Of a DNA stretch of 60,303 nt, positions 1-60,303 are shown piece after piece. The position numbers were made by a program, and so were the translations under genes. The notes beneath the pieces were generated by a model that had not been told where the DNA came from, made no database searches, and worked only from the letters and a program-made list of their open reading frames with translations. The stretch comes from Candidatus Nomurabacteria bacterium RIFCSPHIGHO2_12_FULL_42_19 (GTDB taxonomy: Bacteria; Patescibacteriota; Minisyncoccia; Phycocordibacterales; UBA9973). Location of the stretch: the NCBI GenBank assembly GCA_001786955.1, contig MFUM01000002.1, positions 3,923 through 64,225 of the forward strand, read 5' to 3'. Position 1 is the first letter of the stretch, and the number at the start of each line of letters is the position of its first letter.

Positions 1-73
1 GCGTTGCGGAGACAGTGAAGAGTCTCCGCGAGTTTGTAGGCATTTGACCACGGTTTCAAGAAACAGTTTCCAT

Positions 74-114
74 GCCGGTGCGCTCCTCACGGGAGCCCGC
101 CGGCACCCTTTTTT
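74..114 (+). terminator. Rho-independent terminator of a GC-rich gene lying left of the window
   Basis: 13-bp stem GCCGGTGCGCTCC/GGAGCCCGCCGGC (1 mismatch, 1 G-U), 5-nt loop, followed by ACCC and a T6 run. Confidence 0.6.
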
Positions 115-151
115 ATCTATATAAATAAAGCCTTATTTTTCATATAAATCA

Positions 152-180
152 TTGACATTTTGAGATAAGTGTGATATACT
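152..180 (+). promoter_or_regulatory. Sigma70-type promoter TTGACA-N17-TATACT for the GC-rich lipoprotein gene
   Basis: TTGACA at 152..157, TATACT at 175..180 preceded by TGa; lies in an AT-rich patch between GC-rich blocks. Confidence 0.6.
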
Positions 181-233
181 ATATGCGAGTTTGTGTGTGC
201 GCGTTCATGGTGAACGAGGCGCATTTGAAAGGG

Positions 234-1025
234 ATGAAGATGCAGAAAATCGTGCGACTGATGATGGTGTTGGCAGTTCTCGGGTTGGTGGCCGCGTGCG
301 CCACCGAGACGTCGACCAAGCCGCAGGAGCAGACCGCGCCGACTGCGCAAACGGCTCCCGCTCCCGAAGCGCCCGCAGCCAAGCCGAGCGGCTCGACCGA
401 GGCGGACTTCATCCGCGCCGGCATCGAGGCCGAGCTCCGCATGCGCGAGCTCGAGAAGAAGCTCACGCCGGACGAGAAGCGCCGCAATTACGACATCCGC
501 AAGGCCGTGCTCGACGTCGCGGTGACCGATTACACCGGCGCGAACAAGGAATTGCCCGAATGGGTGCGCGCCGCTTACGACGCCTACGAGACCGAGGACT
601 ACACCAAGGGCCACGTCGCCTTCCAGCGCTCATTCGGGTGGGGAACGGGCACGTTCCAAGGCAAGCCGTTCTATTGGTTTGCCTTCACGAACACCGACGC
701 CTGGATGCAGTTCGGTTTCTCGGTGAAGCTCGATGGCAACACCAAGAAGGTGGCGCTGAGTCGGAAGGACGGATTTGGCCACGAGTGGGAGGTGGAATTG
801 AATTCGGATCCCACGAAGGGCTACGGTGTCCCCGCAGCGACCTGGATGGGAGTCACGAACGATTGGATCGAACGTGACTGCACCAAGCCGAGGGGTGAAG
901 CCTGCGACATCGGCAGTGCGCTCGACCGCGCCGTCGCCGAGATGAACTCGGCGCTTGGGCTCAAGATGACAGTGAAGGGGAAGTTCCCGTGGGAACCTCT
1001 CCTTATACCTTACGTCGAGAAGTAA
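234..1025 (+). CDS. GC-rich predicted lipoprotein, function unknown (foreign composition)
   Basis: ORF 171..1025. Internal ATG 234 (or 240, with AAAGGG 6 nt upstream) gives MKMQKIVRLMMVLAVLGLVAAC, a signal peptide plus lipobox Cys. Followed by a Pro/Ala/Thr-rich linker. GC-rich third codon positions. Confidence 0.7.
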   Translation: MKMQKIVRLMMVLAVLGLVAACATETSTKPQEQTAPTAQTAPAPEAPAAKPSGSTEADFIRAGIEAELRMRELEKKLTPDEKRRNYDIRKAVLDVAVTDYTGANKELPEWVRAAYDAYETEDYTKGHVAFQRSFGWGTGTFQGKPFYWFAFTNTDAWMQFGFSVKLDGNTKKVALSRKDGFGHEWEVELNSDPTKGYGVPAATWMGVTNDWIERDCTKPRGEACDIGSALDRAVAEMNSALGLKMTVKGKFPWEPLLIPYVEK

Positions 1026-1083
1026 GACCCGCGCCCGGCGGTTCCGAGGCAAGGTGTGATGGACACCATAACCATCAAAAAAA

Positions 1084-1120
1084 CCAGCAACGCTCGAAAG
1101 GAGTACGTTCGCTGGTTTTT
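1084..1120. terminator. Bidirectional hairpin terminator between the lipoprotein gene and rmuC
   Basis: A-run, stem CCAGCAACG/CGTTCGCTGG (one bulge), then a T5 run. Confidence 0.55.
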
Positions 1121-1170
1121 AAGTTTCAACTAATCTTCAATTTTCGCCTGCCCGACTAAACAAACTATTT

Positions 1171-2214
1171 TCAGTCGTTCGGGCGGGGCTTTTCTACTTC
1201 CAACAGAGAGAGTTCCGGCGAAGCTCCGGCGATGCGGAGCACGTCTTTATCAATTTTTTTGAGTTCTTTATTTGAAGAATTGTAATGGTTTACCACGGTG
1301 CCAAGCGCATTGCCAAGCTTGTTGTGGTATTCATCATAAGATTTTAAATGCTTGCCCAGGTCTTCCACTTTTTTGATTATTTCCTTGGCCGATTCTTCTA
1401 TTTTAAGCGCCTTGAGTCCCTGCAGGACGGTCTGCAAGTAAGCGAGAAAAGAAGTGGGACTCGTAATGATGACCTTATATTTCCCGGCGGCGCGCTGAAT
1501 TAAATTCTCTGCATTTTCATCAGAGCCGACTTTATTAGTGAGCAGGTCGTAATAAATTGCTTCGTGGGGGATAAACATAAAAGCAAAATCTGTCGTGCCT
1601 TTTGTGGGTTGGATATATTTTGCTGTCTCGGTAATTCTATTTTTTAAATCTCCCACAAACACTGCCTCCAGCTTCTTTTTTTCTACAACATCTCGTTCCT
1701 CCACCATTTTGTTATAATTTTCTAATGAAAATTTTGAATCAATTGGAATGATTTTATCTTTTACAAAGACTACCGCGTCCACAATAGTTCCATCTGGAAA
1801 AGGGTATTGCATTTGGTAGCTTCCCGGAGGCAAAACATTTTTCAAAACTGTTTCCAGATAATACTCTCCCAGGATTCCACGCTGTTTCGGATTTTTCAGA
1901 ATGTTTTCCAAGCTCTGCAACTGGTCGGCGAAAGAAATCACCTGCTTGTTAGTTTCATCCAAGCGGGTCAGGCGCTCCGTCACGTCACGGATTATCTTAT
2001 TTGATTCGCTGGAATGAAATTTTAAACTTTCGTTGACCTGCTTGTGCGACTCGCCGATTTTAGTGTCTACCGTTCTGGAAAGCTCATTGATCTGTGTCAA
2101 AATAAGATTTAAGCCCGTATCATCTTTTTTTTCTTCTTTTTTTCTGCCAAACACAAAATAGGCAATAACTCCTCCCACCACAACCGCCAGTATAATCAAT
2201 AAAGTATTTTGCAT
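1171..2214 (-). CDS. rmuC: DNA recombination protein RmuC
   Basis: N-terminal TM helix, long coiled coil, then a conserved RmuC nuclease-like core (GILGEYYLE..., DAVVFV..IPIDSKF, FMFIPHEAIY). Confidence 0.85.
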   Translation of the reverse strand: MQNTLLIILAVVVGGVIAYFVFGRKKEEKKDDTGLNLILTQINELSRTVDTKIGESHKQVNESLKFHSSESNKIIRDVTERLTRLDETNKQVISFADQLQSLENILKNPKQRGILGEYYLETVLKNVLPPGSYQMQYPFPDGTIVDAVVFVKDKIIPIDSKFSLENYNKMVEERDVVEKKKLEAVFVGDLKNRITETAKYIQPTKGTTDFAFMFIPHEAIYYDLLTNKVGSDENAENLIQRAAGKYKVIITSPTSFLAYLQTVLQGLKALKIEESAKEIIKKVEDLGKHLKSYDEYHNKLGNALGTVVNHYNSSNKELKKIDKDVLRIAGASPELSLLEVEKPRPND

Positions 2215-2220
2215 ATACTT

Positions 2221-2229
2221 ATTTTAACA
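2221..2229 (-). promoter_or_regulatory. Extended -10 (TGtTAAAAT) 6 nt upstream of the rmuC ATG (leaderless type)
   Basis: Reverse complement of 2221..2229 reads TGTTAAAAT; the spacer aagtat precedes the ATG at 2214. Confidence 0.55.
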
Positions 2230-2268
2230 TAAAATGTAAAACTTGTGACATGTCGTATTTGTCTTTTG

Positions 2269-2277
2269 TGCTACAAT
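2269..2277 (+). promoter_or_regulatory. Extended -10 (TGcTACAAT) 6 nt upstream of ATG 2284
   Basis: TGCTACAAT, then aaccat, then ATG. Confidence 0.45.
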
Positions 2278-2283
2278 AACCAT

Positions 2284-2547
2284 ATGAAAGAAGGAGGCCG
2301 CGAGCGGCCGGATGAAGCTAAAGAAGCATTATTCGTTAAATTGGCAAAAGAGCTGGAAGTTAAACCCGCGTCGTTTTTAGCGGCTGACCCCGATTTACGC
2401 AGATCGTTAACAATTGCAAAACTTATCATAATTCGTCTTTTTCCTCCTATTCCTCTAGAACTAGAAGCCAAAATGCGTAGAATTTGGTTTGCCGGTCTTG
2501 ATGCGGGAGTATTGAAACCCGAAGACGAGAAAGATATATTTAGCTAA
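2284..2547 (+). CDS. Hypothetical small protein (87 aa)
   Basis: ORF 2245..2547. ATG 2284 is chosen because it sits at the recurrent -10 plus 6 nt distance. No recognisable domain. Confidence 0.4.
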   Translation: MKEGGRERPDEAKEALFVKLAKELEVKPASFLAADPDLRRSLTIAKLIIIRLFPPIPLELEAKMRRIWFAGLDAGVLKPEDEKDIFS

Positions 2548-2553
2548 TTTCCT

Positions 2554-2602
2554 AAAAAATTAGAAAGCACCGGTAGGAACGTGGTGTTTCTCTGTCCGGT
2601 GC
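2554..2602 (-). terminator. Terminator of the GC-rich 83-aa ORF
   Basis: On the minus strand: GCACCGG, 22 nt, CCGGTGC, then TTTCTAATTTTTT. A second GC hairpin GGCGGGGGC/GCCCCCGCC lies at 2623..2649. Confidence 0.5.
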
Positions 2603-2665
2603 GATTCGCACTGTCTTCTTTAGGCGGGGGCGCGCGCGATGCCCCCGCCGGGTTTGCCCCCATGT

Positions 2666-2917
2666 TCATGTAATCCAGAACACGAAGGGGAGGTCTGTGT
2701 CCTGTCGGGCTGTCCTGCCCTGCAGAGCAACGGTAGCTGCCAGGGTAGTCTGGAGCGTATTGTCGGCGAACTTGAGGTTTTCGGGTACTACGAACGACCC
2801 GACAAACTTCGTTCGCGAGGGTTCGTCTTCGAACATGAAAACGCGCCCTTTGGTCACTTTCCCGTTCGAGAGGACCTCGAACGAGATTTTCTGTCCGGCT
2901 TCGAATTTCCAATTCAT
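2666..2917 (-). CDS. GC-rich hypothetical protein (83 aa), function unknown
   Basis: GGAGG at 2925..2929, exactly 7 nt before the ATG. GC-rich third positions. The other ORFs overlapping this block lack start signals. Confidence 0.6.
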   Translation of the reverse strand: MNWKFEAGQKISFEVLSNGKVTKGRVFMFEDEPSRTKFVGSFVVPENLKFADNTLQTTLAATVALQGRTARQDTDLPFVFWIT

Positions 2918-2964
2918 GGGGATGCCTCCATCGGGCTTGAAAGCCCGAAAAACTGTTCACTTTT

Positions 2965-2992
2965 AGTATGTATCAAAAACCCGCCCTGTCAA
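2965..2992 (-). promoter_or_regulatory. Sigma70-type promoter TTGACA-N16-CATACT for the 83-aa GC-rich ORF
   Basis: The minus strand reads TTGACA (2992..2987), 16 nt, CATACT (2970..2965). Confidence 0.55.
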
Positions 2993-3029
2993 CAGGTTTA
3001 TTTCCCCAAGTGATGCTTCAGGGTATAAA

Positions 3030-3061
3030 CCCCCACACCTATTTATAAATAGGTGTGGGGG
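3030..3061 (-). terminator. 32-nt perfect palindrome downstream of the exonuclease gene
   Basis: CCCCCACACCTATTTATAAATAGGTGTGGGGG, followed on the minus strand by TTTATA. Confidence 0.55.
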
Positions 3062-3070
3062 TAAATCCAG

Positions 3071-3787
3071 TCATTTTTTTAAATGATGTTTGAGGGTGTA
3101 TACCCAGTCCTCCTCCATTCCTCCGCTTTCAAGTTTCTGCGTCAGCAGCCACTCCAGATATCCGCGGTCGGTCGCGAGCACGTCCTCTATCTTCTTACCA
3201 TTATGTTTTCCGAAACTAAAGGAATGCAGAAGGGAAGGGTGTGAAGAAATCTCTATCATTTTTTTTATGACTTCGTTTTCGTCCAGATTTTCCTCTTTCA
3301 TCATTTTCTTTTTTAATCTTTCAAAAAGTTTTTCCAATACCAATACGTCTCCCATAGCATCGTGAGCGGTCGCATCTATCTCTATTTCAAGTAAATAACG
3401 CAAATATTGCAGATTGTATCTTTCTATTTTTCCCTCCGGATCCAAATATCGTGCAATTCGGAGCGTGCAGATAAAATTATCAGGTATAATATCTTCCTTT
3501 TTAATTATCATCAAATCAAAAAGCGCGTTATGGGCAACGACGATATTTTTCTTGTCTTCAAAAAATTTTTTAATCTTCGGCAAGTCACCACTCTCTTTAA
3601 AAGATTTCTTATCTTCCACCATTTTGTTTGTAATATGGTGCACAGCCGAAGCTTCCGGAGGGATTTTAGTCGGAGGTTTGTAAAGGCCCACAAAACTTTC
3701 ATTGTCATGTTTATAGGCAATTTGAATCAAAAAATCATTTTCCGTATTACCCGTGGTTTCCGTATCAAAAAATATCAACTTAGGCAT
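3071..3787 (-). CDS. DEDDh 3'-5' exonuclease (DnaQ/ExoX-like) with a DUF3820-like C-terminal domain
   Basis: Exo motifs FFDTETTG, HNALFD, HDAMGD. C-terminus FGKHNGKKIEDV..RGYLEWLL. Confidence 0.85.
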   Translation of the reverse strand: MPKLIFFDTETTGNTENDFLIQIAYKHDNESFVGLYKPPTKIPPEASAVHHITNKMVEDKKSFKESGDLPKIKKFFEDKKNIVVAHNALFDLMIIKKEDIIPDNFICTLRIARYLDPEGKIERYNLQYLRYLLEIEIDATAHDAMGDVLVLEKLFERLKKKMMKEENLDENEVIKKMIEISSHPSLLHSFSFGKHNGKKIEDVLATDRGYLEWLLTQKLESGGMEEDWVYTLKHHLKK

Positions 3788-3793
3788 AGTGCT

Positions 3794-3802
3794 ATTTTAA
3801 CA
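3794..3802 (-). promoter_or_regulatory. Extended -10 (TGtTAAAAT) 6 nt upstream of the exonuclease ATG
   Basis: Reverse complement reads TGTTAAAAT, then agcact, then the ATG at 3787. Confidence 0.55.
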
Positions 3803-3834
3803 CATTTTTGATATAATTATCACCGGAGAATTGC

Positions 3835-3913
3835 TTTTAGAAAGTCCGCATAATTTTCTGTTGAAAATTTGCTCAGGACTCAGCTCGTCGGCTTCCGTAG
3901 CCTTTCCAAAAAC
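3835..3913 (+). repeat. Repeat family F copy 1 (leader element upstream of yqeY)
   Basis: About 51 of 59 core positions identical to 14306..14380. Lies downstream of TGaTATAAT (3809..3817). Confidence 0.7.
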
Positions 3914-3937
3914 AATTTTCCGGCTCATAATAACATT

Positions 3938-4387
3938 ATGCTTCACGAACAAATAAAAAACGGAATAAAAGAGGCGATGATGGCGAAAGACAGTGTCCGA
4001 CTTGAAACGTATCGGGGGATGCTCGCTTCCTTTACCAACGAACTTGTTTCTAAAAACAGGAAGCCAAACGAAATGCTTGCGGATGAAGAAGCATTAGTTG
4101 TTATAACCAGGCTTTCTAAGCAAAGAAAAGATTCAATAGAACAATTCAGAAAAGGCAATCGCGAAGATTTGGTGAAAGAAGAACAGGCGCAGCTTGCTAT
4201 TTTGGAAACTTACTTGCCGAAATTGATGGACAAGAGCGAGATAGAGAAAATCGCGCTCCTAAAAAAAGACCAGCTTGGCATTTCCGACGGCACCGAAAAA
4301 GGCGCACTGATGTCCGCTTTGATGAAGGATCTGAGAGGCAAGGCAGACGGGGCTGTGGTAAAAGAAGTCGTGGATTCTCTCTTTTAA
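3938..4387 (+). CDS. yqeY: GatB/YqeY domain protein
   Basis: MLHEQIKNGIKEAMMAKDSVRLETYRGMLA... is typical of YqeY at about 149 aa; the ORF track start 3869 is an upstream extension. Confidence 0.8.
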   Translation: MLHEQIKNGIKEAMMAKDSVRLETYRGMLASFTNELVSKNRKPNEMLADEEALVVITRLSKQRKDSIEQFRKGNREDLVKEEQAQLAILETYLPKLMDKSEIEKIALLKKDQLGISDGTEKGALMSALMKDLRGKADGAVVKEVVDSLF

Positions 4388-4393
4388 TTATTT

Positions 4394-4996
4394 ATGAATA
4401 CAGTCAATCTTCTAATCCGCTTAGTGGAACACCATCAGGTTTTAGTATATTTCTTGATTTTTGTAGGCATAATTTTTGAGGGCGAGTTTATTTTATTATG
4501 CACCGGGATTCTGATGTATTTGGGTGCCCTGAACTTTTACTTTACTTTTATTTTTGTCCTGATGGGAGGCTTGTCTAAAACTTTTTTGGGTTACTATATA
4601 GGCAGTTTTATTTACAACAAATGGAATCATATAAAATTTTTCAAATATATTGAAAAACGTGTTTTTAATATAATGCCTCATTTTGAGCAGAAGCCTTTCT
4701 GGTCTATTTTTGTTTCAAAATTTATCATGATGAATCATATGGTCATTGTCTATGCCGGTTATAAAAAGATAGATTTTAAAAAATATCTGAAAGCGGAAAT
4801 TTTAGCTACGGCAATCTGGGCGCCGCTTTTATTATCGCTCGGTTATGTTTTCAGTTATACTGCGCTACAGGTTAGCCGGGAGATTTGGAGGTTTTCAATG
4901 GTGGTTCTGGTCTTGTTTATAATGTTTATTCTTTTTGACAAGTTGGTATCTTGGCTTTATGAGTTGTTTGAAGAATTTTATAATGACAACAATTAA
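4394..4996 (+). CDS. DedA/VTT-family membrane protein
   Basis: Multi-TM protein; FEGE...G motif region and C-terminal ...AIWAPLLLSLGYVF resemble the DedA family. Confidence 0.6.
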   Translation: MNTVNLLIRLVEHHQVLVYFLIFVGIIFEGEFILLCTGILMYLGALNFYFTFIFVLMGGLSKTFLGYYIGSFIYNKWNHIKFFKYIEKRVFNIMPHFEQKPFWSIFVSKFIMMNHMVIVYAGYKKIDFKKYLKAEILATAIWAPLLLSLGYVFSYTALQVSREIWRFSMVVLVLFIMFILFDKLVSWLYELFEEFYNDNN

Positions 4997-5891
4997 AAAA
5001 TTAAATCAAAAATTAATTACGCACGATGGCTCTTTCCACACGGATGATATTTTTGCGGCGGCTACGCTCTCCATTTATCTTGAAAAGAAAGGAGAAACTT
5101 TTGAAATTATTCGCACAAGGAATGAGGAAATCATCAAAAACGGCGATTATGTTTTTGACGTGGGAGGATTTTATGACGAAGAAAAGAACAGATTTGACCA
5201 TCATCAAGTTAACGGTGCGGGCAAGCGTGACAATGGCATTGAATACGCTTCTTTTGGCTTGGTGTGGAAAAAATTCGGGGGAGAATTGTGTAACGGGGAA
5301 ACGGAAGCTGAGTTAATTGACCAAAAGTTGGTTCAACCTATAGATGCTGGAGATAATGGTGTTAATTTAGTTGAATTAAAAAGAGAAGTAATACCCTATT
5401 TTATACAATATGCTTTCAATGCCTTCCGTCCGGGATGGAAAGATGTCAGTGAAAAGGCTCTATTTGTTGGATTTTTAGAGTGTGTGCAAATGGCCAAAAA
5501 CATTTTAACCAGAGAAATAGGGCGAGCCCGAGATATTACAGAAGCTCAAAAAATTATTTTTACAATTTACAGAAATGCTGAGAATAAAAAAATTATCGTT
5601 TTGGATAAAAAATATCCATGGGAAGAACTAATGCAAAATTATCCCGAACCAATTTTTGTGGTTTATCCTAGAATTGACAATTCGTGGGGGGTTGAAGGAG
5701 TGGCGGCAAGTAAATTTTCCGTTGAAAAGAGAAAAAAATTTCCAGATACCTGGGCGGGACTTAGAAATGGAGAGTTACAGGAAATCTCCAAAGTTCCCGA
5801 TGCCTTATTCTGCCATCGCGGACTTTTTATGGCTGTTGCTAAATCAAAAGAAGGCGCTGTCAAACTGGCGCAAATTGCGCTAGAATCTTAA
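4983..5891 (+). CDS. MYG1/UPF0160 family metal-dependent hydrolase
   Basis: ITHDGSFHTDDIFA, DVGG..D....RFDHHQ. Start ATG 4983 overlaps the end of the DedA gene. Confidence 0.8.
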   Translation: MTTIKKLNQKLITHDGSFHTDDIFAAATLSIYLEKKGETFEIIRTRNEEIIKNGDYVFDVGGFYDEEKNRFDHHQVNGAGKRDNGIEYASFGLVWKKFGGELCNGETEAELIDQKLVQPIDAGDNGVNLVELKREVIPYFIQYAFNAFRPGWKDVSEKALFVGFLECVQMAKNILTREIGRARDITEAQKIIFTIYRNAENKKIIVLDKKYPWEELMQNYPEPIFVVYPRIDNSWGVEGVAASKFSVEKRKKFPDTWAGLRNGELQEISKVPDALFCHRGLFMAVAKSKEGAVKLAQIALES

Positions 5892-5893
5892 AT

Positions 5894-6889
5894 ATGGCAT
5901 TTATTGACGAAATAAAAATCTACGCCGAAGCCGGACGGGGCGGAGATGGTGTCGTGCGTTGGCGGCAGGAAAAATTCGTGCCCAAAGGCGGGCCGGCAGG
6001 CGGAGACGGAGGACGCGGCGGAAATTTTTACATTCTGGCGGTGCGCGACGTGCATATACTTTCAAAATATAAGGCAAAAAAAAGTTTTTCTGCCGGGCGC
6101 GGGGAAAATGGCGCCAATAAAAGTCTTCATGGGAAAAATGGCGAAGATTTTGTTTTGGAATTACCCATCGGTTCTATCATTACCAATTTTGAAACAGATG
6201 AAAAATGGCAATTGACTCGCGAAGGAGAAAAAATTTTGCTTTTAAAAGGCGGATACGGCGGTTTTGGAAATGAACACTTTAAAAGTTCTATCAATACGAC
6301 TCCGAAAGAATGGCGGCCCGGGGAAGAAGGCGAAAAAGGAAATTTTAAAATAGAGCTCGAACTTTTTGCCGATATCGGATTAATCGGACTTCCGAATGCC
6401 GGTAAAACTTCTCTTTTGAATACTCTTACAAATGCGGAAGCAAAAGTTGGGGATTATGCTTTCACTACACTTGATCCGAATCTGGGAGATTTTTATGGCT
6501 ACATTATTGCCGATATTCCGGGAGTTATTGAAGGAGCCTCGGAAGGCAAAGGACTTGGCGTGAAATTTCTGCGTCATATCAAGCGCACCAAAATGCTGGC
6601 CCATCTCGTATCTTTTGAAAACTCCAATATGCTGAAAAGTTACAAAGAAATTCGTAAAGAACTTGAAAAATACGATAAAAAATTAAACTTGGGCGAAGAG
6701 GGGCTTTCTTCTAAAGATGAAATAATAATTTTGACAAAAAGTGATGTAATGGACGATCAGAAGATTATTGCAAAAAAAGCGGCAGAGCTTAAAAAATTGA
6801 AGAAAAAAGTTTTCACTTTAACTTTATTTGATGATAAAATGGTAAAAAAGTTTAAGGATGAACTGGTAAAAATTTTAAAGAAAAAATAA
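5894..6889 (+). CDS. obg: GTPase Obg
   Basis: Gly-rich Obg fold GGDGGRGG; G-domain GLPNAGKTS, DIPG, TKSD. Confidence 0.95.
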   Translation: MAFIDEIKIYAEAGRGGDGVVRWRQEKFVPKGGPAGGDGGRGGNFYILAVRDVHILSKYKAKKSFSAGRGENGANKSLHGKNGEDFVLELPIGSIITNFETDEKWQLTREGEKILLLKGGYGGFGNEHFKSSINTTPKEWRPGEEGEKGNFKIELELFADIGLIGLPNAGKTSLLNTLTNAEAKVGDYAFTTLDPNLGDFYGYIIADIPGVIEGASEGKGLGVKFLRHIKRTKMLAHLVSFENSNMLKSYKEIRKELEKYDKKLNLGEEGLSSKDEIIILTKSDVMDDQKIIAKKAAELKKLKKKVFTLTLFDDKMVKKFKDELVKILKKK

Positions 6890-6892
6890 ATT

Positions 6893-8368
6893 ATGCCTGA
6901 TATTATGGAAAAAAAGTATTACCCGACAATTGGTCTTGAAATACACGCGGAATTAAAGACAAACACCAAGATGTTTTGCGCGTGCAAGAATGACCCGGAT
7001 GAGGAAAAACCGAATGTAAATATTTGCCCGGTCTGCATGGCGCATCCGGGAGCATTGCCGGTGCCGAATAAAAAAGCCATTGAAAATGTCATAAAAGTTG
7101 GCTTGGCATTAGGCGGCCAAATTGCCGATTTCACGGAGTTTGATCGCAAGAATTATTTTTATCCGGATATTCCGAAAGGCTACCAGATTTCCCAATATAA
7201 ATATCCGATAGTTTCCGGCGGAAAATTGCTGGGAACAGATATTACTCGTGTGCATTTGGAAGAGGATACAGGAACAAATAAACACATAGATAGCCCCCAG
7301 GTCGGACCTGTGGGCTCCCACAGGTCCGACCTGGGGGCGAATGGGTATTCGCTGATAGATTTCAATCGTGCCGGAGTGCCGCTGATGGAGCTGGTAACAG
7401 AACCGGCAATTCACAGCGCCAAAGAAGCCAGTGATTTTGCCCGTGAACTGCAACTTCTTTTGTGTTATCTTGATGTATCGGAAGCGAATATGGAGAAAGG
7501 AGAAATGAGGGTAGAAGCGAATATTTCCGTTTCACCGGATCCGAAAATTCTTGGCACGAAAGTAGAAGTAAAAAATTTAAATTCTTTCAGAAGCGTCGAG
7601 CGTGCCATCAAATACGAGCTTAATAGAATGACAAAGCTTTTAGAGGAAGGATTGGGAAATGAAATAGTGCAGGAGACTCGTGGCTGGGATGAAAGCAAAA
7701 GTGAAACTTTTTCCCAAAGAAAAAAAGAGGGGAGCGCGGATTACCGCTATTTTCCCGACCCTGATTTGCCGAAAATGAAATTGCATGAAGCATTTGATTT
7801 GGAAAAAATAAAAAAAGAATTGCCGGAACTGCCGGGGGCAAAGCGAGAGAGGTATAGAAAAGATTTTGGAATAAAAGATGAGGATATAGAAGTATATATA
7901 AATGGTTTGGAACTTGCCAAATGGTTTGAAGATGTGGCAAAAATCTTGGCCCAAAAAGATAGTATAAAGATTCTTTCTAACTACGTTACCTCAGATTATC
8001 TTGGATTCAAAAAGAATAACTCAGACATAAAATTACCAAGCTCTAAAAATTTTGTTGAACTTATAAATTTAGTTACAGAAAACAAAATCTCTTCTCGCGC
8101 CGCAAAAGATATTTTGGCAATGATTGTGATAAAAGATGAATCGCCGTTAAAAATCGCGACAGAAAAAGGTTTACTGCAAAGTAGTGACCCGGAAGCATTA
8201 AAAAAAATCGCGCAAAAAATTATTGATGCCAATCCGAAAACCGTAGCGGATTATAAGGGCGGAAAAGAACAGGCCCTTATGTCTCTCGTGGGAGTTATAA
8301 TGAAGGAAACCAAAGGCTCGGCGAATCCATCGGTTGCCAAGCAATTATTAATAGATTTATTGAAATGA
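6893..8368 (+). CDS. gatB: Asp/Glu-tRNA amidotransferase subunit B, carrying an in-frame palindromic insert
   Basis: IGLEIHAEL, CPVC, HLEEDTG, NRAGVPLMELVTEP, and a C-terminal YqeY-like domain. Confidence 0.95.
   Translation: MPDIMEKKYYPTIGLEIHAELKTNTKMFCACKNDPDEEKPNVNICPVCMAHPGALPVPNKKAIENVIKVGLALGGQIADFTEFDRKNYFYPDIPKGYQISQYKYPIVSGGKLLGTDITRVHLEEDTGTNKHIDSPQVGPVGSHRSDLGANGYSLIDFNRAGVPLMELVTEPAIHSAKEASDFARELQLLLCYLDVSEANMEKGEMRVEANISVSPDPKILGTKVEVKNLNSFRSVERAIKYELNRMTKLLEEGLGNEIVQETRGWDESKSETFSQRKKEGSADYRYFPDPDLPKMKLHEAFDLEKIKKELPELPGAKRERYRKDFGIKDEDIEVYINGLELAKWFEDVAKILAQKDSIKILSNYVTSDYLGFKKNNSDIKLPSSKNFVELINLVTENKISSRAAKDILAMIVIKDESPLKIATEKGLLQSSDPEALKKIAQKIIDANPKTVADYKGGKEQALMSLVGVIMKETKGSANPSVAKQLLIDLLK
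7294..7337. repeat. 44-nt perfect palindrome inside gatB
   Basis: CCCCCAGGTCGGACCTGTGGG-ct-CCCACAGGTCCGACCTGGGGG: 21-bp arms, about three quarters G+C, translated as SPQVGPVGSHRSDLGA. Confidence 0.9.
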
Positions 8369-9369
8369 ATAAAGATAAATTAATTGAAACGGTTGCCCGC
8401 CTTGTATCTCCGCCCAAAGGCATTCTTGCCATCGACGAAAGCTTGAGTACCTGCAACAAGCGTTTTGAAAAACTCGGCGTGCCGACGACCGAGGAAAAGC
8501 GCAGGGAATACCGCGAACTCCTGATAACAGCGCCGGAAATGGAGAAATATATTTCCGGTTATATTCTTTTTGACGAAACCATCAGGCAATCCGCAAAAGA
8601 CGGCAAAAGTTTTACTTCTATACTGCAGGCGAAAGGAATAGATATCGGCATAAAAGTTGACCAAGGCTTGATTGATTTCTCGTCGCATCCGGGAGAAAAA
8701 ATTACGCAAGGATTAGAAGGGCTTTCAAGCAGACTCAAGGAATATAAGAATATGGGCGCTACTTTTGCCAAGTGGCGCGTGGTTTATAGCATCGGAGAAA
8801 ATACTCCTTCCGGGGATTGTATGAAAGAAAATGCGGTTATTTTGGTAAAATACGCTCTCATCTGCCAGGAACTGGATATTGTCCCGATTATTGAACCGGA
8901 AGTTTTAATAGATGGCGACCATACAATAGAAAAGTGTTATGAAATTACAGCAGGCAATTTTGACGTGCTTTTTTCCGAATTACGGGATTCAAATGTTTTT
9001 ATTTCCGGCATTGTTTTAAAAACCAGCATGGTGCTCTCCGGGAAAGATGCCGAAGACAAATCTTCTTCCGCTGAAAAAGTCGCGCAGATGACATTACGGT
9101 GCCTGAAGGAACATGTGCCGGAGCATATCGGAGGAATAGTTTTTCTTTCCGGCGGACAAGGCGACGAAGAAGCGGCAATGAATTTGAATACTATGCACCA
9201 GATGGGTTCTCTTCCATGGCCGCTCTCATTTTCTTACGGTCGGGCGATTCAAAATCCCGCTTTTCAGAGTTGGGCGAAGAGTCCTGCTGATATTTCCGGC
9301 GCGCAAGCCCTTCTTCTTGCCGCGGCAAAAAATAACAGCCAGGCTTCAATAGGACAATATAAAAAATAA
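8365..9369 (+). CDS. fba: Class I fructose-bisphosphate aldolase
   Basis: GILAIDES..T..KRFE, IEPEVL, VLKTSMV (Schiff-base Lys region), FSYGRA. Confidence 0.85.
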   Translation: MNKDKLIETVARLVSPPKGILAIDESLSTCNKRFEKLGVPTTEEKRREYRELLITAPEMEKYISGYILFDETIRQSAKDGKSFTSILQAKGIDIGIKVDQGLIDFSSHPGEKITQGLEGLSSRLKEYKNMGATFAKWRVVYSIGENTPSGDCMKENAVILVKYALICQELDIVPIIEPEVLIDGDHTIEKCYEITAGNFDVLFSELRDSNVFISGIVLKTSMVLSGKDAEDKSSSAEKVAQMTLRCLKEHVPEHIGGIVFLSGGQGDEEAAMNLNTMHQMGSLPWPLSFSYGRAIQNPAFQSWAKSPADISGAQALLLAAAKNNSQASIGQYKK

Positions 9370-9370
9370 C

Positions 9371-9688
9371 ATGTTCTGGGTCATACCTTTAATTTTTCTA
9401 ATCCTGTTTGAAATTGTGGCGGATATATTCGCCAAAGAATATTCGCTCAGGGACAATTGGTACTTTTGGGGCGGGGCGCTGCTGGCCTATGTGCTGGCCA
9501 ATATGTTCTGGCTTTGGGCTATTAAAAGCGGTTCGGGCCTGGCGAGAGGTGCGATAATTTTTTCCGTATCTTCAGCCGTTTTGGCAATTATTATCGGTCT
9601 TTACTTTTACGGTGAACAGACTAATAAATTTCAATTTATGGGAATGATATTGGGAGTCCTCGCCTTAATTTTAATTTTTTGGGAATAA
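9371..9688 (+). CDS. Small (105 aa) SMR/DMT-superfamily-like membrane protein
   Basis: Four predicted TM helices with a membrane-embedded Glu in TM1 (LFEIVAD). Confidence 0.5.
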   Translation: MFWVIPLIFLILFEIVADIFAKEYSLRDNWYFWGGALLAYVLANMFWLWAIKSGSGLARGAIIFSVSSAVLAIIIGLYFYGEQTNKFQFMGMILGVLALILIFWE

Positions 9689-9727
9689 AAGTATTCTAAT
9701 ATTCTATAGAATTATAGAATAAATAAA
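9688..9727 (+). promoter_or_regulatory. Operator/promoter module copy A (ATTCTA-ATTCTA-TAGAAT-TAGAAT)
   Basis: Half-sites at 9693, 9701, 9707 and 9715. 35 of 40 positions identical to 9968..10007. The last TAGAAT is placed like a -10. Confidence 0.6.
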
Positions 9728-10002
9728 TTATAAAAAAAACAGATAGACAATTAGAAAGAATAATAAAAGGATTCGCGAATCACAGACGACTGCAGGTTCT
9801 TGAGCTTTTGTATAAAGAACCAGAATTGTCGGTTCAGGAAATTTCTGATAAACTAAAAACAGAATTCAAGAATATTTCTGCTCACATTACTAAAATGGCT
9901 ATTGCTGGGTTGTTGATGAAGAGAAATGAGGGCAATATTGTCCGACACAAACTTACAAATCGTGGTAAAAGTATTCTAAAATTCGTTAGAATTGTAGAAT
10001 AG
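9727..10002 (+). CDS. ArsR/SmtB-like winged-helix regulator, with no canonical start codon for the full-length protein
   Basis: Homology (ERIIKGFANHRRLQVLELL...SVQEIS...NISAHITKM..AGLL) begins right after the in-frame stop at 9724..9726. The first ATG/GTG/TTG is TTG 9808 (ORF track), which would delete helix 1. ATT 9727 lies 6 nt after TAGAAT. Confidence 0.5.
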   Translation: MIKKTDRQLERIIKGFANHRRLQVLELLYKEPELSVQEISDKLKTEFKNISAHITKMAIAGLLMKRNEGNIVRHKLTNRGKSILKFVRIVE

Positions 10003-10007
10003 ATAAA
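9968..10007 (+). promoter_or_regulatory. Operator/promoter module copy B, overlapping the 3' end of the ArsR-like gene
   Basis: ATTCTA 9973, ATTCGT 9981, TAGAAT 9987, TAGAAT 9995, with the same spacing as copy A; upstream of the FAD-oxidase gene. Confidence 0.6.
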
Positions 10008-10021
10008 AATGAAAAATAAAA

Positions 10022-11935
10022 ATGAAAGAAGAGATACAAAAATTTTTTAAAGGGGATACGGACGACAGCGAGGAGACGTTGGTAAAATATTCGCATGATG
10101 CGAGCCTGCTGGAAGTCAGGCCGGAGATTGTGCTTTTTCCGAAAGATTCGGAAGACGTCCAAAATTTGGTAAAATGGGCGGGAGAAAATAAAAATAAATA
10201 TCCCAACCTATCTATCACTCCAAGATGCGCGGGTACGGATATGTCCGGTGGGGCCATTGGGGAATCCATAATTTTAGATTTTAGCCGGTATATGAATAAA
10301 CTGATTGGCGGGCCGTTGCCGATTGATAATCCGCGGGGTTTCCAGATTCCCCATCCTTATCCTAAGCGGAAAAATACGGCTATTCAAAAATTCAAAAATT
10401 ATCCTCTGGTTCCTTCCTATCTTACAACCCAACCCGGGATGTTTTATCGGGATTTTGAAAAAATAACTTTGGAAAAAGGATTGATTTTGCCTTGTTATAC
10501 GGCATCCAAGAGCTTGAATGCGGTGGGGGGGATGTATGGCAATAATTCTGCCGGCGAACGGACTTTGAAATACGGCAAGATAGAGGATTATGTTTTGTCT
10601 GCCAAGGTAGTTTTTGCTGATGGGAATGAATATATTGTAAAGCCATTGACGCAGGATGAATTAAATAAAAAAATTACGCAAGGCGATTTTGAGGGAAACG
10701 TTTATAAAAATATTTTTGAATTGATAAAAGATAATGAAGAAGAAATAAAACAGGCAAAACCGGATGTGCATAAAAATTCCGCAGGATATTATATTTGGAA
10801 TGTAATAAATAATCAGATTGTAAAGAATTCAGAATGGCGTAAGTCCCACCCCGTAATCGGGGAAGGGTCAAGCCAGAGGAATTTTTTACAATCTGATGAA
10901 TTTTTTGACCTTAATAAATTACTTGTTGGTTCGCAGGGGACATTGGGCATTGTCACGGAAATAACTTTCAAGCTGATACCGGATAATAAACACTCGAAAT
11001 TGGTAGTAATTTTCATGAAAGATACGGAAATGCTTGGTCGCCTGGTGGATGAAATTTTAATGCTCAACCCTGAAACGCTTGAAACTTACGACGACAAAAC
11101 GATGAAGCTGGCTGTCAGATTTTTTCCGGATTTTTTGAAAAATAAAGGATTTTTAGGAATGGCTAAATTTATGTGGAGTTTCTTGCCGGAATTTTGGATG
11201 ATGATTACCGGCGGTTTCCCGAAACTGATTCTTCTGGCTGAATTTGCCGGAGATGACGAGGCTGAAGTACATAAGAAATGCGAGGCGCTCAAATCAAAGT
11301 TGAAAATTTTTAATCCCGACGTAAAGTCGGGATCCCGACTAAAAGCGTCGGGGTTAAAAGTCCATATTACCAGAAACGAAACAGAAGCAAATAAATATTG
11401 GGATATCAGAAGAGAAAGCTTCGCGTTATTGCGTAAGCACGTCCAAGGCATGCGCACCGCTCCTTTCATAGATGATATTATCGTTCGTCCGGAATTTTTA
11501 CCTAAATTTCTTCCGGAGCTGAATAATATTTTAAGCAAATACGATTTGACCTATACCTTGGCAGGACATGCCGGCGACGGCAATTTTCACATTATCCCGC
11601 TGATGGATTTCAAGCGTCCCGATACGGCAAAAATAATAATAGAGCTTGGGGAATCCGTGTATGACCTGGTAATAAAATATCACGGCTCAATTACCGCCGA
11701 ACACAATGACGGCCTGATCCGCACGCCCTATTTGCGCAAAATGTATGGAGATAGAATTGTTTTAATTTTTGAAGAGATCAAGAAAATTTTTGACTCCAAA
11801 AACATTTTCAATCCCGGGAAAAAAGTTCCAATTCTAATTCTTAATAAAAGTGGTCCCACCAACGGCGGGGCAGGCACTAAGGAATACATAGCAACACATA
11901 TTGCGGTGGAACATGATGCCAGTCATCATGTTTAG
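10022..11935 (+). CDS. FAD-linked oxidase (GlcD / D-lactate dehydrogenase family) carrying two repeat-element inserts
   Basis: FAD-binding PCMH region PRCAGTDMSGG; C-terminal GHAGDGNFH and GSITAEHNDG. Confidence 0.8.
   Translation: MKEEIQKFFKGDTDDSEETLVKYSHDASLLEVRPEIVLFPKDSEDVQNLVKWAGENKNKYPNLSITPRCAGTDMSGGAIGESIILDFSRYMNKLIGGPLPIDNPRGFQIPHPYPKRKNTAIQKFKNYPLVPSYLTTQPGMFYRDFEKITLEKGLILPCYTASKSLNAVGGMYGNNSAGERTLKYGKIEDYVLSAKVVFADGNEYIVKPLTQDELNKKITQGDFEGNVYKNIFELIKDNEEEIKQAKPDVHKNSAGYYIWNVINNQIVKNSEWRKSHPVIGEGSSQRNFLQSDEFFDLNKLLVGSQGTLGIVTEITFKLIPDNKHSKLVVIFMKDTEMLGRLVDEILMLNPETLETYDDKTMKLAVRFFPDFLKNKGFLGMAKFMWSFLPEFWMMITGGFPKLILLAEFAGDDEAEVHKKCEALKSKLKIFNPDVKSGSRLKASGLKVHITRNETEANKYWDIRRESFALLRKHVQGMRTAPFIDDIIVRPEFLPKFLPELNNILSKYDLTYTLAGHAGDGNFHIIPLMDFKRPDTAKIIIELGESVYDLVIKYHGSITAEHNDGLIRTPYLRKMYGDRIVLIFEEIKKIFDSKNIFNPGKKVPILILNKSGPTNGGAGTKEYIATHIAVEHDASHHV
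10812..10897. repeat. Repeat family C copy 1 (TIR-bearing element inside the FAD oxidase gene)
   Basis: 19-bp TIRs ATCAGATTGTAAAGAATTC / GAATTTTTTACAATCTGAT (1 mismatch) flank the core GGCGTAAGTCCCACCCCG..GGGGAAGGGT.AAGCC, which is shared with 28021..28101. Confidence 0.85.
11315..11361. repeat. Repeat family A copy 1 (double hairpin inside the FAD oxidase gene)
   Basis: CCCGACgtaaaGTCGGG-at-CCCGACtaaaagcGTCGGG-gTTAAAAGT; matches 21282..21328. Confidence 0.85.
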
Positions 11936-11971
11936 GGTTGCTTTTTAAGAATTTTTCTATATACTATCTTT

Positions 11972-12670
11972 ATGTTTGTAATCAAAGCTAAAAAACGGGA
12001 TACGGGAATGAAATCGGAGGGACTCAGAAAAGCAGGGGAAATCCCGGCTGTTTTTTACGGAGCAGGCAAAAACACGACCTCCATTTCAGTTCCCACTATT
12101 CAATTTAAAAAAGTTTGGCGGGAAGTCGGGGAATCTTCAACAGTCAAAATTGAAGTAGGAGAAAAAAATATTGATGTGCTTATCCATGAAGTGCAGGTTG
12201 ACCCGGTAACCGACGAACCGATACACGTGGATTTTTTGGCAATAGATATGAAAAAGAAAATACGCGTTAAAGTGTCGCTTGTTTTTGAGGGCGTATCCAA
12301 TGCCGTCAAAAGCGGAATTGGGAATCTCGTCAAAGTTCTTCATGAAATTGAAATAGAAGCGCTGCCGGCCGACCTGCCGCATAATCTTATCGTTGATATC
12401 TCCAAGCTGGAAACATTGAAAGACCAGGTTTTTATTTCCGATATAAAACTTCCGGCCGGGATTGTCGTTATCAACAGTCCTACCGATGTCGTGGCTTCTA
12501 TCGTCGAACAAGTGGAAGAAAAAGAAGAAGTTGTGGTGCCGGTTGACCTGTCTGCGATAGAAGTGGAAAAGAAAGGCAAGAAAGAAGAAGAGGGGGCAGA
12601 GGGAGCAGAAGCAATTGCACCCGCAAAAGAACCTGTCCGCGCAGGCGGGGAAAAGACAGAAAAAAAGTAA
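11972..12670 (+). CDS. rplY: 50S ribosomal protein L25/Ctc
   Basis: L25 N-domain (GEIPAVFYG) plus Ctc C-domain and an acidic/Lys tail. TATACT at 11960..11965 lies 6 nt upstream. Confidence 0.9.
   Translation: MFVIKAKKRDTGMKSEGLRKAGEIPAVFYGAGKNTTSISVPTIQFKKVWREVGESSTVKIEVGEKNIDVLIHEVQVDPVTDEPIHVDFLAIDMKKKIRVKVSLVFEGVSNAVKSGIGNLVKVLHEIEIEALPADLPHNLIVDISKLETLKDQVFISDIKLPAGIVVINSPTDVVASIVEQVEEKEEVVVPVDLSAIEVEKKGKKEEEGAEGAEAIAPAKEPVRAGGEKTEKK
12631..12656. repeat. Repeat family E copy 1 (in the rplY tail)
   Basis: ACCTGTCCGCGCAGGCGGGGAAAAGA; differs from 58792..58816 only by one extra G. Encodes PVRAGG. Confidence 0.8.
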
Positions 12671-12688
12671 AATTCTTAATTTAATTTA

Positions 12689-12697
12689 TGCTATAAT
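12689..12697 (+). promoter_or_regulatory. Extended -10 (TGcTATAAT) 7 nt upstream of ATG 12705
   Basis: TGCTATAATAAAAACTATGGG is nearly identical to the block at 50981..50999. Confidence 0.6.
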
Positions 12698-12704
12698 AAA
12701 AACT

Positions 12705-14039
12705 ATGGGAAGAAAAACCATAGTTTTTATAGTATTCATATTTGTTTTTTCATCATTTTTCGCGCAAAAAGCAAATGCTGAGTTTGATTGCTTGACATTA
12801 ACCATCACCTCCAACCAGGCACAAAAAGACTATTGCCGCAGCGAATTGAGCCAGATTGAAGCTCAGCTGACAGATTTGTTAAATAAACAGAAAGAACAGC
12901 AAAAACAGACCGGAACGCTCAAGGGAGATGTTGACTATTTAACCAGCCAGATTAACGCTTTAAAGGCAAAAATAAAAGCCCGAGCGCTAATTATTGCCCA
13001 GTTGAAAATAGATATCAGGGAGAAAGCAAACACGATTGAATCTCTTTCGGAAAAAATTGACCGTGAACATGAATCCCTGGCCCAGCTTATCAGAAATACG
13101 AATGAATTTGACGATCAAACCATCGTAAATTTAATTCTTTCTGACGAAAGTGTTTCCAATTTTTACAGCGATCTGGAATCTTATGCTTCCATCAAGCAGG
13201 CGATTAAAGCTTCGGTGGATGTCATCCGAGGAGTGAAAACTCAAACTGAAACTGCAAAACAAGATCTTGAAAAAAAACAAAATGCCGAGACCGACGCGAA
13301 AGTCGAGCTTGAAGCTGCCCAGAAAAAAGTAGCTAAATCCGAAGCCGAAAAAAAACAGCTTCTGGCTATTTCTAAAGAAAAAGAACAAGCATATCAAAAA
13401 TTGGCTGCCGAGAAAAAATCTCGTGCGGATAAAATTCGCGCCGCTTTGTTCCAGCTCCGCGACACCAAGGCTATTCCTTTCGGCACGGCATTGGAATATG
13501 CAAAAGAAGCGCAGAACAGAACCGGCGTCCGTCCAGCATTTTTGCTTGCCATCATAACTCAGGAAACAAATTTAGGCGCAAATATCGGCACTTGCAACCG
13601 CCCGGAAGATCCTCCGTCAAAGAATTGGAAAGCAGTCATGAAGCCGGACCGTGACTTGATGCCTTTTGAAAGAATTACTTCCGCTTTGGGATTCAATCCG
13701 TATTCCATGCCAGTATCGTGTCCTTGGAATGGCGGCTGGGGAGGAGCGATGGGTCCTTCTCAATTTATTCCTTCTACTTGGGAACTTTATGCCAAGAAAG
13801 TTGCAAGTGCCCTGGGCATTGGCGGAATGCCGAATCCATGGGAACCAGAGCATGCTTTTATGGCATCGGCTATTTATCTGGGAGAACTGGGAGCGGACAA
13901 TGGAGGCTATACGGCAGAACGCACTGCGGCGCTTAAATATTATGCCGGCAGCAATTGGAAATTGAAAAAGAATGCATTTTATGGCGACGGTGTTATGAAA
14001 AAAGCCAATAGCATTCAAGCCGATATAGATTTGCTTTAA
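12705..14039 (+). CDS. Secreted coiled-coil protein with a C-terminal lytic transglycosylase (SLT_2/MltB-like) domain
   Basis: Signal peptide MGRKTIVFIVFIFVFSSFFAQKANA, about 230 aa of coiled coil, then ITQETN...GAMGPSQFIPSTW. Confidence 0.65.
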   Translation: MGRKTIVFIVFIFVFSSFFAQKANAEFDCLTLTITSNQAQKDYCRSELSQIEAQLTDLLNKQKEQQKQTGTLKGDVDYLTSQINALKAKIKARALIIAQLKIDIREKANTIESLSEKIDREHESLAQLIRNTNEFDDQTIVNLILSDESVSNFYSDLESYASIKQAIKASVDVIRGVKTQTETAKQDLEKKQNAETDAKVELEAAQKKVAKSEAEKKQLLAISKEKEQAYQKLAAEKKSRADKIRAALFQLRDTKAIPFGTALEYAKEAQNRTGVRPAFLLAIITQETNLGANIGTCNRPEDPPSKNWKAVMKPDRDLMPFERITSALGFNPYSMPVSCPWNGGWGGAMGPSQFIPSTWELYAKKVASALGIGGMPNPWEPEHAFMASAIYLGELGADNGGYTAERTAALKYYAGSNWKLKKNAFYGDGVMKKANSIQADIDLL

Positions 14040-14068
14040 AGCTAAAATTATGATAATATTTTTTGACA

Positions 14069-14287
14069 ATGAAAAAAGATATACATCCGAAATACAATAT
14101 AAAGACCAAAGCAACCTGCGCCTGCGGGGCGGTTTTTGAAGTTGGCTCTACTGTGCCTGAAATCAAAATGGAAATCTGCAGCCAATGCCACCCTTTTTAT
14201 ACGGGTAATGAAAAAATTATGGATACTGCCGGACGCGTGGAGAGATTCAATAAGCGTAGAGCTGCTACGGCAAAAGTTAAGAAGTAA
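14069..14287 (+). CDS. rpmE: 50S ribosomal protein L31
   Basis: MKKDIHPKY...[10 protein letters not shown]. Confidence 0.95.
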
Positions 14288-14305
14288 GTCCATTTTGAAT
14301 GTACT

Positions 14306-14380
14306 TTTTAGAGCACGAATATTTTTCTGCTGAAAAATTTCTCAAGACTCGGCTCGTCAGCCTCCGTAGCCTCCAAAAAG
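14306..14380 (+). repeat. Repeat family F copy 2 (between rpmE and prfA)
   Basis: Aligns with 3835..3913 (TTTTCTGyTGAAAA.TTT.CTCArGACTCrGCTCGTCrGCyTCCGTAGCC..TCCAAAAA). Confidence 0.7.
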
Positions 14381-14406
14381 CATATTCAAAATTACCCTAA
14401 AATTAT

Positions 14407-15219
14407 ATGGATTGGCAAGAGTGGAAAAAAAATAAAGAAAATTCAGGGATAAAAGAATCGGGAACAGAGGAATTCCCGAATGAAATAGTGTTGGAAGTGC
14501 GGGCGGGCGCCGGCGGAGACGAAGCCTCGCTTTTCGCCTGGGAACTTGCGCATATGTATGAAAAATTTGCCGAAGCACAAGACTGGCTTTGGAAAGTTAA
14601 TTATGAATCAAAAAGCGATTTGAACGGCTACAAAGAAGCGAGTTTTGAAATAAAAGGAAAGGATGTTTTTAAAAAAATGCGTTACGAAACCGGCGTGCAC
14701 CGGGTGCAGAGAATTCCGGCAACCGAAAAAAACGGCCGGGTGCATACTTCCACTGCTTCGGTGGCTGTGCTTCCAATCAGAAAAAAAATAACTTTCCAAA
14801 TAAATCCAGCTGATTTTGAAATGGAATATTCTCGTTCCGGCGGAAAAGGCGGACAGAATGTAAACAAAGTTGAGACAGCAGTGCGCATCATCCATAAGCC
14901 GACGGGACTTGATGTTCGTTCCACTAACGAGCGAAGCCAATTAACAAACAGAGAAAAAGCGATGATGATTTTAACGGCAAAACTTCAGCAGCTGGAAGAA
15001 GAAAAAGAAGCCAGCAAGCATGCCGGTATCCGGAAGAATCAAATCGGCACCGGCGACCGCTCGGAAAAAATTCGTACTTATAATTTTCCGCAGGACCGCG
15101 TGACCGACCACCGCATCAAAAAATCCTGGCACAACCTGCCGAAAATAATGGAAGGGGATATCGGAAACATCATTGCCGACATAGAATCCGGCGCGGTGGG
15201 AGACGAAAGCGAAGAGTAA
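14407..15219 (+). CDS. prfA: Peptide chain release factor 1 lacking N-terminal domain 1
   Basis: PAT tripeptide (RIPATEKNGRVHTS) and GGQ (SGGKGGQNVNK). The protein starts about 15 aa before the LEVRAGAGGDEA block. Only 120 nt separate it from rpmE. Confidence 0.85.
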   Translation: MDWQEWKKNKENSGIKESGTEEFPNEIVLEVRAGAGGDEASLFAWELAHMYEKFAEAQDWLWKVNYESKSDLNGYKEASFEIKGKDVFKKMRYETGVHRVQRIPATEKNGRVHTSTASVAVLPIRKKITFQINPADFEMEYSRSGGKGGQNVNKVETAVRIIHKPTGLDVRSTNERSQLTNREKAMMILTAKLQQLEEEKEASKHAGIRKNQIGTGDRSEKIRTYNFPQDRVTDHRIKKSWHNLPKIMEGDIGNIIADIESGAVGDESEE

Positions 15220-15249
15220 AAACTGAAAATAAAACATTATAATTTTTTC

Positions 15250-15594
15250 ATGAATATAAAAATAATAAATAAAAAAATAACAGAGCCAGAACTTCATAAA
15301 ATTGCTGAAGATTTTTATGGCGAAATGGTAAAGGGAGTTGTAGATGTTGAGCGTGAAATTCTTGCTATGGGCGGAGAATATCATATGGATGCAAATGTTG
15401 TGCTTATTGAGAACGGCTCCAAACAGCAAGATATTTGGGGTTTTAATTGGTATTTTGATAAAAATGTAGATGAACGAATTGAATATGTCTCACTCATAAA
15501 TATTCGACCAAAACAAAACAATCGGACAATGGAAGTGCAGGATATATCTTTGCGTGATAGAATAAAATCAATAATATTAAAATATTTAGCATGA
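15250..15594 (+). CDS. Hypothetical protein (114 aa; DUF5674-like, from memory only)
   Basis: Clean ORF. TATAAT at 15238..15243 lies 6 nt upstream. 4-nt ATGA overlap with the next ORF. Confidence 0.5.
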   Translation: MNIKIINKKITEPELHKIAEDFYGEMVKGVVDVEREILAMGGEYHMDANVVLIENGSKQQDIWGFNWYFDKNVDERIEYVSLINIRPKQNNRTMEVQDISLRDRIKSIILKYLA

Positions 15595-15884
15595 ATACAT
15601 CTCGTACACCACTTTTTTATATGGCAAATTTAGGTAGCGAAGTTTCTCGCGCCCTTTTGGAATACCAAAAAGAAGATTTTAAAAAGATGCATAATTCAAT
15701 CATTAGAGCTAAAGATATAATAGTAAAAATTGAAGAATTTCCCGAGATGAAAGGCAGAACTGGCGAACTTGAGATATTGAAATCAATTATTGAAGATTTG
15801 AATCAGAAAAAATTTGAACTAAATAAAGATCAACTTCTTAGTTATTTTTCTCCGTTTGCTACTCGTTTAATGTCTTTGAAATAA
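15591..15884 (+). CDS. Hypothetical helical protein (97 aa)
   Basis: Translationally coupled (ATGA overlap) to the preceding ORF. Confidence 0.45.
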   Translation: MNTSRTPLFYMANLGSEVSRALLEYQKEDFKKMHNSIIRAKDIIVKIEEFPEMKGRTGELEILKSIIEDLNQKKFELNKDQLLSYFSPFATRLMSLK

Positions 15885-16020
15885 AACTAATAGGTGGTGG
15901 ATTGCTTTTCGTTTTTGATATGATATAATTTTCAGGTAGGGTCTCATTTAGCGAAAAAGAGTTTCTACGTTTTATTAAGTAGTTTTTTGTCTCTTTTAGG
16001 AAAAAGAGAAGAAGTAATAT

Positions 16021-16341
16021 ATGGCTACAAAGCTATATGTAGGGGGACTCCCTTACAGCACCCAAGAAGACGCTCTTAAAGAGCTCTTCGCGCAGGCCGG
16101 AAACGTTGTTTCCGCTGTGATTATTATGGACAAAATGTCCGGTCGTTCAAAAGGTTTTGGGTTCGTAGAAATGTCATCTCAGGATGAGGCTCAAAAGGCT
16201 ATCTCTATGTTCAATGACCAAGAATTTGAAGGACGTAAACTTACTGTCAACGAAGCTCGCCCAATGGAAGCTAGACCGCCAAGAAGCGGAGGCAATGACC
16301 GAGGCGGATACGGCAGCGGAGGCGGACGAAGAGAATATTAA
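16021..16341 (+). CDS. RRM-type RNA-binding protein with a Gly/Arg-rich tail
   Basis: RNP2 LYVGGL, RNP1 KGFGFVEM, tail RSGGNDRGGYGSGGGRR. Confidence 0.9.
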   Translation: MATKLYVGGLPYSTQEDALKELFAQAGNVVSAVIIMDKMSGRSKGFGFVEMSSQDEAQKAISMFNDQEFEGRKLTVNEARPMEARPPRSGGNDRGGYGSGGGRREY

Positions 16342-16365
16342 TTTAATCTTTGATAAGAGAATTAA

Positions 16366-16391
16366 CAAAAAACCACCTTAGGTGGTTTTTT
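16366..16391 (+). terminator. Terminator after the RRM gene
   Basis: AAAAAACCACCttaGGTGGTTTTTT. Confidence 0.75.
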
Positions 16392-16422
16392 GTTTGATTT
16401 GTGTTATATTTATTTAAGTTTT

Positions 16423-16494
16423 GAGCGTGTAGTTCAGTGGTAGAACGCTGTCCTGATAAGACAGAGGCCGATGGTTCGATCCCATCCACGCTCA
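16423..16494 (+). tRNA. tRNA-Ile (anticodon GAU)
   Basis: Cloverleaf GAGCGTG/CACGCTC acceptor, anticodon stem CTGTC/GACAG with loop CTGATAA, T-arm GATGG-TTCGATC-CCATC; no encoded CCA. Confidence 0.9.
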
Positions 16495-16495
16495 C

Positions 16496-16777
16496 GTGGA
16501 AGAAAATAAGCAAAATTTTAATAATGGCTTACCCCGCCAAGGCGGGGGTCCTTGGTGGAAACCGGCAGTCGAGCTGGTTAGCCAGGTTTCAACGTGGATT
16601 GTACTGCCCATTATATTGGCGCTCATTTTTGGCAAAATGCTTGATGCGCGTTTTGGAACAAAACCAATTATATTTCTTTCACTTGCCGGACTTGGGTTTT
16701 TAGTTACATGTTTTGGAATATTTCGAATTATAAAAGATTATATAAAAAAATTGCAAGATATAGAAAAAAAGAAATAA
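16496..16777 (+). CDS. atpZ: AtpZ/AtpI-like small membrane protein heading the atp operon
   Basis: Two TM helices, positioned directly upstream of atpB, GTG start. Contains the 16-nt hairpin CCCCGCCAAGGCGGGG (16532..16547). Confidence 0.5.
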   Translation: MEENKQNFNNGLPRQGGGPWWKPAVELVSQVSTWIVLPIILALIFGKMLDARFGTKPIIFLSLAGLGFLVTCFGIFRIIKDYIKKLQDIEKKK

Positions 16778-16780
16778 TTT

Positions 16781-17849
<1,069 letters not shown>

Positions 17850-17864
17850 GCAAAACTTACATAA

Positions 17865-17982
17865 CATAATTTTTAGGTACGGATTTTTTGGTCGCACCAA
17901 GAGGACTTACGCGACATGATTTAGCAAAATCAAAAATCCTGAAGCTCTCGCGCTGTCGCGCTTGAGACCCCTAAAAATTATG
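17865..17982. repeat. Structured inverted-repeat element filling the atpE-atpF spacer
   Basis: Outer arms CATAATTTTTAGG / CCTAAAAATTATG, inner GGATTTTT/AAAAATCC, GTCGC..GCGAC and CGCG..CGCG stems. Confidence 0.7.
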
Positions 17983-18003
17983 CTATGAAAGTTTTTCAGA
18001 GCA

Positions 18004-18468
18004 ATGGAATCAATTATTTCCACATTTCACATAGATTGGAAAATTATTATCGCTCAGGCGGTCAACTTCGGAGTTGTTTTCATAGTTTTATATATTTTTG
18101 CCCTAAAGCCGCTTTCCAAGTTGATGGCGGAACGAAGTGAAAAAATAGCGAAAGGAGTTGATGACGCCAAAACAAACGCAGCTCTTCTGGAAAAAACCCG
18201 CACGGAATATGAAGAAGCGCTTTCCAAAGCCCGCATTGAAGCGAACAAAATTTTTCAGGAAGGCAGAAAAGAAGCGGAAGATAAAAAAGCCTTAATGCTG
18301 GAAGATGCAAAAAAGGAAGTGGCGGGAGTCATAGAAAACGGCAAGAAAATCCTGGAAGCGGAGAAAGTAAAGATGGTAGGAGAGACCAAAAAAGAAATTG
18401 TAATCCTCGCAATGCAGGCAACTGAAAAATTGATTAGTAGCAAGCAAGATTTAAATAGTTTAAAATGA
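18004..18468 (+). CDS. atpF: F0F1 ATP synthase subunit b
   Basis: N-terminal TM helix plus a long charged helix; operon position. Confidence 0.9.
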   Translation: MESIISTFHIDWKIIIAQAVNFGVVFIVLYIFALKPLSKLMAERSEKIAKGVDDAKTNAALLEKTRTEYEEALSKARIEANKIFQEGRKEAEDKKALMLEDAKKEVAGVIENGKKILEAEKVKMVGETKKEIVILAMQATEKLISSKQDLNSLK

Positions 18469-18863
18469 CAGCAATTACCAATAATCAAATAGCCCAGGCA
18501 ATCAGTTTATTTTTACGGGAAGAAAAACCCGAAACAGTTAAAAGTATTATTAATTTTTTAGTTCGCAAAAGATTGATTTCACAATCGAAAGATATATTGG
18601 AAAAATTAGAAAAAATAATTAATTTTAATAAGAGAGTAGTGAAAGTAAAAGTATCAAGTTCAAAAAAAATAAACGAAGAATTAAAAAAAGATCTGGAACA
18701 TTTTCTTAAAAAACGCTATGAAGCCAGGGAAATTGTTTTTAACGAACATCTGGATGAAAAGTTGTTGGGTGGATTCAAAATAGAAATAAATGACGAAGTT
18801 ATTGATTTGACGATAAAGAATAAAATTAGAAAATTACAAGAGCATTTAATAAAGGGCGTATGA
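18465..18863 (+). CDS. atpH: F0F1 ATP synthase subunit delta (short form, 132 aa)
   Basis: Operon position between atpF and atpA; OSCP-like C-terminus [17 protein letters not shown]. Confidence 0.65.
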
Positions 18864-20380
18864 CCACAAACCACATTATAGAAAATTTAAAAAGAGAGAT
18901 AGAAAATTTTTCCGCTCAGATAAAAATCGAGAAGATTGGTAGAGTATTGGAAGTTTTTGACGGTATCGCGAAAGTTTCCGGGCTTTCTGATATTAAATCT
19001 TCCGAAATGGTGATTTTCCCGGGCGGGGAGACAGGCGTTGCTCTCAATTTGGAAGAAGATGCGGTTGGCGTGATTATTCTCGGCGATTTTTCCAAAATTA
19101 AAGAAGGCGATGAAGTGAAAGCTACCGGGAAAATTCTTGAAGTCCCGGTTTCCAATAATATTTTGGGACGGGTAGTCAATGCTATCGGCGTTCCGATTGA
19201 CGGTAAAGGCGCCATTAAAGCGGAAAAAACTTATCCGATTGAAAAAGTCGCTCCGGGTGTTATTACCCGCCTATCTGTAGACAAACCGGTCTCAACGGGC
19301 ATTAAAGTTATTGATAGCATTATTCCTATCGGCCGCGGACAGCGTGAGCTTATTATTGGCGATCGCCAGACCGGCAAAACCGCGATTGTCATTGACACGA
19401 TTCTCAACCAGAAAGGCCAGGATATGATATGCGTCTATGTGTCAATTGGCCAAAAAGATTCCAAATTGCGAAAGCTTCAAGCTCGTCTCGAACAAGGCAA
19501 TAGCATGGATTATACGGTTATCGTATCGGCAGGCGCATCCGAAGCCGCTTCGCTTTCATATATTGCGCCCTATACCGGAGTATCTATTGCGGAATATTTT
19601 ATGGACCAGGGGAAAGACGTGCTGATTATTTATGACGATCTTTCCAAACACGCTGTCGCCTATCGTGAAATTTCACTTCTCTTGCGCCGTCCGCCGGGCC
19701 GCGAGGCATATCCGGGAGACGTGTTTTATCTGCATTCCCGCCTGCTGGAGCGCGCCTGCCGGAGAAATGAAAAATATGGCGGAGGTTCTATCACAGCCTT
19801 GCCTATCATAGAAACGCAAGCCGGCGATGTGTCCGCATACATTCCGACGAATGTTATTTCCATTACCGACGGGCAAATTTTCCTGGAAACCGATCTTTTT
19901 TATAAAGGCATCCGTCCCGCGGTCAATGTTGGCCTTTCTGTTTCCCGCGTCGGTTCCAGCGCGCAAATCAAAGCGATGAAGAAAGTGGCCGGAACGCTGA
20001 AGCTTGACCTGGCGCAGTTCCGCGAATTGGAAGCCTTTGCCCAGTTCGGTTCCGACCTTGACGAGACGACCAAGCGCCAGCTGGAACGCGGCAAAAGAGC
20101 GGTGGAAGTGCTGAAACAGCTTCAATACGCGCCGGTCAAAATTGAACACCAAGTCGTCACTCTCTATGCCCTGACGAAAGGCTTTATGGATGATGTGGCA
20201 ATTGAAAAAATAAAAGAATTTGAACAAGATCTTATGGAATACAGCGAAGCTAGTGCCAAAACTTTCTACAAGGAAATTAAAGAAAATAAAATGTGGACCG
20301 ACAAAGGCGAGGAAGAATTGAAGAAAGTGATAGGAGATTTTAAAAAATCTTATGTCAAACAGCAAAGCGATAAAAAATAG
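18860..20380 (+). CDS. atpA: F0F1 ATP synthase subunit alpha
   Basis: GDRQTGKT Walker [29 protein letters not shown]. Confidence 0.97.
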
Positions 20381-21275
20381 AATAAAATCGGTAAAAAATA
20401 CGAAGAAAATCACCAAAGCGATGGAGCTTGTTTCCGCTTCCAAAATGAAGCGCGCGGTGGCATCAACTTTGGCTTCGCGTTTATATGCCGAGTATTCCTG
20501 GGAGATTCTCACATCTATTGCTAAAAATACAGAAGACATAAAACATCCGCTTTTTAATGAACGAGAAAAAAAGGATAATAAAAAAAATATTTTATTTATA
20601 CTGATTACATCCAATCGCGGACTTTGTGGCGCTTATAATGCTCAAATTATTAAAAAGGCTATTTTATTGCTAAAGCTCGATGAAGAAAATATTAATATAG
20701 ATTTTATGGCTATAGGCAAAAAGGGAGATACGGCAATGCGCCGCGTAGGCAAAAATATTATTGCCAGCTTCACTGATTTGCCGGACAATATATCCATCTC
20801 TAACATTCTTCCCATATCAAAATTAGCCATAGACGAATACAGTGCTTTTCATTACGACAAAGTTTTGGTTGCTTATACGGATTTTATTTCTGCCCTTACC
20901 CAAAAGCCAAATATAAAACAAATTCTGCCTATTTCTAAATCCAGCTTGAAAGAATTTTTAAACGATGTAGCCGGAGGTAGAAAGGAAACAGAAGACAAAA
21001 CTAATATTGAACAGAAAACAGATTATTTATTTGAAGGAAATCAAGATGAGTTGATTGGTTCTCTGGCTGAAAAAATTACCAGAATGCAAATTTATCAGAT
21101 GCTTCTTGAGTCCAATGCTTCGGAACAATCTTCCCGCATGGTGGCAATGAAAAATGCCAGCGAGGCTTCGGGAGAGATGATTGACGATTTGACTTTGGTA
21201 TTTAACAAAGCGAGACAGGCGAATATTACCAGAGAAATATCGGAAATTAGTGCGGGGATGGCGAGTGTTAGCTGA
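20352..21275 (+). CDS. atpG: F0F1 ATP synthase subunit gamma
   Basis: [26 protein letters not shown] ... ITREISEI. Confidence 0.93.
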
Positions 21276-21281
21276 GTTAGC

Positions 21282-21328
21282 CCCGACGTAAAGTCGGGGA
21301 GCCGACTGGAACGTCGGCTTTAAAAGTT
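21282..21328. repeat. Repeat family A copy 2 (atpG-atpD spacer)
   Basis: CCCGACgtaaaGTCGGG-ga-GCCGACtggaacGTCGGC-tTTAAAAGT. Confidence 0.85.
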
Positions 21329-21360
21329 ATAAACTTTATAAAGTTAAAAGTAATTATTAA

Positions 21361-22725
<1,365 letters not shown>

Positions 22726-22791
22726 ACCTCACCCCGTCTGCTTAATGCATCCACCCCTCTCCTTGGCAAGGAGAGGGGCAAGGGGTGAGGT
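22726..22791. repeat. Repeat family B copy 1 (atpD-atpC spacer)
   Basis: ACCTCACCCC...CCCCTCTCCTTGGCAAGGAGAGGGG...GGGGTGAGGT nested palindrome. Confidence 0.85.
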
Positions 22792-22799
22792 AATCACAC

Positions 22800-23249
22800 A
22801 TGACAAATAAACAATTAAAACTGAAAATAGTCACACCAGAGCGCTTAGTGCTAGAAGAAATGGTTGACCAGGTCAGCTTACCGACCATTTTAGGCGAAAT
22901 TACGATTTTGCCGGACCATATTCCTTTAATTACAGGACTGGCGTCCGGAGATGTTGTTGCCTATGCAAATGGCGAACATGTCCCGATGGCTGTAGTGGGC
23001 GGATTTGTGGAAATTAAAAAAGGCGAAGCCGGGCATACAGAAGTCGCTGTCTTAGCCGACTTTGCCGAGCATCTCGCGGAAATTTCGGACGAGAAAATTG
23101 AGGAGGCCAAAGCCCGTGCCGAAGAATTGAAAAAGTTAATGGAAAACAAAGAACATGTTGACTTTGAGCACTTTGAAGCCGAACTAGAACGCTCATTAAC
23201 TAGAGTTAGGATAGCAGATAAGTGGAGATTAAAAAAATACAGAAAATGA
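22800..23249 (+). CDS. atpC: F0F1 ATP synthase subunit epsilon
   Basis: LKLKIVTPE...; beta-sandwich plus C-terminal helices; operon position. Confidence 0.9.
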   Translation: MTNKQLKLKIVTPERLVLEEMVDQVSLPTILGEITILPDHIPLITGLASGDVVAYANGEHVPMAVVGGFVEIKKGEAGHTEVAVLADFAEHLAEISDEKIEEAKARAEELKKLMENKEHVDFEHFEAELERSLTRVRIADKWRLKKYRK

Positions 23250-23324
23250 AAAATTGCCGACTCGCCTCGCTGAAGTTATGGCGAAGCGGGCAAATGGAGG
23301 ACGAGAAAGTATAGAAAATAAAAA

Positions 23325-24047
23325 ATGTCTAAATTTTATGTTGTTGCGACTCCGATAGGGAACTTGGGGGACATTACGCTCCGGGCTATTGAGACGCTCA
23401 AAAGCGTTGATTTGATATTATGTGAGGATACGCGGGTCACGAAAAAACTTTTAGATAAATACGATATACATAAACCGACGATGAGTTATCCATCCGACGA
23501 TATCGTCGGAAAAAACTACAGACAGAGCAAGCTTGCCCAGAGCCCCAAGCTCAATAAAATTTTTGAATTATTGGAAGAAGGAAAAGATTTGGCCTTGGTG
23601 TCGGACGCAGGCACGCCGGGAATCTCCGACCCGGGAGCAATGCTTGTTTCTCAAATAAAAACTCATTTCAGCCATGACGTAAATGGGGAAGTTAAAGTTA
23701 TTCCGATTCCGGGAGCTTCGGCGGTTATTACCGCGTTGTCTGCGTCAGGATTACCTATTCACGAGTTTACATTTTTAGGTTTTCTGCCGCACAAAAAAGG
23801 CAGGGAAACGTTATTTAAAGAAATTACGCAGGCTAAAAGGACGATGATATTTTACGAGTCTCCGCACAGGATTTTAAAAACCTTGGAATCGCTCCAGAAA
23901 TTTTGCCCTGATAAGAAAGTCTGCATTGCGCGCGAACTGACGAAAATTTATGAAGAATTTAAAATTGGAACTCCGGCAGAAATTTTGGAATATTTTAATA
24001 AAAATAAAGATAAACAAAGAGGAGAGTTTACGGTAATAGTTGCCTAA
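23325..24047 (+). CDS. rsmI: 16S rRNA (cytidine1402-2'-O)-methyltransferase
   Basis: YVVATPIGNLGDITLRA, LVSDAGTPGISDPG, FLGFLP, YESPHR. Confidence 0.92.
   Translation: MSKFYVVATPIGNLGDITLRAIETLKSVDLILCEDTRVTKKLLDKYDIHKPTMSYPSDDIVGKNYRQSKLAQSPKLNKIFELLEEGKDLALVSDAGTPGISDPGAMLVSQIKTHFSHDVNGEVKVIPIPGASAVITALSASGLPIHEFTFLGFLPHKKGRETLFKEITQAKRTMIFYESPHRILKTLESLQKFCPDKKVCIARELTKIYEEFKIGTPAEILEYFNKNKDKQRGEFTVIVA
23493..23510. repeat. 18-nt perfect palindrome inside rsmI
   Basis: TCCGACGATATCGTCGGA (encodes SDDIVG). A second palindrome GCAAGCTTGC lies at 23526..23535. Confidence 0.7.
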
Positions 24048-24086
24048 AAAAGTGCAGGGCGGTCTCGTGGTTAGCGAGCCGCCCTG
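24046..24086 (-). terminator. Terminator of the GC-rich HicB-like ORF, abutting the rsmI stop
   Basis: On the minus strand: CAGGGCGG, 16 nt, CCGCCCTG, then CACTTTTTT. Confidence 0.7.
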
Positions 24087-24109
24087 TGTGTGATGCAGGA
24101 CACGATACC

Positions 24110-24337
24110 CTACTTGTCGTTGTGGTGGTCTCGTTCCATACGGAGACCACCAAAGCTGTTTGGGATTTTGACCTCTTCGAGTCCCCAGTCGAGGACCCGA
24201 CAGGCCAGCTTTCCCATCGCCTGTGCTTGCTGGACGGCTTCAGCATCAGTTCTTGCCGTCGGCAAGAGTGTTGGTAGCCTTTCGGTTGCCGCCAACTCTC
24301 TGCCTGTCTCCAAACAGAATGCTACGTATGTAGCCAT
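24110..24337 (-). CDS. GC-rich small protein, HicB/DUF1902-like antitoxin fold (tentative)
   Basis: GGGAGG at 24345..24350, 7 nt before the ATG. MATYVAFCLETG...LPTLLPTARTDAEAVQQAQAM fits the beta-strand plus LP..A.T.EEA pattern of HicB N-domains. No HicA partner seen. Confidence 0.5.
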   Translation of the reverse strand: MATYVAFCLETGRELAATERLPTLLPTARTDAEAVQQAQAMGKLACRVLDWGLEEVKIPNSFGGLRMERDHHNDK

Positions 24338-24382
24338 TTAGGAACCTCCCTTCACTTGGTAATATAAACTATCCTAAAAATT

Positions 24383-26329
24383 TTACAATAGGTCCTCCGG
24401 GTCAACGAATACGTCAAAGTTGGGCGGAAGAGCGGCGAGTTTCTGGAGCAGGTTTTCATCTATGGACGAGCCGGCGGAAATTTCCGGCAAGGACCACTTT
24501 TTCGGGTCTATCTTTATCAGCGCATTGGTGGCATATTTGCCTTTGAGCCGCGCGATAAATCCGCTGAAAATTTCAGGATTGTATTCTTTAAAAATTTCTT
24601 CCAATACTTTTTTTGCTTTTATTGTTTGTTCTTTATCGCCTAAATGCGTAATTTTTATGAAACGCTTGAATGGCGGATAATCTAGATTTCTTCTGTCTTC
24701 TAATTCTTCCCGCACGAAAGACAATAAATTTTCCATTTTAATTGCCATAATTGCCGGGTCATTTTCTTTCTTAGTTTGAATAATAAGTTTTTCGGTTGTG
24801 CTGCCAATTACCGAAAGCATGATTTGAATGATTTTTTCACTCATTTTAAAATTCGGTATGTTCCAAAGCGAATCAAAAGAAGCGATAATTGATAACGAAA
24901 CTTTGTTTTTTAAATAGAAAAATGCCATTTCGGTGCCTATCAATATCGATCCGGGATTTTCTTCAAACTCCCTGATTATTTTTTCTGCGCCCTTGGCTGT
25001 TTTCGCAGAATCTTTATCTAATTTAAAAACCTCAACTTTTGTAAAATTTTCTTTAATAGATTCATATACAGTATCGGTGCCTATACCAAGAGGCACCAGA
25101 TTCCAGCTTCCGCAAGCGGCGCAGACGATTTCTCCATTCAAATCTGTTTCGCACCGGTTGCAGACAAATATCCTTTTTTTGCCCTGATGAGACGAATAAA
25201 GAACCAAAGGCGACCCGCATTTTTCACAGTCCACTATCTCGCCGCAGTCTTTGCATATAGTCATCGTCGCCAATCCTTTCCTCAATGAGAAAATAAAAAC
25301 ATTTTTCTTTTTGGTTGTCGTATTTTTAATTTCTTCCAGGCTTTTATCTTCCAAGATTTTAAATTTTTTCTCTTTATTTAAAATTTCTATTTCTCCGTCA
25401 AAATTAATTCTAAAAGAAAGCGGATGCATTGGATTTAATCCGTCCGTTTCTTGTCTCGCAATACTCTCATAACGAAGTAATGAATCGCCCAAGATGAATT
25501 TCGCATTGATTTTTGCCGCAAAAAGCTCTATAAAAAATCTCAAATCAAAATGAGGTTTTGCAATCATTTTATAAGCATTAGAACTTTCATGTTCCGCTAT
25601 GACGGTTCCGATATCATATCGTGGAATAGATAAAAATGGCGCAGTTCCGAGTATCAGCACCGGGTGAGCGAGAGTTATTATTTGCTCGATTTTTTTAATA
25701 ATTTTTTTTGAACTTGATCCCCCGTATATGGCAAAAGCGAATTTCTCGATTCCTTTAGAAAGAGATTCTTCAAAAATTCTTATATCGTATTCGGTTGGCA
25801 ATACTATGAAAACGGATTTTTTCAGGGCAAAAGATCCGCGAATTAAAGTTTTATAAGCCGAGATGCGGTCTTCAAGCGGCGCCTGGAAAATCAGCTTCTC
25901 GGGCTTTACCTCACCCCCGACCCCTCTCCTTGCCAAGGAGAGGGGTGCTGAAAGCGGGGTGAGGTTTGTATTCTTGAATTTAGCTATTTTGTCATAATTT
26001 TCCCGCAAGACAGTCGGAATTAAAGAAGTAATTCCGTCATTTTTGCCCGAAATAAAATATTTACTGGTTTCAATCGCCGAATCAAGATATTTTTTCAAAA
26101 AAATCGAACGTTCTTTTACTTCGCTTATTTTTTTCAAATTGAAAGACAAACCCTTTATGTTTGATTTTGCGAGAGCGACATCTTCCGAAGAGACAACTAA
26201 TCCTAAAATTTTTTTATTGCGCAAAGGGATAACCACGATACTTCCATTTGGAATATCCTGCGCGGTGAAATAAGTCAAGTCTTCTTTCCAAGCTCCCTTT
26301 TTAAGCGGGATTACCGTCACGATCTTCAT
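24383..26329 (-). CDS. priA: Primosomal protein N' (PriA helicase), carrying an in-frame repeat insert
   Basis: Cys-rich Zn insertion CKDCGEIVDCEKCGSPLV...CNRC...CAACGS; helicase lobes; C-terminal YPPF. Confidence 0.9.
   Translation of the reverse strand: MKIVTVIPLKKGAWKEDLTYFTAQDIPNGSIVVIPLRNKKILGLVVSSEDVALAKSNIKGLSFNLKKISEVKERSIFLKKYLDSAIETSKYFISGKNDGITSLIPTVLRENYDKIAKFKNTNLTPLSAPLSLARRGVGGEVKPEKLIFQAPLEDRISAYKTLIRGSFALKKSVFIVLPTEYDIRIFEESLSKGIEKFAFAIYGGSSSKKIIKKIEQIITLAHPVLILGTAPFLSIPRYDIGTVIAEHESSNAYKMIAKPHFDLRFFIELFAAKINAKFILGDSLLRYESIARQETDGLNPMHPLSFRINFDGEIEILNKEKKFKILEDKSLEEIKNTTTKKKNVFIFSLRKGLATMTICKDCGEIVDCEKCGSPLVLYSSHQGKKRIFVCNRCETDLNGEIVCAACGSWNLVPLGIGTDTVYESIKENFTKVEVFKLDKDSAKTAKGAEKIIREFEENPGSILIGTEMAFFYLKNKVSLSIIASFDSLWNIPNFKMSEKIIQIMLSVIGSTTEKLIIQTKKENDPAIMAIKMENLLSFVREELEDRRNLDYPPFKRFIKITHLGDKEQTIKAKKVLEEIFKEYNPEIFSGFIARLKGKYATNALIKIDPKKWSLPEISAGSSIDENLLQKLAALPPNFDVFVDPEDLL
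25908..25965. repeat. Repeat family B copy 2 (inside priA)
   Basis: ACCTCACCCCcgaCCCCTCTCCTTGCCAAGGAGAGGGGtgctgaaagcGGGGTGAGGT, translated as TPLSAPLSLARRGVGGEV. Confidence 0.85.
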
Positions 26330-26335
26330 ACTTCT

Positions 26336-26344
26336 ATTTTAACA
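26336..26344 (-). promoter_or_regulatory. Extended -10 (TGtTAAAAT) 6 nt upstream of the priA ATG
   Basis: Reverse complement reads TGTTAAAAT, then agaagt, then the ATG at 26329. Confidence 0.55.
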
Positions 26345-26350
26345 CAGATG

Positions 26351-26359
26351 TGTTATATT
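26351..26359 (+). promoter_or_regulatory. Extended -10 (TGtTATATT) 6 nt upstream of the mreB ATG
   Basis: TGTTATATT, then actttt, then ATG 26366. Confidence 0.55.
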
Positions 26360-26365
26360 ACTTTT

Positions 26366-27379
26366 ATGGGTATTTTTTCCAAAAAACTGGGCATAGATCT
26401 GGGCACCGCCAATACTCTGGTATTTTTACCGGGTAAAGGGGTGGTCCTGAATGAACCTTCGGTAGTGGCGGTTTCCGAGCAGGATAACAAGATTTTGGCA
26501 ATAGGTTTTGAGGCCAAAGATATGATTGGCAAAACCCCCGGCAATATTATTACTTACTGCCCAATGAAGGACGGAGTGATAGCGGACTATCGCGTGACCG
26601 AAGCGATGCTCCGTTATTTTATAAGCAAAGCGATGGGAAAATTCAACTTATTCAAGCCGGACGTGATGATTTCCGTGCCGGCCGGCGTCACGTCTACTGA
26701 AAGGCGGGCTGTCGTGGAAGCGGCCATCCGCGCCGGCGCCAGAAACGCGTATGTAGTCAAAGAACCGATTTTGGCGGCGATTGGCGCGGGCATTCCCATT
26801 CATGAATCGAAAGGTTATATGGTGGTTGATATCGGCGGAGGCACGACGGACGTGGCGGTCATATCTCTCGGCGGAATTGTAGCTTCCACTTCGGTGAAAT
26901 GCGCCGGGAACAAAATAGATCAGGCGATAGCCGATTATATTAAAAAAACTTTCAATTTGGCAATCGGCGATCGGACCGCCGAAGAAGTAAAAATCAAAAT
27001 CGGCGCGGCTGTGCTGCTGGAAGAAGAGCTTCGCGTGACAATCAAAGGCAGGGATTTTATCCAGGGATTGCCCCGAAGCGCCCAAGTGGGAACCAATGAA
27101 ATAGTCAAAGCGATAGATGCGGAATTGAGGCAAATCATCAAAGCAATCAAGAATGTCCTGCAGGAAACTCCTCCCGAGCTTGCTTCCGATATTATAGATC
27201 ACGGGATTATTATGACCGGCGGTTCGTCTCTATTGCGGAATTTTACCGACTTGGTTTATAGAAAAACGGGAGTCAGGGCAACTACGGCGGAAGATCCTCT
27301 TTTTTGCGTAGTTAAAGGCACGGGTATCGCTCTGGAGCACCTGGACGTTTATAAAAAAACAGTCCTAAGCAAAAAGTAG
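26366..27379 (+). CDS. mreB: Rod shape-determining protein MreB
   Basis: LGIDLGTANTLVF, DIGGGTTDVAVISLGG, GIIMTGGSS. Start refined from 26348 to ATG 26366. Confidence 0.93.
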   Translation: MGIFSKKLGIDLGTANTLVFLPGKGVVLNEPSVVAVSEQDNKILAIGFEAKDMIGKTPGNIITYCPMKDGVIADYRVTEAMLRYFISKAMGKFNLFKPDVMISVPAGVTSTERRAVVEAAIRAGARNAYVVKEPILAAIGAGIPIHESKGYMVVDIGGGTTDVAVISLGGIVASTSVKCAGNKIDQAIADYIKKTFNLAIGDRTAEEVKIKIGAAVLLEEELRVTIKGRDFIQGLPRSAQVGTNEIVKAIDAELRQIIKAIKNVLQETPPELASDIIDHGIIMTGGSSLLRNFTDLVYRKTGVRATTAEDPLFCVVKGTGIALEHLDVYKKTVLSKK

Positions 27380-27442
27380 AAAATTTTTAACAAGGACGAT
27401 CTTTGGGGAAATTTCTTAAGGACCGTCCTTAGGAAAAAATTT

Positions 27443-28207
27443 ATGATTTCACAACATTTAGACAAAAATAACCTGCATCATGCATATTTGATAGAAGGTG
27501 CGCGTGGCGAGATTGTTCCAGAAATCGTAAAATTCCTGAAAAGTTTGGGCATAAATACCGTTGGCAATCCTGATTTTTGCCATATCGTAATTGATAATTT
27601 TAAAATTGATGAGGCATTTGACCTGCGCGCCATGTCTTCAAATAAAAGTTTCTCTTCTGTTAAAAAAGTATTTGTAATTTGCGTCAATAGTTTTTCTCTG
27701 GATGCCCAGAATGTCCTGCTTAAGATGTTTGAGGAGCCGATACAAAATACTCATTTTTTCCTGATTGTTCCGGATGCCAATGCTCTTTTAAAAACTCTCG
27801 TTTCCAGATTTTATTTAATTAAGCCGAAAGCGGAAGCGGGCGATGAATTAGAAGCGAAAAAATTTCTTGCCATGCCTTTAAAAAACAGAATTGATTTTAT
27901 TAAAGAATTATTGATTGAACCGGAAGAAAAAGATGAAGAGGGGAATGAAATTATCGCTTTAGATTCCACTCGTTCTAAAGCATTAAAATTTTTAAATGCG
28001 TTGGAGGGTGCTTTACATCGCAAGTTCCTGAAAAATTCTGCCGGCTTTACCCTTCCCCTTCGGGGTGGGACTTACGCCGCTCAGAATTTTTCAGGAACTT
28101 GCTTTGAGCATTTCTTCAAAGTCCGAGAATTTCTGCGTATGCCCGGTTCGTCCACGAAAAGCCTGATGGAATCAGTGGCATTAATTATACCTATTTTTAA
28201 AAATTAA
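27443..28207 (+). CDS. holB: DNA polymerase III delta'-like clamp-loader subunit, carrying an in-frame repeat insert
   Basis: LHHAYLIEG, KVFVI, LLKMFEEP, TLVSRF (SRC-like motif). Confidence 0.65.
   Translation: MISQHLDKNNLHHAYLIEGARGEIVPEIVKFLKSLGINTVGNPDFCHIVIDNFKIDEAFDLRAMSSNKSFSSVKKVFVICVNSFSLDAQNVLLKMFEEPIQNTHFFLIVPDANALLKTLVSRFYLIKPKAEAGDELEAKKFLAMPLKNRIDFIKELLIEPEEKDEEGNEIIALDSTRSKALKFLNALEGALHRKFLKNSAGFTLPLRGGTYAAQNFSGTCFEHFFKVREFLRMPGSSTKSLMESVALIIPIFKN
28021..28101. repeat. Repeat family C copy 2 (81-nt element with perfect 20-bp TIRs inside holB)
   Basis: CAAGTTCCTGAAAAATTCTG ... CAGAATTTTTCAGGAACTTG. The core is the reverse complement of the core at 10835..10876. Confidence 0.9.
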
Positions 28208-28211
28208 TTTT

Positions 28212-28220
28212 TGCTATACT
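28212..28220 (+). promoter_or_regulatory. Extended -10 (TGcTATACT) 6 nt upstream of the frr ATG
   Basis: TGCTATACT, then agagtt, then ATG 28227. Confidence 0.55.
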
Positions 28221-28226
28221 AGAGTT

Positions 28227-28778
28227 ATGCAATATAATTTTTCTAATTTTAAGAACGAGCTTAGGAAGGTGGAAGAATTTTTGGGCAAAGAATACAATCA
28301 GCTGAATATCGGGCGGGCATCGCCGATGGTGCTGGACGGCGTTTCGGTGGAATCATACGGTTCTTTTGTTCCGCTGAAGAATGTGGCTTCTGTGTCTATT
28401 GAAGATCCAAAGACTCTCCGAATAGCTCCTTGGGATAAAAGTCAGATAAAAAACATCGAAAAAGCTATTGCCGGGGCGAATTTGGGATTATCCGCCGCAA
28501 CTGACGATTTGGGCATAAGAGTTATTTTTCCGCAATTAACTACCGAAACGAGGCAGACTCTGGTAAAAGTCCTGAAAGAAAAATTGGAAGAAAGCAGAAT
28601 TACCGTGCGTCGTGAGCGCGAAAAACTTTTGGAAGATATAGAAACAAAAGAAACAGAAGGCAAAATGACCGAAGATGAAAGATTCAGGGCCAAAGAAGAA
28701 TTGCAGAAAATTATTAATGAAACCAACGGCAGCCTAGAAGTGATTTTTGAGAAAAAAGAGAAAGAAGTAATGGGATAA
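28227..28778 (+). CDS. frr: Ribosome recycling factor
   Basis: LNIGRASPMVLD, IRVIFPQLTTETR, VRRERE. Confidence 0.93.
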   Translation: MQYNFSNFKNELRKVEEFLGKEYNQLNIGRASPMVLDGVSVESYGSFVPLKNVASVSIEDPKTLRIAPWDKSQIKNIEKAIAGANLGLSAATDDLGIRVIFPQLTTETRQTLVKVLKEKLEESRITVRREREKLLEDIETKETEGKMTEDERFRAKEELQKIINETNGSLEVIFEKKEKEVMG

Positions 28779-28787
28779 GAAATAAAT

Positions 28788-29909
28788 ATGAGCGTCGTTA
28801 TTTTTATTGTAATTTTATTGGTTCTAGTCCTGGTCCATGAATTTGGGCATTTTTTTACCGCGAAAAGATTTGGCATCCGGGTGGATGAATTTGGTTTTGG
28901 TTTTCCGCCCAAATTATTCGGTTTTAAAAAAGGGGAGACGGAATATAGTTTTAATTTATTGCCTTTGGGGGGGTTTGTGAAAATTTTTGGAGAGAATTTT
29001 GAAGAGGCTGATTTTTTGGAAGTCGGATTCTTGGACAGGGAAAAGACTCCTGAACAAATTGAATTATCGAAAAGGAGTCTGGTCAATAAACCGAAATGGC
29101 AGCAAGCCTTGGTGCTTTTCGCCGGAGTTTTCGCTAATTTTCTATTAGCCTGGCTTCTTTTTTCCGTTGGTTTTATGTCCGGATTTCCTACTTCAGTCGG
29201 TAGCGAGATGGCCGGCTATAAGCTTCAAGATGTGAATCTGGTGCTTGTTTCTGTCGTGCCGGATTCTCCCGCATATATAGGGGGATTGAAATCTGGAGAC
29301 AGGATAGTTAATTTAGGGAGTGGTAAAGAAATATTATCGGAGATAAATCCTGAAAGTTTGAAATCTTTTGTAGTTTCTCACGCCGATAATGAAATTACGG
29401 TTGGGTATATCCATGGCAAAGGGCGGGAAGTAAATTTCACAAAAATAACTCCCAAAAATAATTCAATAGGCATATCCATGGACATGATAGGAACGGCTAA
29501 ATTACCTTTTTTTACCGCATTTTTAGAGGGAATGAGACTGACTTGGTTTGTGGCCAAAGGTACCGCTGTGGGGCTTTATACGCTTATTATAGACAGCATA
29601 CAGGGCAAAGGCAGCTTCACTTCTGTCGCGGGCCCCATTGGCATGGTGGGTATCGTCGGAGATGCCTATGAGTTTGGCTTTGTCTATCTTCTGTCTTTTG
29701 CCGCGCTTATTTCAATTAATCTGGCAATAATAAATTTAATTCCATTTCCCGCGCTTGACGGCGGACGGCTGCTCTTTTTATTGATTGAAAAAATAAAAGG
29801 CTCGCGCATGAATCCGAAGGTCGCTAATACCGCCAATATGGTCGGCTTCAGCCTTTTGATTTTTTTTATGCTCGTCATAACTTATCATGATGTAATCAAA
29901 TTACTCTAA
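28788..29909 (+). CDS. rseP: RIP metalloprotease RseP (M50 site-2 protease with PDZ)
   Basis: HEFGHF, PDZ (GLKSGDRIV), NLIPFPALDGG. Confidence 0.9.
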   Translation: MSVVIFIVILLVLVLVHEFGHFFTAKRFGIRVDEFGFGFPPKLFGFKKGETEYSFNLLPLGGFVKIFGENFEEADFLEVGFLDREKTPEQIELSKRSLVNKPKWQQALVLFAGVFANFLLAWLLFSVGFMSGFPTSVGSEMAGYKLQDVNLVLVSVVPDSPAYIGGLKSGDRIVNLGSGKEILSEINPESLKSFVVSHADNEITVGYIHGKGREVNFTKITPKNNSIGISMDMIGTAKLPFFTAFLEGMRLTWFVAKGTAVGLYTLIIDSIQGKGSFTSVAGPIGMVGIVGDAYEFGFVYLLSFAALISINLAIINLIPFPALDGGRLLFLLIEKIKGSRMNPKVANTANMVGFSLLIFFMLVITYHDVIKLL

Positions 29910-29911
29910 AT

Positions 29912-30658
29912 ATGGGAAAAATAAAATTAATTCACGAAGTTCGAGCCGTTAAGAATAAAAGACAGCTTGCAGATATAATTAAGGCGCAAAGAATAAGTGA
30001 GAAAGTGCTCCAAAATATCGTGGCAAAATTACAGACAGGGATTAGAGAAATTGAAATTGCCAATTTTATTAAAAAATCTTTTGTCCGATATGGCGCGCCG
30101 GTATTGTCATTTCCGCCGATAGTCGCTTTCGGCAAGAATACAGCCAATATTCATCATGAACCCGGTAAAACAAAGCTCAAAAAAGGTGATATCGTGATGT
30201 TTGATTTTGGCTGCGCGGTCAATCATTACTGCTCCGATATGACCCGCACTTATTTCTGGGGTGAACCGACGACAAAACAGAAAAAAGTTTATAATGATGT
30301 TTTACGGGCGATGAAACTTGCTATAAATAAAATAAAAAAAGGTGAACGAAAGGCAAATGTTATTGATAAATCGGCACGGAATTTTTTAGGTAAAAAATAT
30401 AAAAATAATTTTAAACACGGGTTGGGACATGGCGTCGGCACCGTTATTCACGAGTGGCCAAATTTCAAGCCCAAAAGCGAAGACATTATTCCTGCTGGAT
30501 GCGTGATGACTATAGAGCCCGGGCTCTATTTCAAAGGCAAAAGAAACACACAGGGCGGGGTGCGCATAGAAGATATGGTTTTAATCACTAAAAATGGTTG
30601 TGTTAATCTAACCAAAGTTTCTAAAGACTTAAAAAACGCTATATTAAGACCTGAGTAA
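29912..30658 (+). CDS. M24 family metallopeptidase (catalytic pita-bread domain only)
   Basis: DFGC..NHYCSDMTRT, HGLGHGVG..IHE, TIEPGLY, RIEDMV. Confidence 0.8.
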   Translation: MGKIKLIHEVRAVKNKRQLADIIKAQRISEKVLQNIVAKLQTGIREIEIANFIKKSFVRYGAPVLSFPPIVAFGKNTANIHHEPGKTKLKKGDIVMFDFGCAVNHYCSDMTRTYFWGEPTTKQKKVYNDVLRAMKLAINKIKKGERKANVIDKSARNFLGKKYKNNFKHGLGHGVGTVIHEWPNFKPKSEDIIPAGCVMTIEPGLYFKGKRNTQGGVRIEDMVLITKNGCVNLTKVSKDLKNAILRPE

Positions 30659-30755
30659 ATTTTTGCAAATAATTTAAGGTTATCCCCACTTTTTTTTGAC
30701 TTTCTAACTATATCCTTATAATATAAAGGTGTGTTAAGAATAATTTTCTGTAAAA

Positions 30756-33161
30756 ATGATTAAAAATAATCAAAAAATTAGCGTGGCAATATTGTGCGGC
30801 GGTCCCTCGCTAGAGCGGGGAATTTCACTCAACTCCGCGCGTAGCGTGATGGACCATCTGGGCAGCCTGGGCGTTAATATCGTGCCTATTTATTTCAATG
30901 AACAGAAAAAACCTTATAAAATATCCACTGCGCAACTTTATTCCAACACTCCGAGCGATTTTGATTTCAAATTAAAAAAAACAGGCAAAGAACTTACAGA
31001 ATCAAATCTCATTAATATCTTAAGAGGCGTTAGCATTGTTTTCCCCTGCATTCATGGAACATTTGGTGAAGATGGCGAAATTCAGAATCTTCTCGAAAAA
31101 TATAACATTCCTTTTATCGGTTCTGCGTCTAAATCATGCAAAATGGCTTTTGATAAGCATAAAGCCAATGAGTATATCCGTTCATTGGGATTTTATGCTC
31201 CAAATTCCATTGTTTTAAAAATTACCGATAGTAAGAAAACTATTACTCAAAAAATAAATAAATTTTGGAAAGGGGAAAAAATCAAGAGAGCGATAGTCAA
31301 GCCGGCCTCCGGTGGTTCCAGTATCGGAGTTTTTTCCGTGGAAAAGACAAAAGATGCTATTAAGAGCGTTGAGATATTGTTTAGCAAGAGAATGGACACA
31401 CGCGTGGTAATGGAACGTTTTGCGGAAGGCAAGGAATTCACGGTTATCATTTTGCAAAATAGATTTAATATGCCGGTTGCTATTTTGCCTACCGAGATAG
31501 AAGTGGAATATGACAAAAACCAATTTTTTGATTTCCGAAAGAAATATTTGCCGACACGTCAAGTAGCCTATCATTGTCCGCCGAGATTTTCCAATGAAAT
31601 AATTGAAAAAATCCAGATTGAGTCCGAACAATTGTTTTCTCTTTTCGGCATGCGGGATTTTGCCCGCTTTGACGGCTTTTTGATGCCGGATGGGAATATT
31701 TGGTTTTCGGATTTTAACCCGATTTCCGGCATGGAGCAAAATAGTTTTCTTTTCCAACAATCTTCCCGAATTGGTTTTTCTCACCAAGACCTTCTCCGTT
31801 ATATTGTAAATAATGCATTTTTACGCCGTAGTATGAATAAAGAGATTGAAAATCCACTGGCCGATAAAAAAAGAAAACCATTAGCCGTTCTTTTTGGAGG
31901 AGAAACAGCCGAAAAGCCGACTTCATTAATGAGCGGGACAAATGTCTGGCTTAAATTGCGCGGCTCCGAAATTTATAAGCCGTATCCGTATTTACTCGGT
32001 CAAGATAAAGAAGTTTGGAAACTACCTTATTCTTATATTTTAAATCATACAGTAGAGGAAATCATAAAAAACGCGATGAAGGCGAAAAAAGATTCCGTCC
32101 GGCTGGCTTTTCTGGTGGGAAAAGTTAAATTAAGGCTTGCTTTAGAAAAGGGAGACGCAACCGAAGAATTTTTTATGCCGAAAAAGCTTTATTTAAATGA
32201 TTTAATAAAAGAACACCCATTCATTTTTTTAGGTTTGCATGGCGGCATCGGCGAGAATGGCACGATTCAAAAAATATTATCTGATAAAAAAATTAAATAT
32301 AATGGTTCCGATAGCAATGTTTCTAAATTATGCATGGATAAATGGAGAACCAGCGAGATTATAAAAAATGCAGATATTATCGGCGTGTCTGTGGCTCCGC
32401 ACATTCTTTTATCCGTCAAGGATTTTTCAAAGAATTTGAATGATAAGTTTATAGGTGAATATTGGAATATGCTCTTGAAAAAATTAGGCTCACGGACGAT
32501 TATTGCAAAACCGAGAGGGGACGGATGTTCAGCTGGTGTCGTCCGGCTTTTTAATGAAAAAAACCTGTCTATCTATATTTCTTTGATTAAAAATGGAATT
32601 TTTGTCGCCAAGGCGGGAACTTTTACCAATCAGGCAGGCATTATACATATGCCGGAATGCCTGACAGATATAATTTTTGAATCTTTTATAGAAACAGATA
32701 AATTAAAAACTTCCGGCGGAGAAATTTCTTATACCCGCAAAAGTGGATATATAGAAATGACTGTGGGAGTTGTAGAAAAAAAATATAACGGCAAGACGAA
32801 AATTAAAGCACTTTCACCGTCCATTACTGTTGCTGAGCAGTCCATACTGAGTGTTGAGGAAAAGTTTCAAGGCGGGACAGGTATCAATATCACGCCTCCG
32901 CCAAAAGATATTATTTCCGCAAAAAACCTCAAAAAAGTTAAAAGCTTAATTGAAAAAGTCGCGGAAATTATCGGCATTCGCGGTTACGCCCGCATAGACA
33001 TTTTTGTGGAAGTCAAAACAGGGAACATTATAGTAATAGAAATTAATACTCTCCCGGGCCTGACCCCTTCTACTGTAATTTTTCACCAGGCATTGGCTGA
33101 AAATCCGCCGATTTATCCGCTGGAATTACTAGAAAAAATTATTAAAAATAACGGGTATTAA
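30756..33161 (+). CDS. ddl: Tandem double D-alanine--D-alanine ligase-family (ATP-grasp) protein, 801 aa
   Basis: First unit: VAILCGGPSLERGISLNSA, IHGTFGEDGEIQ. Second unit: AVLFGGETAEKPTSLMSG, LHGGIGENGTIQ, ARIDIFV..IEINTLPGLT. Confidence 0.8.
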   Translation: MIKNNQKISVAILCGGPSLERGISLNSARSVMDHLGSLGVNIVPIYFNEQKKPYKISTAQLYSNTPSDFDFKLKKTGKELTESNLINILRGVSIVFPCIHGTFGEDGEIQNLLEKYNIPFIGSASKSCKMAFDKHKANEYIRSLGFYAPNSIVLKITDSKKTITQKINKFWKGEKIKRAIVKPASGGSSIGVFSVEKTKDAIKSVEILFSKRMDTRVVMERFAEGKEFTVIILQNRFNMPVAILPTEIEVEYDKNQFFDFRKKYLPTRQVAYHCPPRFSNEIIEKIQIESEQLFSLFGMRDFARFDGFLMPDGNIWFSDFNPISGMEQNSFLFQQSSRIGFSHQDLLRYIVNNAFLRRSMNKEIENPLADKKRKPLAVLFGGETAEKPTSLMSGTNVWLKLRGSEIYKPYPYLLGQDKEVWKLPYSYILNHTVEEIIKNAMKAKKDSVRLAFLVGKVKLRLALEKGDATEEFFMPKKLYLNDLIKEHPFIFLGLHGGIGENGTIQKILSDKKIKYNGSDSNVSKLCMDKWRTSEIIKNADIIGVSVAPHILLSVKDFSKNLNDKFIGEYWNMLLKKLGSRTIIAKPRGDGCSAGVVRLFNEKNLSIYISLIKNGIFVAKAGTFTNQAGIIHMPECLTDIIFESFIETDKLKTSGGEISYTRKSGYIEMTVGVVEKKYNGKTKIKALSPSITVAEQSILSVEEKFQGGTGINITPPPKDIISAKNLKKVKSLIEKVAEIIGIRGYARIDIFVEVKTGNIIVIEINTLPGLTPSTVIFHQALAENPPIYPLELLEKIIKNNGY

Positions 33162-33196
33162 TTGCTTTTTTAAGCCTTTTGTATTAATCTATATAC

Positions 33197-33355
33197 ATGT
33201 CACAAGATAGACTTATAAAACTTGCCTGCGGAACCTGCAAACGGATAAATTACTGGTCTAGTAAAAACAAGAAACTGGTTACCAAGAAAATAGAACTCAA
33301 AAAATTCTGCAAATGGTGCCGAAAGCAGACCAAGCATAAGGAAATTAAAAAATAG
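33197..33355 (+). CDS. rpmG: 50S ribosomal protein L33 (52 aa; below the ORF-track cutoff)
   Basis: Manual translation MSQDRLIKLACGTCKRINYWSSKNKKLVTKKIELKKFCKWCRKQTKHKEIKK, with the CxxC...CxxC L33 pattern. Confidence 0.85.
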   Translation: MSQDRLIKLACGTCKRINYWSSKNKKLVTKKIELKKFCKWCRKQTKHKEIKK

Positions 33356-33411
33356 AAATTAGTTTCTAGTTTCTAGGTTCTAGTGTATAATCAACTCGTT
33401 ATTTAAAATAC

Positions 33412-33482
33412 GGGCGATTAGTTAAGTGGCATAACTTCGGTCTCCAAAACCGATGTCGGGGGTCCGATTCCCTCATCGCCCG
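33412..33482 (+). tRNA. tRNA-Trp (anticodon CCA)
   Basis: Acceptor GGGCGAT/ATCGCCC, anticodon stem TCGGT/ACCGA with loop CTCCAAA, T-arm GGGGG-TCCGATT-CCCTC. Confidence 0.85.
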
Positions 33483-33565
33483 CACTTAAAATTATACAAA
33501 CCAATCCTTTAATAATCTTTGGTTCCCTTTCTTTTTAATGAAAAAGTAGTATACTTACAAATATT

Positions 33566-34267
33566 ATGGGTATATTTATATTTTTTGGTGCAATAGCTTG
33601 TTTTGTTTTTGTATACTTTAAATTTCTATACTCTAAAATCAATCCATATATTACTTGGGGAGGGATCGTTGGTTTGATATTATTGTTTAGTGCTTTTTCG
33701 TTTGCCTGGATTAGCGCCATAGAAGAAAAACTCAGGTTAGATAAAATGACATTTGAAAACTTCCAATCTTGTTCATTGTGTGAACAAAATGAAGATAGTT
33801 TATTTAGTTGTGGAATGAAAAATGTATGCTCTGGCGCTAATCCTTTAGAGTGTTTTAGGGAGTTTGATAGGCAAAGTGAAGAATTATTAGAAATAAATGA
33901 GCAGAGTTTAAAAGCTGCCGGACTTTCAGATAGTGAGATTATTCAACAAAAAGAAAAAATTATCCGTAACAGAAAAATCGAATATACTGCTAGAATTTGC
34001 GGATTTAAATCTCCTGAATATCATTATGAAGAAAATTCACTAGTTTTAAGTACTGAGCCTAAAATAAAATACACACCGAACTTTTTTAGCGTATTTGTAC
34101 AGGACTACACTTTATCAAGGGGAATTGATATATTTTTTGCCTTAGCCTATTTTCCACCCCTACTTATCGTTGTAGTACTTCTTCCTATTGAGGGCGCATT
34201 CATCGGTTGGATAATAAGTAAAATGATAAGGAGAAAAAATAGTTTTAGATCTCAAGATCTAAAGTAG
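33566..34267 (+). CDS. Hypothetical membrane protein (233 aa) with a Cys-rich central segment
   Basis: Two N-terminal and one or two C-terminal TM helices; no recognisable domain. Confidence 0.55.
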   Translation: MGIFIFFGAIACFVFVYFKFLYSKINPYITWGGIVGLILLFSAFSFAWISAIEEKLRLDKMTFENFQSCSLCEQNEDSLFSCGMKNVCSGANPLECFREFDRQSEELLEINEQSLKAAGLSDSEIIQQKEKIIRNRKIEYTARICGFKSPEYHYEENSLVLSTEPKIKYTPNFFSVFVQDYTLSRGIDIFFALAYFPPLLIVVVLLPIEGAFIGWIISKMIRRKNSFRSQDLK

Positions 34268-34421
34268 CTGTTATTTTTTAAGACCTTATATTTATTAGTT
34301 TAATTTACAAGATCAAAACCCTGGAAAACACTATTCCACTTAAGAATCATTGTTTGTATAGTGTTTCAGTCCAGGATTTGAAAGTCCGCATATATTACAT
34401 CTTTAATTTATTACTAATAAA

Positions 34422-34430
34422 TGATATAAT
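34422..34430 (+). promoter_or_regulatory. Extended -10 (TGaTATAAT) 6 nt upstream of ATG 34437
   Basis: TGATATAAT, then aaaaac, then ATG. Confidence 0.55.
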
Positions 34431-34436
34431 AAAAAC

Positions 34437-34838
34437 ATGGGTGTTGAAGATTTTAAACTTACACCAATAAAAACAGATGCAGGACAAAAGATTTCTGCCT
34501 TACCGCAGCGCGGCGCGGAGACGCTGGCGCCGGAACTTCCTGAGTTTATGAAAAATCCTTTCTATCAAAGATTTCGCGAGGTTATGGCTCAGGCAGGTTC
34601 AAATCCGGTACTTTTAGGCAGGACCGTAAGAGAGAAATTTACCAATCCAGCTGAATGGTCAGAAGCACATACATTTGTTCAAACCGTGATATCGGAGCTA
34701 GAAAAATACAAAACTTCTGAAGTATATATGGCAAGACAGACTGGTCCAGCGATTATTCCACTCGATCAAGCTGCAAACAAAATTGAGGAACTTAAAAGAA
34801 TAGAAAGAAGTCTAGGTAGTTTATTGTCCGGAAATTAG
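34437..34838 (+). CDS. Hypothetical soluble protein (133 aa)
   Basis: Clean ORF with a leaderless-type promoter; abuts the next ORF (TAG followed directly by ATG). Confidence 0.55.
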   Translation: MGVEDFKLTPIKTDAGQKISALPQRGAETLAPELPEFMKNPFYQRFREVMAQAGSNPVLLGRTVREKFTNPAEWSEAHTFVQTVISELEKYKTSEVYMARQTGPAIIPLDQAANKIEELKRIERSLGSLLSGN

Positions 34839-35111
34839 ATGGAAGAAAGAGTCAAAAACCTCGAAAAAGAAATTAAACTCATAAAGGAGAGGAATTTGAG
34901 AGTGGAAGCGGATAAGGCCTGGGAGACAAGCTATTTCAGAATATTTTTGATTTCGGCGGTTATTTATGTGTTGGCAGTTTTTGTTTTATATTTTATTGGT
35001 TCAGGAAATTATTTCTTAAATGCCCTTGTGCCGGCTATCGGTTATTTTCTTTCCGTGCAATCTTTACCGTTTATCAAAAAATGGTGGATTAAATCTTTTA
35101 ATAAAAACTAA
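34839..35111 (+). CDS. Hypothetical small membrane protein (coiled coil plus 2 TM)
   Basis: ORF contiguous with the previous gene. Confidence 0.5.
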   Translation: MEERVKNLEKEIKLIKERNLRVEADKAWETSYFRIFLISAVIYVLAVFVLYFIGSGNYFLNALVPAIGYFLSVQSLPFIKKWWIKSFNKN

Positions 35112-35449
35112 TTATCTTTCTCAAATATTTGCAGGACCCAGCTTACGATTGCCAGCACGATGCCGAATAGGAATGCCGACCAGAAACTATCTACTATAAA
35201 ACCGGGCACAATGTAGCTCGCGAGAAGGACAAGAAGCGCGTTAATAACTAAAACAAAAAGCCCAAGCGTCATAATGGTAAGAGGCAAAGTCAGAAATATG
35301 AGTATCGGGCGCAAAATGGCGTTAATGGCGCCCAAGACCACTGCCAGAACCAGCGCCGCGAACAGGCCGCTCACATGCACTCCGGGCAAAAGATAAGCGG
35401 TTATTAATATGGCGAGAGCCGAAACAACAAAATGTATTATTGTTTTCAT
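35108..35449 (-). CDS. Phage-holin-IV/DUF360 (YvlD-like) family membrane protein
   Basis: ILITAYLLPGV.V....AL.LA.VLG..NA.LRP...LTLP.T..TLGLF..V.NA. Confidence 0.75.
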   Translation of the reverse strand: MKTIIHFVVSALAILITAYLLPGVHVSGLFAALVLAVVLGAINAILRPILIFLTLPLTIMTLGLFVLVINALLVLLASYIVPGFIVDSFWSAFLFGIVLAIVSWVLQIFEKDN

Positions 35450-36282
35450 AATTCTTTTATTATACCAGCTTTTGACGCGTCAAGCCATTTTATCTCTTTG
35501 TCGCGCTTGAACCAGGTCATCTGGCGCTTGGCGTATTTCAAGGTTTCTTTTATTACTTTTTCCGGAGTCGGATTGTCATATTCAAAGCCGAATTCTTTCA
35601 GGCGCTTGCTGGACACGCCGGATTTTTTTAATTTTTTAATTTCATTTAATAATCCATCCTGAAACATTTTCCGAACTCTCTGCTCTATTTTCTTTTTTAA
35701 CTTGTTATGCGGTAAATATAAGCCAATTTTTGTAAATTTATACATAGGTTTAACTTCTGTAATTTTAGGAACTTTACCAAGAGCTTTTGCTATTTCAATC
35801 GCCCTGATTAATCTGACTTTGTTGTTTTTATCTATATTCTTCGCGCGGCTAGAGTCTAATTTTTTTAATACTAAGAATAATGCTATCGCAGATTTTTTAG
35901 TAAGTTCTCTGCGTAATTTTATATTCGGCGGGACTTCGGGAAAAACACTTCCTTTGGTTATAGTGTCAATATAAAATCCCGCGCCGCCGCAAATAACCGG
36001 GATTTTACCTCTTTTGATAATTTCTTTTATTTTTTCTTCGGCCAGTATTTTATAATCTACTACGGTAAATTTCTTTTTAGGATTTACTACATTCAGCAAG
36101 TGATGCGGAATTCTCTTCATTTCTTTCTTGCTGATTTTGCCTGTGCCAATATCAAGACCTTTATAGACCTGCCTGGAATCTGCGGAAATTATCTCACCAT
36201 TTACTTTTTTGGCAATTTTTACCGCCAGATTGCTTTTTCCGGTCGCCGTCTGGCCCAAGATGACAATTATCTTTTTTCTCAT
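35446..36282 (-). CDS. miaA: tRNA dimethylallyltransferase
   Basis: ILGQTATGKS P-loop, SADSRQVYKGLDIGTGK. Confidence 0.9.
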   Translation of the reverse strand: MRKKIIVILGQTATGKSNLAVKIAKKVNGEIISADSRQVYKGLDIGTGKISKKEMKRIPHHLLNVVNPKKKFTVVDYKILAEEKIKEIIKRGKIPVICGGAGFYIDTITKGSVFPEVPPNIKLRRELTKKSAIALFLVLKKLDSSRAKNIDKNNKVRLIRAIEIAKALGKVPKITEVKPMYKFTKIGLYLPHNKLKKKIEQRVRKMFQDGLLNEIKKLKKSGVSSKRLKEFGFEYDNPTPEKVIKETLKYAKRQMTWFKRDKEIKWLDASKAGIIKEL

Positions 36283-37787
36283 TTTAAAATTTTAATATCC
36301 GCGCCGATAGAATTTAAACGTTCAGCTATTTCTTCATAGCCGCGGTTAATCATATAAACATTGCGGAGAATGGAAGTGCCGGGAGCGGCAAGCATTGAAA
36401 TAAAAATTACCATTGACGGACGTAAAGCCGGTGGGCAGACTACCTGCGCGGGCTTGAGCGGCGTTCCGCCTTGAATATAAACTCGGTGAGGGTCAGCAAG
36501 GGTGATGTTTGCTCCCAAGCGGTTAAGTTCGGTAAAATATATCGCGCGATTCTCATAAACCCAATCATGAATCATTGTTTGTCCAGTAGCACGGATGGCG
36601 ATAGGCACAAAGAAAGGAAGGTTATCTATGTTTATTCCCGGGTAAGGATTGGAATGAATTTTATCCGATAATGCTTGCAACTTGCTTGGAAAGATTTCAA
36701 TATCGGCAAGTTTAGTACGTCCGTTATATGAATAATAATTTTTCAAAATTTTATATTTTAAATTCATCCTCTTTAATTTTTCAAGTTCCAGGGCGAGAAA
36801 ATCAATCGGACACCTTGTAATAGTGAGTTTTGAATCAGTGACGATACAGGCCGAGATAAACATCATGGATTCAATAGGGTCTTCACTATTCCAATACTCA
36901 ATGTTTTTATTTATTTCTTTTATTCCGTGAATAGTGAGCGTTGAAGTACCGATGCCATCAATTTTTACCCCGAGAGTTTCCAAAAAGAAACATATTTCCT
37001 GAACCATATAGTTTGCGCTTGCGAAGGAGATAACGGTCTTACCTGGAATCAATGCCGCCGCGGAGAGAACATTCTCGCAGGCTGTATCGCCGGATTCATA
37101 CATTACAATATTTGCCGGTTTCAATTTTTTGGAGCTTATTTCGTAATCTTTAGATACTGTTTTTATTTTTATTCCCAACTCCTCAAGCGCATAGGTATGG
37201 GCGGCAATGGTACGCCTGCCTAAAGTGCACCCCTGTGCATGAGGCAGAGAAAAAGAGGAAAGCATATGAATAAGCGGACCTATCAGCATTACCACAGAGC
37301 GGGTTTTGATAGCGGATTCAATATTTATACTTCTCAAATTAAAATTTTTTGGCGGAGTGATTACTACGGTATTTGGGCCTTGCCGCACGACCTTCACGCC
37401 GATACTCTCCAGAATTTCAATTACTCTATTTACTTCTTCAATACGAGCGATACCGTGCAAAGTTGTTGTTCCTCTGTTTAAAAGGGAAGCGCATAAAAGC
37501 CCGACGGAGCCATTCTTGGAAAAATTGGTCTTAATGGTTCCATGCAACTTCTTTCCGCCGTTCACTTCAAAGTCAATGGAATCATTTATGGAAACTATCT
37601 TATGACCCAAAACATTGCTTATTTTTGTTAAAAGTTCGGTAGTGAAATTCTGCTCACCCTTTTCCATTCTGGGTATTGAGCTCTGGGAAGTATTGAGCAT
37701 TTTGGCAAAGTCTTCTTGGGTCATTCCTCTTTGTTCACGAAGGCTTTTAATAAAAATCCCTATTTGTTTCTGTTGGGTGTTTTTCAT
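36279..37787 (-). CDS. murA: XRE-HTH fused to UDP-N-acetylglucosamine 1-carboxyvinyltransferase (MurA-like)
   Basis: N-terminus IKSLREQRGMTQEDFAKMLNTSQSSIPRMEKG (XRE HTH). The rest is the EPT fold, with FEVNGGKKLHGTI, KNGSVGLL and the catalytic-loop Cys in PHAQGCTLGRRTI. Confidence 0.8.
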   Translation of the reverse strand: MKNTQQKQIGIFIKSLREQRGMTQEDFAKMLNTSQSSIPRMEKGEQNFTTELLTKISNVLGHKIVSINDSIDFEVNGGKKLHGTIKTNFSKNGSVGLLCASLLNRGTTTLHGIARIEEVNRVIEILESIGVKVVRQGPNTVVITPPKNFNLRSINIESAIKTRSVVMLIGPLIHMLSSFSLPHAQGCTLGRRTIAAHTYALEELGIKIKTVSKDYEISSKKLKPANIVMYESGDTACENVLSAAALIPGKTVISFASANYMVQEICFFLETLGVKIDGIGTSTLTIHGIKEINKNIEYWNSEDPIESMMFISACIVTDSKLTITRCPIDFLALELEKLKRMNLKYKILKNYYSYNGRTKLADIEIFPSKLQALSDKIHSNPYPGINIDNLPFFVPIAIRATGQTMIHDWVYENRAIYFTELNRLGANITLADPHRVYIQGGTPLKPAQVVCPPALRPSMVIFISMLAAPGTSILRNVYMINRGYEEIAERLNSIGADIKILK

Positions 37788-37876
37788 GTATTAAATTATA
37801 TCTCATATATGATATAATGCAAGTTATCTTGTGGATAAATTGATTTTCACCAGCAATTAAAGTATTATTCCAATAT

Positions 37877-37960
37877 GCCCAGGTGGCGGAATTGGTAGAC
37901 GCGATAGACTCAAAATCTATTGATGGCAACATCATGAGAGTTCGATTCTCTCCCTGGGCA
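37877..37960 (+). tRNA. tRNA-Leu (anticodon CAA)
   Basis: Acceptor GCCCAGG/CCTGGGC, anticodon stem ATAGA/TCTAT with loop CTCAAAA, long variable arm, T-arm GAGAG-TTCGATT-CTCTC. Confidence 0.9.
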
Positions 37961-38017
37961 CAGAACATTTTTTCACTTGATATGAACACGAGTATAGATT
38001 TTTATTTTTTAGAAGTG

Positions 38018-38026
38018 TGCTAAAAT
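38018..38026 (+). promoter_or_regulatory. Extended -10 (TGcTAAAAT) 6 nt upstream of the parB ATG
   Basis: TGCTAAAAT, then aaaagc, then ATG 38033. Confidence 0.55.
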
Positions 38027-38032
38027 AAAAGC

Positions 38033-39010
38033 ATGTCCAATACTTATTCCAACTCAATTTTTTGGATTGACACCGATAAAATAAAACCAAACCCTCTTCA
38101 GCCAAGGCGGGATTTCGACGAGGCGCGATTGCAGGATTTGGCCGACTCTATAAAGCAGTATGGAGTGCTCCAGCCGCTTACCGTTTCCCGGGTAGAAGTG
38201 GAAAAAGAAGGAGGCGGGCTTGTGACGGAATATGAATTAATCGCCGGAGAACGAAGACTCAGGGCTGCCAAGCTTGCCCTGGTCTTGCAAGTGCCGGTTA
38301 TCATCCGCACCGGAGACACGGCCATAATGAAGCTGGAGCTTGCCATTATTGAAAATCTACAGCGGGAAGATTTGAATGCCGTTGACCGCGCGCGGGCTTT
38401 TTTCCGGTTAGTCAGCGAATTTAAATTCACCCATAATGAAATTGCGAAAAAAATGGGCAGAAGCAGGGAATATGTTTCCAATTCTTTACGTATTTTAACC
38501 CTGCCGGAAGAAATTTTGAATGCTTTATCCGAAGGAAAAATAACCGAAGGGCATACCCGGCCGATTCTAATGCTTGCCGACCATCCGGAAGAACAGCTGG
38601 TTTTGTTTAAAGAAATTTTATATAAGAAAATTACCGTGCGCGAAGCGGAAAGATTAGCCAGAAAAATCGCCTATGACCGTGTGCGCAAGAAAGAGTTCAT
38701 GCCGGACCCGGAGATTACCGAGCTGGAAGAAGAGTTTCAAGAAAAATTGGGCACCCGGGTGCATATAGACAGGAAAGAATTAGGCGGGCAGATTAAGATT
38801 GATTTTTTTTCCACCGAAGACCTGCGGACGATTTTGGATTTAATACATAAGTCAGGAATTGAAAAAAAGCCGACTGAGATGCTTGAGAAGCACATTTCTC
38901 AAAATAATTCGGAAACAGAACAGGCAGCGGAAGCGATTGACGACCGGACAAAAGAAGAAACCCAAAAAGATGACACTGATTTATACAATATCTCTAATTT
39001 TAGCGTTTAG
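38033..39010 (+). CDS. parB: ParB/Spo0J chromosome partitioning protein (no parA adjacent)
   Basis: NPLQPRRDF, GVLQPLTV, LIAGERRLRAAKLA, HTH EIAKKMGRSREYVSNSLR. Confidence 0.9.
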   Translation: MSNTYSNSIFWIDTDKIKPNPLQPRRDFDEARLQDLADSIKQYGVLQPLTVSRVEVEKEGGGLVTEYELIAGERRLRAAKLALVLQVPVIIRTGDTAIMKLELAIIENLQREDLNAVDRARAFFRLVSEFKFTHNEIAKKMGRSREYVSNSLRILTLPEEILNALSEGKITEGHTRPILMLADHPEEQLVLFKEILYKKITVREAERLARKIAYDRVRKKEFMPDPEITELEEEFQEKLGTRVHIDRKELGGQIKIDFFSTEDLRTILDLIHKSGIEKKPTEMLEKHISQNNSETEQAAEAIDDRTKEETQKDDTDLYNISNFSV

Positions 39011-40476
39011 GAACGGCCGAAGGATTTAAGTTTTGCTAAAAGACTATTCTTTTCCAAATATGATCTTATATGTTTTTTAGCAATGGATGTTTTGACATAT
39101 TCAAGCCATTTACTGGATGGTCGTGAATTCTTTTTGGTTATTATTTCCACGATATCTCCGTTCTTTAATTTTGAAAAAATCGGCAACATTTTGCTGTTTA
39201 TTTTAGCTCCAAAAGTATGGTCTCCGATATCGGAATGTATGGAATAGGCAAAATCAAGCGGAGTTGAATCCTCGGGTAAATCGATGACATCTCCCTTGGG
39301 GGTAAAAATAAAAATACGGTCATTGAAGAAATCCATTTTCAAGTGGTCAATAAATTTTTTCGGATCGCCGGGGGTATAGTTTAATTCTTTCAATTCCTCA
39401 ATCCACTTGAATTTATTTTTATCATCTTTGATTTTTTTATTGCCTTGCTCTTTGTAAGCAAAATGCGCAGCAATGCCATAAGCCGCTTCCGCGTGCATTT
39501 CTTTTGTTTTTATTTGAATTTCCGCAACTCTTCCCAATCCCGTAAAAATAGTCGTGTGAATAGAACGGTAACCGTTCGGCTTCGGAACGGCGATATAATC
39601 CTTAATTCTGCCCGGCAGGGGATTCCAGATAGAATGCACCAGTCCTAAAACCCTATAGCATTCTTCTACAGTGTCAACGACGACACGAAGCGCCACGATA
39701 TCATAAATTTTTTCTATGTCCATGTCATATTTTAAAAGCTTTTTATACAAGCTATATTTATGCTTTATCCGGTAATCAATTTCAACGAATTTTATTTTAT
39801 TTTTCTTTAATTCTTTTTCAAGTTCCATCCGGACCTCGGTAAGATTTTTCTGATAACTGTCTTTTTTTTCCTTGATTATTTCCTCCACTTGCGCGTATTC
39901 TTCCGGGTAAGCGTAAGGAAAAGCTGCGTCTTCTATCTCGCCTTTAAGTTTTCCCATACCGAGACGATTAGCCAGTGGCGCGTAGACTTCAATCGATTCA
40001 ACAGCTATCCTATCCCTTTTGTCTTCACGCAAAAATTCCAAAGTGCGCAAATTATGCAGTCGGTCGGCAAATTTTATAATAACTACCCGCAAATCATTCG
40101 CCATCGCAATAAAAAATTTCCGCAGGCTTTCCACATGCCTTTCGTGCCCCCGATATTTCAAAGTTCCAAGCTTGGTTACTCCCCTTATTAAAAACAAGAT
40201 GTCGTCGCCAAATTCTTTTTTTATTTCTTCCCCCGTTATTTTTGTGTCTTCTAAGACGTCGTGCAACAATCCGGCGGCAATAGTTTTCGCGTCCATTCCA
40301 AGCTGAGCTAGGATTTTTGCGGTTTCAAAGACATGGATGAAATATGGGTCTCCATTCATCCTTTTTTGTTCGGCATGCGCTTTCTCCGCAAAATTATAGG
40401 CTTTATTTGTAAGTTCTTCCTCTTTTTTGCTTATACCACCCGCTATGTTACTTATTATCTCCTGAACATTTGGCAT
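39007..40476 (-). CDS. rel: RelA/SpoT-homologue (p)ppGpp synthetase/hydrolase (HD, synthetase and TGS domains, no ACT)
   Basis: HD motif LLHDVLEDT; synthetase RIKDYIAVPKPNGYRSIHT; TGS IFTPKGDVIDLPEDSTPLDFAYSIH. Confidence 0.9.
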   Translation of the reverse strand: MPNVQEIISNIAGGISKKEEELTNKAYNFAEKAHAEQKRMNGDPYFIHVFETAKILAQLGMDAKTIAAGLLHDVLEDTKITGEEIKKEFGDDILFLIRGVTKLGTLKYRGHERHVESLRKFFIAMANDLRVVIIKFADRLHNLRTLEFLREDKRDRIAVESIEVYAPLANRLGMGKLKGEIEDAAFPYAYPEEYAQVEEIIKEKKDSYQKNLTEVRMELEKELKKNKIKFVEIDYRIKHKYSLYKKLLKYDMDIEKIYDIVALRVVVDTVEECYRVLGLVHSIWNPLPGRIKDYIAVPKPNGYRSIHTTIFTGLGRVAEIQIKTKEMHAEAAYGIAAHFAYKEQGNKKIKDDKNKFKWIEELKELNYTPGDPKKFIDHLKMDFFNDRIFIFTPKGDVIDLPEDSTPLDFAYSIHSDIGDHTFGAKINSKMLPIFSKLKNGDIVEIITKKNSRPSSKWLEYVKTSIAKKHIRSYLEKNSLLAKLKSFGRS

Positions 40477-40482
40477 TAGAGG

Positions 40483-40491
40483 ATTATAGCA
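40483..40491 (-). promoter_or_regulatory. Extended -10 (TGcTATAAT) 6 nt upstream of the rel ATG
   Basis: Reverse complement reads TGCTATAAT, then cctcta, then the ATG at 40476. Confidence 0.55.
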
Positions 40492-40518
40492 TTTATATAA
40501 AACTTGGAAAAACGTAAT

Positions 40519-42765
40519 TTACGTTTCTATTTTTGGTATTTTATGAGGATTATGCATCAGGCAGACTTTGTTTGAACAGCGTTCAGGGATGGTTTTGGTG
40601 CCTTCCATCATCAAACTTCCGCATTTTTCGCATGTTCTACCTGTTGGTTTTGCCTTAATCGCAAATTTGCAATCCGGATAATTTGAACAAGAATAGAATA
40701 TTCCGAATCTTCCCCGGCGTTCCGAAATATCTCCTTTTTTACAGACGGGGCAAACAACTCCGGTTCTTTTCCGGGCTTCTTCGGCTTCGTCTTTTTTTAT
40801 AAATTTGCATTTCGGATAGCGTGAACAAGAAATAAAAGTTCCGGTGCCGTCGCGTCTTTCTTTGATAACAAGTTTACCACCCATATCTTTTTTTCTTTTC
40901 CCCCCAGCCAACGCTAAAGCTACGGCGGGCGCGGCGCACTCCGGGCAGTCTTCACCGGTTTCTTCCGGACCTTTTAATTCCGTTCCGTCGAGCATCAATG
41001 CGCCGTCGCATTCCGGATATTTGGAGCAGGAATAAAATTTGCCCCCGCGGGAAAGCTTGATAATCATTGGACTGCCGCATTTCGGGCATTTAATATTTTC
41101 TGGAGCATCACCTAAATTTGTCGCTTTTTCCAATTTTTCTTTAGATTTCACGTCTTTGGAAAATGGCAGATAAAAATCTTTCAAGGTTTTTTCATATTCG
41201 CGCTCCCCCCGGGAAATTTCATCCAGCTCGTCTTCCATTTCGGCGGTAAATGTATCGGAAATATAATTAGTAAAATGTTTTTCTAAAAAGTCGGATACCA
41301 CTTCACCTGTGTCGGTTGGGAATAATGTCTTGCCGTTTTTATTCACATACCCTCGTTCTTCGATTGTTCGCATTATGGATGCGTAAGTTGACGGTCGACC
41401 AATGCCTCTCTGTTCAAGTTCCTTGATTAGTCCCGCTTCGCTATAACGGCCCGGCGGTTCGGTGAATTTTTCTTCACTACTTAAGTTTAATAATTTTAAT
41501 TTTTCCCCAACACTGCATTTGGGTAATTCAACATCTTCACCCCGTGCGCCAGTCTCCACTTTTAGCCATCCGGGGAAAAGCAACCGAGAGCCAGTCGCCG
41601 CAAAATCAGGCAATTCACTATGTCCTTCCACGATTGCTGTAATTTTTGTTTTAAGTAATTTCGCATCCGACATTTGCGATGACACGGCGCGTTCCCAAAT
41701 AAGATGGTAGAGCCTGTCTTGGTCATTGTTGCCCGTGTGAAGTTTATCTATATGTGTCGGGCGAATAGCTTCATGCGCCTCCTGCGCATTTTTTGACTTG
41801 GTTTTATAAATCTTGGCTTCGGCGTAGTTATCCCCGTACTCTTTTTTTATAAATGAAATAATTTGGCTTTGGGCAATAGTTGAAAGATTCGTGCTGTCGG
41901 TTCGCATATAAGTAATGTGCCCGGCTTCATAAAGTTTTTGGGCTATTTGCATCGTGCGTGAAGGAGAATATCCAAGACGTGAACTGGCTGTTTGTTGTAG
42001 CGTAGAAGTGGTGAAAGGGGCGCGAGGTGAACGTTTCTGTTCGGATTCTTTTACGTCTTTCACTAGCCAGTTTCCTTTTTTACCGAGTTCAAGTATTTTT
42101 TCCACCAATTTTTCATTTCTGGGCTCTTCGGAACATTCCAAAGTAATTTTTTCTTTCCTTTTCGTATCAAACATTCCCAATATCCGCCAAAATTTTTCGG
42201 GAATAAAAGCTCGAATCTCTCGCTCTCGCTCCATTATAATGCGGAGTGCGGGGGATTGAACGCGGCCAGCCGAGAGTCCATATCGGACTTTTTTCCAAAT
42301 AAGACCTGATAAATCATAACCTACAAGCCTGTCTAGCACTCTGCGGGCCTCTTGGGCCTTGCGGAGAGCCGTGTCAATCTTTCTCGGATTTTTTAGCGCC
42401 TCTTCCACCGCTTCTTTGGTAATTTCATGAAAAGTGACTCTTTTTATTGGCGCCTTTATTTTTTTGTCTTCATTAAGCAATGTTTCTATGTGCCAGGCGA
42501 TAGCCTCTCCCTCGCGGTCTGGATCTGTCGCCAGGAGTATTTCTTTTGCTTTTTCTGCCAGTCCCCGGAGTTCATGCACGATTTTTTCCTTGCCTTTGGA
42601 AATTTCGTAATGTGGAACAAAACCTGCTTCTATGTCTATAGCTTTCTTGTTTGATTTTGGCAAATCGCGGATATGCCCGACAGATGCGCGCACGGTGTAT
42701 TCGCCTTCAAGATACTTCTCGATAGTTTTTGCTTTTGACGGCGATTCAACAATTAAAAGTTTCAT
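40519..42765 (-). CDS. topA: DNA topoisomerase I with C-terminal C4 zinc fingers
   Basis: Toprim LLIVESPSKAKTI; active-site region ITYMRTDS; several CPxC...C..YP.C fingers. Confidence 0.95.
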   Translation of the reverse strand: MKLLIVESPSKAKTIEKYLEGEYTVRASVGHIRDLPKSNKKAIDIEAGFVPHYEISKGKEKIVHELRGLAEKAKEILLATDPDREGEAIAWHIETLLNEDKKIKAPIKRVTFHEITKEAVEEALKNPRKIDTALRKAQEARRVLDRLVGYDLSGLIWKKVRYGLSAGRVQSPALRIIMEREREIRAFIPEKFWRILGMFDTKRKEKITLECSEEPRNEKLVEKILELGKKGNWLVKDVKESEQKRSPRAPFTTSTLQQTASSRLGYSPSRTMQIAQKLYEAGHITYMRTDSTNLSTIAQSQIISFIKKEYGDNYAEAKIYKTKSKNAQEAHEAIRPTHIDKLHTGNNDQDRLYHLIWERAVSSQMSDAKLLKTKITAIVEGHSELPDFAATGSRLLFPGWLKVETGARGEDVELPKCSVGEKLKLLNLSSEEKFTEPPGRYSEAGLIKELEQRGIGRPSTYASIMRTIEERGYVNKNGKTLFPTDTGEVVSDFLEKHFTNYISDTFTAEMEDELDEISRGEREYEKTLKDFYLPFSKDVKSKEKLEKATNLGDAPENIKCPKCGSPMIIKLSRGGKFYSCSKYPECDGALMLDGTELKGPEETGEDCPECAAPAVALALAGGKRKKDMGGKLVIKERRDGTGTFISCSRYPKCKFIKKDEAEEARKRTGVVCPVCKKGDISERRGRFGIFYSCSNYPDCKFAIKAKPTGRTCEKCGSLMMEGTKTIPERCSNKVCLMHNPHKIPKIET

Positions 42766-42812
42766 TAATCATCAGTATTACACGAAATAGTTTTTCAATG
42801 CAACTTTTCAAT

Positions 42813-43676
42813 TTAAAAACTCACGCGAATTTCTCCCATTTCTTCCTTGATCAGTCCCTTGATTTCCATGACCGACAGGAGCGCGTTGGCGGTTGGCGTA
42901 GGCATTTTTATCGCGCGGATTAAATCGTCCCGGGAAGTCGGGTTACGCAGTATTTCCATAACTATTTTTTCTTCAGGCAATAAATCAAAAAATAATTTTG
43001 CCTGTTTTTTCTCGTCTTTATCCAATTCAAAACCCAATGCTTCCAAAACATCTTCCGCGCAAGTGACAGGCGTGGCGCCCTGGTGGAGCAATCTATTTGT
43101 GCCTTTTGAATTCGGAGAGAAAATTGACCCGGGCACAACCAATAAGTCTCTGTTATATTCCGTCGTCAGGCGGGCAGTAATAAGAGTACCGGACCTTTCT
43201 TCGGCTTCTATAATCAGGGTTGCTTTAGAAATACCGGCCATCAGCCTGTTTCTTTTTCCAAAACCCCAGAGAGTTGCTTTGAATTCAGGCTCGAATTCCG
43301 ATATCAGGCAGCCGCCGTTTTTAATAATTTCTTCCGCCAATTTGGCGTTTGTTTTCGGATACATTGCTTCGCGCGATAATCCTGAACCCGGGAAGACTAG
43401 AACTTTTAATCCTACCGACAAAGCTTTTTTGTGGGCGATAGCGTCAATACCCATCGCCAGGCCGGAAACTATCACTATCGGATAACTTTTGAGCCCCGCG
43501 ATTATTTTTTCACAAGCTTCTCGTCCATAGGAAGTGAATTTGCGCGAACCGACAATGCAAAGATAAATTAAATTTTCCGGAGGCAATTCTCCTATAATCC
43601 ATAGGTCTTCGGGCGGTTGAGGAATTTCCAAAAGCGCTTTTGGAAATTTATTTTTTGGTAGTTTTTTGATTTCCAT
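42813..43676 (-). CDS. dprA: DNA processing protein DprA
   Basis: IVGSRK.T.YG, VSGLAMGIDAIAHK, and a C-terminal winged helix. Confidence 0.9.
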   Translation of the reverse strand: MEIKKLPKNKFPKALLEIPQPPEDLWIIGELPPENLIYLCIVGSRKFTSYGREACEKIIAGLKSYPIVIVSGLAMGIDAIAHKKALSVGLKVLVFPGSGLSREAMYPKTNAKLAEEIIKNGGCLISEFEPEFKATLWGFGKRNRLMAGISKATLIIEAEERSGTLITARLTTEYNRDLLVVPGSIFSPNSKGTNRLLHQGATPVTCAEDVLEALGFELDKDEKKQAKLFFDLLPEEKIVMEILRNPTSRDDLIRAIKMPTPTANALLSVMEIKGLIKEEMGEIRVSF

Positions 43677-43691
43677 GATATAATCATACCA
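43676..43691. promoter_or_regulatory. Interlocked divergent leaderless-type promoters of serS and dprA within a 14-nt spacer
   Basis: Plus strand: TGaTATAAT (43676..43684), 6 nt, ATG 43691. Minus strand: TGgTATGAT (43691..43683), 6 nt, ATG 43676. Confidence 0.55.
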
Positions 43692-44956
43692 TGCTAGACA
43701 TCAAATTCATTCGCGAAAACAAAGATATCGTGCAGGCCGGCGCGAAAAAAAAGCATATCAATATAGACATTGACGCTCTTATTGCTATTGACGACGAACG
43801 CCTAAAACAGCTTAAAGAAGTAGAAGAACTCCGCAGTGAGGTCAACAAGGTATCGAATGACATCGCGCGCGACCAAGACACTAAATTAAAAATTCAGCTT
43901 ATTGAAGAAATGCGCGCAGTCAAAGAAGAGATTAGGAAAAAAGAAGAAAAACTAAAAACGACGACCGAAGAATGGCAGAAAGCAATGCTGCAGGTTCCCA
44001 ATGTGCCGGATATTTCCGTGCCCGAAGGCAATAGTGACGCCGATAATAAGGAAATAAAAGTCTGGGGTGAAAAACCTGTTTTTGATTTTGAACTAAAAGA
44101 CCAAATAAACCTCATGAGCAAGCTTGATTTAGCGGATTTTGAACGTGGCACAAAGGTCTCCGGTTTTCGGGGTTATTTTTTAAAAAACGAAGGAGCACTC
44201 CTGGCTTTTGCTCTTTGGCAATTCTTTTTGGATAATTTAGTGAGAAAAGGATTTATACCGATGATTGTGCCGTCCTTAGTGAGAAAGCAAGCCCTGGTAG
44301 GTACAGGGTATATTCCGGGCGGAGAAGATGATTTATATAAAAATCAAGATGGAGACTATTTTGCCGGTACAGGGGAAGTTGCCACCATGTCTTATTACAG
44401 TAATGAAGTCATCGACAAAACAAAATTACCGGTAAAATTCGTTTCTTTTTCTACTTGTTTCCGTCGAGAAGCGGGTTCGCACGGAAAAGATATGAAAGGA
44501 TTCTTCCGGGTGCATGAATTCTATAAACTAGAACAAGTAGTATTGTGTGAAGCCAGCCATGAAGAAAGCGTTAAATTCCATGAAGAAATTACTAAAAATG
44601 TGGAAGATTTGCTTCAATCACTCAACCTTCCTTATCATATAGTGGCCAATTGTGGAGGGGATTTAGGGTTAGGTCAAGTGAAAAAATATGATATTGAGGT
44701 TTGGGTGCCTTCACAAAACAGATACCGAGAGACACATTCCGCATCCTATTTCCACGATTTTCAAACCAGGCGTTTGAATATTAAATATAAAGACGCTGAC
44801 GGAAAATTAAAATATACCCACTCTTTAAATAACACAGCCATAGCCACTCCAAGAATTATTGAAGCTATCTTGGAAAACAATCAGCAGGCTGACGGTTCCG
44901 TGAAAATCCCGGAAGTTCTGCGTAAATATATGGGCGGGAAAGAATCAATAAAATAA
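43691..44956 (+). CDS. serS: Seryl-tRNA synthetase
   Basis: N-terminal coiled coil; class II motifs FRREAGS, GFFRVHEF, TAIATPR. Confidence 0.95.
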   Translation: MLDIKFIRENKDIVQAGAKKKHINIDIDALIAIDDERLKQLKEVEELRSEVNKVSNDIARDQDTKLKIQLIEEMRAVKEEIRKKEEKLKTTTEEWQKAMLQVPNVPDISVPEGNSDADNKEIKVWGEKPVFDFELKDQINLMSKLDLADFERGTKVSGFRGYFLKNEGALLAFALWQFFLDNLVRKGFIPMIVPSLVRKQALVGTGYIPGGEDDLYKNQDGDYFAGTGEVATMSYYSNEVIDKTKLPVKFVSFSTCFRREAGSHGKDMKGFFRVHEFYKLEQVVLCEASHEESVKFHEEITKNVEDLLQSLNLPYHIVANCGGDLGLGQVKKYDIEVWVPSQNRYRETHSASYFHDFQTRRLNIKYKDADGKLKYTHSLNNTAIATPRIIEAILENNQQADGSVKIPEVLRKYMGGKESIK

Positions 44957-44960
44957 GATT

Positions 44961-45857
44961 ATGAATAGAAATGTTTTAAATTCTCCGCGCCTTTTGGAAT
45001 TAAAAAGACACAGGCAAAAGGCTGTTTGGGGTAAAATTTTTATTTTTTTGCTCGGACTTTTGGCAATTCTTGCTTTATTGGCTTATCTTTCCCACCTTGA
45101 CAGTTTGAATATCAGTGAAGTGCAGATTGTCGGCAATAAAGTCGTAGACGCCGGAACAATCAAAGAAGTAGTCGAACAGCAGATTGCAGGGGAATATCTA
45201 TGGTTTTTTTCCAGGACAAATATTTTATATTATCCTGGGGATAATATAAAAAACGAATTATGGAATAAGTTCAAAAGACTCAAAGACATAAGCCTGTCGA
45301 TTAAAAATAATAAAATTCTGGAAGTATTTCTAACCGAACGGGTAGCGAAGTTCATGTGGTGCGGCGCCGTTCTGCTACAAACAGAAACAGAGAATCCAAA
45401 ATGCTATTTTTTGGATGAAGACGGCTATATTTTCGATGAAGCGCCATATTTCTCCGGCGAAGTTTATTTTAAATTTTATGGTTCGGCAGATATAAATATT
45501 GACAATCCCTTAGGGCATAGCCTAACGGGCGAGCCATTCGGGTCTTATTTTTTTAAGCAAAATTTCAAACGGTTGGTTTCATTCAAAGATATTCTTATCG
45601 GCATCGGGTTGAAGCCGGTGGCGACATATATAACAGATGATGGAAACATAGAAATATTCCTTTCTAAGGGGGTTTTCTCGGCAACAGAACCAAAAATAAT
45701 CCTCAAGACGGATTCTGATTTCCAGAACGTCGCGGAAAATCTGGAAGCGGCATTAACCACCGAGCCTCTGCAATCGCAATTTAAAAATAAATATTCTTCT
45801 CTTCAATATATTGATTTACGGTTTGGAAATAAAGTTTATGATAAATTCTCCCCCTAA
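44961..45857 (+). CDS. ftsQ: FtsQ/DivIB-type cell division protein (TM plus POTRA)
   Basis: Single N-terminal TM helix, then a POTRA-like segment ISEVQIVGNKVVDAGTIKE. Confidence 0.6.
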   Translation: MNRNVLNSPRLLELKRHRQKAVWGKIFIFLLGLLAILALLAYLSHLDSLNISEVQIVGNKVVDAGTIKEVVEQQIAGEYLWFFSRTNILYYPGDNIKNELWNKFKRLKDISLSIKNNKILEVFLTERVAKFMWCGAVLLQTETENPKCYFLDEDGYIFDEAPYFSGEVYFKFYGSADINIDNPLGHSLTGEPFGSYFFKQNFKRLVSFKDILIGIGLKPVATYITDDGNIEIFLSKGVFSATEPKIILKTDSDFQNVAENLEAALTTEPLQSQFKNKYSSLQYIDLRFGNKVYDKFSP

Positions 45858-47007
45858 TTTCTGGCAAAAACTCAAAAAACCAATTTTTTGCCTGGCGCCA
45901 ATGGCAGATGTCACCGATTGCGCTTTTCGTCAAATAATCGCTAAATACTCATGTCACGGCGGAGTAGGCGGCGGGCCGGATGTATTCTATACCGAGTTTG
46001 TTTCCGCTGACGGACTAGCGCACCCAGAAGCAAGAGAAAAACTTTTAATTGATTTAAAATATTCTGAAAACGAACGGCCGATTGTCGCGCAAATCTTTGG
46101 CGGGAAACCGGAAAATATCAGAATCGCTTCGGCCTTGTGCAAAAAGCTCGGTTTTGACGGCATAGATATAAATATGGGCTGTCCGGATAAAACGATAGAG
46201 AAACAATGTGCCGGCGCGGCGATGATGAAAAACCCAAAAATGGCACGGAAGATAATCCGCGCGGCCAAGGAGGGCGCGGGCGGACTGCCTGTGTCGGTCA
46301 AAACCCGCATCGGATATAATCACAACGAAATTGGCAGTGCGTCTTCCGGGTGGATTCGCGAACTTCTCTCTGAGGATATAGCGGCATTGATTATCCATTT
46401 ACGCACCCGTAAAGAAATGTCCGATGTTCCGGCGCATTGGAATTTAATGAAAAGAATAGTGGAGATTCGCGATGAGATGGGAAAAGAAACTTTAATTTTA
46501 GGCAATGGGGATGTTTTGGATTTAGAAGATGCGAAACAAAAAATAAAAGAAACCAGTTGCGATGGAATTATGCTGGGCAGAGCTATTTTTGGCAATCCGT
46601 GGCTGTTTGCCAATTTGGCTTGCATAAAGCGCAACTGCCAAATTGAGCATCCCGCTTCAGATTCGCTAGTAAAAAAATCACAAATTTTAAGTAAATTTAA
46701 AAAAATATTTTCTCTCGCAACACAGAGCCGGAATAGTGCCGAGCGAAGCGAGTGTGTTGCCTTTAGCAAAAAAAGCGAATCTGGGGCTGGGATAAGTATT
46801 CAGGAAAAATTACTTATCATGATAGAGCACACCAAGCTTTTTGAGAAACTTTTGACTGGCCACAAAAATTTTGCAGTTATGAAAAAACATTATAAGGCAT
46901 ATGTGAATGGTTTTAATGGTGCAAAAGAATTTCGTATGAAATTAATGGAAGCAGAAAACGCTACCCAAGTGGAAGATATAACTAATGATTTTTTAAGAAA
47001 AATTTGA
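45838..47007 (+). CDS. dus: tRNA-dihydrouridine synthase carrying a ~47-aa structured insert
   Basis: LAPMADVTD, VAQIFG, IDINMGCP, VSVKTRIG. The ORF track start 45811 is an alternative. Confidence 0.85.
   Translation: MINSPPNFWQKLKKPIFCLAPMADVTDCAFRQIIAKYSCHGGVGGGPDVFYTEFVSADGLAHPEAREKLLIDLKYSENERPIVAQIFGGKPENIRIASALCKKLGFDGIDINMGCPDKTIEKQCAGAAMMKNPKMARKIIRAAKEGAGGLPVSVKTRIGYNHNEIGSASSGWIRELLSEDIAALIIHLRTRKEMSDVPAHWNLMKRIVEIRDEMGKETLILGNGDVLDLEDAKQKIKETSCDGIMLGRAIFGNPWLFANLACIKRNCQIEHPASDSLVKKSQILSKFKKIFSLATQSRNSAERSECVAFSKKSESGAGISIQEKLLIMIEHTKLFEKLLTGHKNFAVMKKHYKAYVNGFNGAKEFRMKLMEAENATQVEDITNDFLRKI
46651..46791. repeat. 141-nt nested inverted-repeat insert inside dus
   Basis: Outer arms CCCGCTTCAGATTCGCT / AGCGAATCTGGGGCTGGG (16 of 17 pairs allowing G-U); inner arms GCAACACA / TGTGTTGC. 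Confidence 0.7.
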
Positions 47008-47013
47008 TATAGT
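47005..47013 (+). promoter_or_regulatory. Extended -10 (TGaTATAGT) 6 nt upstream of the dnaX ATG, overlapping the dus stop
   Basis: TGATATAGT, then tattcc, then ATG 47020. Confidence 0.5.
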
Positions 47014-47019
47014 TATTCC

Positions 47020-48057
47020 ATGCACGACTTAGCTTTATATCGCAAATACCGGCCGAAAAGCTTCAAGGAAGTCCTGGGGCAGGACCATATTGTGAAGGTC
47101 TTAGAGAGTTCGGTAGAGACCAATAAAGTTTCGCATGCGTATCTTTTCGTCGGTTCGCGGGGGACAGGCAAGACGACCGTTGCCAGGATTTTTGCCGCCG
47201 ATATCGGCGTATCAGTCAATGATCTCTACGAGATAGACGCCGCTTCCAACCGGGGGATTGAGGACATAAAAGAATTAAGAGACGGCGTACGGGTATCACC
47301 CTTTGATTCAAAATATAAAGTTTACATAATAGACGAGGTGCATATGCTCTCCAAGGATGCCTGGGGAGCGCTGCTTAAAACCCTGGAAGAGCCGCCGAAG
47401 CATGTGATTTTCATTTTGGCAACTACAGAATTTCATAAAGTGCCGGAAACGATAATCTCCCGCTGCCAGGTTTTTACTTTCAAAAAAGCTTCCGACACGG
47501 TATGCAAGAAGATGGTGCTGGATGTGGCTAAAAAAGAAGGTTTTGATTTGGATGCCGGTTCGGCTGAACTTCTGGCTATTTTAGCAAATGGGTCATTTCG
47601 CGACGCGCTGGGCGAACTTCAAAAAGTTTTGAATTTTAGCAAAAGCAAGAAAATCAAAAGGGAAGATGTGGAAAAAATAACCGGGGCGCCGAAAACGACC
47701 CTGGTAAACGATTTCATTTCTGCTATTGCCGAGAAAAATCTGGAAAAAGGAATTGGAGTTGTGCGAAAAGCAGCCGAGGCGAATCTGGATATGAAATTAT
47801 ATTTCAAACTCATTATTCAAAAATTTCGCATCGCGATAGTTTTGCGTTATGCGCCGAAATTGCAAAATGAAATGGCCGAGGATTTGAGCGAGACGGATTT
47901 GGAATTCTTACAGGGTTTAGTAAAAAAAGATAAGGATGGACTACTTCGCTCGGGAGCACTCGCTGTTCTTCTTGAAGCGTATCAAAATATGGATAACGCA
48001 TTTATCGCCGAGTTGCCGCTGGAATTGGCGCTGGTGAAGATAATAAGCAAAGAATAA
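47020..48057 (+). CDS. dnaX: DNA polymerase III gamma/tau subunit (short, gamma-like)
   Basis: GSRGTGKTT, YIIDEVHML, IISRCQ. Confidence 0.9.
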   Translation: MHDLALYRKYRPKSFKEVLGQDHIVKVLESSVETNKVSHAYLFVGSRGTGKTTVARIFAADIGVSVNDLYEIDAASNRGIEDIKELRDGVRVSPFDSKYKVYIIDEVHMLSKDAWGALLKTLEEPPKHVIFILATTEFHKVPETIISRCQVFTFKKASDTVCKKMVLDVAKKEGFDLDAGSAELLAILANGSFRDALGELQKVLNFSKSKKIKREDVEKITGAPKTTLVNDFISAIAEKNLEKGIGVVRKAAEANLDMKLYFKLIIQKFRIAIVLRYAPKLQNEMAEDLSETDLEFLQGLVKKDKDGLLRSGALAVLLEAYQNMDNAFIAELPLELALVKIISKE

Positions 48058-48066
48058 CTACTATAT

Positions 48067-48507
48067 ATGAGCAACCAGGATGTAACCACCCATAAATTCG
48101 TGGCAGTTTTAAACAAAAAAGCCGAACTGGGCAAGGTTGTAAATGCCCTTGCGCACATGTCTGTCGGCCTTGGCGCGAGCGCGATTCCGGAAGAGAAAGA
48201 ATTAATGGGATTTATTGATTACATTGATAAAGATGGAAATCATCATAATAATTTATCAAAAAATAGTTATGTAATTCTTCGGGCAGATAATTCAAATCAA
48301 ATAAGAACCGCTAGAAAAGCCGCACTGGAGAAAGGGATTCGTGTAGTAGACTTTACCAGCACTATGCAAGAGGGAACATATATAGACCAAATTAACCGAA
48401 CTAAAGAAATTCCAGAAGCGGAGCTTGAATATTACGGCATTTGCATGTTCGGCCCGATTGCGGAAATAAGCGAACTAACCCGAAAGTTTCAGTTGTGGAA
48501 GATTTAG
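48067..48507 (+). CDS. DUF2000-like protein
   Basis: HKFVAVLNKKAELGKVVNALAHMSVGLG resembles the DUF2000 family (recalled from memory, not searched). Confidence 0.45.
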   Translation: MSNQDVTTHKFVAVLNKKAELGKVVNALAHMSVGLGASAIPEEKELMGFIDYIDKDGNHHNNLSKNSYVILRADNSNQIRTARKAALEKGIRVVDFTSTMQEGTYIDQINRTKEIPEAELEYYGICMFGPIAEISELTRKFQLWKI

Positions 48508-49376
48508 GAACCTAATTTGAGAACTACCAAGCCCAGAATCATAATGATGGTTCCTATTATTGCTTCTAGTTTTGGACGGTCTTTCAGGAAGAAATAACCA
48601 AACAAGAAAACAAAAAATACCTGCGTTCTAAAAACAGAAGAAACAAGACCTGGATTTCCATTCGCCAAAGCAAAAAATCCCACGATATTGCTTGCAGAAA
48701 AAATCACAGCCAATAATAAAATTAATTTCCCATTAGTTATAATTTCTTGGATGACTATTTTCTTTTTTTTCAACATCCACGGTAAAAGTCCTAAAATAAT
48801 TATTAAATCTTCAACTAAAACAACAAATAGAAAATTTTGCGAAAAGGTGTGGTTAATGGCAATTTTATCAAAAATGGAAACAACGCTACCAATAAAGATT
48901 GAGACCATCATTAAAAAGGCCAGTTTGTTTTGGTAAAGAACTTTAAATGGTTTCAACAATCCTTCACGAGCTGAACTAACATTAAGAATATAAATTCCTA
49001 AAAGAGTAATGCCGCTTCCTAAAAAAGCATAAAGTGACACTTTCTCCGAAAGAATTATTATTGATAATATTAAGGTAAAAATGGGACCAATAGAAATAAG
49101 AGGATAAATCTCCGAGAGTAAGGAGTTTTTAATCGTTTTCCAAAAAATGATTTTTGATGCCGTATAAAATATTGCTGATCCAAATACCCCAATAAAAAAC
49201 ATATAATCCAGAGTAGGTATGCCGTTTTTCCAAGCAAACATAAAAACAAATGGAGTTGACGCCGTAATTATAACCCAATAAAAAATTACCGGGTCCATGT
49301 TTTTTATAGTGTGTTTACTTATAACAACATAAATACCCGTAAGTAAAGACATTAAAAGTGCCGCATAAAACCACAT
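48504..49376 (-). CDS. EamA/DMT family transporter
   Basis: 10-TM protein with duplicated EamA-like halves. TGgTATAAT lies 6 nt upstream (49383..49391). Confidence 0.75.
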   Translation of the reverse strand: MWFYAALLMSLLTGIYVVISKHTIKNMDPVIFYWVIITASTPFVFMFAWKNGIPTLDYMFFIGVFGSAIFYTASKIIFWKTIKNSLLSEIYPLISIGPIFTLILSIIILSEKVSLYAFLGSGITLLGIYILNVSSAREGLLKPFKVLYQNKLAFLMMVSIFIGSVVSIFDKIAINHTFSQNFLFVVLVEDLIIILGLLPWMLKKKKIVIQEIITNGKLILLLAVIFSASNIVGFFALANGNPGLVSSVFRTQVFFVFLFGYFFLKDRPKLEAIIGTIIMILGLVVLKLGS

Positions 49377-49415
49377 TCCGCTATTATACCAATTTTATTT
49401 ATTAAGGAGTAGAGA

Positions 49416-49910
49416 TTATTTATTTTTTATGTTTTTTACCTGACGATGACCTTGGATTATGTGCCTGAAAAGTCCGTCCAAAGGGGATATGGTACTAATT
49501 AGAGTAAGATGAAGTAAGGTTTTCTTGTCTAAAGATTGCTTTTCTTTTAACTCTGTATAAGTTTTGCCTTGAGGAAAACCTATTTTATCAATATCAGTTT
49601 CAGAAATTTTATATTCCATATCATGTGCACCTCTATTTCTTAATTTATTTAATGCATTTATAGAATCCCATAAACTATTATCCATAACGTTTAATGCTTT
49701 TACCATAATTAACTTCTGACTAAATGTAAAATTATTATCTAATAAGATATCTCCTCTCGGAATTTCTAATGAAATTATCTGATCTATGTAATATTCTGCA
49801 AGTAATAATGCTTTTAGTATCATGAGAATCGGATCAAGTTTTGGATTTACAACTTTCATGAAACGAATGAATCCTGTATCTTCTTTTTTGTTTCTGTTTT
49901 TTTTCTTCAT
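49416..49910 (-). CDS. HEPN-like (DUF4145-type) protein with an Rx4H motif
   Basis: ALNKLRNRGAHD contains R-x4-H. Start moved from 49958 to ATG 49910, because the extension overlaps tRNA-Gln. Confidence 0.5.
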   Translation of the reverse strand: MKKKNRNKKEDTGFIRFMKVVNPKLDPILMILKALLLAEYYIDQIISLEIPRGDILLDNNFTFSQKLIMVKALNVMDNSLWDSINALNKLRNRGAHDMEYKISETDIDKIGFPQGKTYTELKEKQSLDKKTLLHLTLISTISPLDGLFRHIIQGHRQVKNIKNK

Positions 49911-49927
49911 AAATTTTAAATTACGAG

Positions 49928-49998
49928 CTGGGAGACTTGGAATCGAACCAAGATTCACGGCTTCAAAGGCCGCTGTCCTACCGTTAGACGATCTCCCA
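49928..49998 (-). tRNA. tRNA-Gln (anticodon UUG)
   Basis: Acceptor TGGGAGA/TCTCCCA, anticodon stem GCGGC/GCCGT with loop CTTTGAA, T-arm CTTGG-TTCGATT-CCAAG. Confidence 0.85.
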
Positions 49999-50086
49999 AT
50001 TTATTGTATCTGACTCCCAAAATCCTAAAAACACTTAATTTATAGCATAAATTTTCATAAAAATCTAGATTTTGGTATACTTTAAT

Positions 50087-50566
50087 ATGCTTATGAAAAT
50101 AAAAATAATTATAGCGGTAGGCGTATTGGTAATAGGGATAGGGTACTTTGCTTTTTATTTTAAAAACCCGGTTCCCGCCGGCAAGATGCCTGCGCAGAAT
50201 TTGGACCAAAATTTACAGAAAATAACATATAACAATGCAACGACTGATTTAATTATTGTTGAGCTTCCGTTCCCAGGAGCGGTTACAGGGAAAGAATTCA
50301 GCGTAATAGGTAAAGCCCGCGGGAATTGGTTTTTTGAGGCATCTTTTCCTATTACGCTTCTGGATAAAAACGGCAATATGTTGGTAGAAACTTATGCTAC
50401 CGCACAGGGAGAATGGATGACGACCGACTTTGTGCCTTTTAAAAGTGAAGTCAAAGCACCGATAGATTATATCGGTCCGGCTACTTTAATACTCAAAAAG
50501 GACAACCCTTCTGATATGCGAGAATTTGATGCATCTATTTCATTCCCAATAACTATTGAATATTAA
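50087..50566 (+). CDS. Gmad2 immunoglobulin-like domain protein with an N-terminal TM anchor
   Basis: GNWFFEASFPITLLDKNGN...GEWMTTDFVPF. TGgTATACT lies 5 nt upstream. Confidence 0.7.
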   Translation: MLMKIKIIIAVGVLVIGIGYFAFYFKNPVPAGKMPAQNLDQNLQKITYNNATTDLIIVELPFPGAVTGKEFSVIGKARGNWFFEASFPITLLDKNGNMLVETYATAQGEWMTTDFVPFKSEVKAPIDYIGPATLILKKDNPSDMREFDASISFPITIEY

Positions 50567-50585
50567 AGTAAATGATACTTATTTT

Positions 50586-50930
50586 ATGCCGCAAATAACT
50601 TACGAAGATTTTACAAAGGTGGATATACGGGTTGGGAAAATTGTTGAAATTTCAGATTTTCCCGAAGCCCACAAGCCTGCCTATAAGCTCAAAATTGATT
50701 TTGGCCCGGAAATAGGGGTGAAAAATTCCAGTGTGCAGGCGGTCGGAGCACACACCAAAGAAGAACTTCTGAATTCTTTCGTCTGCTGCGTGGTGAATTT
50801 CTCTCCGAAAAAAGTCGGACCCTTCCTTTCCGAAGTTTTGACTTTGGGTTTCAGGAATAATTTGGGAGGCGGCTGGATCCTGATTGAGCCGAAAACCGAT
50901 TCGGTGGATTTGGGCAGCAAATTGGCGTAA
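50586..50930 (+). CDS. tRNA-binding (CsaA/EMAP-like OB-fold) protein
   Basis: FTKVDIRVGKIVEI.DFPEA.KPAYKLKIDFG. Confidence 0.8.
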   Translation: MPQITYEDFTKVDIRVGKIVEISDFPEAHKPAYKLKIDFGPEIGVKNSSVQAVGAHTKEELLNSFVCCVVNFSPKKVGPFLSEVLTLGFRNNLGGGWILIEPKTDSVDLGSKLA

Positions 50931-50936
50931 AAAAAT

Positions 50937-50968
50937 ATACGTATTCGTATACGTATATAAATACGTAT
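50937..50968. promoter_or_regulatory. Three ATACGTAT palindromic boxes at 12-nt spacing (putative operator array)
   Basis: Boxes at 50937..50944, 50949..50956 and 50961..50968, directly upstream of TGcTATAAT (50981..50989). Confidence 0.6.
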
Positions 50969-50980
50969 AGATAAAATTTT

Positions 50981-50989
50981 TGCTATAAT
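50981..50989 (+). promoter_or_regulatory. Extended -10 (TGcTATAAT) 6 nt upstream of ATG 50996
   Basis: TGCTATAAT, then aaaact, then ATG. Confidence 0.6.
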
Positions 50990-50995
50990 AAAACT

Positions 50996-51421
50996 ATGGG
51001 GGAACAATTAGGAAAACCAAATAATATACCAACAGAAATTCAAAAAGTTCCAGAAAAGATTCTTAGAGAAGACGCCTTGGCAGATTTGTTGCAAAGACGT
51101 AAAGCAGAGCTGCGTAAAACAGAACCACAAATAGCCGAGGAATTGTCAAAAATTTTGGGATATAAGGTCGGCAAAACTTCGGTGACACAATGGAGCCATA
51201 GATATGACCCGCATTTCCCCGAGGAGAGCAAACTTCAGGCTATCGCAGAAGTTTATGAACTTTCTTTATCGGAAGTAGAGCTAGCCAGACAAGAAGGTTT
51301 AACTGCCAGGGGAAAATTGACCGACTCCAGGAAAAGTCCAAAGGTCCAAAAACCTGATCGCGAAAATGATGTCTATGGTGGTGGCAGTATGAGCCGCGCC
51401 CATCGCGCAGGACGCTCCTAA
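50996..51421 (+). CDS. HTH (XRE-like) DNA-binding protein with a basic disordered tail
   Basis: RKTEPQIAEELSKILGYKVGKTSVTQWS is helix-turn-helix-like. Confidence 0.55.
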   Translation: MGEQLGKPNNIPTEIQKVPEKILREDALADLLQRRKAELRKTEPQIAEELSKILGYKVGKTSVTQWSHRYDPHFPEESKLQAIAEVYELSLSEVELARQEGLTARGKLTDSRKSPKVQKPDRENDVYGGGSMSRAHRAGRS

Positions 51422-51452
51422 TGTGCTATTATTCTCATATAAATACGAGAAC

Positions 51453-51863
51453 ATGGAGATTGATGAATCAATATTCAATAAAATGAAAAGTTCCGCTCCG
51501 ATAATCCTTCGGATAGGATTGTCTCTGGTATTTTTGTGGTTCGGCTCGCAGCAGCTGCTTCACACAAGTATGTGGGTGGGGCTAATTCCGGAGTGGGTTT
51601 TATCCCTGTCTCAACTCAGCGCCGCGACTTGGGTTCTTTTCAACGGCGCATTTGAAATTGTATTCGGTTTTTGCCTGCTGGCAGGATATTTTACCCGAAT
51701 AACCGCACTTCTGCTGGCATTTCACTTGCTTGGCATCATATTTACTGTTGGCTATAACGACATTGGCGTGCGCGATTTCGGGCTTTCAATGGCGGTAATT
51801 TCCGTATTTCTCTATGGGAACGATTCCTGGTGCCTGGATAGATTTTTGGCAAAAAAGAGTTAA
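51453..51863 (+). CDS. DoxX family membrane protein
   Basis: RIGLSLVFLWFGSQQL plus four TM helices. The ORF track start GTG 51423 is an alternative. Confidence 0.65.
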   Translation: MEIDESIFNKMKSSAPIILRIGLSLVFLWFGSQQLLHTSMWVGLIPEWVLSLSQLSAATWVLFNGAFEIVFGFCLLAGYFTRITALLLAFHLLGIIFTVGYNDIGVRDFGLSMAVISVFLYGNDSWCLDRFLAKKS

Positions 51864-51879
51864 TGTGATATAAAGTGGT

Positions 51880-53367
51880 ATGTCCAAAACAAATAAACAA
51901 AAAAATTATATGTCTAAAAACTTGGGCCAGGGACTGACTTTTGACGATATATTGCTCGTGCCGGATTATAGCGAGGTTCTACCCAAAAATGTAATAACCA
52001 AAACAAAGCTAACAAAAAACATAAATCTTCATATCCCATTCATGTCCGCGGCCATGGATACGGTTACCGAATCCAAAATGGCGATAGCTATGGCGGAGCA
52101 GGGAGGCATCGGCATTATCCATAAAAATCTTTCAATTGCCGACCAGGCGCGGGAAGTGGAAAAAGTCAAAAGATATGAAGCAGGCCGGATTACCAATCCG
52201 GTCACGCTTCCTATTGATGCGACGGTAGGCGACGTATTTGCTATACAAAAAAAATATCATTTCGGCGGATTTCCGGTCCTGGATAAAAACGGCTTTTTGG
52301 CAGGGATTATCACCAACCGCGACCTTCGCTTCCAAAAAGACGAATCTACCCCGATAAAAAAAATAATGACTACCAAATTGATAACCGGCGGGCCAGATAC
52401 AAGCATAGAAGAGGCGAATAATTTATTCAACAAGCATGCTATAGAAAAACTTCCATTAGTCGATAAAAATAATAAATTAGTCGGGCTGATTACTTATCGG
52501 GATATAGCTAAGTCAAAAGAATACCCGAACGCAACCAAAGATAAATTAGGCCGGCTCTGCGTTGGAGCGGCTGTCGGCACGGGAGCCGACGCTCTTCTGC
52601 AAGTGGAAGCATTGGTCAAAGCCGATGTTGATGTAATTTGCGTAGATACCGCTCATGGACATTCAAAAGGCGTACTTGATGTAGTCCAAAAAATCCGCAG
52701 GTCATATCCGAAACTTGATATTATTGCCGGTAATGTTGCGACAGAAGAAGCGGCATTGGCATTAATAAAAGCCGGGGCAAATGCCGTCAAGGTCGGCATT
52801 GGTCCGGGTTCAATCTGCACGACACGCATCGTTTCCGGCGTCGGTGTGCCGCAGCTTTCGGCTATTTCTGCAGTTTATCAAGCATGCAAGAAATTTAATA
52901 TTCCGGTCATCGCCGACGGAGGCGTCAAGCATAGCGGCGACGCAGTCAAGGCTTTGGCTTTCGGCGCCGATGTAATCATGTCCGGGTCTATGTTTGCCGG
53001 CACGGACGAATCCCCGGGAGACACTATCGCAATAAATGACCAAAAATTCAAGAAATACCGAGGCATGGGCTCGCTCGGCGCAATGCAAAGAGGCTCCAAA
53101 GACCGTTATTTCCAGGATGACCAATATGATTTGACGAAACTGGTTCCGGAGGGCGTTTCCGGACATGTTTCTTATAAAGGCGCGCTGTCCGAAATCATCC
53201 ATCAATATGTCGGAGGGCTTCGCGCGGGTATGGGCTATCTGGGAGCGGAAAATATTTCAAAACTGCGGAATGCTTCCTATTACACCATTACCTCAGCCGG
53301 ATTAAACGAAAGCCACGTCCATGATATTTTTATGGTCAGTCCGGCGCCGAATTACAAAAAAAGATGA
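51880..53367 (+). CDS. guaB: IMP dehydrogenase
   Basis: [10 protein letters not shown], tandem CBS domains, catalytic [19 protein letters not shown]. Confidence 0.95.
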
Positions 53368-54767
53368 CAAGAAAGAACGTAAGAAAAAATAAATCTAAAA
53401 TTACTCCTATTATCGGCTTGCAATGGGGAGATGAGGGAAAAGGAAAGGGCGTTGCCCGCATTGCGTCTAATTTATCCAAGAATGATTTGATTGTCAGGTT
53501 CCAGGGCGGAAACAATGCCGGGCATACCATCTGGCATGCCGGCAAGTGTTATGTGTTTAAATTAATTCCGTCGGGAATTTTCGGCCAGGCGCAAATACAT
53601 TTGGGCGCCGGTATGGTCATTAACCCGGGAGCATTTTTACAGGAAACCGGAACAATACCGAAATATGTTTCTTTTTTGGACAGGATGTCTGTTTCTCCGC
53701 ATGCCATTTTGACAATGCCCACGCATATTCTGCTTGATTCAATTTCCGAAAAACAAAAAGGCGGGAAGAAAATAGGTTCTACCGGCAGGGGAATCTCGCC
53801 CTCTTATACCGACCTTACTTTGCGAAGGGCGCTCCGGGTCGGGGATATTTTCCAAAATGATTTCAAAAAAAGATACGCCGCGCTCAGCCGAGAGCATAAA
53901 AAAACTCTGCTGAATGTTTTTAAATACAAAGCCAAAGATAAAGAATTGAGAGAATCCGAGAAGAATTTTTTCCAGGGCGTTGAATTTTTGCGCTCGCTTC
54001 GTGTCATCCAATCGGCGGAAATCGTGGAGGCTGCGCTCTCCGGCGGGCATAAGGTCATTGCCGAAGGAGCGCAAGGGACACTGCTGGATGTCCGTTTCGG
54101 GAATTACCCTTTCGTGACTTCCTCGCACACTATAGCGAGCGGAGTCGGCACCGGGCTCGGCCTCCCGCCTTCCCTTATTGGGCCTTCCATCGGCGTTTTA
54201 AAGGCCTATACGACCAAGGTTGGAGAGGGGCCTTTCCCGACGGAGCTCGGCGGAATAAAATCCGCCATTTGGTGCCGGGATGAAAAATCCGCTTATGAAA
54301 AAGAAAAATTCCCGGAACCCGATTTAAACAGCCAAGATGAATTCGAGCAGGGCGTTGCGCTGCGAAAGGCGGGTAGCGAATTCGGCGCCGTGACCGGACG
54401 CTTGCGCCGGACCGGCTGGCTGGATATCCCGCTGGTAAAATACGCGATAAAAATAAACAATTCGGCGGAACTGATATTGACCAAGTTGGATGTATTGAAC
54501 GGCTTTAAGAAAATAAAAATTTGCACGCATTATTTTATCAACGGCCACCGAACACAAAAAACTCCATTTGATCTATCCCGGGCAAAAATAAAATGCGTCT
54601 ATAAAAATTTTCCTGTTTGGAAAGAAGAGTTGTCCGACTATGGTAAAAAATTGCCGAAAGAAGCTCTAAACTATGTAAAATTCCTGGAAAAAGAGCTTGG
54701 TGCCAAGATTATATATGTCGGCACCGGCCCGGAAGAGCATCATGTCGTGGAACGTTATTGGAGATAG
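53364..54767 (+). CDS. purA: Adenylosuccinate synthetase
   Basis: GLQWGDEGKGK, GGNNAGHT, STGRGI, TGRLRRTGWLD. Confidence 0.93.
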   Translation: MTRKNVRKNKSKITPIIGLQWGDEGKGKGVARIASNLSKNDLIVRFQGGNNAGHTIWHAGKCYVFKLIPSGIFGQAQIHLGAGMVINPGAFLQETGTIPKYVSFLDRMSVSPHAILTMPTHILLDSISEKQKGGKKIGSTGRGISPSYTDLTLRRALRVGDIFQNDFKKRYAALSREHKKTLLNVFKYKAKDKELRESEKNFFQGVEFLRSLRVIQSAEIVEAALSGGHKVIAEGAQGTLLDVRFGNYPFVTSSHTIASGVGTGLGLPPSLIGPSIGVLKAYTTKVGEGPFPTELGGIKSAIWCRDEKSAYEKEKFPEPDLNSQDEFEQGVALRKAGSEFGAVTGRLRRTGWLDIPLVKYAIKINNSAELILTKLDVLNGFKKIKICTHYFINGHRTQKTPFDLSRAKIKCVYKNFPVWKEELSDYGKKLPKEALNYVKFLEKELGAKIIYVGTGPEEHHVVERYWR

Positions 54768-55288
54768 GACTCCAAATTTTGTCCGGTGTAAAGGATTGTT
54801 TTTAAATTAGGGTATTTTTTAAAATCCAGGTCTTTAAAATTTTCCGCCTTATCATCAATGAAAAACACCTTTTCGTCCTTGTGTTTGGTGCAGATTTTTT
54901 CCACCATTTTCTTTTTACTTTCCTGCACCACAATAATTTCGGAAAATAATGAAGCGACGCCGGTCCTTTTAATTTTATCTAGCTGAAATTCAGTATCACC
55001 GTAACTGATTATGTAACAGTTTGATTTTCCTAACTTTTTTATCTCTTTGAGTAATTCCTCATTATTGAAAGTCTCTATTTCACGCATCATTTCTTCGTAG
55101 TAATCTTCCTTAAGAGAAAAATGAGCTAATAATTTTTTCATTGAAAAAAGCTCCCCACGTACCTTTTGGTAATACTCATCTATGTCATGAGTTGATATTC
55201 CGGCTTTTTTCAACCTGGGGTACATATGTTCATACCGACGTCTACCGGTTTGAAACAAAACATCATCAAAATCAAAAATGTATTTCAT
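54755..55288 (-). CDS. HAD-superfamily hydrolase
   Basis: N-terminal DxD motif in FDFDDVLF; FIDDK near the C-terminus. Confidence 0.7.
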   Translation of the reverse strand: MKYIFDFDDVLFQTGRRRYEHMYPRLKKAGISTHDIDEYYQKVRGELFSMKKLLAHFSLKEDYYEEMMREIETFNNEELLKEIKKLGKSNCYIISYGDTEFQLDKIKRTGVASLFSEIIVVQESKKKMVEKICTKHKDEKVFFIDDKAENFKDLDFKKYPNLKTILYTGQNLESYLQ

Positions 55289-55306
55289 ATTGTTCCGTTG
55301 AAAATT

Positions 55307-56281
55307 TTAATTAATAATTTTTTTCAGGCAATTGGCTAATTTTTCCGAATCGTGACGAATAAAACCCCGCAAATTCGGGGATTTGTCTCCTATTATGGCC
55401 TGAGGCATGACATGAGACAGTAAAGCGTCCCTGATGACGCGGTTATCCTTGAAATCATCTTCCACCAGCACGCCGTCGCCTTCTGATAATTTATAGCGCT
55501 CTATCTGTTCAGCAGACGGTTTTTCATTATTAACCAAAATAATATCAATTAATTTCCCGAGATATTTTTCCACGTTGTTCACATAACTGCTGACTTTCCA
55601 ATGAGTAGTATGGCCTAATTTATTGGTAAGGTTAACCGGCAATATAATTTTTGCCTTGCTTTCTATGATCGCTTCCTTAAAACCGCTCACGATGAGGTTG
55701 GGAACAATTGAACAATAATAATTCCCAGGGCCGAGGATAATGTAATCCGCTTTTAATATCGCTTTTTCCGCGTTTTCATTCAGCCTCACGTCATTTTTAT
55801 AAAAAATATCTTTTATGCCGGCATCCTGCAAGTTGGCATCCTGAATTTTATTTTCGCCTTCCAATATCTTTCCATCTGACAGCGTTATGGATAATTCCGC
55901 CTTATTACCCGTTATAGGTATGACATTTCCATTGACTTTCAGAATCTCCGACGCAATTTCCACTCCTTTTCCAAAATCACCGGTGACTTTTTCCAAAGCC
56001 GCCAAAAATATATTGCCGAAATTATGCCCTTTTAAAGTTCCTTCGTTAAACCGGTAATTCATAAGCTTGCGCACGATATCGCTGTGCTCGCTTAAAGCGA
56101 CTAGGCACTGCCTGACATCTCCGGGAGGTAATACACCTAGTTCGTCTCTCAATACTCCCGTGGATCCGCCGTTATCTGACATAGAAACCAGCGCGGTCAA
56201 AGAAACATCCGGAAGATTTTTCAACCCAGAAAGCACGGTATAGCTGCCTGTCCCTCCGCCAATTGTAACAATATTTTTCAT
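55307..56281 (-). CDS. yvcK: YvcK/CofD-family gluconeogenesis factor
   Basis: TIGGGTGSYTVLSGLK, SDNGGSTGVLRDE, PPGDVRQCL. Start refined to ATG 56281 (TGcTATACT at 56296..56288 lies 6 nt upstream); the ORF track uses TTG 56287. Confidence 0.85.
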   Translation of the reverse strand: MKNIVTIGGGTGSYTVLSGLKNLPDVSLTALVSMSDNGGSTGVLRDELGVLPPGDVRQCLVALSEHSDIVRKLMNYRFNEGTLKGHNFGNIFLAALEKVTGDFGKGVEIASEILKVNGNVIPITGNKAELSITLSDGKILEGENKIQDANLQDAGIKDIFYKNDVRLNENAEKAILKADYIILGPGNYYCSIVPNLIVSGFKEAIIESKAKIILPVNLTNKLGHTTHWKVSSYVNNVEKYLGKLIDIILVNNEKPSAEQIERYKLSEGDGVLVEDDFKDNRVIRDALLSHVMPQAIIGDKSPNLRGFIRHDSEKLANCLKKIIN

Positions 56282-56355
56282 AATCAAAGTATAGCAAAAT
56301 TTTCAAATTTGTCTTTAGTTTTTATTTTATATAGAATAGTACAAGTAAAATATTT

Positions 56356-57171
56356 ATGTTATTAAAAAAGACGACAAAACAGGAAATATTGAGCATTTCT
56401 CATTATAATATTCTAAACGGCGGCGAAGGAAGGCTAAATGATATCCTGAAAGTAATAAAAGGGATTAATCCTGACATCTGTGGGCTTCTTGAGGCGGTAA
56501 AATGGCAAAATAAATCGGGACGTTTCCGAAAAATCGCGAACAATCTAGGGTATAAATTTGTCCATCTTGCTGTGGCAAACTCAAAATATAATATCGCCGT
56601 ATTTTCAAAATTACCGATTGGGGTTAAAGTCATCAAAAAAGGAATCAGGCACGTTGCTCTAGAGGCAACCGTGAAAAGCGGCCCATTTAAAAGATTGAGC
56701 ATTTTTTTTATTCATCTCTCCCCGGCATCGGAAGATGCCCGGCTTCTGGAAATAAAAGAACTGCTGAAACACGCCCAAAAATTATCTCAGGCTGTAATTA
56801 TGGGAGATTTAAATTCGTTGTCATGTCGCGACCCGTATAACCGGAGAAAAATTCTGAAAGCGTTCCAAAAAAATAGTGTCACGAAATACGGAACTCGTAA
56901 ACTGCGTTTTGATGTTATAAAAAAATTGAATTCGGCGGGGTTTAAAGACGCCATGTTTTATCTGAAGCGCTCTTTTGCCGCGTCTACTCCCACTCCGTCA
57001 AACAAAGACGTTAGCCACTCGGCCAGTGTCAGAATTGACTACGCTTTTCTTTCAAAAAACATCCTTAAATACTTAAAAGAGGCCAAGGTTTTCAAAAATC
57101 GCGCCGCCGACAAAGCATCCGACCATTATCCTATGTATATAAAGCTCATAAAAAACGAAAGGGGGTCGTGA
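56356..57171 (+). CDS. Endonuclease/exonuclease/phosphatase (EEP) family protein
   Basis: YNILNGG, GDLNS, SDHYP. The last codons run into the terminator stem of the convergent GC-rich gene. Confidence 0.75.
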   Translation: MLLKKTTKQEILSISHYNILNGGEGRLNDILKVIKGINPDICGLLEAVKWQNKSGRFRKIANNLGYKFVHLAVANSKYNIAVFSKLPIGVKVIKKGIRHVALEATVKSGPFKRLSIFFIHLSPASEDARLLEIKELLKHAQKLSQAVIMGDLNSLSCRDPYNRRKILKAFQKNSVTKYGTRKLRFDVIKKLNSAGFKDAMFYLKRSFAASTPTPSNKDVSHSASVRIDYAFLSKNILKYLKEAKVFKNRAADKASDHYPMYIKLIKNERGS

Positions 57172-57188
57172 CTTGCGTCCGTACCCCC
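57150..57188 (-). terminator. Terminator of the GC-rich kinase-like ORF
   Basis: On the minus strand: GGGGGT, 16 nt, ACCCCC, then TTTCGTTTTTT. Confidence 0.6.
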
Positions 57189-57199
57189 ATTCCTCTTGA

Positions 57200-58069
57200 T
57201 CACTTTCCGGCGAACAAGTCGCGGATGCGGCTCACTCGCTCCTCATCAGTAATTTTAAGAGGACAAAAATTACTGCTGAGGTCAAAAATCTGCGAGAAGT
57301 ATTTCATTCTCGCCCCGCTCTGCGGTGGCATGAACCGCAAGGCGAGTTCACGGATAGCGTCCGGGTCCTCCAAGTCGAGCTTGGCAAGCGCGACCTGGAT
57401 GTCCTGGTTGTCGGGAAGCGTCCGGAAGTAGCCTTGAACTTTCTGTCCGAACGCTTCTCCCATCACGCTTTCAACCGCCTTGAGGATGTCAGCTTCGCTG
57501 ACGCCGGCATCCTGAGCGAGAATGCTGAAACGAAGCCGTCGCAAGACGCCGAGCGGGTCGAATTTGCGGCGAAGTTCCTGTTCCACTACCTCCGCCTCGG
57601 TCGGGTTCGGGAAGTGTACAATGAACTCGTCCTCGTACTTCACGAGAGGAGGGAAAGTGTCCACGTAGTACACTCTCCCGTCCGGCCCCAGGCAGAAATT
57701 CGACAGGCGGGCATCAATGCCAACCTCCCGCCCTGTCTGGGACAAGATTCCTCTCATGGTAGAGACGAGGCTCCTTAGGGTTTCGGCTCCGGCCTCGTCC
57801 TTTCGGAAAACTTCGTCGAGATCCCTTCCCACGTAAGGAGAACACTGTATTGCCTTCCCCCCCCTTACGGCGAACGTGTACGGCTCCGCAAGCTGGACTC
57901 CGAGCTCCCGGAGTTTACTGCGGAAATATACACTGGTCTCGTTGACCCAGTGCGCGTTTTCCGAATTCACTTTCTCCGGGCAAATCTCCTTCTCAACAAT
58001 GACCCCACGGCCATTGTTAATGCAGGAGACCAGGGCGTACCTGGACTTTCTCTGCCATACAATGGCCAT
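57200..58069 (-). CDS. GC-rich protein with a protein-kinase-like (PKL) catalytic signature, function unknown
   Basis: GAAAGGA at 58077..58083, 7 nt before the ATG. IDARLSNFCL (D-x4-N) followed by YYVDTF (metal-binding Asp), as in small-molecule/atypical kinases. Confidence 0.55.
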   Translation of the reverse strand: MAIVWQRKSRYALVSCINNGRGVIVEKEICPEKVNSENAHWVNETSVYFRSKLRELGVQLAEPYTFAVRGGKAIQCSPYVGRDLDEVFRKDEAGAETLRSLVSTMRGILSQTGREVGIDARLSNFCLGPDGRVYYVDTFPPLVKYEDEFIVHFPNPTEAEVVEQELRRKFDPLGVLRRLRFSILAQDAGVSEADILKAVESVMGEAFGQKVQGYFRTLPDNQDIQVALAKLDLEDPDAIRELALRFMPPQSGARMKYFSQIFDLSSNFCPLKITDEERVSRIRDLFAGK

Positions 58070-58108
58070 GATAATATCCTTTCTGGGTGGAACAACATGT
58101 TCAAAAAG

Positions 58109-58136
58109 AGTATGGTCTAAATCTTTATTTTGTCAA
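58109..58136 (-). promoter_or_regulatory. Sigma70-type promoter TTGACA-N16-CATACT for the kinase-like ORF
   Basis: The minus strand reads TTGACA (58136..58131), 16 nt, CATACT (58114..58109). Confidence 0.55.
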
Positions 58137-58180
58137 TGAATATATTTGTTTTTAAGGCTAAAATATATTAATATGTCAAT

Positions 58181-60303
58181 ATGATTTCACGGATATATGT
58201 GACGCCTAAGGGAAAAGCCGATTTTATCAACTCTTACCTAATTTCGCATAAGTTTTCCAATGACAAAATCCTCAAAATAGCTCGGGTTTTGACTAACCCC
58301 ATCCTGGAGGAATTCTCCATAAATAAATTTCCCAAAGTCAGGCATTTTTATTTCGCTATTGAAATCGGCTTTTTGCCGGGGGTGACGGACAATGTCGCTC
58401 ATACCGTCCAGGAAACCATAATAGATTTGCTGCATATTAAAAAGAAATCTGATTTCGAAGTTTACACTTCAAAAATTTTTTTAATTTATAATTCAACCAA
58501 TCTGGATGACGCAAAAAAAAATGCTTTTTCGCTTCATAATCCCTTAATAGAAAGGGCGCGAATCGCAAGTTTTAAGGAAATAAAGAAAAAAAAAGGTTTG
58601 CCTTTGAAGGTCCCGAAAGTAATTCTAAGGAAAACCGCTTCAGTTATTGAAGTTCCACTTTCAAGCGCCGCGGATGAAGAGCTCCAAAAGATTGGAAAAG
58701 AAGGCATAATGGGCGAAAATGGTGTGCGCCGCGGGCCCTTGGCTCTTGATTTGGCGTCAATGAAAACAATCCGGGAATATTTTAGAAAATTACCTGTCCG
58801 CGCAGGCGGGAAAAGAAATCCAACCGATATCGAGCTTGAGTCGCTTGCGCAGACCTGGTCCGAGCATTGTAAACACACTATTTTTGCCAATCCGATTGAC
58901 GACATTCAGGACGGTTTATATAAAACATATATAAAAGGAGCAACAAATTTAATACGAAAGAAAAAAGGGAAAAATGATTTTTGTGTTTCTGTTTTCAAGG
59001 ATAATTCCGGCGGTATAGTTTTTGATAAAGATTATTTGATAACGCATAAAGTGGAAACACACAACGCTCCTTCTTCTTTGGACCCTTTCGGCGGGGCTAT
59101 TACAGGTATTGTCGGGGTAAATCGCGATGCTATCGGTTTCGGACTGGGCGCCAAGCCGATAGCGAATACTTACGGATTTTGTTTTGGCGAACCAAACGAT
59201 AAACGGCTGCTCTTCTTGGATAAAGAAAGAAAACAAAAAATGCTTTTACCGGAGCGGGTTATGCAGGGCGTAATAAAGGGTATAAATGTCGGGGGAAATT
59301 GCTCTGGTATTCCCACTATTTCCGGATTTATAAAATTTGATGACCGGTACAGAGGCAGGCCACTGGTATATGCCGGTACCGTGGGGTTAATTCCACGAAA
59401 AATAAAAAACAGGCTTTCGCATGAGAAAAAAGCTCAAGCTGGTGATTATATTGTAATGGTTGGTGGCAGAGTGGGGCTGGACGGAATCCATGGCGCGACG
59501 TTTTCTTCGGTCGCTATGGATTCCAATTCTCCGGCTACCGCGGTACAAATCGGGGACCCAATTACGCAAAAAAAATTAAGTGATGCAATAGTTAAAGAAG
59601 CGCGGGATATGAATTTATACAACAGCATTACCGACAACGGCGCAGGCGGTTTATCCTGTTCGGTGGCAGAAATGGCCAAAGAGTGCGGCGGCGCGGAAGT
59701 GGAACTTCAGAAAGTGCCGTTGAAATATCTGGGTCTTCGTCCTTGGGAAATTTGGATTTCCGAATCACAGGAACGCATGACGCTCTCGGTGCCAAAGGGT
59801 AAATGGAAGGCATTTCAAAAACTGATGGAGGCTCGGGGAGTGGAAGCAACGGTAATAGGAAAATTTATTAAAAGTCCTCGTTGTATCGTAAAATATCACG
59901 GCAAAAAAATTATGGACATTGATATGGAATTTCTGCATAACGGACTGCCGAAACATCATTTAGTTACATCTCCATTTATTCAAAACCACCCTGAACCCAA
60001 AATTGAAAATAAAAAATATTACACCAAAGATTTGGAAAATCTACTTGGTACTAAAAACGTTTCTGGATTTTCTTTTATTTCCCAACAATATGACCACGAG
60101 GTGCAGGCATCTTCCGTCTTAAAGCCTCTCTCCGGACGGGGCCAAACAAACACCGATGCGCAAGTTTTTAAACCGGTTTTGAGTTCCGATAAGGGAGTCG
60201 TATTGTCTTCCAGCACTTATCCTTCATATGGAGATATCAGCGCTTATCATATGGCTGCCTGCGCTATCGATACGGTAATCAGAAATGTAATATCGGCGGG
60301 CGG
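58181..60303 (+). CDS. purL: Phosphoribosylformylglycinamidine synthase PurL with an N-terminal extension; 3' end cut by the window
   Basis: Manual translation from ATG 58181 stays open to the window end: NPTDIELESLAQTWSEHCKHTIF, KVETHNAPSSLDPFGGAITG, GDPITQKK, ITDNGAGGLS. Absent from the ORF track because there is no stop. Confidence 0.9.
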   Translation, partial: MISRIYVTPKGKADFINSYLISHKFSNDKILKIARVLTNPILEEFSINKFPKVRHFYFAIEIGFLPGVTDNVAHTVQETIIDLLHIKKKSDFEVYTSKIFLIYNSTNLDDAKKNAFSLHNPLIERARIASFKEIKKKKGLPLKVPKVILRKTASVIEVPLSSAADEELQKIGKEGIMGENGVRRGPLALDLASMKTIREYFRKLPVRAGGKRNPTDIELESLAQTWSEHCKHTIFANPIDDIQDGLYKTYIKGATNLIRKKKGKNDFCVSVFKDNSGGIVFDKDYLITHKVETHNAPSSLDPFGGAITGIVGVNRDAIGFGLGAKPIANTYGFCFGEPNDKRLLFLDKERKQKMLLPERVMQGVIKGINVGGNCSGIPTISGFIKFDDRYRGRPLVYAGTVGLIPRKIKNRLSHEKKAQAGDYIVMVGGRVGLDGIHGATFSSVAMDSNSPATAVQIGDPITQKKLSDAIVKEARDMNLYNSITDNGAGGLSCSVAEMAKECGGAEVELQKVPLKYLGLRPWEIWISESQERMTLSVPKGKWKAFQKLMEARGVEATVIGKFIKSPRCIVKYHGKKIMDIDMEFLHNGLPKHHLVTSPFIQNHPEPKIENKKYYTKDLENLLGTKNVSGFSFISQQYDHEVQASSVLKPLSGRGQTNTDAQVFKPVLSSDKGVVLSSSTYPSYGDISAYHMAACAIDTVIRNVISAG
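58792..58816. repeat. Repeat family E copy 2 (inside purL)
   Basis: ACCTGTCCGCGCAGGCGGGAAAAGA, encoding PVRAGGK just before the conserved RNPTDIEL block. Confidence 0.8.

Follow-up and report, generated by a model that had tools for sequence, protein, structure and literature searches.

An in-frame palindromic insertion in gatB of a Candidatus Nomurabacteria genome is probably a REPIN-like repeat doublet of a RAYT-associated family

The DNA analysed here, hereafter the window, is a stretch of 60,303 nucleotides from Candidatus Nomurabacteria bacterium RIFCSPHIGHO2_12_FULL_42_19 (contig MFUM01000002.1, positions 3,923 to 64,225). It contains an ORF of gatB, an essential tRNA-amidotransferase gene, for which T. 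maritima GatB is the closest protein of solved structure (3AL0_B, E=4e-122), and this ORF harbours an in-frame insertion together with a GC-rich palindrome. The features are, in window coordinates:

6893..8368, + strand: gatB ORF, 491 amino acid residues, host of the insertion; Pfam GatB_N and GatB_Yqey are assigned to its homologues
7292..7339, + strand: in-frame insertion of 48 nt, encoding S134-A149 (SPQVGPVGSHRSDLGA)
7293..7338, no strand assigned: probable REP doublet (REPIN-like hairpin) with a 22-bp perfect stem and a 2-nt spacer, assigned from fold energies and covariation in nine species
7294..7314, no strand assigned: putative left REP unit CCCCCAGGTCGGACCTGTGGG, a near-palindrome around GTC-G-GAC with one internal C.T mismatch
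7315..7316, no strand assigned: spacer CT, 2 nt between the units
7317..7337, no strand assigned: putative right REP unit CCCACAGGTCCGACCTGGGGG, an inverted copy of the left unit, read SHRSDLG

A first-pass annotation of this DNA had reported a 44-nt palindrome with arms of 21 bp (7294-7337, CCCCCAGGTCGGACCTGTGGG-CT-CCCACAGGTCCGACCTGGGGG), and it exists as described, except that each perfect arm extends one base further, to 22 nt (7293-7314 and 7317-7338, 100% complementary, spacer of 2 nt); if one mismatch is tolerated, pairing reaches 7291-7340. That about three quarters of it are G+C within an AT-rich gene is equally correct (0.75 for the 44-mer versus 0.40 in the remaining gatB). The arms are themselves near-palindromes centred on GTC-G/C-GAC, an internal symmetry that the earlier description had missed, and the whole consists of two inverted 21-nt palindromic units. 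The unit consensus per arm is CC(A/C)CAGGTC(C/G)GACCTG(T/G)GG (19-21 nt), and the unit of the window pairs with itself at 9 of 10 pairs around GTC-N-GAC. Dinucleotide-preserving shuffles (n=100) give 0 arm matches, 22-bp perfect hairpins are expected by chance in 60 kb at the order of 1e-9, and a chance origin of the palindrome is excluded. Two other stems of the window, an intergenic hairpin between convergent ORFs (3029-3062) and a stem at 16364-16394, are terminator-like and lie outside this repeat family. An Rfam scan of the window identifies four tRNAs only and no family at the palindrome.

The calculated fold energies are -51.4 kcal/mol for RNA (z = -8.8) and -30.3 kcal/mol for DNA (z = -9.7), with 0 of 200 shuffles as good in either case. 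A stem of such stability in an mRNA raises the question of a locus-specific function of the gatB transcript, i.e., a ribosome pause, an RNase III site, or the tuning of mRNA stability or of the expression of neighbouring genes. Its length would suit such a role, as about 20-22 bp is the minimal length of a double-stranded RNA substrate.

The insertion is located between the conserved GatB blocks HLEEDTGTNKH and YSLIDFNRAGVPLMELV, in agreement with the earlier placement, and is read as SPQVGPVGSHRSDLGA (residues 134-149). Because the palindrome is symmetric, an antisense ORF (7109..7453, - strand) reads PQVGPVGAHRSDLGA across it, as had been proposed. Alignment of GatB orthologues, suggested by the first-pass annotation, defines the indel as 48 nt: the insert is missing in 52 of 119 close GatB homologues, where a linker of 4-5 residues, mostly DRGDF, is found instead, and in most of 80 species-representative loci, the empty site being GAC CGN GGN GAY TTY. 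In the alignment to 3AL0_B a gap stands opposite the SPQVGPVGSHRSDLGA segment, and in an AF2 model residues 127-159 have pLDDT values <50 and no secondary structure. The insert thus sits in what is modelled, with low confidence, as a permissive loop of variable length, and the framing of the site as part of the catalytic region of GatB is not supported in view of this variable loop, its low-confidence model, and the dispersal of the unit elsewhere described below.

No target-site duplication is visible at the gatB insert, the flanks (...ATAGATA / GAATGGG...) being without direct repeat, and neither a transposition intermediate nor an allele of this strain with an empty site was seen. The two units of the doublet are read in different frames. 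Among relatives, the first unit at this site is always read in one frame (x-V-G-x), which is more easily reconciled with one ancient insertion than with several independent ones. A GatB tree calculated without the insert segment (119 sequences, average-linkage clustering) is star-like with distances of 0.21-0.33, and sequences with the various insert types are interspersed with insert-free ones; this clustering is compatible with vertical descent plus losses and also with repeated gain. Chimeric reads in amplified metagenomic DNA can yield perfect palindromes, and an assembly or amplification artefact, e.g., a chimeric inverted join, might therefore be suspected. Such an origin is hardly conceivable here, as the insertion is exactly 48 nt long and preserves the frame, GatB of the window belongs to a cluster of 4 sequences, and independent assemblies from different samples and sources carry homologous hairpins at the same site (L081-L084, L085-L088, L207-L210).

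In nine species, homologous hairpins of differing sequence occupy the orthologous gatB codon site. Across them 96.5% of the stem cells are paired and 12 of 22 pairs have changed on both sides, values that 0 of 500 shuffles reach, and slid controls pair at 27-52%. Pairing at the level of the unit, i.e., within each arm, amounts to 89.4% with 9 compensatory pairs. G.U combinations occupy 4 of 198 cells, all of them in the outermost or innermost two stem pairs, versus 7 plain mismatches. The peptides encoded at the site (SPQVGPVGSHRSDLGA, FPEVELRGISPKFNFGE, FPHVRHVETHMSDMWE, and others) are hypervariable while the pairing of the DNA is kept. Instead of being conserved as protein without palindromic DNA, the segment is absent from the 52 homologues mentioned and from T. 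maritima GatB, and where it is present the DNA hairpin is conserved and the peptide is not. If the 16-residue insert were an adaptive loop of GatB, for example for contact with GatA, GatC or tRNA, the symmetry of the DNA would be incidental. An in-frame, stop-free insert that is retained in several lineages and adjoins the conserved HLEED motif is what such a loop would look like, but conserved pairing beneath hypervariable peptides, the translation of the two units in different frames, the modelled disorder of the loop, and the lack of the insert in about half of the close homologues make this explanation highly improbable.

A second site in gatB (around nt 1080, in the linker before NFAEL and upstream of the ISSRxAKD helix) also contains perfect palindromes, which share the core of the first (GGAAGTCCGACTTCC), are read xEVRLPx and cause no length change with respect to species lacking them; sequence can therefore turn palindromic in situ. 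This would be in line with growth of the gatB palindrome in place, a short quasi-palindrome having been enlarged by replication errors of the template-switch (hairpin-templated) type; the same process would keep it perfect, and neither a mobile element nor a transposase would be involved. The perfect arms and the concerted four-way changes would then be products of self-templated correction. Against such growth stand the empty site, which has no unit-like seed, identical 27-nt palindromes in two genes, gatB and dapF, of a single genome (L033), and the identity of each gatB arm at 20 of 21 positions to the RAYT-associated unit CCCACAGGTCSGACCTGTGGG, which is present at many loci and on which independent growth would not converge. 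Overall, an origin in situ appears quite improbable.

A metagenome scan with the symmetric 19-mer identifies at least 112 stretches, some of which, given the size of the database, will be unrelated hairpins sharing a 9-nt half-site by chance, especially on the few high-GC contigs; many among those listed hold several copies or doublets. Five units are present on contig L113, four on L126, and two sites (L110 and L116) on Ga0247840_10000307. The unit occurs in-frame in genes for MnmA, AtpG (doublet), Pol III delta', RNase H, XerC/D (doublet), RsmE, MetAP, ScpA, and PIF1 helicase, in the last case at one shared site on 4 contigs, and it is found in intergenic DNA as well, on low-GC contigs of Patescibacteria type. 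The core AGTCNGACT has 30 occurrences in 1.45 Mb of Paceibacterota DNA, where 8 are expected, an excess of about one copy per 60 kb. In the window, gatB, the PriA-like ORF, and the Pol III delta' ORF contain in-frame palindromes; outside gatB the unit is not detected there even with 3 mismatches allowed. As regards copies outside the window, for which the first-pass annotation had recommended a search, similar units are present on metagenome contigs, and the exact 21-mer has 0 matches in 185,579 species-representative genomes, which is uninformative as to copy number.

These data also bear on a function of the gatB mRNA hairpin. Retention of the hairpin at one codon position in nine species, with more than half of its pairs changed on both sides, speaks for such a function, as does the stability of the RNA stem. 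However, many GatB homologues do without the insert, and GatB expression therefore does not depend on it; copies of the unit are scattered over intergenic DNA and unrelated genes and accompany RAYT genes; the arms are self-complementary, which a simple mRNA stem does not need; and pairing is almost purely Watson-Crick, as expected of a constraint on DNA symmetry and not of an RNA-only constraint. A locus-specific mRNA hairpin is thus considered unlikely, and the repeat might also have acquired a function of this kind secondarily, by exaptation.

Among the at least 112 listed loci, 10 possess a putative RAYT gene with units inside or adjoining it (including L099, L101, L108, L111, and L113). 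In L113, five units are situated around and within the RAYT gene, in L099 and L111 there is one unit on each flank and one internal, and in L201 and L204 the internal and the flanking units carry one common variant sequence. An in-frame unit directly after the HUH motif is kept in 118 of 120 RAYT homologues, and the unit inside RAYT genes can give the same peptide, SHRSDLG, as the right unit of gatB. RAYTs with internal SHRSDLG (P0211, P0195) use other codons for it, their unit being GCCTAGGTCAGACCTAGGC, a variant that differs from the one in the window, and therefore the cognate RAYT of the exact variant in the window has not been found; phmmer detects no RAYT gene in the 60-kb window. RAYTs of L022 and L035 are flanked by a different Paceibacterota REP type, TTTAGTAGTTSAACTACTAAA, which contains GTAG, and the RAYT of L025 is flanked by a different inverted repeat, unrelated to the gatB insert of L025 itself.

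Assignment of these proteins to the RAYTs is based on several observations. The NCBIfam model NF047646 ('REP-associated tyrosine transposase') matches them with E=4e-13 to 3e-6 and 27-49 bits, which is below its curated cut-off of 80 bits, and Pfam Y1_Tnp matches the candidates with E=0.004, an assignment that already exists as a precomputed one for some members. NHFH, the HUH motif, shows no variation, and neither do three tyrosines in the next ~70 residues, including that of the YIHLNP motif, one of which would be the catalytic residue. In a fold search against the PDB, using a query model of low confidence (pLDDT 58.7), the complex of E. coli RAYT with a REP hairpin (4ER8_A) is the sole significant match (E=1.9e-4), followed by TnpA of ISDra2 and IS608; sequence searches against the PDB (phmmer and profile) give no significant match to 4ER8 (profile E=0.69). 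Database names of these proteins are Patescibacteria, Parcubacteria, Nomurabacteria or Paceibacterota transposase, or 'RayT'.

REPINs consist of two inverted units that, separated by a short spacer, are predicted to form one long hairpin in which compensatory changes are common (PMC3116915), and REPIN/RAYT systems are treated in PMC3333891 (2012) and by Bertels et al. (2017; PMC5581495). The gatB element resembles them in that two inverted palindromic units would form one long ssDNA or RNA hairpin, in that compensatory changes keep the hairpin at the gatB site, in that on related contigs a single putative HUH/Y1 transposase gene has the unit on either flank, and in that the modelled fold of this transposase matches the E. 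coli RAYT-REP complex best. It differs from them in several respects. The host is a genome of the Patescibacteria (CPR), and our literature search found no paper linking RAYT or REPIN with Patescibacteria. The gatB copy is intragenic and translated instead of extragenic; its spacer is 2 nt, whereas in the Pseudomonas GI type 71 bp separate the first bases of the two conserved 16-mers; copy number appears low, with roughly one unit in every 60 kb of the examined Paceibacterota loci, compared with dozens to hundreds in a genome of Pseudomonas or E. coli; and the patescibacterial RAYT genes hold a conserved in-frame unit directly after the HUH motif. E. coli RAYT requires the tetranucleotide GTAG (PMC3333891), and neither GTAG, CTAC nor CGTC is present within or beside 7288-7343.

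The Y1 HUH transposases of IS200/IS605 read short imperfect hairpins as ssDNA, and terminal inverted repeats and target duplications are lacking (PMC3333891). The gatB hairpin, at which no target duplication is visible, is reminiscent of the subterminal hairpins of these elements and of palindrome-associated elements derived from them, and the ISDra2 and IS608 TnpA folds come next after RAYT. However, no transposase or tnpB lies between the two gatB hairpins, the element is symmetric with a length of 46 nt, and the associated gene is like the single-copy RAYT type and not like a multi-copy IS.

Closer to the situation in gatB are intragenic REPs. According to the parts of Di Nocera, De Gregorio & Rocco (2013; PMC3733652) used here, in which the literature on Rickettsia palindromic elements (RPE) is also summarised, REP units and dimers lie in-frame in genes for known proteins, over half of the reported intragenic inserts are dimers, partners can be spaced by 1-2 bp, and many hosts are genes for replication, repair or RNA-related functions. 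The gatB element, likewise an in-frame dimer with close spacing, and the in-frame palindromes in the PriA-like and Pol III delta' ORFs of the window fit this pattern. As far as those parts go, the families described are end-tagged by GTAG or CGTC and are hosted by Verrucomicrobia, Proteobacteria, and Rickettsia, whereas the gatB unit is untagged, and they contain no description of one orthologous codon site that recurrently holds diverged yet perfect hairpins in many species.

Other classes of elements agree less well with the data. A MITE should have TIRs bounding a non-palindromic body and a target-site duplication, but a single 46-nt palindrome without direct repeat is found here. Uptake signals of the DUS/USS type need about one copy per kb, far above the excess calculated for the core. 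PARCELs (palindromic amphipathic repeat coding elements) are, in the part of their description available to us, intragenic tandem repeats of repeat proteins, and gatB contains a single 46-nt doublet. Diversity-generating retroelements, dif/Xer sites, telomere-resolvase sites, integron attC sites, CRISPR repeats, and sequencing adaptors, as they are generally described, were dropped because their spacing, sequence or context does not fit and because the RAYT association accounts for the data.

Taken together, the gatB palindrome is probably a REPIN-like REP doublet, belonging to a Patescibacteria repeat family associated with RAYT and tolerated in a permissive loop. Since the unit is dispersed around RAYTs, in other genes, and intergenically, the presence of the palindrome would be explained by the biology of a repeat element and not by regulation of gatB. 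A RAYT, presumably acting as an HUH/Y1 enzyme of the IS200/IS605 superfamily, may have placed the doublet, or may maintain it, through recognition of ssDNA hairpins and strand transfer. In a genome that would offer very little intergenic space, the copies surviving selection would be those with a length that is a multiple of 3, free of stops, and placed where an essential protein has a permissive surface loop. Pairing would be kept by the hairpin requirement of the element itself or by turnover, i.e., excision followed by re-insertion, or conversion by copies elsewhere, and presumably not by a function specific to gatB. Ribosome pausing or RNase III sensitivity caused by a stem of -51 kcal/mol, if any, would be a side effect; an influence on translation or on the stability of the mRNA is plausible on physical grounds, and the data can be explained without it.

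A broader reading, which is possible but for the time being rather doubtful, is that of a phylum-wide patescibacterial REPIN-RAYT system adapted to extremely compact genomes, with mostly intragenic hairpins, niche loops, and a RAYT-internal unit. The hairpins would then lie largely within essential genes as in-frame translated loops, the hosts being gatB and the PriA-like and Pol III delta' genes in the window and AtpG, MnmA, PIF1, XerC/D, RNase H, and DapF elsewhere. Sites such as the GatB loop between HLEED and NRAG would serve as orthologous niches of long standing, where compensatory or concerted change across species preserves a perfect hairpin, and the RAYT-internal unit would let the enzyme recognise, and possibly regulate, its own gene.

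As intragenic REP dimers have already been published in the parts of the 2013 study cited above, the gatB case represents an extension and not a new principle; an in-frame hairpin repeat in gatB is a known kind of event, here in a little-studied phylum. Insertion of a repeat element, and not a regulatory or catalytic feature, would explain the GC-rich palindrome as well as why the length of GatB is hypervariable in Paceibacterota, and similar odd loops in other CPR proteins may share such an origin, which should be considered during annotation. The gatB site offers a natural series for studying how REPIN hairpins are maintained, the candidates being selection, transposase-dependent turnover, and self-templated correction. 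For the Candidate Phyla Radiation, to which systems of the REP/RAYT type would be extended, the finding would mean that where intergenic space is scarce a sizeable share of the copies resides in-frame in housekeeping genes.

The sequence CCCCCAGGTCGGACCTGTGGG-CT-CCCACAGGTCCGACCTGGGGG at 7294-7337 lies within an ORF identified as GatB: Pfam assigns GatB_N and GatB_Yqey to its homologues, and its best solved relative is GatB of T. maritima (3AL0_B, E=4e-122).

6893..8368, forward strand: gatB ORF, 491 aa

The perfect palindrome that the first-pass annotation had described within gatB is confirmed, with arms of 22 nt (7293-7314 and 7317-7338) rather than 21 and a 2-nt spacer, and its estimate of about three quarters G+C inside an AT-rich gene agrees with the 75% measured for the 44-mer against 40% for the surrounding gatB. 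The palindrome is indeed translated, as GatB residues 134-149 (SPQVGPVGSHRSDLGA), and the product of the antisense ORF across it includes PQVGPVGAHRSDLGA. A match to the arm occurred in 0 of 100 shuffles of the window. As RNA, the 66-nt context of the palindrome has a fold energy of -51.4 kcal/mol (z = -8.8), and as DNA one of -30.3 kcal/mol (z = -9.7). That this predicted stem of -51 kcal/mol would affect how the mRNA is translated or degraded, as first proposed, is plausible and superfluous for explaining the data. Overlooked at first was that each arm is itself a near-palindrome centered on GTC-G/C-GAC, and for this reason the arms also match each other in direct orientation, with 3 mismatches. 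The gatB repeat unit contains no GTAG or CGTC tag.

Comparison of GatB orthologues, as the first-pass annotation had recommended, defines the indel. The top homologues (73-81% identity) belong to Nomurabacteria, Paceibacterota, and other Patescibacteria, and in 119 of the best ones the linker was measured from the HLEEDTxNKH block to SL(I/V)DFNRxG.

Length of the GatB linker in the 119 homologues
4-5 residues (mostly DRGDF, insert-free): 52 of 119
6-11 residues: 7 of 119
12-17 residues: 27 of 119
18-26 residues: 33 of 119

The inserted peptides are strongly dissimilar (SPQVGPVGSHRSDLGA, FPEVELRGISPKFNFGE, FPHVRHVETHMSDMWE, SVSDVGRPKFGRPTSDGE, SGVGHPEFQVSNTRND), and T. maritima GatB shows a gap opposite the insert. 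AlphaFold2 modeling of this GatB (mean pLDDT 79.4) gives residues 127-159, between strands 115-124 and 163-169, a pLDDT <50 and no secondary structure. Length variation, the gap in 3AL0_B, and the low-pLDDT stretch together indicate that the insert is an excursion of a length-tolerant loop; it is located outside the conserved core, and the earlier description of it as a feature of the catalytic region is not supported.

Across 80 species-representative gatB loci and 8 further contigs, every long insert is a near-perfect hairpin of 18-25 bp at one codon position, the sequences differing. When nine hairpins of the type seen in the window are aligned, standard pairs make up 96.5% of cells and 12 of the 22 pairs have changed on both sides (35 cells), values matched in 0 of 500 shuffles; sliding the partner by 1-3 columns lowers pairing to 27-52%. 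G.U occurs in only 4 cells and plain mismatches in 7, so that pairing is essentially Watson-Crick, as expected for a symmetry shared by both strands of the DNA. For the inner palindromes of the two arms, pairing reaches 89.4%, with 9 compensatory pairs, and all nine hairpins keep their first unit in one frame (x-V-x-x; in four of them V is followed by G). In the hairpin of contig L210 (8710-8787), a 3-nt insertion in the right arm (CCCATAGGT-GGT-CTGACC...) keeps the frame and breaks the symmetry, which is decay under host-ORF constraint. Medium-length inserts (GDTSTSLSAG, GDPAKDGAG, GDPEGKQASYGAG, SSLSTGQAG; proteins P0005, P0013, P0016, P0033, P0042, P0074, and others) form a separate group. 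Among their loci (L018 8144-8242, L023 384-482, L036 10349-10444), L036 has a clear 15-bp hairpin and the others fold weakly; these inserts may derive from units that have decayed, or belong to another family.

Copies of this type of unit outside the window, for which a search had been suggested, do exist. In 1.45 Mb of Paceibacterota DNA (the window and 82 loci), 22 odd palindromes were seen that have a GTY-N-RAC core and are perfect over 9 or more pairs, about 0.35 being expected; apart from the gatB loop, their locations include a second position in gatB, dapF, and the scpA/scpB junction, among other places. The symmetric 19-mer CCMCAGGTCSGACCTGKGG is present in at least 112 metagenome stretches. 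The window has no second copy of the gatB unit, and the exact 21-mer has no match among species-representative genomes. Among the matches listed, contigs are mostly of 30-45% G+C, doublets or multiple copies are frequent, and roughly 42 of 137 units fall inside ORFs of 150 aa or more, some of these ORFs being spurious. Again among these matches, low-GC contigs carry the unit in frame within MnmA, Pol III delta', RNase H, RsmE, and methionine aminopeptidase and at the ScpA C-terminus, and a doublet in frame within the ATP synthase gamma subunit (SAQVRPVQELHRSDLWD) and an XerC/D-type recombinase; a PIF1-type helicase has an in-frame unit at one site on at least 4 contigs. The unit is open in all three frames (PQVGPVG, HRSDLW, TGPTCG), which favors the survival of intragenic copies.

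Individual loci illustrate this dispersal. In L033, gatB (11068-11094) and dapF (14626-14654) share one 27-nt palindrome (ATTGTTGGAAGTCCGACTTCCAACAAT), the two copies being 3.5 kb apart and the dapF copy in frame; L059 has a related unit at the same dapF position (8651-8679) and L035 a dapF unit at another (14247-14267). A doublet (CCCATAGGTCTGACCTATGGG) spans the scpA stop and scpB start in L045 (2170-2228), and L116 bears a different variant (CCACAGGTCGGACCTGTGG) at the scpA 3' end (1008-1032), which is another orthologous site with diverged variants, like the gatB loop.

The second gatB site lies at about nt 1080 of the gene, in the linker before NFAEL and upstream of the ISSRxAKD helix. 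Its palindromes are perfect, with the core GGAAGTC-N-GACTTCC, and read xEVRLPx.

Palindromes at the second gatB site (locus, coordinates)
L015 11083-11103
L019 2076-2096
L028 11062-11082
L033 11068-11094
L036 11088-11110
L070 11082-11110
L069 3690-3750

Length is unchanged relative to palindrome-free species, the window among them, which indicates that some in-situ conversion occurs and suggests conversion or in-situ growth rather than simple insertion at this site. In L069 a doublet is inserted there, adding about 19 residues.

Genes for REP-associated tyrosine transposases (RAYTs), detected with the family profile, are found on 10 of the at least 112 unit loci, each with units inside and/or flanking. 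In metagenome locus L113, a 229-aa ORF with five units around and within it matches Pfam Y1_Tnp (E=0.004) as well as NCBIfam NF047646 'REP-associated tyrosine transposase' (E=9.7e-12). The RAYT of L099 has 7593 relatives at E<=1e-10, the named ones being Patescibacteria, Parcubacteria, Nomurabacteria, Paceibacterota or Moranbacteria transposases or 'REP element-mobilizing transposase RayT'. With its low-confidence AlphaFold2 model (pLDDT 58.7), the sole significant PDB fold match was E. coli RAYT with a REP hairpin (4ER8_A, E=1.9e-4), followed by ISDra2 and IS608 TnpA; sequence-only PDB searches with RAYT gave nothing significant. Both arms of the gatB palindrome in the window share 20 of 21 positions each with the RAYT-associated unit CCCACAGGTCSGACCTGTGGG, and the right arm reads SHRSDLG, the peptide of the unit inside RAYT genes. 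Four Paceibacterota gatB loci (L007, L022, L025, L035) also have RAYT genes, with REP types of their own. In L022 (11421-12912) and L035 (11416-12118) the RAYT lies immediately downstream of gatB, with an AT-rich, GTAG-bearing REP type (AAATTTAGTAGTTSAACTACTAAATTT) on its flanks and inside it; the gatB loop is empty in both.

Directly after the RAYT HUH motif, a REP unit is read in frame (NHFH-xxx-(I)SHRSDLW / SPRSDLG / CHRSDLC) in 118 of 120 homologues (P0121-P0240).

In-frame units in RAYT genes (contig, coordinates)
L099 10023-10041
L111 1302-1326
L113 11283-11307
L108 1455-1481
L201 10265-10293
L204 10271-10287

H..W, P..G, and C..C covary, the DNA palindrome being preserved, and in L201 and L204 the internal unit has the sequence of the gene-flanking ones. 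This unit, of which we found no description in the cited REP/RAYT literature, may serve self-recognition or autoregulation.

The window contains further palindromes and one compositional anomaly.

28020-28102: 83-nt hairpin, in frame in a Pol III delta'-like ORF (27443..28207, forward strand; Pfam DNA_pol3_delta2 E=6e-17)
25920-25946: 27-nt palindrome ACCCCTCTCCTTGCCAAGGAGAGGGGT, in frame (..APLSLARRGV..) in a PriA-like ORF (24383..26329, reverse strand, 648 aa; weak Pfam PriA_3primeBD match)
3029-3062: perfect 34-nt palindrome ACCCCCACACCTATTTA/TAAATAGGTGTGGGGGT between convergent ORFs (2639..3013, forward; 3071..3787, reverse)
1-2000: G+C 0.51 (about 0.40 elsewhere), long overlapping ORFs on both strands (117..1052), no Rfam match

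The delta'-like hairpin, read ...RKFLKNSAGFTLPLRGGTYAAQNFSGTC..., has 21-nt perfect arms (GCAAGTTCCTGAAAAATTCTG / CAGAATTTTTCAGGAACTTGC) and a 41-nt spacer with its own GC-rich stem (DNA fold -32.4 kcal/mol, z = -10.8). It appears to be another palindromic insertion into an essential gene, larger than the one in gatB. The PriA-like palindrome (CCCCTCTCCTT...AAGGAGAGGGG) recurs on L018 (4436-4461) and L145 (1023-1047), the contig of the latter also bearing a RAYT, and may represent a second repeat family. The intergenic palindrome has the appearance of a bidirectional terminator, and its sequence is not related to that of the gatB unit.

A REPIN consists of two inverted palindromic units that form one long hairpin (PMC3116915). 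The gatB doublet matches this definition in its inverted-unit anatomy, the RAYT association of its unit in Patescibacteria, and its compensatory changes, and on these grounds it is most likely a REP doublet inserted into a permissive loop, where it survives because the reading frame is kept. These features also agree with what has been found for the E. coli RAYT, an enzyme whose binding and cleavage of REP hairpins require single-stranded DNA (PMC3333891). No RAYT gene was detected within the 60-kb window by phmmer; a RAYT of the window's own genome would have placed the gatB copy or may maintain it, and selection may merely tolerate it. The conserved frame of the first unit at the gatB site suggests that the element was inserted once, long ago, and that it then underwent hairpin-preserving change and was precisely lost many times. 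Turnover or conversion from each genome's repeat pool would also fit two observations: arms are near-perfect in all the species, and the stems of the window and L081 are identical although their GatBs are only 74-75% identical. The star-like GatB tree is compatible with either history.

The nearest known entities to this REP doublet are REPIN-RAYT systems and intragenic REPs/RPEs. Among the cases described in one survey are intragenic, in-frame REP units and dimers, some with partners 1-2 bp apart, in Opitutus, Thauera, Rickettsia (RPE-4, RPE-6), and others; replication, repair or RNA-related genes are frequent among the hosts (PMC3733652). In contrast to these systems, the host phylum here is Patescibacteria, for which we found no literature on RAYT or REPIN; the unit is without the usual tetranucleotide tag, its copy number is apparently low, one gatB codon site is recurrently occupied by diverged perfect hairpins, and the RAYT genes hold a conserved in-frame unit covarying with the flanking ones. 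These differences are variations on a known theme.

Follow-up and report, generated by a model that had tools for sequence, protein, structure and literature searches.

A double-hairpin repeat in an oxidase gene and the atpG-atpD spacer of a Nomurabacteria genome, a probable mobile element of Patescibacteria

Short palindromic repeats in bacterial genomes

Among the closest described systems are the Rickettsia palindromic elements (RPEs), which Ogata et al. are said to have presented in 2000 as "selfish DNA in protein-coding genes." The repeat that we analyze here, from Patescibacteria (CPR), resembles them as a dispersed palindromic repeat of a reduced-genome bacterium that lies between genes and also in frame within housekeeping ORFs, where it adds a short peptide, that is present in some orthologues and absent from others, that also occurs in RNA genes, and that is patchily distributed between relatives. 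It differs from RPEs in its length (about 39 to 45 nt versus about 100 to 150 nt for RPE-1), in spanning a whole superphylum rather than one genus, in being strictly sense in ORFs, and in having a defined two-hairpin architecture with a bulged C. It also appears to be unrelated in sequence.

REPs are GC-rich imperfect palindromes of 20 to 40 nt, some families of which stand head to head with a spacer of 1 to 2 nt (PMC3733652). The GTAG- and CGTC-tagged superfamilies carry their tag unpaired at one end; the CGTC type, among which RPE-4 and RPE-6 are listed, has no known dedicated transposase (PMC3733652). Like REPs and REPINs, the CPR element consists of short GC-rich imperfect palindromes in inverted doublets, the doublet partners are heterodimers with different loops, and copies can be transcribed, with some lying within genes. 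However, it lacks both an unpaired GTAG or CGTC tag and a CCA tail, the CGTC that it does contain is made up of the bulged C and the first three stem bases, its flanks are host TTAR/YTAA, and its stems do not have the A-T first pairs described for CGTC families. It reaches tens of copies at most, whereas REPs reach hundreds, and its copies are upstream of genes or intragenic, whereas REPs are mainly extragenic and downstream.

The ends of IS200/IS605 elements and their miniature derivatives (PATEs) are moved by HUH Y1 transposases through single-stranded DNA. Shared features include subterminal hairpins with extrahelical bases, the lack of terminal duplication, and seamless gain and loss; insertion beside a short specific sequence and strand-specific orientation may be shared as well. 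In the CPR element, in contrast, the hairpins abut with nothing between them, the extra bases are mirror symmetric rather than in direct orientation, orientation appears to track transcription instead of replication skew, and no parent IS came to light. Classical MITEs, such as the Correia/NEMIS elements of Neisseria, are 100 to 300 nt long and make target site duplications (TA for Correia). The CPR element similarly has terminal inverted repeats, is presumably non-autonomous and cotranscribed with its neighbors, and may alter mRNA processing, but it is about 40 nt long and makes no target duplication. Unlike integron attC sites, which are single long hairpins in arrays near intI, it is made of two tandem hairpins and is solitary.

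Two copies in the window

The window, a 60,303-nt stretch of the Candidatus Nomurabacteria bacterium RIFCSPHIGHO2_12_FULL_42_19 genome, contains two copies, both on the forward strand. Copy A (11315 to 11361; CCCGACGTAAAGTCGGGATCCCGACTAAAAGCGTCGGGGTTAAAAGT) lies inside the ORF at 10022 to 11935 and is translated as NPDVKSGSRLKASGLKV, and copy B (21282 to 21328; CCCGACGTAAAGTCGGGGAGCCGACTGGAACGTCGGCTTTAAAAGT) lies in the spacer between the atpG stop codon (21275) and the atpD start codon (21370). Based on the sequence and the model alignment, hairpin 1 of copy A (T-CCCGAC GTAAA GTCGGG-A, with a 7-bp stem and a 5-nt loop) spans 11314 to 11332; hairpin 2 (TCCCGAC-T AAA G-(C bulge)-GTCGGGG) spans 11333 to 11353, as supported by the protein alignment and by nucleotide comparison of filled and empty sites. 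In copy B, hairpin 1 (C-CCCGAC GTAAA GTCGGG-G) spans 21281 to 21299 according to the sequence, the model alignment, and the minimum-energy fold, and hairpin 2 (AGCCGAC-T GGA A-(C bulge)-GTCGGCT) spans 21300 to 21319 according to the sequence, covariation, and the model alignment.

An earlier note on this DNA had proposed that the two sites share one double-hairpin pattern, and our comparison bears this out, with the sequences as described there. We built a covariance model from 27 copies and scanned it over the window and about 14 kb of extra flank beyond the window ends. The two sites scored 68.2 and 66.8 bits (E = 6e-16 and 1e-15), partly by construction because both are among the 27 copies. 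The next match had an E value of 0.1, and no further significant copy was found in the window or this flank, which amounts to two copies in about 74 kb of this genome. Both copies are far more stable than shuffled sequences when folded (z = -7.7 and -5.4), and five hairpins of the form CCGAC-N3-9-GTCGG were observed in the window against 0.10 expected, a count reached in 0 of 100 shuffles. The minimum-energy fold of copy B is the two tandem hairpins. The energy minimum of copy A is a nested long single hairpin; against this fold, the outer pairs of hairpin 2 covary, and between copies B and A they differ by compensatory changes.

The CCGAC/GTCGG core to which the note had also pointed at rsmI, gatB, and rmuC does occur literally at these places, but none of them proved to be a member of the family. 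The rsmI palindrome (23493 to 23510) is a single hairpin with an E value of 0.1 in the covariance model, the gatB palindrome (7293 to 7340) is a different perfect palindrome with 21-nt arms that merely contains GTCGG/CCGAC, and the rmuC site (1151 to 1183) is not found by the model. By our estimate, about four shared 10-mers of the rmuC type are expected by chance in 60 kb, counting both strands.

Comparison of orthologues of the gene carrying copy A, which encodes an FAD oxidase, confirmed this copy as a true insertion. The insert is exactly 39 nt (11315 to 11353), in frame, and encodes the 13 residues PDVKSGSRLKASG, and 18 of the 23 oxidase orthologues have a 13-residue gap at this position in the protein alignment. 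The carriers are not monophyletic. The insert is followed at 11354 to 11361 by TTAAAAGT, which encodes Leu-Lys-Val and forms the 3' half of the insertion target; LKV is kept in nearly all orthologues, whether or not the insert is present, and the empty oxidase site of locus L125 reads TTTAAA|TTAAAAGTT in a nucleotide comparison of filled and empty sites. Because TTAAAAGT is present at empty orthologous sites of both the oxidase gene and the atp spacers (the latter reading ...AGTTAAAAGTTAT...), it is host sequence that marks the insertion target and lies outside the element, to which it had previously been assigned. No target duplication accompanies copy A, the net gain being 39 nt between the preexisting TTTAAN and TTAAAAG. 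Duplication of TTAA, TTA, or TA would give 44 nt and break the reading frame, and such models are therefore incompatible with a 39-nt in-frame insert. PDB homologues fail to align across the insert region, which precluded placing the insert on a solved structure. As the note had also suggested, the oxidase gene has been hit twice: a second, unrelated insert (10823 to 10880), about 420 to 490 nt upstream, is missing from six orthologues, and this segment has a repeat partner at 28061 to 28091.

Copy B is missing from 15 of 15 orthologous atpG-atpD spacers of relatives, which read AGTTAA|AAGTTAT directly after the atpG stop codon. Comparison with these spacers indicates that TTTAAAAGT (21320 to 21328), which follows hairpin 2, is target sequence that predates the insertion. 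No intrinsic terminator was called between 20900 and 21700, and the hairpins are followed by TTAAAAG with no U/T tract. Given the lack of a U tract, the occurrence of other copies in divergent spacers and ORFs, and the absence of copy B from every relative examined, a terminator or attenuator role for the element is unlikely. The intergenic copies may still have a role at the RNA level.

The family, its structure, and its placement

The repeat family suggested by the two window sites turned out to extend well beyond them. An exact scan of a species-level genome collection for the 17-mer of hairpin 1 returned at least 120 loci, compared with about 70 chance matches expected in all 596 Gb by our 4^17 estimate. 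The full double hairpin stands at 36 or more other loci, 30 of which carry labels of CPR lineages from many classes, and the collection holds at least 39 double hairpins with an exact first hairpin. As a single hairpin, the 17-mer also occurs in unrelated phyla, at positions of the tRNA anticodon arm, and downstream of genes in phage contigs. Unselected CPR DNA yielded 2 matches in 854 kb, versus 2 in the 60-kb window, and additional copies were present in loci that were already positive (L062, L016, L011, L020, L029, and L080). Even positive genomes have only about one copy per 30 kb, fewer than would be expected of a REP or MITE family, which counts against mobility. A DNA uptake sequence was rejected because the copy number is far too low and the distribution is patchy, and a phage vector was rejected because viral contigs gave no double hairpin and just four single-hairpin matches. 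The element is not a known RNA family, as it had no match in Rfam 15 (best E = 0.37, far under the gathering score of that family), and we found no description of it in CPR in the literature, including by exact sequence and by peptide motifs.

The consensus is a quasi-palindrome that consists of hairpin 1 (CCCGAC-GTAAA-GTCGGG) and hairpin 2 (nnCCGAC-variable loop-(bulged C)GTCGGnn), for a total of about 39 to 45 nt. These two hairpins of 17 to 21 nt stand 0 to 1 nt apart, their extra bases are mirrored (CCGAC-G ... C-GTCGG), and the ends of the element form terminal inverted repeats (YCCCGACG ... CGTCGGGR). All 39 copies have the C that precedes the 3' arm of hairpin 2, whose loop varies from 5 to 28 nt, with the longer loops able to pair internally. 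In the family alignment, 99% of cells are paired. Four pairs covary, namely 4-22 (CG12/UA11), which reflects C-G/U-A exchange at the closing pair of hairpin 1, 23-44 (CG12/UA9/AU2/UG2/GC1), 24-43 (CG19/GC5/UA2), and 30-36 (CG20/UA3/AU1/UG1), and the observed covariation score was matched by 0 of 500 shuffles. At L029:229-275, the stem is kept intact by two changes. Hairpin 1 is identical across very distant CPR classes, which could reflect function and counts against mobility. The flanks follow a TTAR|YTAA profile (A at -3 in 32 of 38 copies, R at -2 in 36 of 38), and the 3' flank YTAA is equally biased; therefore, the insertion target looks palindromic. A third closing helix formed by the flanks was rejected, with 64% of its cells paired.

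Elsewhere, in-frame coding copies were found in genes for an IleRS-like protein (ileS), RNase HII (rnhB), NusA (twice), RpoB, RpoD, L23 (rplW), AtpG, and an exonuclease. Coding copies represent roughly 10 independent sites, and every one is in the sense orientation. Stop codon avoidance does not explain this orientation, since all three antisense frames of the element are open, as are two of the three sense frames. Old coding copies have decayed at L002 and L135, and nested insertions occur at L020 and L015.

Among intergenic copies with a gene close downstream, about 15 of 17 are sense. Nine copies lie 17 to 25 nt upstream of an ATG, the genes including tuf, rpoA, dnaK (twice), rplF, and an S1-like gene, and no Shine-Dalgarno sequence was present in the leaders inspected. 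The dnaK-upstream copies of L027 and L103 differ by a compensatory change, and their flanks are unalignable; this change, together with the placement before highly expressed genes, could reflect function rather than mobility. Copies linked to tRNA genes are sense in 5 of 5 cases and lie within 5' duplicates of these genes; no standard transposition model accounts for these partial duplications, which recur and count against mobility. Single copies of hairpin 1 in stable RNAs, namely the RNase P RNA of L093 (P3 and P12) and the 23S rRNA of L092, occur in both orientations. About seven copies occupy divergent spacers versus about two in convergent ones. The strand that carries the element has positive GC skew in only 26 of 39 copies, and L054 and L100 oppose the skew; replication strand bias alone would thus not explain orientation, which agrees better with the local gene.

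Origin and meaning of the element

We consider it probable (roughly 0.6) that both window sites are copies of a tiny, non-autonomous mobile element of the REP/MITE/RPE-like kind, patchy across Patescibacteria and moved in trans by a putative enzyme. The observations behind this reading are family membership, insertion polymorphisms with exact boundaries and no target duplication, covariation, and sense bias. It also draws on the patchy distribution, the in-frame copies in unrelated housekeeping genes, the decayed and nested copies, the flank profile, and the single copies of hairpin 1 in stable RNAs. The element would insert without target duplication at AT-rich, roughly palindromic TTAR|YTAA sites, and both window insertions are immediately 5' of TTAAAAGT. 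Copies would persist only where they are harmless, which may include short spacers if the start codon is no closer than about 17 nt, helix tips in stable RNA genes, and in-frame positions in variable protein loops, the last because two of three sense frames are open. Copy A is translated as a 13-residue loop of the FAD oxidase, and copy B is part of the atp operon transcript, where it separates atpG from atpD. A putative trans-acting enzyme may recognize the folded single strand, which would explain why the stem core and the bulged base are conserved and why substitutions preserve the structure. A HUH transposase of the IS200/IS605 or RAYT type appears to fit best; it would act on DNA in single-stranded form, perhaps on the nontemplate strand of highly transcribed genes. 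Orientation that follows the local gene rather than GC skew is a poor fit to a simple lagging-strand IS200/IS605 model and is equally expected under selection on RNA. Neither a transposase nor a RAYT gene is among the best 25 of the 81 Pfam families of the window, those listed being housekeeping families, and no autonomous parent element was found in the analyzed material, which covered fragments of up to 21 kb of each of the other genomes.

As an alternative, which we regard as unlikely, the double hairpin would be a cis-acting RNA module under selection. Transcribed in sense within the 5' leaders of highly expressed genes and the spacers between their cistrons, it would stabilize 5' ends, mark a processing boundary, or bind a conserved protein of CPR. 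The ratio of atpG to atpD expression would then depend on copy B, and the copies in coding sequence would count as by-products; such a role may coexist with mobility if the element has been domesticated. The sense bias that tracks the local gene, the nine copies shortly before ATG codons, and the covariation, which includes G-U pairs, are in line with such a module, as are the compensatory change between the two dnaK-upstream copies and the intact stem at L029. The excess of divergent over convergent spacers likewise links the copies to the downstream gene. However, the same spacer lacks copy B in 15 relatives, unselected CPR DNA has just the 2 copies per 854 kb, no Rfam family matches, and in-frame copies occur in at least eight unrelated proteins. 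Coding copies decay, insertions are nested, and stable RNAs hold single hairpins in both orientations, and the 17- to 25-nt spacing can arise if insertions that cover the ribosome landing site are purged.

It is much less probable that the element is a folded recombination site of the integron attC or Xer/IMEX type, a sort of "empty cassette" whose flanks (..TTAAC / GTTAA..) would serve as cores and whose bulges would serve as marks. Precise insertion without duplication, conserved extrahelical bases, the nested long hairpin at the energy minimum of copy A, and the resemblance of the palindromic TTAR|YTAA flanks to attC RYYYAAC/GTTRRRY cores all fit this idea, but the flanks are host sequence present at empty sites, covariation backs two tandem hairpins rather than a single long one, and a helix between the flanks is poorly paired (the 64% noted above). 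Known attC sites are 57 to 141 nt long, and the CPR elements are shorter; they are also dispersed singly instead of forming arrays beside an integrase. Convergence of stable hairpins without a common origin, such as terminators, structural hairpins, or chance palindromes, is hardly credible. In its favor are the single hairpins in unrelated phyla, tRNA anticodon arms, and phage contigs, as well as the intrinsic advantage of GC-rich stems with GNRA-like loops. Nevertheless, the two-hairpin architecture, linker length, bulged C, and flank profile recur at least 39 times, the window has 5 CCGAC/GTCGG hairpins against 0.1 expected, no T run follows the hairpins and no terminator was called, copies sit inside ORFs and divergent spacers, and the covariance model E values contradict convergence.

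The mobile element reading can be taken further, into a version that we think unlikely, in which a superphylum-wide mobile double hairpin of ~39 nt would insert by a transcription-coupled route into the exposed nontemplate strand of the most transcribed genes, always in sense. As part of the same version, the element would be a general source of the extra protein loops and RNA helices of CPR, domestication would have turned some intergenic copies into RNA structures of leaders or intercistronic regions, and the enzyme would be either a known HUH or recombinase family in a new partnership or something new. If true, this would explain the puzzling extra loops in RpoB, RpoD, NusA, IleRS, and AtpG as well as additional helices of rRNA, RNase P RNA, and tRNA gene leaders.

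A large part of bacterial diversity belongs to Patescibacteria, almost all of which are known from sequence alone. Their proteins and structural RNAs are rich in unexplained insertions, for part of which the element would account. For annotation, loops of 13 residues reading "PDVKSG...ASG" or "RRKVG.PT.ASG" should be recognized as derived from a repeat. The element can be searched for with a covariance model, enters essential genes in frame, precedes the most expressed genes, and invades stable-RNA genes; it is also a concrete substrate in the search for the mobilizing enzyme. If the sense rule reflects transcription-coupled insertion or RNA function, it would offer an experimental handle in the few tractable Saccharibacteria. 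The element would also serve as a marker of recent change in the genomes of organisms regarded as streamlined and static.

A double hairpin in the window and its family

Copy A (positions 11315-11361) lies inside the ORF of a 637-residue FAD-linked oxidase (10022-11935) and reads NPDVKSGSRLKASGLKV, and copy B (21282-21328) falls in the spacer (94 nt) that separates the atpG stop codon (21275) from the atpD start codon (21370); the sequence at both positions matches exactly what the earlier note had written. The pattern CCGAC-N3-9-GTCGG occurs five times in the window against 0.10 expected, and 0 of 100 shuffles reached five. Folding z-scores relative to shuffled controls were -7.7 and -5.4 for the two stretches, and chance does not explain them. 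A scan of the window with a covariance model (R1, built from 27 copies including these two, so that their scores are partly by construction) returned the two copies only, at 68.2 and 66.8 bits, with reverse strands 20 to 28 bits below the forward ones; R1 found no further copies in the ~14 kb past the window ends. Three sites that had been drawn into the same pattern fall outside the family: the rsmI palindrome scored E = 0.1 with R1, the rmuC site gave no R1 match, and the gatB palindrome belongs to a different family, sharing only the pentamers GTCGG and CCGAC. The gatB palindrome (7293-7340, within the gatB ORF at 6893-8368) is perfect, with 21-nt arms (CCCCCAGGTCGGACCTGTGGG-CT-CCCACAGGTCCGACCTGGGGG). 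Going by the names of the oxidase homologues, the window belongs to a Nomurabacteria/Paceibacteria-type patescibacterium, and its RmuC protein is identical to one encoded on NCBI assembly GCA_001786115.1.

Other repeats are present in the window. "Family C," which is unrelated to the element, has the form ..GGCGTAAGTCCCACCCCG-loop-CGGGGAAGGG.. and occurs at 10823-10880 and 28045-28091. Its copy in the oxidase is in frame, forming a 29-residue segment absent from six orthologues; in many others this position is occupied by a related KNFSGLTLPGVPGGTHTVQNS-type insert. The second copy is inverted, within ORF 27443-28207. A 42-nt inverted repeat pair (22752-22793 and 25906-25947; 93% complementary, CACCCCTCTCCTTGGCAAGGAGAGGGGCAAGGGGTGAGGTAA), each member a hairpin, is probably a third small repeat family, with one member just past the atpD stop codon and the other within the minus-strand ORF 24383-26329. 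A 68-nt direct repeat (3836-3903 and 14305-14372; 79% identical) is located at the starts of ORFs 3869-4387 and 14407-15219, or shortly before them, and may represent a leader, a promoter, or an N-terminal coding segment common to both.

An exact search for hairpin 1 (CCCGACGTAAAGTCGGG) with one genome per species found at least 120 loci, where by our own estimate chance would give ~70 matches to this 17-mer across the full 596 Gb but only one or two within the small portion belonging to the Patescibacteria (CPR). Among the matches listed, 36 loci carry the complete double hairpin, and in another ~8 the core of the second hairpin is a variant; the suggestion that the window copies belong to a repeat family was correct. 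CPR lineage labels are carried by 30 of the 36 (Saccharibacteria, Paceibacteria/Nomurabacteria, Nealsonbacteria, Jorgensenbacteria, and unclassified Patescibacteria or Parcubacteria); as deposited, three others are labeled "bacterium" and three are third-party metagenome-assembled genomes labeled as other phyla. In 854 kb of CPR DNA chosen only for carrying atpG, R1 matched twice (L133 and L135) and a loose regular expression found one double hairpin, whereas extra copies are frequent in already-positive loci (L062, L016, L011, L029, and L080), with six or so within 2 kb in L020. Copy number is therefore high in some genomes and zero or low in most.

The identical 17-mer also lies within multi-copy repeats proper to non-CPR genomes (L005, L025, L036, L056, L057, L070, L083, L091, L094, L096, L115, L120, and L122; L023, L045, L076, L089, and L097), among them a Bacteroidales metagenome-assembled genome with at least 13 copies of ..CCCACCCCTACACCT-[17-mer]-ACAAGCTCTCCAAGGAGGGGAA.., a Planctomycetota genome with the long palindrome GGGTAAGTCCCGATGTAT-[17-mer]-ATACATCGGGACTTACCC, and Pedobacter. 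Other matches are single hairpins that follow genes or occupy anticodon-arm positions in tRNAs. We set these repeats and single hairpins aside as unrelated to the CPR element or of uncertain relation to it. In some CPR genomes (L009:7837, L012:4562, and L085:1495), hairpin 1 is the tip of another composite repeat, with arms of the types GTCATTGCGAGG.. and ..GCAATC.

Insertion at orthologous sites

Comparison with orthologous oxidases, proposed in the earlier note, revealed copy A as a precise in-frame insertion. In a protein alignment of 23 orthologues (68 to 100% identity), the 13-residue segment PDVKSGSRLKASG is missing from 18 and takes the form PDVKSGPRPNASG or PDIKSGSQPNASG in three others, while the flanking residues (..F-K/N; L-K-V-H-I-T) are kept in nearly all. 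Comparing the filled site (TTTTTAAT[39 nt]TTAAAAGTC) with empty ones (GACTTTAAA|TTAAAAGTT in L125 and TTTTTAAC|ATAAAAACT in L124) shows that the insert is exactly 39 nt, that there is no target-site duplication, and that TTAAAAGT is host sequence predating the insertion. This octamer had been taken for a part of the repeat because both window copies lie directly 5' of it. The four oxidase carriers are not each other's closest relatives in a neighbor-joining tree of ungapped columns, and the site has therefore been hit repeatedly, precisely vacated, or exchanged by recombination. In carrier L002, a G-to-A change in hairpin 2 breaks the stem and the loop of hairpin 1 is also changed; thus, coding copies can decay. 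Translation of copy A adds a 13-residue loop to a hypervariable region of the oxidase. The orthologues range from 557 to 646 residues, with at least five separate hypervariable insertion points, and the position of copy A holds different inserts elsewhere (ARGGPALGWKD in orthologue P0033 and NFSAKGELVSGWK in P0008).

Copy B is a lineage-specific insertion. We recovered 80 metagenome loci with atpG relatives and examined 18 of the closest; the atpG-atpD spacer could be delimited in 15 (atpG identity, 52 to 78%), and none of the 15 contains the element. Directly after the atpG stop codon, several relatives read ...AGTTAA|AAGTTAT(A/C)AAGTT..., and in the window copy B lies directly 5' of TTTAAAAGTTATAAAC, 52 nt before atpD. 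Immediately 5' of copy B (21267-21281) is the near-duplication GTTAGC-TGA-GTTAGC, where relatives have ..AGTTAA; it provides the stop codon of atpG. Without this TGA, the element would have lengthened AtpG, because the frame beyond it runs unbroken through copy B as far as the TAA in CTTTAA. Transcription of copy B as part of the atp operon is almost certain, and no promoter-like or terminator-like site was called in or around the spacer. An essential role is unlikely because the copy is absent from all relatives examined; it may modestly affect how stable the atpD segment is, and the processing or attenuation role raised in the earlier note is not favored.

Structure, target, and genomic setting

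An alignment of 27 short-loop copies gave the consensus uA[R][Y]CCCGAC-GUAAA-GUCGGG[R] nnCCGAC-n-(3-5 nt)-n'-C-GUCGGn'n' [Y]U[A/C]A, with 99% of cells paired in the two-hairpin structure; slid controls all collapsed (27 to 52% paired). Hairpin 1 and the hairpin 2 core CCGAC/GTCGG were fixed by the search patterns, and the four variable pairs all covary: 4-22 (CG12/UA11), 23-44 (CG12/UA9/AU2/UG2/GC1), 24-43 (CG19/GC5/UA2), and 30-36 (CG20/UA3/AU1/UG1). The observed covariation score was reached by 0 of 500 shuffles. Among R1 matches selected otherwise, the fifth core pair covaries too (CCGAT/ATCGG, CCGAA/TTCGG, and CCCGAG/CTCGGG). Features free of this ascertainment include an unpaired C directly 5' of the hairpin 2 3' arm (39 of 39 copies), a G after the hairpin 1 5' arm (7 of 8 independent copies), and a hairpin 2 loop of 5 to 28 nt, the longer loops possibly self-pairing. 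The element is thus a quasi-palindrome with termini YCCCGACG...CGTCGGGR.

Although a nested single hairpin is the energy minimum of copy A, covariation identifies the tandem fold as the one conserved: within hairpin 2 the outer pairs covary with one another, and they do not covary with hairpin 1. A third helix formed from the flanks was rejected, being only 64% paired. The variable loop length points to a folded single strand (RNA or single-stranded DNA) as the form recognized and would argue against a double-stranded binding site with fixed spacing. Ahead of the closing base, the flanks of 38 copies read T(20) T(22) A(32) R(36); beyond the element they read Y, T(26), A/C, A(29). Together these give an AT-rich, roughly palindromic target, TTAR|YTAA.

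In-frame hosts other than the oxidase include an IleRS-like protein (L008), RNase HII (L050, with ~23 extra query residues there relative to solved structures), NusA (two copies, L062), RpoB (L080), the N-terminal region of RpoD (L010), an N-terminal extension of ribosomal protein L23 (L102), AtpG (a degenerate copy, L135), and an RNase T-like exonuclease (L001:3679). The peptides are PDVKSG(S/P)R..ASG or (S/P)RRKVG(T/I/A)PT.AS(G/E), and in two copies read in the third frame an altered hairpin 1 loop removes the TAA stop. All coding copies are in sense orientation, even though all three antisense frames of the consensus are open, against only two of the sense frames. Likewise, ~15 of 17 intergenic copies with a gene close downstream share its direction, and divergent spacers (~7) outnumber convergent ones (~2), which associates the element with the downstream gene rather than with the 3' end of the upstream gene. 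The element strand has positive GC skew in only 26 of 39 cases and holds most coding sequence in 31 of 39. In L054 and L100, the element is oriented with its neighboring gene and against the local skew. Although the numbers are small, orientation thus follows transcription more closely than replication. Nine intergenic copies end 17 to 25 nt before an ATG, and the genes behind them include tuf, rpoA, dnaK (two genomes), rplF, and an S1-like gene. This gap would most simply reflect a filter: because the leaders looked at had no Shine-Dalgarno sequence, a strong hairpin any closer would probably prevent initiation and be selected against. Sense-only orientation, together with the preference for highly transcribed genes, suggests insertion into an exposed non-template strand or selection on the RNA.

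At five loci, the element interrupts a short 5' duplicate of an adjacent tRNA gene, in the tRNA's sense: Arg (L037:4755-4883, the duplicate beginning 7 nt after a TATAAT box), Thr (L100:3285-3412), Met (L058:4938-5078), Phe (L034:2752-2895), and Ile (L133:5176-5327). The duplicate spans position 1 to about 15 to 24, the break always falls between D-arm TAGC and (C)TCA (..TAGC|CTCA..), and the intact tRNA lies 5 to 25 nt beyond. Resemblance of the D-arm motif GTAGC|TCA to the target could explain recurrent D-arm insertions but not the duplications, which no standard transposition model explains. Stable RNAs are also hosts. In the RNase P RNA of L093 (2256-2637), the exact 17-mer hairpin forms P3, its reverse complement forms P12, and P18 is CUCCGACGGUAACGUCGGAG, with a CCGACG/CGUCGG stem; P3 is the 17-mer in L046 (3773-4158) as well, and a Saccharibacteria 23S rRNA gene (L092:6899-8000) has two copies in opposite orientation, suggesting that single hairpins invade or replace helix tips. 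Nested insertions occur in L015 and in the pseudo-tRNAs of L020, a Saccharibacteria contig in which two tRNA-Thr-like pseudogenes (420-660 and 1749-1860) hold five or six elements, including hairpins within another copy's GTAAA loop and the variant cores CCCGAG/CTCGGG and CCCGAA/TTCGGG.

A probable mobile repeat and its proposed mechanism

No Rfam family matches the element, and we found no description of it in Patescibacteria in the full-text literature, including searches with the literal sequence and the peptide motifs. Rickettsia palindromic elements are closest in behavior, as they also insert in frame into ORFs, but the element here is much smaller and differs in host range. In size and in the pairing of hairpins, REP doublets come nearest, but by tag, copy number, and location the element does not belong to the GTAG/CGTC REP superfamilies. 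A classical MITE is ruled out by the lack of target duplication, and an attC-like site is ruled out by the covariation pattern.

Several features are together characteristic of non-autonomous mobile repeats of the REP/MITE/RPE kind: presence and absence are precise at orthologous sites, carriers are not monophyletic, the distribution is patchy and clustered by genome, copies are nested, old coding copies decay, and unrelated essential ORFs tolerate the element. No HUH-type gene was seen among the best 25 of the window's 81 Pfam families. If a trans-acting enzyme recognizes the folded single strand, then a conserved core, a bulged base, and structure-preserving substitutions would be expected. 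Because gain and loss are seamless and leave no target duplication, the best match would be single-strand transposition of the HUH (IS200/IS605 or RAYT) type.

Follow-up and report, generated by a model that had tools for sequence, protein, structure and literature searches.

Among the closest described counterparts of the repeat reported here are the Rickettsia palindromic elements (RPEs), sequences of about 100-150 bp which are confined to Rickettsia and its relatives and for which no protein-coding parent is known; in a reduced AT-rich genome they occupy intergenic DNA and are also inserted, with the frame kept, in housekeeping genes that are unrelated to each other (Ogata et al. 2000 Science 290:347, via PMC10969869). 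In the REP/REPIN-RAYT system dispersed hairpin repeats occur together with genes for HUH tyrosine transposases (PMC3116915, PMC3733652). Known Vsr-like or EDxHD homing endonucleases, such as I-Bth0305I (PMC3239194) and those of fractured genes (PMC2677866), reside in group I introns or between the halves of split inteins and home into one cognate gene (PMC3239194, PMC2677866). VSR, DUF559, DUF2726 and PDB 3r3p have been grouped in one nuclease clade (PMC3424549).

Here we compare with these systems a 58-nt palindromic repeat found in a window of 60,303 nucleotides, the whole stretch of DNA that was analysed from Candidatus Nomurabacteria, a tiny bacterium of groundwater. DUF559, which will be of importance below, is a very widespread domain of unknown function that is usually annotated as a very-short-patch-repair endonuclease. 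Intragenic in-frame cases are also known among MITE-type elements (ERIC, Nezha and others). Finally, the small dispersed repeats (SDRs) of heterocystous cyanobacteria, described by Elhai and colleagues in 2008, are reported to be hairpin repeats of only 21-27 nt that nest in each other, in larger repeats and occasionally in genes; we know of no protein reported to be associated with them.

Two copies of a nested palindrome

The gene that hosts the first copy, the replication gene priA (24383-26329, minus strand, 648 aa), was identified by its match to solved PriA structures (4nl4, E 4e-23) and by the source names of its orthologues. The first-pass annotation had described a 58-nt nested palindrome that is read through in this gene, and the sequence at 25908-25965 is exactly as it was quoted. 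The forward-strand layout is ACCTCACCCC-CGA-CCCCTCTCCTTGCCAAGGAGAGGGG-T-GCTGAAAGC-GGGGTGAGGT; the canonical orientation is that of the minus strand, on which the reverse complement reads ACCTCACCCC-GCTTTCAGC-A-CCCCTCTCCTTGGCAAGGAGAGGGG-TCG-GGGGTGAGGT. In this orientation copy A, a complete element in the priA frame (CM R1, 84 bits, E 6e-20), is composed of the 5' terminal arm ACCTCACCCC (25956-25965), a small hairpin termed hp2 (GCTTTCAGC, 25947-25955) that differs from its commonest form GCCTTCGGC by one compensated pair change, the main hairpin hp1, which is a 25-nt palindrome (CCCCTCTCCTTGGCAAGGAGAGGGG, 25921-25945), and the 3' terminal arm GGGGTGAGGT (25908-25917), all on the minus strand. 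Copy A is translated as PriA residues 123-141 (LTPLSAPLSLARRGVGGEV). As regards expression of the insert, the relevant peptide is the tryptic peptide spanning NLTPLSAPLSLAR.

The second copy that had been reported is confirmed at 22726-22791 on the plus strand, between the ORFs 21370-22725 and 22800-23249. These are atpD, encoding the ATP synthase beta subunit (plus strand, assigned by Pfam), and atpC, encoding the epsilon subunit (plus strand, assigned by synteny with the sister contig L121). Copy B is a 66-nt non-coding element immediately 3' of the atpD stop (CM R1, 65 bits, E 9e-15) and has the same 10-nt inverted-repeat arms ACCTCACCCC and GGGGTGAGGT as copy A, an hp1 25-mer (22754-22778, plus strand) identical to that of copy A, and a longer hp2 region (GTCTGCTTAATGCATCCA, 22736-22753). 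A central C/G change had been seen between the two inner palindromes. There is none: the apparent difference arose because the copies lie on opposite strands and are reverse-complementary to each other on the chromosome. These are the only two copies in the window. The inner 25-mer, with up to three mismatches allowed, found no match in 100 dinucleotide-preserving shuffles of the window, and the folding energy of both copies, about -42 kcal/mol (z = -5.5), was not equalled by any of 200 shuffles.

Comparison at the sequence level with the syntenic sister contig L121 shows both copies to be insertions relative to the sister genome. The gene order is the same in the two contigs, yet the atpD-atpC spacer measures 74 nt in the window as compared to 4 nt in L121, and the priA linker of L121 contains a different palindrome. 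An 83-nt palindrome in a holB-like ORF (28020-28102) was also considered as a lineage-specific insert and was rejected, since the sister orthologue has the same peptide.

Copy A is located in the linker that joins the N-terminal domain of PriA to the first helicase strand. At the insert site this linker is hypervariable, with lengths of 15-29 aa in 120 orthologues, and modelling of PriA, as suggested in the first-pass annotation, maps the insert to a linker that is predicted to be disordered: in the AlphaFold2 model (mean pLDDT 83) residues 116-143 show no secondary structure and residues 123-139 have pLDDT values below 50. Translational bypass or excision at the priA block was considered and dropped, as no stop codon interrupts the block, which is in frame, and its 58 nt are not divisible by 3.

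Spread of the repeat and DUF559 genes between its ends

The family comprises at least 120 genomic loci in Cyanobacteria, Bacteroidota, Chloroflexota, CPR (candidate phyla radiation), Leptospirales and others, cultured isolates included, at least 117 metagenomic loci on contigs of 32-71% GC, and 19 loci on viral contigs; the commonest element length among the metagenomic loci listed is 58 nt. Many of the loci come from MAGs, the taxonomy of which can be contaminated. The initial framing of the element as a speciality of CPR-type genomes cannot be maintained, the same element being present in many phyla. The proposed search of related genomes did reveal both coding and intergenic copies, but provides counts only in the form of the above lower bounds. 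Outside priA, in-frame copies were found in purD (two), in comF-like phosphoribosyltransferase genes (three) and in leuS, uvrB and dus. The original reading of the block as a selfish palindromic element is supported, in part by family copies on other low-GC contigs that occur both intergenically and in frame within conserved genes. On either strand of the element two frames out of three are open, and the favoured frame yields a Pro/Ser/Gly/Arg-rich peptide in either orientation. In Bacteroidota relatives the terminal inverted repeats extend to about 50 nt.

New here is that the ends of the element are shared with DUF559 gene units. The arrangement ACCTCACCCC-hairpin ... hairpin-GGGGTGAGGT also brackets small genes for DUF559 (Vsr-like nuclease) proteins: DUF559 ORFs (Pfam E 1e-31 to 1e-35) lie within six inverted module pairs whose members are 450-700 bp apart, and the only Pfam matches of the flanked genes are DUF559 (PF04480) and MTES_1575. 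In 1.84 Mb of collected loci each of the nine DUF559 ORFs has a module at most 142 nt away on one side or both, and for eight of them the opposite side also has one, at most 472 nt away. Further homologues, on viral contigs and in CPR, were selected by protein alone. Of the 19 full-length ones on viral contigs 18 have exact flanking inverted repeats of 13-29 nt made of hairpins; the 19th is cut at a contig end, which leaves 18 that are testable. In each of these 18 cases the repeat surpasses the best of 100 shuffles, and with the sole exception of L267 it stands in wide excess over a displaced control. Many of the viral-contig loci are closely related, and there are about six independent flank types. 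All three DUF559 loci selected in CPR (Zambryskibacteria, Paceibacterota and Nomurabacteria) are bounded by both ends, and the genes are free-standing in intergenic spacers in the pth-S1, recA-efp and trxB-ftsZ neighbourhoods. The acidic residues D44, E55 and D57 and the histidine H61 are invariant in the element-borne DUF559 proteins. The recA-efp spacer, when compared among relatives with 93-96% identical RecA, is empty with 42 nt in L348, contains a small palindrome with 103 nt in L347 and a DUF559 unit with 489 nt in L339, so that closely related genomes differ in whether the unit occupies this orthologous site.

Because the same ends bracket DUF559 genes we read the 58-mer as a miniature, ORF-less member of a selfish family whose full-length units carry DUF559 between the same ends, and we regard this as the probable explanation. 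The selfish palindrome of the first-pass annotation is retained in this reading, and what is added to it is a protein-coding parent, likely the DUF559 unit with the same ends. The ends of the family would be formed by the 10-bp inverted repeat ACCTCACCCC ... GGGGTGAGGT, each arm adjoining the GC-rich hairpin hp1 (CCCCTCTCC-loop-GGAGAGGGG), with the second small hairpin hp2 on one side of the unit. A full-length unit would run from arm, hp2 and hp1 through a DUF559 gene for a Vsr-like PD-(D/E)xK nuclease of about 115 aa to a further hp1 and arm, and the 58-mer would be such a unit with only one hp1 and without the interior, in the manner of a MITE or a solo LTR. That DUF559 mobilises the family is inferred and has not been shown. 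The nuclease may recognise or cut the hairpin ends and so drive the copying of full and miniature units, be it by a break-induced (homing-like) or by an unknown cut-and-paste route, and genic copies would survive only if they land in frame within tolerant surface loops. To our knowledge strand transfer is not known for a PD-(D/E)xK nuclease of about 115 aa, and the integration step would be without precedent.

With respect to the described systems, the precedent of the RPEs invoked in the first-pass annotation holds in that the elements work alike, whereas membership in the same family is not supported. Like the RPEs, the repeat is a palindrome with intergenic copies and with copies in frame in genes, its inserts are tolerated at protein surfaces or in loops, as in the linker of PriA, and it contains no transposase. 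It differs from them in its size of 58-66 nt, in its Nomurabacteria (CPR) rather than Rickettsiales host, in its defined three-helix fold, in its cross-phylum occurrence and in its full-length DUF559 relatives. With REP/REPIN sequences it shares the short GC-rich hairpin repeats in many dispersed copies and the candidate mobilising gene that is recognised by flanking inverted repeats, with protein subgroups matching different hairpin sequences. However, the associated protein is a Vsr-like PD-(D/E)xK nuclease (Pfam DUF559) and not a Y1 HUH transposase, the ends are ACCTCACCCC / GGGGTGAGGT and carry no GTAG/CGTC tag (tag definition PMC3733652), and the copies are also genic and have the same sequence in different phyla, while a given REP is limited to a species or genus. 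Terminal inverted repeats, small size, lack of an ORF, multiple copies and a longer relative with the same ends are features of MITEs as well. Different from MITEs, no target-site duplication was found at the junctions of the window, L122, L144, L150, L151, L203, L214, L184, L336 and L339, the longer relatives encode the DUF559 nuclease, which has no known transposase activity, instead of a DDE transposase, and 58 nt is at or below the usual lower size limit for MITEs. A shared target motif was not seen at the junctions either. The Vsr-like homing endonucleases belong to the same nuclease clade, the residues D44/E55/D57/H61 being retained in the present proteins, and are likewise small selfish nuclease genes that are present or absent at orthologous sites, as in the recA-efp spacer; the present genes, in contrast, are free-standing without intron or intein, have hairpin inverted repeats, occupy varied intergenic sites and have miniature derivatives. 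Similar to the SDRs, many cyanobacterial matches of the element are embedded in larger repeats. A possible resemblance to the BoxC repeats of E. coli is mentioned here without any claim.

Searches of the literature returned no report of DUF559, PF04480 or COG2852 as a mobile element and none of palindromic or in-frame elements in CPR/Patescibacteria, and element sequence strings gave only unrelated full-text matches, e.g. to eukaryotic primers. When E. coli genomes, phages and plasmids were searched by BLAST with copy B, nothing usable resulted, the query being short and of low complexity.

Alternative readings

But could the nuclease gene instead home into palindromes that already existed? 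The palindrome would then be the primary mobile entity, moved by another enzyme or through some process of the host, for example template switching during replication, DUF559 would be a secondary invader that uses the hairpin as its landing pad, and the priA block would owe DUF559 nothing. Some IS elements target REP sequences and thus provide an analogy for such a landing pad. We think this unlikely, yet several observations keep it under consideration. Miniatures far outnumber DUF559 units in the collected loci (about 250 modules versus nine ORFs), and there is no DUF559 ORF in the window, the rest of the genome being outside the scan. Moreover, the unit in L339 has the appearance of a gene that, together with inner arms of its own, is nested between the two hp1 halves, and the polarity of the modules relative to the DUF559 gene is inconstant, being inward at most loci and outward at L265, L273 and L036. 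Then again, the hairpin sequence on the viral contigs varies with the DUF559 subgroup, as one would expect of a protein and ends that evolve together as a unit. A pure homing gene would also need homologous flanks, whereas the DUF559 units sit in unrelated intergenic sites, and no alternative enzyme was seen beside the modules.

A role as a host-beneficial cis element that is spread by selection, be it a terminator or attenuator hairpin, a stabiliser of the atp-operon mRNA or a protein-binding site, appears improbable to us. The sister genome manages with its 4-nt atpD-atpC spacer, even though copy B lies between two genes of one operon and several CPR copies are located in atp-operon spacers. 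Each of the two window copies has the sense orientation of its local gene, but in the comF-like gene family both orientations occur, copies lie inside many unrelated coding regions, and no T-run follows copy A or copy B in the sense direction. The hairpins do show compensatory changes. In the three-helix model 98.6% of cells pair, double changes were counted in hp2 (CG 35, GC 6, GU 2) and in distal hp1 (UA 33, GC 6, GU 3), and the observed covariation score was not attained in any of 500 shuffles. Processes at the DNA level can, however, also keep the arms of a palindrome alike, and no Rfam family was matched: only tRNAs and noise were returned at gathering thresholds for the window and 18 loci, as well as at E up to 10 for 22600-26100.

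Hardly any room remains for the view, already largely refuted, that the peptide is native to PriA and functionally selected and that its likeness to the atp spacer is secondary. Alignment of orthologues had been proposed as a check on a lineage-specific indel, and most of the 120 are indeed without the peptide; a scattered distant minority, however, carries the same or a related element. P0107, whose PriA is 62% identical (loci L122 and L174), carries the same element with site, frame and orientation unchanged, and weaker variants are present in P0027, P0050, P0053-55 and P0103. Yet these carriers are scattered among non-carriers across the PriA tree, the closest orthologue (80% identity) lacks the copy A peptide and has its own palindrome at the site, and the region of the insert is predicted to be disordered. 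In addition, conservation of the nucleotide block greatly exceeds that of the coding DNA on either side, and the block is found again in non-coding DNA and in other genes. We therefore take the same-site carriers to reflect a hot spot at which the element was repeatedly inserted or retained, and not a native PriA peptide; vertical inheritance may partly contribute to the recurrence at the same protein sites. An assembly or chimera artefact, which would have refuted the first-pass annotation, has next to nothing in its favour: GC-rich hairpins can in principle misassemble, but no supporting evidence was found, the priA reading frame is intact across the insert, and the identical insert is present in 90%-cluster members from NCBI (KKS04369.1, Nomurabacteria GW2011_GWA2_41_25), JGI, ENA and Logan, in dozens of contigs, and is therefore not an artefact of one assembly.

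Meaning for CPR genomes and DUF559 proteins

Streamlined CPR genomes, about 1 Mb in size, are shown to harbour several families of very small palindromic parasites, and these have entered essential genes (priA, purD, leuS, uvrB, dus and gatB-type cases) without breaking them. In-frame palindromic insertion has until now been documented mainly for Rickettsia. A 58-nt repeat that is nearly unchanged across phyla of 32% to 71% GC is tied to a concrete candidate enzyme, which makes both a function of the large DUF559 family and a mechanism for hairpin repeats without RAYT genes open to test. In practical terms, alignments of proteins are affected by spurious length differences and low-complexity peptides that stem from such inserts, and the annotation of MAGs by spurious small ORFs. 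The elements could serve as strain markers, and a nuclease that recognises a defined DNA hairpin is of potential interest as a tool.

We put forward, as a tentative proposal of which we are not yet convinced, that DUF559 proteins may be the nucleases of an unrecognised class of minimal mobile elements. A unit of this class would be a single gene for a PD-(D/E)xK nuclease of about 115 aa with hairpin-bearing inverted repeats on both sides, and such units would spawn miniatures of 45-70 nt, cross phyla and enter essential CPR genes in frame. If true, this class would be the nuclease counterpart of the RAYT-REPIN system, and it would explain the GC-rich 'GEGxGVR / PLSLxRRGxGGEV' peptides that are scattered in predicted proteomes.

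The palindromes in priA and in the atpD-atpC spacer

The block at 25908-25965 lies in the minus-strand ORF 24383-26329, whose 648-aa product is PriA, as shown by its homology to PriA proteins of solved structure (4nl4, E 4e-23) and by how its orthologues are named. Its sequence, ACCTCACCCC-CGA-CCCCTCTCCTTGCCAAGGAGAGGGG-T-GCTGAAAGC-GGGGTGAGGT, and its translation, as PriA residues 123-141 (LTPLSAPLSLARRGVGGEV), confirm the first-pass annotation, and the second copy that had been placed between the upstream atpD (Pfam ATP-synt_ab) and the downstream atpC is present at 22726-22791, occupying most of the 74-nt spacer. The single central C/G change reported between the copies, however, is a strand effect, since the priA copy, once reverse-complemented, contains exactly the 25-mer of the atp copy. 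The two copies are thus inverted on the chromosome, each being sense-oriented to its own gene. The canonical order of the element is the arm ACCTCACCCC, a small hairpin (hp2) and a 25-nt hairpin (hp1), with 3 nt separating the latter from the closing arm GGGGTGAGGT. A three-helix fold is predicted for both copies (about -42 kcal/mol, z = -5.5), no chance match to the 25-mer arose in 100 shuffles, and no further copy lies in the window.

Both copies are insertions. In a sister organism with a PriA 80% identical (contig L121) the gene order is unchanged, the atpD-atpC spacer measures only 4 nt and the priA linker holds a different palindrome, AAGGACGGTCCTT-N14-AAGGACCGCCCTT. Alignment of 120 PriA orthologues (62-99% identity) places the insert in a hypervariable linker of 15-29 residues, bordered by ...ENYDKIAKF on one side and K-x-EKLLFQ on the other, and in an AlphaFold2 model (68 input sequences; mean pLDDT 83, pTM 0.81) residues 123-139 have pLDDT values below 50 and residues 116-143 are without secondary structure. 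Alignment and model both agree with the earlier reading of the block as an in-frame insert. An assembly artefact is ruled out, since the insert is unchanged in every full-length member of the PriA 90% cluster, drawn from independent NCBI (Candidatus Nomurabacteria bacterium GW2011_GWA2_41_25), JGI, ENA and Logan assemblies. The evidence thus shows that a copy of a widespread hairpin element has been inserted in priA, where it is translated and the protein structure tolerates it.

Distribution and fold of the element family

The family is not specific to the candidate phyla radiation (CPR). Scanning one genome per species with the pattern ACCTCACCCC-N(1-30)-CCCCTCTCCTTG returned at least 120 loci, where we estimate about 2 chance matches in 596 Gb; hosts among the matches listed are Nostocales and other Cyanobacteria, Hymenobacter, Chitinophagaceae and other Bacteroidota, Chloroflexota, Nomura-, Falkow- and Gottesmanbacteria, Leptospirales, Armatimonadota and others, cultured isolates included. 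At least 117 metagenomic loci, on contigs of 32-71% GC, carry the hp2-first form; among the matches listed, hp1 has its 3' arm in 107 of 117 distinct copies, the closing arm is present too in 69, and the modal length is 58 nt, that of the priA copy. Viral contigs (IMG/VR) contribute 19 loci, and an Rfam search matched no family to the element. On L124, a related contig from the CPR, about five variant copies fall within 16.7 kb, and four of these lie between genes in short spacers. Hymenobacter-type loci (L014, L056, L104) show intermediate-size forms in which two inverted 50-nt hairpin ends enclose only about 45-95 nt; these are REPIN-like doublets of the family.

Across 44 aligned copies, 98.6% of cells in the three-helix model are base paired, and pairing falls to 47-62% when the 3' partners are shifted by 1-3 columns as a control. 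Double changes occur in hp2 (CG 35, GC 6, GU 2 and one UA, the window copy) and in the distal pair of hp1 (UA 33, GC 6, GU 3, AU 1), the observed covariation score being reached by none of 500 shuffles; the hp2 variant follows contig GC, with GGCTTCGCC in high-GC and GCCTTCGGC in low-GC contigs. The structure is conserved beyond the positions fixed by the search patterns. As far as sequence can tell, this conservation with its compensatory changes would suggest that the element is recognised as a cruciform or as a folded single strand; arm-to-arm correction within the palindromes could contribute to the conserved pairing as well.

Palindromes within coding sequences

In ORFs of low-GC contigs, with host genes identified by Pfam, the element lies deep inside PurD at an identical position in two organisms, in the same loop of a ComF-like phosphoribosyltransferase in three (one sense, two antisense), and within LeuRS, UvrB and Dus ORFs. 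The usual reading frame, xAC-CTC-ACC-CC..., yields (N/H/D)-L-T-P...G-E-V in either orientation, and a TGA stop closes one of the frames on each strand. Every coding copy examined measures 58 nt, so the net change cannot be 58 nt alone, and no target-site duplication was found that would explain it. The one junction seen to resemble a long target duplication belongs to a copy read in frame within a MiaB/RimO-like ORF of Chitinophagaceae (L048, about 5081-5106), with the peptide GNFFSL on both sides.

Small palindromes collect in the linker of priA, which is either a hot spot or a graveyard for them. P0107, a PriA of only 62% identity (loci L122 and L174), has the element of the window PriA at the identical position, with frame and orientation preserved and a compensated change in hp2 (GCCTTCGGC versus GCTTTCAGC in the window copy), and two further linkers (P0027, P0055) contain variant copies. 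Three other recurrent linker peptides, KDGPWGNSLKDRP, SEARPNxLGLAS and LKGQSLRESPQGLSLEK, probably mark other palindrome families, with confirmation at the DNA level at least for KDGPWGNSLKDRP. The latter two, seen in scattered lineages (P0004, P0006, P0015, P0020, P0039, P0064, P0080 and P0051, P0057, P0106), probably represent two more families, judged at the peptide level only. All four insert types are scattered across the neighbour-joining PriA tree. The second family (KDGPW-type), AAGGACGGTCCTT-N14-AAGGACCGTCCTT, has intact copies in the sister contig L121 at 8748-8787 and 16305-16344, in the priA linker (peptide KDGPWGNSLKDRP) and an atp-operon spacer, a further copy in L200 (about 4820-4860), and a degenerate intergenic copy in the window at 27392-27430, between mreB-like and holB-like genes.

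Other palindromes were seen in the window. The gatB ORF (6893-8368, plus strand) contains at 7293-7338 a GC-rich palindrome whose 22-nt arms match perfectly (GCCCCCAGGTCGGACCTGTGGG-CT-CCCACAGGTCCGACCTGGGGGC) and which is translated in frame as SPQVGPVGSHRSDLGA; at that point Thermotoga maritima GatB (3al0_B) shows a gap of 11 residues, and no second copy occurs in the sequences collected. A coding palindrome in the holB-like ORF 27443-28207 (28020-28102, perfect 21-nt arms around CCCTTCCCCTTCGGGGTGGG) was rejected as a recent lineage-specific insert, since the sister orthologue has a corresponding peptide. Two hairpins between convergent genes, a perfect palindrome with 17-nt arms at 3029-3062 and CAGGGCGG...CCGCCCTG at 24055-24086, resemble bidirectional terminators and do not belong to the element family. 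Window positions 1-1100 are 51% GC overall and in parts above 70%, versus about 40% elsewhere. This edge of the window may be of foreign origin; the ORF at 171-1025 has no Pfam match.

DUF559 units and the nature of the element

The ends of the priA element were shown to be those of units bearing a DUF559 gene. A search for inverted module pairs 300-4000 bp apart found six, spaced 450-700 bp, that enclose an ORF matching Pfam DUF559 (PF04480; E 1e-31 to 1e-35), from Bacteroidota, one 66% GC contig and one 41% GC contig. Conversely, a DUF559 HMM run over 261 collected sequences (1.84 Mb) found nine ORFs, all with a module at most 142 nt away on at least one side and eight with another within 472 nt on the other side. 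In locus L184 the layout is ACCTCACCCC-GCCTCCGGC-A-(CCCCTCTCC ttgttaa AGAGAGGGG)-45 nt-ORF (117 aa)-12 nt-(CCCCTCGCC ttagcaa GGAGAGGGG)-CA-GGGGTGAGGT, which is the 58-mer carrying a gene flanked by an hp1 copy on each side; in Bacteroidota the inverted ends are 50 nt long. The proteins keep D44, E55, D57 and H61, and DUF559 has been grouped with Vsr and the intron homing endonuclease I-Bth0305I (PMC3424549). In three loci (L265, L273, L036) the modules point outward from the gene, hp1-CC-GGGGTGAGGG-gene-CCCTCACCCC-GG-hp1, whereas they point inward in the others. A hairpin-bounded Zambryskibacteria unit (L334, 1425-2397) holds, besides DUF559, a further ORF of 117 aa (1916-2269) that runs on the opposite strand and has no Pfam match; it may encode a cargo or partner protein.

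The association also holds in viral-contig loci picked by DUF559 alignment and not by the element. Of 19 full-length close homologues one was cut at the contig end; the remaining 18 all have exact inverted repeats of 13-29 nt made of GC-rich hairpins, the distance to the ORF being 45-90 nt in most and reaching about 250 nt in L261. For every locus, none of 100 shuffles produced a repeat as long, and the displaced control was exceeded by a wide margin in all loci but L267. The hairpin sequence varies with DUF559 subgroup, L265 and L273 carrying the priA-type family; five distant homologues (at most 30% identity) had no flanking inverted hairpin repeats. Among the homologues of the L184 protein are some whose names place them in Zambryskibacteria, Paceibacterota and Nomurabacteria, and both ends bound the gene in all three loci fetched. 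Among relatives with RecA 93-96% identical, the recA-efp spacer is empty (42 nt), holds a small related palindrome (103 nt) or holds a DUF559 unit (489 nt).

We infer that the DUF559 nuclease may propagate both the full units and the miniature forms without an ORF. Such propagation leaves unexplained the absence of a DUF559 gene from the window, the lack of target duplications and the inverted module polarity in three loci, and we know of no integration chemistry for such a nuclease. The main alternative, that the gene merely homes into pre-existing palindromes, is not excluded, but we consider it unlikely. In the literature searched, palindromic elements lying in frame have not been described for CPR genomes, nor has DUF559 been reported to belong to a mobile unit. 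Rickettsia palindromic elements, REPIN-RAYT, MITEs and Vsr-like homing endonucleases are the closest known systems, yet the element misses at least one defining feature of each, and it is therefore classed as a variant of small non-autonomous palindromic mobile DNA. As such it is of an already known kind, while its autonomous partner is possibly a new one.
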